From Thermoplasmata archaeon (GTDB taxonomy: Archaea > Thermoplasmatota > SW-10-69-26 > JACQPN01 > JAJPHT01), in the NCBI GenBank assembly GCA_034667685.1, contig JAXDQU010000099.1:1-10539 (forward strand): 10,539 nt of DNA, given 5' to 3'. The position numbers were made by a program, and so were the translations under genes. Below are positions 1-10,539 of the stretch, piece after piece. Numbering within the stretch: position 1 is the stretch's first letter; the number at the start of each line of letters is the position of its first letter. The notes under the pieces are model-generated. The model saw only the letters and a program-made list of their open reading frames with translations. It did no database searches and was not told the origin of the DNA.

Positions 1-76
1 CGGGAACTGGGGAAGAAGGGGTCGGACCCCGTCTTCCCCAGTTCCCGTCTTCCCCCCGCTTCCCCTCTTCCCTTCG
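1..76. repeat. Palindromic repeat element with ~8-bp degenerate (NNN)TTCCC units, probably truncated by the window edge
   Basis: 1-16 CGGGAACTGGGGAAGA is the exact reverse complement of 32-47. The inner GGGGTC-G-GACCCC (18-30) continues the stem after one mismatch (17/31). 48-76 adds further TTCCC units up to the S8 stop codon. Confidence 0.85.
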
Positions 77-1867
77 TCAAGCGCGTCGTCGCAGCGCCGC
101 TCCGATCGCGCACGCGGTGCCGACGCACACCGCGCCCACGAGGAAGGGCTGCGCGCTCACGATGCTCAAGACGCGCGAGGCGCCGGACTGCGGCGTGAGG
201 AATCCGCCCTGGGGCACGAACGGATTGTGGCCGCGCAGGGCGGCGGGCACGTCGACGACGCGCTCGGCGCGCACCACGACGCTGCCCTCGAGGTCGTAGG
301 CCGAGCCGGGAAGCACGCCGCTGGGGCGCGCGCGCACCACGTACGCGCCCGGCGCGACCGCGCGCGCCAGGTGCAGGCTGCCCGCGCCGTCGGCCTCGAA
401 GGGGAACGAGCCCTCCGCGCCCACGAGGGAGGCGTCGAGGCGGCCCGGGCCGCTCCAGTTGAGCCAGAGGTCCGCGCGCACGCCGCCGGCGGGCACGGCG
501 ACGGGGATCGTGATATCACTGGCGGGCGGGAGGTCGGGCGCGCCGCTCTGCGCGAGCACGAGGCCCGCGGCGCTCAGGATCGTGCCGCTCGCGGAGACGG
601 GGACGGGCGTCTCGACGACGACCAGGTGGCGGCCGGCCTCCATGGCGTTGGCCGCGTCGAGCGCCGCGGCGACGTCGAGCATGCCGTAGCCGGTGCCCGC
701 GTCGGGGCCCGCCGCATCGAGGTCGCGCGCGGTGCCAGTGAGGATCGCGGCGACGCTCTGCGGCGCGAGCGAGGGGTGTGCGTCGAGGAGCAGCGCGGCG
801 GCGGCGGCGACCTGCGGTGCGGCCATGCTCGTGCCGTTCATCTCGACGTAGTACTGCGCCTCCGGCGCCGACGAGCGGGCGCTCGCGGCGTTGGCGCGCG
901 CGCTGAAGATCGCGGTGCCCGGCGCGGCGAGGTCGGGCTTGACCCACGGCAGGGGCTGGCGGTCGCCGTCGGTGGCGGGGCCGCGGCTGCTGTAGGGCTC
1001 GGCGTGCCCCTCGGCGCTCGCGGCGGCCACGGTGAGGACGTTGGGGTTCGTGGCCTCGGTCGTGAGCGTGGCCTGCCCGTCGGCGCCGCGGTTGCCCGCG
1101 CTGAAGACGACGACGAGCCCGTCGGCCACGAGCGCGTCGGAGGCGCGGATCACCGGGTCGTTGGGATCGTAGTGCGCGTCGGGTTTCTCGCGGCCCCAGG
1201 AGTTGGACACGACGCGGACGTCGTACTCGGCGTGGTGGGCGTGGAGCCACGCGAAGGCGCGCACCGCGGTGGTCGTGGTGAAGCTCGCGCTGATGTCGAC
1301 GGGAAGGAGCTTGGCGCCGGGCGCGAGGCCGTGCAGGCGGGCGTCACGGCTCATGGCGCCGTTGCCCGCGACGATGCCCGCGACGTGCGTGCCGTGGCCG
1401 TCCGCATCGCCGCGCCCGCCGTCCACCGTGCCGTCGTCCTCGACGCGCACGGCGTCCACGACGCGCCCCGCGAAGCCCGGGTGCTGCGCGTCGAGGCCCG
1501 AGTCCACGAGCGCGACGGTGACGTTCCTGCCCGTGGGCCAATCCGTGGCGCCCGGGGGCGGGTCCGCGTGGTCGATGGCGCGGGCGCGATCCAGCAGGAG
1601 GGTGACGGGCTCCTCCTCGTACACGCCCGCGACGTTGGGCAAGGCGCGAAGCGCCTCCAGATGAGCCGCGTCGCCCTCGACGAGGGCGACGCGAGCGAAG
1701 GGGAAAGCCTCGACGACGCGCGTCTGCCCGAAGAGTGACCCCACCGCGGGCGGCGCGCCGTCGAAGCTCACCAGGCGCCGGGCTGGCCCGTCCGCGGCGC
1801 TCGCGGCCGGCAGGAGAACCGGCGCGAGCAGCAAGAGCGCGAGACCGAGGAGGGCAGCGCGGCGCAC
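77..1867 (-). CDS. Secreted, C-terminally anchored S8 family (subtilisin-like) serine peptidase
   Basis: Signal peptide MRRAALLGLALLLLAPVLLPAASA and a short pro-domain. Triad motifs VALVDSG (Asp), HGTHVAG (His) and GTSMAAP (Ser), oxyanion SAGN and KPDLAAPG. C-terminal beta-rich domain, then a hydrophobic helix and RRRA. GTG start. Confidence 0.95.
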   Translation of the reverse strand: MRRAALLGLALLLLAPVLLPAASAADGPARRLVSFDGAPPAVGSLFGQTRVVEAFPFARVALVEGDAAHLEALRALPNVAGVYEEEPVTLLLDRARAIDHADPPPGATDWPTGRNVTVALVDSGLDAQHPGFAGRVVDAVRVEDDGTVDGGRGDADGHGTHVAGIVAGNGAMSRDARLHGLAPGAKLLPVDISASFTTTTAVRAFAWLHAHHAEYDVRVVSNSWGREKPDAHYDPNDPVIRASDALVADGLVVVFSAGNRGADGQATLTTEATNPNVLTVAAASAEGHAEPYSSRGPATDGDRQPLPWVKPDLAAPGTAIFSARANAASARSSAPEAQYYVEMNGTSMAAPQVAAAAALLLDAHPSLAPQSVAAILTGTARDLDAAGPDAGTGYGMLDVAAALDAANAMEAGRHLVVVETPVPVSASGTILSAAGLVLAQSGAPDLPPASDITIPVAVPAGGVRADLWLNWSGPGRLDASLVGAEGSFPFEADGAGSLHLARAVAPGAYVVRARPSGVLPGSAYDLEGSVVVRAERVVDVPAALRGHNPFVPQGGFLTPQSGASRVLSIVSAQPFLVGAVCVGTACAIGAALRRRA

Positions 1868-1925
1868 GTCCCCGTGCTCTCTCGTTCGCCGCCATCAACG
1901 GCGAGGCGAGGCGCCCCCTGATCAA

Positions 1926-1980
1926 GGGAGCGTGGGAGCTTGGGAGGAACGGGCGCAGGGCCCCAAGGGACCTGGGACTC
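1926..1980. repeat. Short degenerate 8-bp tandem repeat plus GGGAC units
   Basis: GGGAGCGT-GGGAGCTT-GGGAGGAA at 1926-1949. CTTGGG (1939-1944) can pair with CCCAAG (1962-1967). GGGACCT-GGGACTC lies just before 1980. Confidence 0.45.
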
Positions 1981-3881
1981 TAGGCGTGGGTCTGGTAGCT
2001 GCCCGCGAGCTTCCAGTTCTCGCCGCCCGTGCTGTCGGGAGGCGAGATGGGCGTGCCGCCGGGCACCGGGACGGGCAGGCCCGCCTGGTTCTGATAGCTC
2101 CCGGCCTGCGTGTGGACGATCTCGACCTTCCAGTCGCCGCCCACGACGCCCTCGACGGTGAGCGTCGCGGTGCCCTTGCCGTCGGCGCCGTTGGTGACGG
2201 TCTTGGGCGTCATGGCGACCATCGAGCCGTTGGGCGCGGTGACGTGGATGTCGTAGCCGTCCGGCGTCGCGGTGTAGCCCGTGGGCGCCTGCGCGTCGGT
2301 CCACGTCAGCGTGAGGTTGAGCGAGCCGGTGGCGGTGCCGGGTAGCGTGATCGTCTGCGCGCTCGTCGCCTTGGCCGCGGTCGTGCCCTTCATCTCGGGC
2401 AGCGTCTGCGAGGTGAGCGCCGCCGTGGAGAGCAGGTCGCCGCTCCCCGTGGAGGGCGTGACCTTCTGCGCCGGGACCACCGCGCCCGCGAGGACGACGG
2501 CGGGGATCAGGAGCAGGATCAGCAGCGCGGCGACGACGCCGACGGGGAAGCGGCTGCGGCGCTCGGGCTCCGCGGTCGCGTCCTTGGTCTTGCGGGTGAG
2601 GATCCAGTTGTAGAGGATGAACGCGCCCGCGCTGGCGAAGCCGATCGAGGCCATGATGGCCCAGTAGAGCTCGGGGCGGCCCAGCTCGACGCCGAACTTG
2701 GCGTACAGGTCGCCGCCCACCTTGGCGCCCAGGAACTGGCCCACGCCGATGGGGATGAAGCCGTAGCCCAGGAAGGTGCTGACCTTCTCGGCGGGCGCGA
2801 TGCGCGAGACGTACGCGAGCCACGCGGGGTACGTGATCAGCTCGCCGATGCTGTAGATGACGACGCCACTCGCGAAGAACAGGCTCGTGCTCGTGAAGCC
2901 GATCATGACGAGGCCCACGGCGTAGACGAGGACGCCCGTCGTGATGAGCGTGAGGGGCTTGAAGCGCGTCGCCAGGGGCGCGATCAGCGGGGCGCCCACG
3001 ACGATGACGAGCGGGTTGAGCGTCTGGAGGTAGAGCTCGTTGAACCAGCCCGGCATGCGGTGGAAGTCGTCCATGTACGCGGGCAGGAACGAGAGCACCA
3101 GGCCGTACATGAACCAGAAGCCGGCGTAGATCGCCATGAGCACGAGGAAGCTCGGGTAGTGGCGGATCTCGCCGAGCACGCGCATGCTCTCCGTGAAGCT
3201 CTTGTCCTTCTGCGGCGCGCGCAGGTTGCGGAAGATGAAGAGCGAGACGAGGATGTTGAGGCCCACGAGGGCGGCCGAGACGGCGAACGTCGTGCGGAAG
3301 AGGCGCACGTCGCCCTGCTGCCAGCCCATGATCGTGCCCACGAGGCCCAGGCCCAGCGGGAAGATGAGCGCGCCCAGGTTGATGCACGCGTAGTAGATGG
3401 AGAACGCCAGGCTGCGCCTGTCGTCGGTCGAGGTCTGCGTGACGATGGAGGCCGGGATCGGTTTGAAGATGCCCGCGCCCACGCCGATGAGCAGGATGTA
3501 GGCGACGACCATCCACGGCGCGGTCGTCAGGAAGCTCATCGTGTAGCCCGCGACGAGGAGCGCGAAGACCAGCACGAGGCTCGACCGGTAGCCGAACTTC
3601 TCGGTGAAGGGCGAGGCGACGACGGGCACGGCGTAGAGGAGCAGGAAGAGCAGCGCGCCGAACGTGGCCGCCAGCGAGGTGGCCGCGACGTTGGTCATGC
3701 CGGTGCCCACGAACACGCTGCGCATGAACACGGTCGACACGGCGGCGAACGAGTAGTACGCGCCGCGTTCGAGCAGCTCGATCCCGTTGACGACCCAGAA
3801 GGTCTTCGGGAAGGCGAAGGCGCCGCGCATGCGCTCCTTCAAGGTGGGCTTCGCGTCGGGGGTAGCAGCCGGGCTCGACAC
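1980..3881 (-). CDS. POT/PTR-type MFS oligopeptide:H+ symporter with an additional TM helix and a C-terminal Thr/Gly-rich domain
   Basis: ELLERGAYY matches the POT ExxERxxYY motif. Also GAGIFKP and FSIYYACINLGA, with about 12 hydrophobic segments. Start reassigned to GTG at 3881 (VSSPAATP), ~30 bp downstream of TTTTAA. The upstream 121 codons of the ORF-track call overlap the + strand gene at 3990. Confidence 0.9.
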   Translation of the reverse strand: MSSPAATPDAKPTLKERMRGAFAFPKTFWVVNGIELLERGAYYSFAAVSTVFMRSVFVGTGMTNVAATSLAATFGALLFLLLYAVPVVASPFTEKFGYRSSLVLVFALLVAGYTMSFLTTAPWMVVAYILLIGVGAGIFKPIPASIVTQTSTDDRRSLAFSIYYACINLGALIFPLGLGLVGTIMGWQQGDVRLFRTTFAVSAALVGLNILVSLFIFRNLRAPQKDKSFTESMRVLGEIRHYPSFLVLMAIYAGFWFMYGLVLSFLPAYMDDFHRMPGWFNELYLQTLNPLVIVVGAPLIAPLATRFKPLTLITTGVLVYAVGLVMIGFTSTSLFFASGVVIYSIGELITYPAWLAYVSRIAPAEKVSTFLGYGFIPIGVGQFLGAKVGGDLYAKFGVELGRPELYWAIMASIGFASAGAFILYNWILTRKTKDATAEPERRSRFPVGVVAALLILLLIPAVVLAGAVVPAQKVTPSTGSGDLLSTAALTSQTLPEMKGTTAAKATSAQTITLPGTATGSLNLTLTWTDAQAPTGYTATPDGYDIHVTAPNGSMVAMTPKTVTNGADGKGTATLTVEGVVGGDWKVEIVHTQAGSYQNQAGLPVPVPGGTPISPPDSTGGENWKLAGSYQTHA

Positions 3882-3909
3882 GGGGATCGGGCAGGCACTC
3901 GATCGGGGG

Positions 3910-3922
3910 CTTAAAAGGACTT
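3910..3922 (-). promoter_or_regulatory. BRE/TATA-like promoter of the MFS gene
   Basis: Minus strand AAGTCCTTTTAAG, a rare AT-rich patch ~30 bp upstream of GTG 3881. Confidence 0.65.
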
Positions 3923-3989
3923 CTTGGGCGCGCCTTGACCGGGAGCTTGCCGCGAAGCGTTCAAGTGGGGTCCCCAGCATGCGCGCGCG

Positions 3990-4238
3990 ATGCTCCAGAA
4001 GCTGCGCTCCCGCCACAGCATCGACCTGCCCGTCGAGCGCTGGGGGCGCCGCCGTCCGACGCTGGCGATCATCGGCATCCTGGCCGTCGTCTTCCTGCTG
4101 CTGCCGCTCCTGATCGCGCTGATCTCCGGCGCGGCCCGGGTCACGCGCGCCGAGGGCATCGCCGCCGCCGTGGGCCTCCTGCTCCTGGTCCTCATCGTGG
4201 GCGCCCTCCGCGGGAAGCCTGGATGGAATAGGCGATAG
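3990..4238 (+). CDS. Small hypothetical membrane protein (2 TM, 82 aa)
   Basis: Two long hydrophobic stretches with basic flanks and GC-rich third codon positions. AAGCGTTCAAG lies ~25 bp upstream. Fills the gap before mscL. Confidence 0.75.
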   Translation: MLQKLRSRHSIDLPVERWGRRRPTLAIIGILAVVFLLLPLLIALISGAARVTRAEGIAAAVGLLLLVLIVGALRGKPGWNRR

Positions 4239-4276
4239 GCGCAAGGTTTGTTCGCGGGTGGCCGTTTGCCGGCCGC

Positions 4277-4675
4277 ATGGCCACCGCCACCGCGACCGCC
4301 GCCGAGCCCCAGCGCCTCAGCCTCTTCGCCGAGTTCCGCGCCTTCCTTGACAAGTACGGCGTGATCGGCCTCGCCATCGCGTTCGTGATCGGCAGCGCCC
4401 TCACCGTGCTCGTCAAGGCGGTCGTCACCGACCTGCTCATGCCCTTCGTGGGCCTCATCACGCCCGAGGGCGGCTGGCAGCAGGCCGTCCTCTACGTGCC
4501 GCCGCTCCCGGCCGGCTCGAACCCCGCGGACCCCGCGTTCAAGCTCCCGGCCCACACGCTGGCCCTGGCATGGGGCGACCTCCTCGCCAACGCGGTGAAC
4601 TTCATCATCATCGCGGCGTTCGTCTTCCTCGTGGCGAAGTTCGTCCTCCGCCAGAAGGAAATCGGCAAGCTCTGA
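4277..4675 (+). CDS. mscL: Large-conductance mechanosensitive channel MscL family protein
   Basis: N-terminal FAEFRAFLDKYGVIGLAIAFVIG, DLLMPFVG and TM2 WGDLLANAVNFIIIAAFVF match MscL patterns. AAGGTTTGTT at 4243-4252 is a candidate promoter. Confidence 0.92.
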   Translation: MATATATAAEPQRLSLFAEFRAFLDKYGVIGLAIAFVIGSALTVLVKAVVTDLLMPFVGLITPEGGWQQAVLYVPPLPAGSNPADPAFKLPAHTLALAWGDLLANAVNFIIIAAFVFLVAKFVLRQKEIGKL

Positions 4676-4730
4676 CTCCTTCGAGTCCCGCACCAGAACG
4701 GAGTTGGGCCATCCGGACCCAGACGCCGCC

Positions 4731-4973
4731 GTGCGCTCGCACCCCGTCGTCGGCGTCTTCTTCCTCCTCGTGGGCGCCGCGCTGGTCCTCCTGGGCGCGT
4801 TGGCCGGCAGCTACGTCCCCGGCTTCCTCCGCGGCCTGCCGCTCCCGCCCGAAATCGTCATCCCGCTGCTCCTCTGGCAGCTCGCGACGTGGGCCATCCT
4901 GTTCGGGTTCTTCTTCCTGCGCCCGCGCGTGCGCCGCGGCCGGCATGCCCCGCGCGTGACGCCGCGCGTGTGA
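4731..4973 (+). CDS. Small hypothetical membrane protein (2 TM)
   Basis: Two hydrophobic segments and an Arg-rich tail. GTG 4731 is preferred over in-frame TTG 4704, but the start is uncertain. Stop is convergent with the DRG stop (2-bp gap). Confidence 0.7.
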   Translation: MRSHPVVGVFFLLVGAALVLLGALAGSYVPGFLRGLPLPPEIVIPLLLWQLATWAILFGFFFLRPRVRRGRHAPRVTPRV

Positions 4974-4975
4974 GA

Positions 4976-6094
4976 TCAGCGGCGCAGCACGAGCGTCAGG
5001 ACGTCGAGGTCGCGCAACTTGTGCTCGATCCCCACGATCTGGTTGTCGAACTTCGCCGAGGGACCGGAGACGATCGCGTAGCGGAACTTGAGGCGGAAGT
5101 CGCGGTGGAGCGCGTCGCAGACCATGCCGACGTCGGAGCCTTCCTTGATGACGAGCGGCACGTCCATGTCGGCCTCGCCGCCCTGCGGCTTCATGAACAC
5201 GCGCATGAACCGCAGCTCCTCGTACATCTTGTCCTTGAGCGCGTCGATGCCGAGCCCCCTCTTCGCGGCGATGGGCACGACGGGCCAGCCCTTGTCGTTG
5301 AACATCTTGATCGTCGACTTCGTGTACTCGACGTCCTGGATGTCCACCTTGTTGAGCGCGACCATGGCCTGGATGTAGGTGCGGTTCCCGGCGAGCACGT
5401 CGACGAGCTCGTCGACCGTCGCGTCCTGGCGCACGACGACGTCGGCGTTGACGATGCCGTACTCCTTGACCATGTCCTTGACGACGTCCTCGTCGAGCCC
5501 CTTGCTCTGCGGCACGGTGAAGTTGACGTTGATGCCGCCGCGCATGCGCGACTTGTAGAGCTTGATGTCGGCCGGCGCGCGGTTGAGGCGGATGTTCGCG
5601 TCGTACAACTCGTCGACGATGACGAAGATCTGCTCGGGGTGCAGCGCGTCCGCGATGAGCAGCACGAGGTCGGTCGTGCGCACCACGGCGATGACCTCGC
5701 GCCCTCGGCCCTTGCCGCCCGCCGCGCCGCGGATGAGACCCGGCAGGTCGAGGATCTGGATGTCGGCGTGCTTGTGGTGCAGCATGCCCGGGATGCACGT
5801 GAGCGTCGTGAACGCGTAGGCCGCGACCTCGCTCTCGGTGCCCGTGAGCTTGTTGAGCAGCGTCGACTTGCCCACGCTCGGAAAGCCCACGAGCGAGACG
5901 CTCGCCATCCCGCTCTTCTTGACGTCGTAGCCGCCCTGCCCGCCTCCGCCGCCGGCCGCCGCGCGCTTCTCCTTCTCCTCGCGCATGCGGGCGAGCTTCG
6001 CCTTGAGCTTCCCGATGTGGCCCTGCGTGGCCTTGTTGTACTGCGTCTTGCCGATCTCCGCCTCCACGGCGGCGATGTCGTCGTCCAGCGTCAC
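4976..6094 (-). CDS. drg: DRG/Rbg-family (OBG superfamily) GTP-binding protein with C-terminal TGS domain
   Basis: N-terminal YNKATQGHIGKLKAKLA, G1 GFPSVGKS, G2 YAFTT, G3 DLPG, GKGRGREVIAV, G4 NKVD and a TGS-type C-terminus (SAKF..QIVG..HKLRDLDVL). Confidence 0.96.
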   Translation of the reverse strand: MTLDDDIAAVEAEIGKTQYNKATQGHIGKLKAKLARMREEKEKRAAAGGGGGQGGYDVKKSGMASVSLVGFPSVGKSTLLNKLTGTESEVAAYAFTTLTCIPGMLHHKHADIQILDLPGLIRGAAGGKGRGREVIAVVRTTDLVLLIADALHPEQIFVIVDELYDANIRLNRAPADIKLYKSRMRGGINVNFTVPQSKGLDEDVVKDMVKEYGIVNADVVVRQDATVDELVDVLAGNRTYIQAMVALNKVDIQDVEYTKSTIKMFNDKGWPVVPIAAKRGLGIDALKDKMYEELRFMRVFMKPQGGEADMDVPLVIKEGSDVGMVCDALHRDFRLKFRYAIVSGPSAKFDNQIVGIEHKLRDLDVLTLVLRR

Positions 6095-6127
6095 AGGGGA
6101 TTTCGGGCGGGGAGGCGGCCTTCGCCG

Positions 6128-6140
6128 TGATAAGCGTTTG
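6128..6140 (-). promoter_or_regulatory. BRE/TATA-like promoter of the DRG gene
   Basis: Minus strand CAAACGCTTATCA, ~34 bp upstream of GTG 6094. Confidence 0.6.
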
Positions 6141-6150
6141 CCGCTTGCGG

Positions 6151-6420
6151 AGCCTCAGCCTCAGCCTCCGCCTGTAGCCTCAGCCTCAGCCTCAGCCTCA
6201 GCCTCCATCCTTCCAGCCACAGAGGACACAGAGGAGCACAGAGGAACGAGAAAAATCGCCTCTGTGTCCTCTGTGGCTGGAGGAGTCAAGGCTACAGGCT
6301 GAGGCTAGGGCTGAGGCTGAGGCTGAGGCTGAGGCTGAGGCTGAGGCTGAGGCTGAGGCTGAGGCTGAGGCTGAGGCTGAGGCTGAGGCTGAGGCTACAG
6401 GCGGAGGCTGAGGCTGAGGT
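6151..6420. repeat. Nested palindromic element: (AGCCTC)n arm, 9-mer hairpin core, (GAGGCT)n arm; MITE/REP-like
   Basis: 6153-6205 is the exact reverse complement of 6367-6419 (53 bp), including the variant unit CGCCTGT/ACAGGCG. The right arm has 14 consecutive GAGGCT units (6313-6396). TTGCGG flanks both sides (6145-6150, 6421-6426). Confidence 0.93.
6212..6281. repeat. REP-like hairpin built of CACAGAGGN 9-mers, copy 1
   Basis: TCCAGCCACAGAGGACACAGAGG (6212-6234) pairs perfectly with 6259-6281 (23 bp). A third CACAGAGG unit lies in the loop. Confidence 0.93.
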
Positions 6421-6524
6421 TTGCGGGCTCGGGCCGTCCGCCTGCCTGCGCCGCTCCGGACCACGTCTGGATCAGCGCGCGACGCATCGCCCGATGGCGA
6501 GCGAGTCCCCCCGAGGGTTGCTCC

Positions 6525-6535
6525 AAAACCCTTGA
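6525..6535 (+). promoter_or_regulatory. BRE/TATA-like element upstream of the wHTH gene
   Basis: AAAACCCTTGA, ~38 bp upstream of ATG 6574. Same pattern as the other upstream boxes. Confidence 0.5.
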
Positions 6536-6573
6536 GGTGCCGCCGGGGCGCGGTCGGCCCATCCTCGGAAGGG

Positions 6574-7254
6574 ATGCATGTGAAGACCAAGGAAGAAGCC
6601 CTCGAGCTGGACGCGCGCCGCCACATCTACGAATACATCCTCGCCACGCCGGGCACGCACCTGCGCGGCGTGCACCGCGCGGTCAAGCTTCCCTTCGGCC
6701 AGGTGCTCTACCACCTCAACTACCTTGAGAAGCTGGACCTCGTCGTCGTGAAGAAGGACGGCAAGTTCTCGCGCTACTTCGTGAAGAACCTGATCGGCCG
6801 CAAGGAGAAGGACGTCATCAGCGTCCTGCGCCACGAGGTGCCGCGCACGATCAGCGTGCTGCTCCTCTTCCGCAAGGAGATGAGCCACAAGATGATCCTG
6901 GAGCACGTCGCGGTCTCCCCCTCGACCCTTTCGTTCCACCTGGCGAAGATGGTGGACGCGGAGGTCGTGTCGCGCGAGGCGCGCGGGCGCGAGAGCATCT
7001 ACCGCCTCGTGGACGAGCCGGCCGTCACGCGCACGCTGATCCGCCACCGCGCGAGCTTCCAGTGCGGCGTCGTCGACCGCTTCTGCGCCATGTTCGAGAC
7101 GCTCGCCGCGGGCGAGGGCGAGGAGCGCGTCGTCCCGCCGCAGGAGCCGGAGCGCGCCACCGAGCTGGTGCGGCTCGTCCTCGCGGCGCCCGAGGCGCCC
7201 ACGACGCCCGTGGAGCTGCTGCCCGCGCCCGAGCAGGCCATGCCCGGGCTCTGA
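6574..7254 (+). CDS. Archaeal-type double winged helix-turn-helix transcriptional regulator (ArsR-like, COG3398-type)
   Basis: RRHIYEYILATPGTHLRGV...GQVLYHLNYLEKLDLV and a second HTH, VSPSTLSFHLAKMVDAEVV..EARGRESIY. Start is ATG 6574 or GTG 6580. The ORF-track extension from 6421 is not protein-like. Confidence 0.9.
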   Translation: MHVKTKEEALELDARRHIYEYILATPGTHLRGVHRAVKLPFGQVLYHLNYLEKLDLVVVKKDGKFSRYFVKNLIGRKEKDVISVLRHEVPRTISVLLLFRKEMSHKMILEHVAVSPSTLSFHLAKMVDAEVVSREARGRESIYRLVDEPAVTRTLIRHRASFQCGVVDRFCAMFETLAAGEGEERVVPPQEPERATELVRLVLAAPEAPTTPVELLPAPEQAMPGL

Positions 7255-7309
7255 CACCCCCCGGTATTCTCGGCGCACCGGCCGACCATGATCGTTTGAT
7301 CTCCCGCGA

Positions 7310-7391
7310 CTTTCAGCCACAGAGGACACAGAGGTCACGGAGGCGACTTTCTCTCGTCCTCTGTGACCTCTGTGTCCTCTGTGGCTGGAAG
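7310..7391. repeat. REP-like hairpin built of CACAGAGGN 9-mers, copy 2 (possible terminator between convergent genes)
   Basis: 7310-7343 pairs with 7358-7391: a 34-bp stem with two G-T wobbles and three 9-mer units per arm. The loop is CGACTTTCTCTCGT (14 nt). Confidence 0.93.
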
Positions 7392-7420
7392 GCGGCCCGC
7401 ACCCCAAGGGAAGGAAGACG

Positions 7421-8632
7421 TCACTCGCGCACGACGCGATATCCTTTCTCGGCGAGCGCCTTCACGACCTCGGCGGCGTGCGCCTGGCCGCGCGTACCCA
7501 GCGTGAGCCGCACCTCGGCCTTGCCCAGCGCGACGTCGCCGCGCATGCGGTCGTGGTCGATGCTGTCCACGTTGGCGCCCGTCGCCGCCACCGCCGCGAG
7601 CAGGTCGCGCAGCGCGCCGGGCCGGTCGTCGAGCGTCGTGCGCAGGCGCACCATGCGGCCGGTCTGGAGGAGGCCGCGCTTGAGCACCTGGTCGACGAGC
7701 GTCACGTCGATGTTGCCGCCCGAGCAGACGACCGCCACCTTCTCGCCGGGCCGGACCTTGACCTTGCCCGAGAGGAGCGCCGCGAGCGCCGTGCCGCCCG
7801 CCCCTTCCACGAGCGTCTTGGCGCGCTCCAGGAGGTGCAGGATGGCCAGCGCGATGTCGTCGTCGTCGACCTTGACGTGCTCGTGGACGTGCTTGCGGAT
7901 GATGGGGAACGTCATCTCGCCGATGCGGCGCGTGGCGAGGCCGTCGGCGATCGTGTTGACGCCGGGCAGCGTCTGGATCGTGCCCTTGTCGAGCGAGTCG
8001 GGGAGCTTGGCCGCGCCCGCGGGCTCGACCGCGACGATGCGCACGTCGGGGCGCTTCGCCTTGATGGCGCTCGCGACGCCCGCGATGAGGCCGCCCCCGC
8101 CCACGGGCACGAGCACCGTCTCGACGCCCGGAAGGTCGTCCAGGATCTCCAGCCCGAGCGTGCCCTGCCCCGCGATGACGAGCGGGTCGTCGAAGGCGTG
8201 CACGAACGTCTGGCCGCGCTCGCGCCCGATCTCCTTCGCCTTGGCCTCGGCCTCGTTGTAGTCCTTGCCGAAGAGCACGAGGTCCGCGCCGTAGCCGCGC
8301 ACCGCCTCCGCCTTGGTCAGGCTCGCGCGCTCGGGCATCACGATGCTGGCGGGGACGCCCACGAGCCGGGCCGCGAGCGCGACGCCCTGCGCGTGGTTGC
8401 CGGCGCTGGCCGCGACGACGCCGCGCGCGCGGACCGCGGGGTCGAGGCTCGCGATCTTGTTGTACGCCCCGCGGATCTTGAACGAGCCCGTGCGCTGGAG
8501 GTTCTCCAGCTTCAGCCACACCTCGGCGCCCGTCATCTCGCTCAGCGTGGCGGAGGGCTCCAGGGGCGTGTGGTGCGAGACGCCCGCGAGGCGCTTGCGC
8601 GCGGCCTCGAAGTCGGCCAGGCTCGGCTCCAT
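7421..8632 (-). CDS. ilvA: Threonine ammonia-lyase (PLP-dependent) with a single C-terminal ACT domain
   Basis: KLENLQRTGSFKIRGA (PLP lysine), SAGNHAQG, GQGT, PVGGGGL, ADGL and SGGN. ACT-like LDDRPGAL...GANV C-terminus. Confidence 0.96.
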   Translation of the reverse strand: MEPSLADFEAARKRLAGVSHHTPLEPSATLSEMTGAEVWLKLENLQRTGSFKIRGAYNKIASLDPAVRARGVVAASAGNHAQGVALAARLVGVPASIVMPERASLTKAEAVRGYGADLVLFGKDYNEAEAKAKEIGRERGQTFVHAFDDPLVIAGQGTLGLEILDDLPGVETVLVPVGGGGLIAGVASAIKAKRPDVRIVAVEPAGAAKLPDSLDKGTIQTLPGVNTIADGLATRRIGEMTFPIIRKHVHEHVKVDDDDIALAILHLLERAKTLVEGAGGTALAALLSGKVKVRPGEKVAVVCSGGNIDVTLVDQVLKRGLLQTGRMVRLRTTLDDRPGALRDLLAAVAATGANVDSIDHDRMRGDVALGKAEVRLTLGTRGQAHAAEVVKALAEKGYRVVRE

Positions 8633-8639
8633 CGCGCGC

Positions 8640-9509
8640 TCAACGGGGGTGCCGCGGAAGAAGCCTTCGGGCGACGAGCGCCCCGAGCGCGACGGCCGCG
8701 ATCGCGAGCGGAGCCGGGGGCAGCGGGCTGACGCGCGCGATGGGCGCGGGGCCCTGGCCCGTCACCTCGATCTCGCCGAAGGCCATGCGCGCCTTCGGGT
8801 CGATCGTGAGGTTCGCGGTGCCGTTGCCCCAGCCGACCTCGACGTGGCCGCTGGGATCGACGCTCTCGTTGAACGTCCACGAGTAACGGAAGTCGCCCCG
8901 CTCGTCGGTGGGGATCGGCTCGCAGACGTTGTTGGCCGCGTCGCCCTGCGGCGGGCAGATGCGGTCGCCGTGCGCGTCGACCCACGTCAGGTGGAGGTAC
9001 GTGAGGTGCGGCTTCGCGTTGAGCGTCGCGCCGTTCTCCGAGTAGGCCGGCACGCGCTCCACGAGCCGGCCGCTGACGCTCACGCGCCCCTCCCAGATCG
9101 GCTGGAGGCGGTCGGTGCAGGGCGCCCCGTGCCACGTCGCGGGATAGACGAGCGTGAAGTCGGTGCGGCGGTAGAAGGGATCGAGGTCGTGCGTGGCGGT
9201 CGCCTTGCCGCCCGGCCCCTCCAGCGTCACGGTGATCGCGCCGCGCGGGTCCGCGTCGTGCAGGTTGAACGAGCCGATGAAGAACCCGTAGCAGTCGGTG
9301 CCGAACGTCGTGGGGCTCGCGATGACGTTGGGCGCGCTGAGCGTCGCGTTGATCGCGCCGTTGACGATCGGCTTCCCGTCCGCGTCGATCGCGCGCCCGT
9401 AGACGAGGTACGTCGACCCGAAGTCGCCCGTGATGGGCGCGATGAGGTTCTGCGCCGCCGCGACGGGGATGGCGAGCGCGAGGAGGACGAGGAACGGAAG
9501 GGCGCGCAC
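8640..9509 (-). CDS. Secreted or surface protein with two tandem beta-sandwich (carboxypeptidase-regulatory-like) repeats and a C-terminal membrane anchor
   Basis: Signal peptide (V/M)RALPFLVLLALAIPVAAA from GTG 9509. YGRAIDADGKPI and TD.xG.F motifs. C-terminal SPLPP, hydrophobic helix and RR tail. Ends 7 bp upstream of ilvA. Confidence 0.8.
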   Translation of the reverse strand: MRALPFLVLLALAIPVAAAQNLIAPITGDFGSTYLVYGRAIDADGKPIVNGAINATLSAPNVIASPTTFGTDCYGFFIGSFNLHDADPRGAITVTLEGPGGKATATHDLDPFYRRTDFTLVYPATWHGAPCTDRLQPIWEGRVSVSGRLVERVPAYSENGATLNAKPHLTYLHLTWVDAHGDRICPPQGDAANNVCEPIPTDERGDFRYSWTFNESVDPSGHVEVGWGNGTANLTIDPKARMAFGEIEVTGQGPAPIARVSPLPPAPLAIAAVALGALVARRLLPRHPR

Positions 9510-9537
9510 GGCAGCCCCCGACGCCGTGGCGAGGGTC

Positions 9538-9549
9538 ATCAAGGTTTTC
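9538..9549 (-). promoter_or_regulatory. BRE/TATA-like element for the surface protein (and possibly ilvA)
   Basis: Minus strand GAAAACCTTGAT, ~28 bp upstream of GTG 9509. Confidence 0.5.
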
Positions 9550-9554
9550 TTCCT

Positions 9555-9619
9555 GGGGCTCTGGGCTCAGGACTCCAGGCTCGGGACTCCGGAGCCCAGA
9601 GTCCTGAGTCCCGAGCCCC
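9555..9619. repeat. Palindromic heptamer micro-array
   Basis: GGGGCTC TGGGCTC AGGACTC CAGGCTC GGGACTC, then CG, then GAGCCCA GAGTCCT GAGTCCC GAGCCCC: five forward and four inverted heptamers. Confidence 0.88.
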
Positions 9620-9643
9620 GCGTTGCGGCGAGATCCGAAAGCC

Positions 9644-9654
9644 AAAGGTCTTGA
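9644..9654 (+). promoter_or_regulatory. BRE/TATA-like element for the 9685/9919 gene pair
   Basis: AAAGGTCTTGA, ~30 bp upstream of ATG 9685. Confidence 0.5.
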
Positions 9655-9684
9655 CCCCGGCGCGACTCCCCCAAGATCGGATGG

Positions 9685-9909
9685 ATGCACGTGAGCAGCG
9701 GCTTTCTCCTCCTTGAGACCCTGCCGGGGCGCGAAGCCCACGTCTTGGACGCCTTGGGCCGGATCCCGGCCATCACCCACCGGAGCATTCTCTACCCCAA
9801 CGCCATCGCGCTGAAGGTGGAGGCGCCCGACGTCGCCCGCGTGCAGGCGGACCTGAAGCGCATCGAGGGCGTCACCGCCGCGCGGCTCTACCGCGCGCGC
9901 AACACGTGA
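9685..9909 (+). CDS. Stand-alone Lrp/AsnC ligand-binding (RAM)-like domain protein
   Basis: GFLLLETLPGREAHVLDALGRIPAI...IALKVEA...LKRIEGV has the ferredoxin-like pattern of archaeal stand-alone RAM proteins. 74 aa with no HTH. Confidence 0.7.
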   Translation: MHVSSGFLLLETLPGREAHVLDALGRIPAITHRSILYPNAIALKVEAPDVARVQADLKRIEGVTAARLYRARNT

Positions 9910-9913
9910 GGTG
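9908..9913 (+). promoter_or_regulatory. Shine-Dalgarno site GAGGTG
   Basis: Overlaps the upstream stop codon and lies 5 nt before ATG 9919, suggesting an operon-internal gene. Confidence 0.7.
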
Positions 9914-9918
9914 CGAAG

Positions 9919-10488
9919 ATGCCCCGCGGCGTCACCGACCAGTTCCTCGGCCTCCTGAAGCGCGAGCGCCGCGCCCAGGTGCGCACGCTCGTCCTCATGC
10001 TCCTCGCCCTCGCGCCGGCCTACTTCATGGCCGAATTGACCGACCAGCCCCTCCTGGGCCTCGTGGTCTGGATGGGCGTCGCGGCCCTCGCGCTGGGCGG
10101 CGGCCTCGGACTGCTTTGGGCGCGCTGGGAGACCGGCCGCCACGAGACCTCCCTGCGCGCGGGCTGGAACGCCTGGATGCGCATGTCGCTCACCGCGGGC
10201 CGCCTCTCCGACGTCGAGCGCGCGGTGCGCCAGAAGGGCCCCGCGCTGCACGTCGAGGCCATCGGCTGGACCGCGCTCCTCGTCGCCAACGCGACGCTCT
10301 TCCTCGCGCTCTGGATGGACGCCGCCTGGGCGCTCGCCTTCGGCGCGGGCGTCACCGTCGCCAACGGCCTCGTGCTGGGCGCGCTCGCCGGCCGCGCGGC
10401 CTGGACGTACCGCTGGGTGCGCACGTTCTCCCACGCGCTCGACGGCCTGATCGCCGAAGGGCAGGTCGGGCTCTGGGGCGAGGTCTGA
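9919..10488 (+). CDS. Hypothetical membrane protein (about 4 TM)
   Basis: Two hydrophobic hairpins separated by a Trp/Arg-rich soluble segment. Good SD site and GC-rich third codon positions. No family recognised. Confidence 0.8.
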   Translation: MPRGVTDQFLGLLKRERRAQVRTLVLMLLALAPAYFMAELTDQPLLGLVVWMGVAALALGGGLGLLWARWETGRHETSLRAGWNAWMRMSLTAGRLSDVERAVRQKGPALHVEAIGWTALLVANATLFLALWMDAAWALAFGAGVTVANGLVLGALAGRAAWTYRWVRTFSHALDGLIAEGQVGLWGEV

Positions 10489-10495
10489 TCACTGG

Positions 10496-10539
10496 CGAAG
10501 GGAAGTGGGGGGCGCGGGGGGGGGGGGGGGGGGGGGGGG
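10496..10539. repeat. Start of a second copy of the GGGAAG-type element, followed by poly-G (likely artefact)
   Basis: 10496-10510 CGAAGGGAAGTGGGG matches the reverse complement of 62-76 at 14/15 positions. 24 G at 10516-10539. Confidence 0.55.

Follow-up and report, generated by a model that had tools for sequence, protein, structure and literature searches.

Intervening sequences (IVSs) interrupt the 23S rRNA gene at helix 25 or 45 and are excised from the transcript by RNase III. Their nature, and the role of the S23p gene, have been in question since the early 1990s, and 23S rRNA IVSs with an S23p open reading frame were reportedly described by Ralph and McClelland in 1993. The STRR sequences of cyanobacteria, intergenic tandem 7-bp units of several sequence families, are defined as tandem arrays and not as inverted pairs. 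In the passages of Warrier et al. (2016, PMC4990558) devoted to them, the IVSs of Leptospira and Coxiella burnetii that carry an S23p reading frame have a terminal inverted repeat forming a long stem, of 28 bp in Coxiella, and are described as long suspected of being selfish or mobile, with a mechanism lacking. REP and REPIN sequences, according to Bertels & Rainey (2011, PMC3116915), accompany a low-copy RAYT (Y1 HUH) gene that has members of its own repeat family, in inverted orientation, on both sides. For Geobacter metallireducens, the corresponding passages of Aklujkar et al. (2009, PMC2700814) report pairs of sites on opposite strands, each with 3-5 tandem units of 7-9 bp, in several classes of 8 to 24 pairs that are absent from the sister species; these are interpreted there as binding sites of IHF/HU-type global regulators.

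Here we analyzed a window of 10,539 nucleotides, which is one entire contig of a soil Thermoplasmata genome (3.48 Mb, 71% GC, 99% complete as judged by marker genes, 87% coding and 13% spacer). We consider it probable, with some reserve, that the micro-arrays in this window are gene-less members of small foldback cassettes that are built like the 23S rRNA IVS and are REP/RAYT-like in their working, but stand outside that family.

Hairpin elements of the window

The genes called by codon usage and the repeat elements are arranged as follows:

1-76, no strand: hairpin of GGGAAG-NN 8-mers, arms 1-23 / 25-47, with further right-arm units up to 76
77-1867, minus strand: called gene, S8 peptidase
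1926-1946, no strand: GGGAG-type 8-mer, 2.6 copies, without an inverted partner
1980-3881, minus strand: called gene
4976-6094, minus strand: called gene
6151-6205, no strand: left outer arm of a composite element, made up of 9 AGCCTC hexamers, from Tandem Repeats Finder, inverted repeats and folding
6200-6293, no strand: inner hairpin of the composite element, CACAGAGG-N 9-mer family, nested amid both AGCCTC arrays
6288-6419, no strand: right outer arm of the composite element, made up of ~20 AGGCTG units, an inverted and longer copy of 6151-6205
6580-7254, plus strand: called gene
7307-7394, no strand: hairpin of CACAGAGG-N 9-mers between the converging ends of an HTH regulator gene and a threonine dehydratase gene
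7421-8632, minus strand: called gene
8640-9539, minus strand: called gene
9555-9619, no strand: hairpin of GGRCTC-N 7-mers in the spacer of two diverging genes
9685-9909, plus strand: called gene
10489-10506, no strand: first part of another GGGAAG-type element, which begins near the right contig end; 33 G follow

All hairpin elements sit between protein genes, and an Rfam search of the window returned no match. A preliminary description of the window had claimed five palindromic micro-arrays, none inside a coding sequence; all five are real hairpins located where it had placed them, and 0 of 5 overlap a called gene. Its degenerate 8-mer trace at 1926-1980 held up as an 8-mer but not as a hairpin, since the fold of this region is no better than chance (z = -0.47; 55 of 200 shuffles equal or better). 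Each region was folded as single-stranded DNA and compared with 200 shuffles, and none of the 200 matched the folding of 1-76 (z = -6.3), 6205-6290 (-9.4), 7300-7400 (-11.4), 9550-9625 (-6.75) or the composite 6140-6430 (-18.4).

The element at 1-76 lies directly after the stop of the S8 peptidase gene and is truncated by the contig start; its inverted repeat (1-23 / 25-47) spans 23 nt with 96% complementarity, and it shares 86% identity over 49 nt with the arm of a cassette that bears an IVP gene elsewhere in the genome (C124:75964-76465). In the composite element, the outer pair 6153-6205 / 6367-6419 is 100% complementary over 53 nt, the inner hairpin has arms at 6200-6234 / 6259-6293, and this pairing of an AGCCTC outer with a CACAGAGG-N inner element recurs at six other loci (C13, C16, C17, C21, C32 and C86). 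The two remaining inverted repeats are 7307-7343 / 7358-7394 (37 nt, 92% complementary) and 9555-9586 / 9588-9619 (32 nt, 84%). Tandem Repeats Finder reports period 6 at 6151-6205 (9 copies) and 6296-6419 (20.5 copies), period 9 at 6218-6245, 7318-7343 and 7358-7383, period 7/14/21 at 9557-9620, and period 8/18 at 28-72. Two of these unit families also form the arms around IVP genes: AGCCTC at C115:108-494 and GGRCTC-N at C49:4194-4556.

We give almost no credence to an assembly or sequencing artefact as the source of these arrays, although poly-G occurs at contig ends (the 33 G at the right end of the window are probably a sequencing artefact) and the AGCCTC arrays are uncrossed by public short-read contigs. 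Those contigs end at 6141 and 6427, the borders of the arrays, so that the AGCCTC copy number is not verifiable; against an artefact, 7314-7390 is covered by contigs from three separate public runs, and the same families are found inside long contigs at hundreds of sites and in independent genomes of relatives. The matching public RNA-library run contained a relative only. The hairpin elements do break the assembly of the source genome: many of its contigs terminate within such elements, and 47 of 248 contig ends are periodic, versus 106 of 5000 random 40-mers.

Hairpins across the source genome

The source genome contains 671 hairpin loci, versus 108 in a Markov-2 composition-matched control, and 314 with periodic arms, versus 21. 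In 312 of the loci the arms fall into 13 tandem-unit families (GGRCTC-N with 73 loci, CACAGAGG-N with 41, ACGCCA-N with 39), and 296 of the 312 are intergenic. The units are not restricted to the window: its four unit types form 360 arrays genome-wide and 0 in the Markov-2 control genome, with 332 of the 360 within the 13% spacer fraction. The 312 loci, their 13 families and their polymorphism among same-genus genomes support the earlier proposal of a genome-wide, REP/RAYT-like process with a protein encoded elsewhere in the genome.

The gene-less hairpins have terminal inverted repeats, small size and no coding capacity, as MITEs do, and they are high-copy, palindromic and extragenic. They might accordingly be REP/REPIN or MITE families of the ordinary kind, mobilized by a known transposase (a Y1/HUH RAYT or an IS enzyme) whose gene lies in an unassembled part of the genome; the assembly breaks at hairpin repeats, and therefore mobile genes may be missing from it. 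We judge this very improbable. The RAYT/Y1 HUH candidate of the preliminary description did not materialize, with 0 matches to PF01797 in a 99% complete genome, whereas the same search was positive in 6 of 14 control genomes; the stem-base tags GTAG and CGTC occur near only 2 and 15, respectively, of the 312 elements, and the unrelated arms of at least 13 families do not suit one transposase. Inspection of flanks, confined to two families and a few cassettes, gave no established target-site duplication and one suggestive case, a possible direct repeat of ~13 nt.

The position of the hairpins relative to genes could instead indicate host-functional elements, that is, selected regulatory or structural signals (protein-binding sites, RNA-processing or stability signals, terminators) in locations that the cassette genes merely tolerate. 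Hairpins hug gene 3' ends (186 of 263 within 30 nt) and are rare just 5' of starts (28 of 283 within the first 30 nt upstream), the preferred side differs by family (ACGCCA-N, 55 at 3' versus 14 at 5' sides; GGRCTC-N, 44 versus 86), and the interpretation of paired 3-5-unit arrays as IHF/HU-type sites in the cited passages of PMC2700814 points the same way. However, side preference may equally reflect sites tolerant of insertion, many hairpins occupy divergent promoter spacers, and at least 13 unrelated unit sequences would require equally many binding proteins. T-runs are rare beside the hairpins (no family has them on more than 10 of 55 3' sides), and with many hairpins at 5' sides we rejected the reading as terminators. 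Moreover, the comparison of orthologous spacers suggested in the preliminary description revealed presence/absence and family replacement among same-genus genomes: the spacer of 6151-6420 is empty in G003 and is occupied by a different composite in G001 and by a hairpin of ACGCCA type in G002, and the G003 spacer orthologous to that of the 7310-7391 hairpin lacks this element. A host function thus seems to us distinctly unlikely as the explanation of the class.

Genes in the hairpin loops

A full-length cassette consists of two inverted arms of ~30-38 bp, each with 3-6 tandem units of 6-10 bp, and a loop with a single gene of about 110-150 codons, encoding either IVP (four-helix bundle, S23p) or GxxExxY. 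Both had been named as candidates in the preliminary description, and both are borne out by their surroundings. The source genome has four IVP genes (PF05635/TIGR02436), of which three are bracketed by arms, whereas the same bracket test is positive for 4 among 1252 other genes with products of 80-200 aa; the three belong to three unit families, GGGAAG-NN on C124 (43/43-bp stem), GGRCTC-N on C49 and AGCCTC on C115, and the fourth gene adjoins a complete 41/41 hairpin. All three GxxExxY genes (3/3) lie between inverted arms: C21, C55 (CACGAAG-N units) and C11.

In a sequence search against solved structures, IVP subfamily A matches 2gsc at 1.3e-18, and we know of no catalytic activity of IVP. 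A quick IVP tree leaves 44 of 81 inner branches unresolved and groups the four paralogues of the source genome in one clade, the only one with support (SH-aLRT 97). GxxExxY (TIGR04256 = PF13366) matches the Pfam family PDDEXK_3 at 1e-26 to 1e-39, and six of its residues are invariant in 15 sequences: G17, E22, Y25, D62, E72 and K74, the last three forming the D...E.K triad of the PD-(D/E)xK motif. The structure model (pLDDT 95.5) aligns in VIA-align with many restriction-endonuclease-fold proteins at Z 5-7.5 and with no single nearest family. Foldseek of the model gave nothing at E <= 0.001, and the sequence search against solved structures returned one Cas4 chain only (E = 0.44). As judged by motif and model, GxxExxY has a PD-(D/E)xK nuclease fold, and nuclease activity is predicted; that the best fold matches, all of this fold, reach only middling Z values counts against our reading of the elements as cassettes. 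To our knowledge, neither IVP nor GxxExxY is a known transposase.

The arms of IVP and GxxExxY cassettes share their unit families with the gene-less hairpins: those of 6 of the 7 gene-bearing cassettes match 5-43 other loci (at least 80% identity over at least 25 nt), and in G003 a 47-nt arm is identical between a gene-less hairpin and a GxxExxY cassette. Three findings weigh on the other side: (i) gene-bearing copies number 7, versus ~300 gene-less ones; (ii) the two kinds have only arms in common, and no internal sequence; and (iii) several large families, among them CACAGAGG-N (41 loci) and ACGCCA-N (39 loci), are without a gene-bearing copy in the assembly.

Further ideas were tested and rejected. 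BLAST of the four IVP cassettes matches arms only elsewhere, with no internal sequence in common, which speaks against gene-less hairpins as deletion derivatives. Other genes between same-family arrays proved to belong to the ordinary host complement, with an independent hairpin on either side; they encode membrane proteins, a TrmB-like regulator, a methyltransferase and a KGG-repeat protein. A DGR/Avd role of the IVP genes was discarded, as the source genome has 0 matches to the reverse transcriptase family PF00078 and the loops contain no long gene. Finally, the flanks of 18 IVP cassette loci look conserved and have no Rfam rRNA match; these cassettes are therefore not rRNA IVSs.

Cassettes in relatives and their turnover

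In relatives, 13 of 16 subfamily-A IVP loci are bracketed (counted from the result rows), and 23 of 31 GxxExxY loci lie within inverted repeats, versus 0 of 30 controls; at least eight of these 23 have CAC[AG]G[AG]G-type units, which resemble the 9-mers of the window. In a wider set covering archaea and eight or more bacterial phyla, periodic arms bracket 41 of 80 IVP loci, versus none of the 80 control windows displaced by 1 kb. The loci that failed the bracket test (39 of the 80 wider IVP loci and 8 of the 31 GxxExxY loci) count against the cassette interpretation, as does the lack of clean tracking between hairpin density and gene counts across 9 sampled genomes: G015 has 6 GxxExxY matches and G007 one IVP gene, each with 0 hairpins (in 100 kb for G015), and in G035, where neither gene was found, periodic hairpins reach 12.7 per 100 kb.

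The array-rich genome G035 fits a reversal of cause and effect, in which host slippage makes the arrays, fold-back or template switching at a stalled fork makes the palindromes, and both small genes are independent homing-type selfish genes that enter the tips of pre-existing hairpins. Nesting at the palindrome centre is indeed the rule, the inner hairpin lying no more than 10 nt from the outer centre in 18 of 20 cases with at least 15 nt of slack; classical IVSs sit at rRNA helix tips in the account given in PMC4990558; the flanks of two bacterial cassettes resemble a split small hairpin; and in five Gemmatimonadota loci the IVP gene occupies one and the same site, and the arm units around it are unrelated. 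Even so, we regard this explanation as unlikely. The hairpins fall into discrete families in which unit order and loops are conserved and identical alleles recur at unrelated loci, such as a 35-nt arm shared by C14:8899 and C97:8569, and such recurrence implies copying rather than local de novo growth. Outside the reading frame, the four IVP paralogues share no conserved ends of their own. Entire cassettes are duplicated as one unit, arms included: duplicates within a single Acidobacteriota genome reach 96% identity across 620 nt and 95% across 793 nt, with homology stopping at the arms.

Proposed model and implications

Returning to foldback cassettes with gene-less relatives, we propose that the hairpin cassettes are probably selfish and that they would also be mobile, by steps that lie outside our observations. 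By analogy with the action of RAYT on REPs, the product of the cognate gene may spread or maintain gene-less hairpins in trans. GxxExxY would act as a nuclease that cuts hairpin or cruciform DNA at the arms, an IVP pentamer would bind the repeat arms, the tips of existing hairpins would be favoured insertion sites, in line with the frequent nesting of one hairpin at the centre of another, and the arms would evolve fast via slippage and copying between arms. A broader version is possible and is put forward tentatively: a minimal PD-(D/E)xK nuclease (GxxExxY) and a pentameric four-helix-bundle nucleic-acid binder (IVP/S23p) might each drive an undescribed structure-targeting class of foldback elements, with hairpin-tip insertion, quick rebuilding of arms and the seeding of hundreds of gene-less copies in archaea and at least eight bacterial phyla, and rRNA IVSs might be copies that landed in rRNA helices.

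The stem-plus-gene design of IVSs outside rRNA, with hundreds of gene-less relatives, offers a lead on rRNA IVSs, and the second cargo gene, with its conserved nuclease motif, supplies concrete proteins and DNA substrates for testing. If the model is true, the principle of a repeat family with a cognate single gene arose more than once, with different folds and including archaea. On the practical side, the hairpin elements break short-read assemblies of high-GC soil genomes and create false open reading frames. They may also mislead CRISPR-array finders, a concern suggested by IVP genes having been reported as CRISPR-linked in passages of PMC3936711 and PMC10910872.

Comparison with known systems

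The claim that no such system had been described in an archaeon agrees with our search of open-access papers, and among open-access papers and preprints we found no published link of IVP or GxxExxY genes to tandem-repeat hairpins. Drosophila Foldback (FB) and Galileo elements, in the portions of PMC3573991 and PMC4079207 that describe them, likewise have long terminal inverted repeats of internal tandem repeats and many non-coding copies, but they are eukaryotic, kilobase-sized and served by a P-superfamily transposase, and no homology is implied. The likeness to STRR, by description only, is a period of 7 in one of the 13 families. The Geobacter metallireducens pairs are likewise similar by description only, and the cited passages of PMC2700814 make no link to IVP or GxxExxY. 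Unlike MITEs, the elements have partners with common ends that encode IVP or GxxExxY and not known transposases.

With REP/RAYT systems, as far as the cited literature sections describe them, the elements share many short extragenic palindromes, a low-copy gene set between inverted members of its repeat family, several families with separate cognate genes per genome, and largely vertical inheritance with fast turnover. They differ in that no Y1/HUH gene and no GTAG/CGTC tag is found here, in that the candidate proteins have a PD-(D/E)xK fold and a four-helix bundle, and in that the arms are internally tandem-repetitive.

The closest likeness in build is to the rRNA IVS, which in the passages describing it has a terminal inverted-repeat stem, a PF05635 gene in the loop and a length of ~430-600 nt, gene-less IVSs being known too. 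A PF05635/TIGR02436 gene within a terminal inverted repeat is found in gene-bearing copies only (3/4 in the source genome, 41/80 in others), the window copies being without a gene. Unlike IVSs, (i) the cassettes lie in protein-gene spacers and not in rRNA helices (no Rfam match in the window and 18 cassette loci), (ii) their arms are tandem arrays of 6-10-bp units, with hundreds of gene-less copies, and (iii) the design is shared by a second gene family, GxxExxY, and the host is an archaeon.

Micro-arrays in the window

The genome comprises 3.48 Mb in 124 contigs at 71% G+C, of which the window is the complete contig C99, and the nearest public relatives that bear IVP genes (four-helix-bundle family) carry the label Thermoplasmatota. 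Genes were called with a codon-usage caller written for this genome, which yields 3487 genes covering 87% of it and eleven genes in the window; Pfam assignments among the latter include an S8 peptidase, an MFS/POT transporter, MscL, a DRG-type GTPase, an HVO_0163/ArsR-type regulator and a PLP-dependent threonine dehydratase-like enzyme. The preliminary description reported five palindromic micro-arrays, all outside coding sequence; their positions are correct, and none overlaps a called gene (0/5). The elements of the window are:

1–76, micro-array
6151–6420, AGCCTC array
6200–6293, hairpin nested in the AGCCTC array
7307–7394, hairpin
9555–9619, micro-array
10489–10506, sixth element, GGGAAG-type, beginning at the right contig end and followed by poly-G (33 G) to 10539

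Folded as single-stranded DNA, four window elements are far more stable than shuffled sequences (z = -6.3, -9.4, -11.4 and -6.75), and the nested composite at 6140–6430 reaches z = -18.4. The degenerate 8-mer trace at 1926–1980, listed beside the five, is only a 2.6-copy repeat and has no fold (z = -0.47). Public short-read contigs end at the borders of the AGCCTC arrays, 6141 and 6427, and the number of units there is that of the window assembly alone. Poly-G or poly-C is also found at the ends of several further contigs and has the look of a sequencing artefact that arises where repeats terminate a contig.

Hairpin families across the genome

A hairpin scan of our own (8-mer seed, minimum stem 16, maximum loop 260) found 671 loci in this genome and 108 in one simulated with a Markov-2 model; for hairpins with periodic arms the counts are 314 and 21. 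Motif classification assigned 312 loci to 13 tandem-unit families, with 296 of these loci in spacers. Of the 359 loci left unclassified, 157 are likewise intergenic and include further families.

Tandem-unit families by period
Period 6: AGCCTC, CGGAA-K, GAACGT, GGGCA-R
Period 7: GGRCTC-N
Period 8: GGGAAG-NN, CACGAAG-N, ACGCCA-N, GGAATCTC, GAACCCGA
Period 9: CACAGAGG-N
Period 10: GGGAGGC
Period 12: GGGCTCGAAAGC

The window's four unit types are neither confined to the window loci nor equally frequent in coding sequence: they form 360 arrays in the genome, 332 of them in spacers, and none in the control genome. The median stem is 25–38 bp in each family, regardless of unit length. Because 47/248 contig ends are periodic (2% of random sites are), the hairpin census is a lower bound.

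Hairpins lie close to the 3' ends of genes and away from gene starts, and T-runs are seldom next to them. The preference for gene ends is family-specific (3' versus 5' sides: ACGCCA-N, 55 versus 14; GGRCTC-N, 44 versus 86; CGGAA-K, 10 versus 33). About ten ACGCCA-N copies (for example C33:1635-1845, C55:6165 and C79:101659) have a one-sided A/T-rich tail of ~29 nt beside the hairpin, which gives these copies an orientation.

Partner genes between inverted arms

Three gene families had been proposed as partners. No RAYT/Y1 gene was found in the genome, and no reverse transcriptase either. The other two candidates hold. The genome has four IVP genes (PF05635/TIGR02436; four-helix-bundle, S23p, Avd-like), three of which occupy the loop enclosed by two inverted arrays, an arrangement that we call a cassette:

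C124, IVP cassette, GGGAAG-NN arms, perfect 43-bp stem
C49, IVP cassette, GGRCTC-N arms
C115, IVP cassette, AGCCTC arms

These three arm families all differ, and each is represented in the window. The fourth gene adjoins a complete 41-bp hairpin, and in 4/4 genes the IVP stop codon is in contact with an arm. Applied to 1252 other small genes, this test finds only 4 to be bracketed, of which two are next to the C49 gene and one is a questionable gene call within an array.

All three GxxExxY genes (TIGR04256; PDDEXK_3 in Pfam) likewise lie between inverted arms, one pair of which consists of CACGAAG-N arrays. The G-E-Y motif and a D...E.K triad are invariant across 15 GxxExxY proteins, and the predicted model (pLDDT 95.5) matches restriction-endonuclease-fold proteins only, with middling scores. 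IVP subfamily A has a match in 2gsc, the structure of pentameric Xcc0516.

The arms of 6/7 gene-bearing cassettes match 5–43 other loci, including the 1–76 element and the AGCCTC arm of the window. In G003, a genome of the same genus, a GxxExxY cassette has a 47-nt arm identical to that of a gene-less hairpin. Gene-bearing and gene-less copies share no internal sequence, the arms alone matching, and several large hairpin families have no gene-bearing copy in the present assembly.

Turnover, duplication and nesting

Orthologous spacers differ in the presence of elements across three same-genus genomes. The spacer of 6151–6420 is empty in G003; in G001 it is occupied by another composite, and in G002 by an ACGCCA-type hairpin. 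The 7310–7391 hairpin is absent from G003. In an RNA-library contig from a relative 90–95% alike, positions 7231 and 7423 are linked by 12 other nucleotides, so that this hairpin is lacking there as well.

Upstream of the GTPase gene, a TATA-like motif (ATAAGC, TATAGCC or TAAAGCC, then TTT) is conserved in 4/4 genomes (window 6095–6150, G001, G002 and G003); the repeat elements begin 10–45 nt past it.

In one Acidobacteriota genome, entire IVP cassettes are duplicated (L056/L088 and L084/L095) at 95–96% identity, with homology stopping at the arms. L095 is flanked by a direct repeat of ~13 nt and L088 by an inverted repeat, as though a small hairpin had received the cassette.

Where one family's hairpin is nested in another's, it sits at the centre in 18/20 cases with enough slack, the window composite among them. 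Nesting involves at least six family pairings, for example at C110:6733-6913, C106:147776-147943 and C9:27177-27368.

Spread among relatives and bacteria

IVP and GxxExxY genes are both concentrated in the taxonomic family to which the window belongs, each in 7/8 genomes searched. Of 16 subfamily-A IVP loci counted in relatives, 13 are bracketed, with units varying by locus; classical subfamily-B genes are mostly without bracketing arms. An alignment-based scan with one genome per species gave 80 IVP loci from Thermoplasmatota, Gemmatimonadota, Planctomycetota, Myxococcota, Acidobacteriota, Binatia and others, of which 41 are bracketed by periodic arms, compared with 0/80 windows shifted by 1 kb. 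Inverted repeats bracket 23/31 GxxExxY loci and 0/30 controls, and at least eight of the bracketed loci have CAC[AG]G[AG]G-type units resembling the window 9-mers.

In five Gemmatimonadota genomes (L048, L071, L063, L076 and L079) one and the same conserved gene has an IVP cassette immediately after its stop codon, with different arm units in each genome; at L048 the IVP reading frame continues through the right arm.

Hairpin density shows no clean correlation with gene counts in nine sampled genomes. In G035, which belongs to a different family of this phylum, periodic hairpins built of GGCGCAA-type 7-mers reach 12.7 per 100 kb (L157, L158); this genome gave no subfamily-A IVP match and no GxxExxY match.

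Comparison with known systems

Published sources note IVP genes in cas loci (PMC3936711; PMC10910872) and as Avd relatives (PMC10053308), list PDDEXK_3 as of unknown function (PMC3424549), and describe paired tandem-repeat sites in G. metallireducens, interpreted as regulator sites (PMC2700814). Within the open-access literature we found no publication linking IVP or GxxExxY genes to tandem-repeat hairpins.

The design of a stem with an S23p gene is already known from 23S rRNA intervening sequences, which PMC4990558 calls selfish, with an unknown mechanism. The elements described here are built alike, but they fail the tests that define such sequences. A genome-wide system resembling REP/RAYT, as first suggested, gains support from (i) the genome-wide class, (ii) the gene partners and (iii) the turnover; here the likeness lies in the working, and the elements again fail the defining tests. 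We propose that the elements are best filed as foldback cassettes, consisting of tandem-repeat arms and an IVP or GxxExxY gene, which would work in a REP/RAYT-like manner and of which the window carries gene-less copies.
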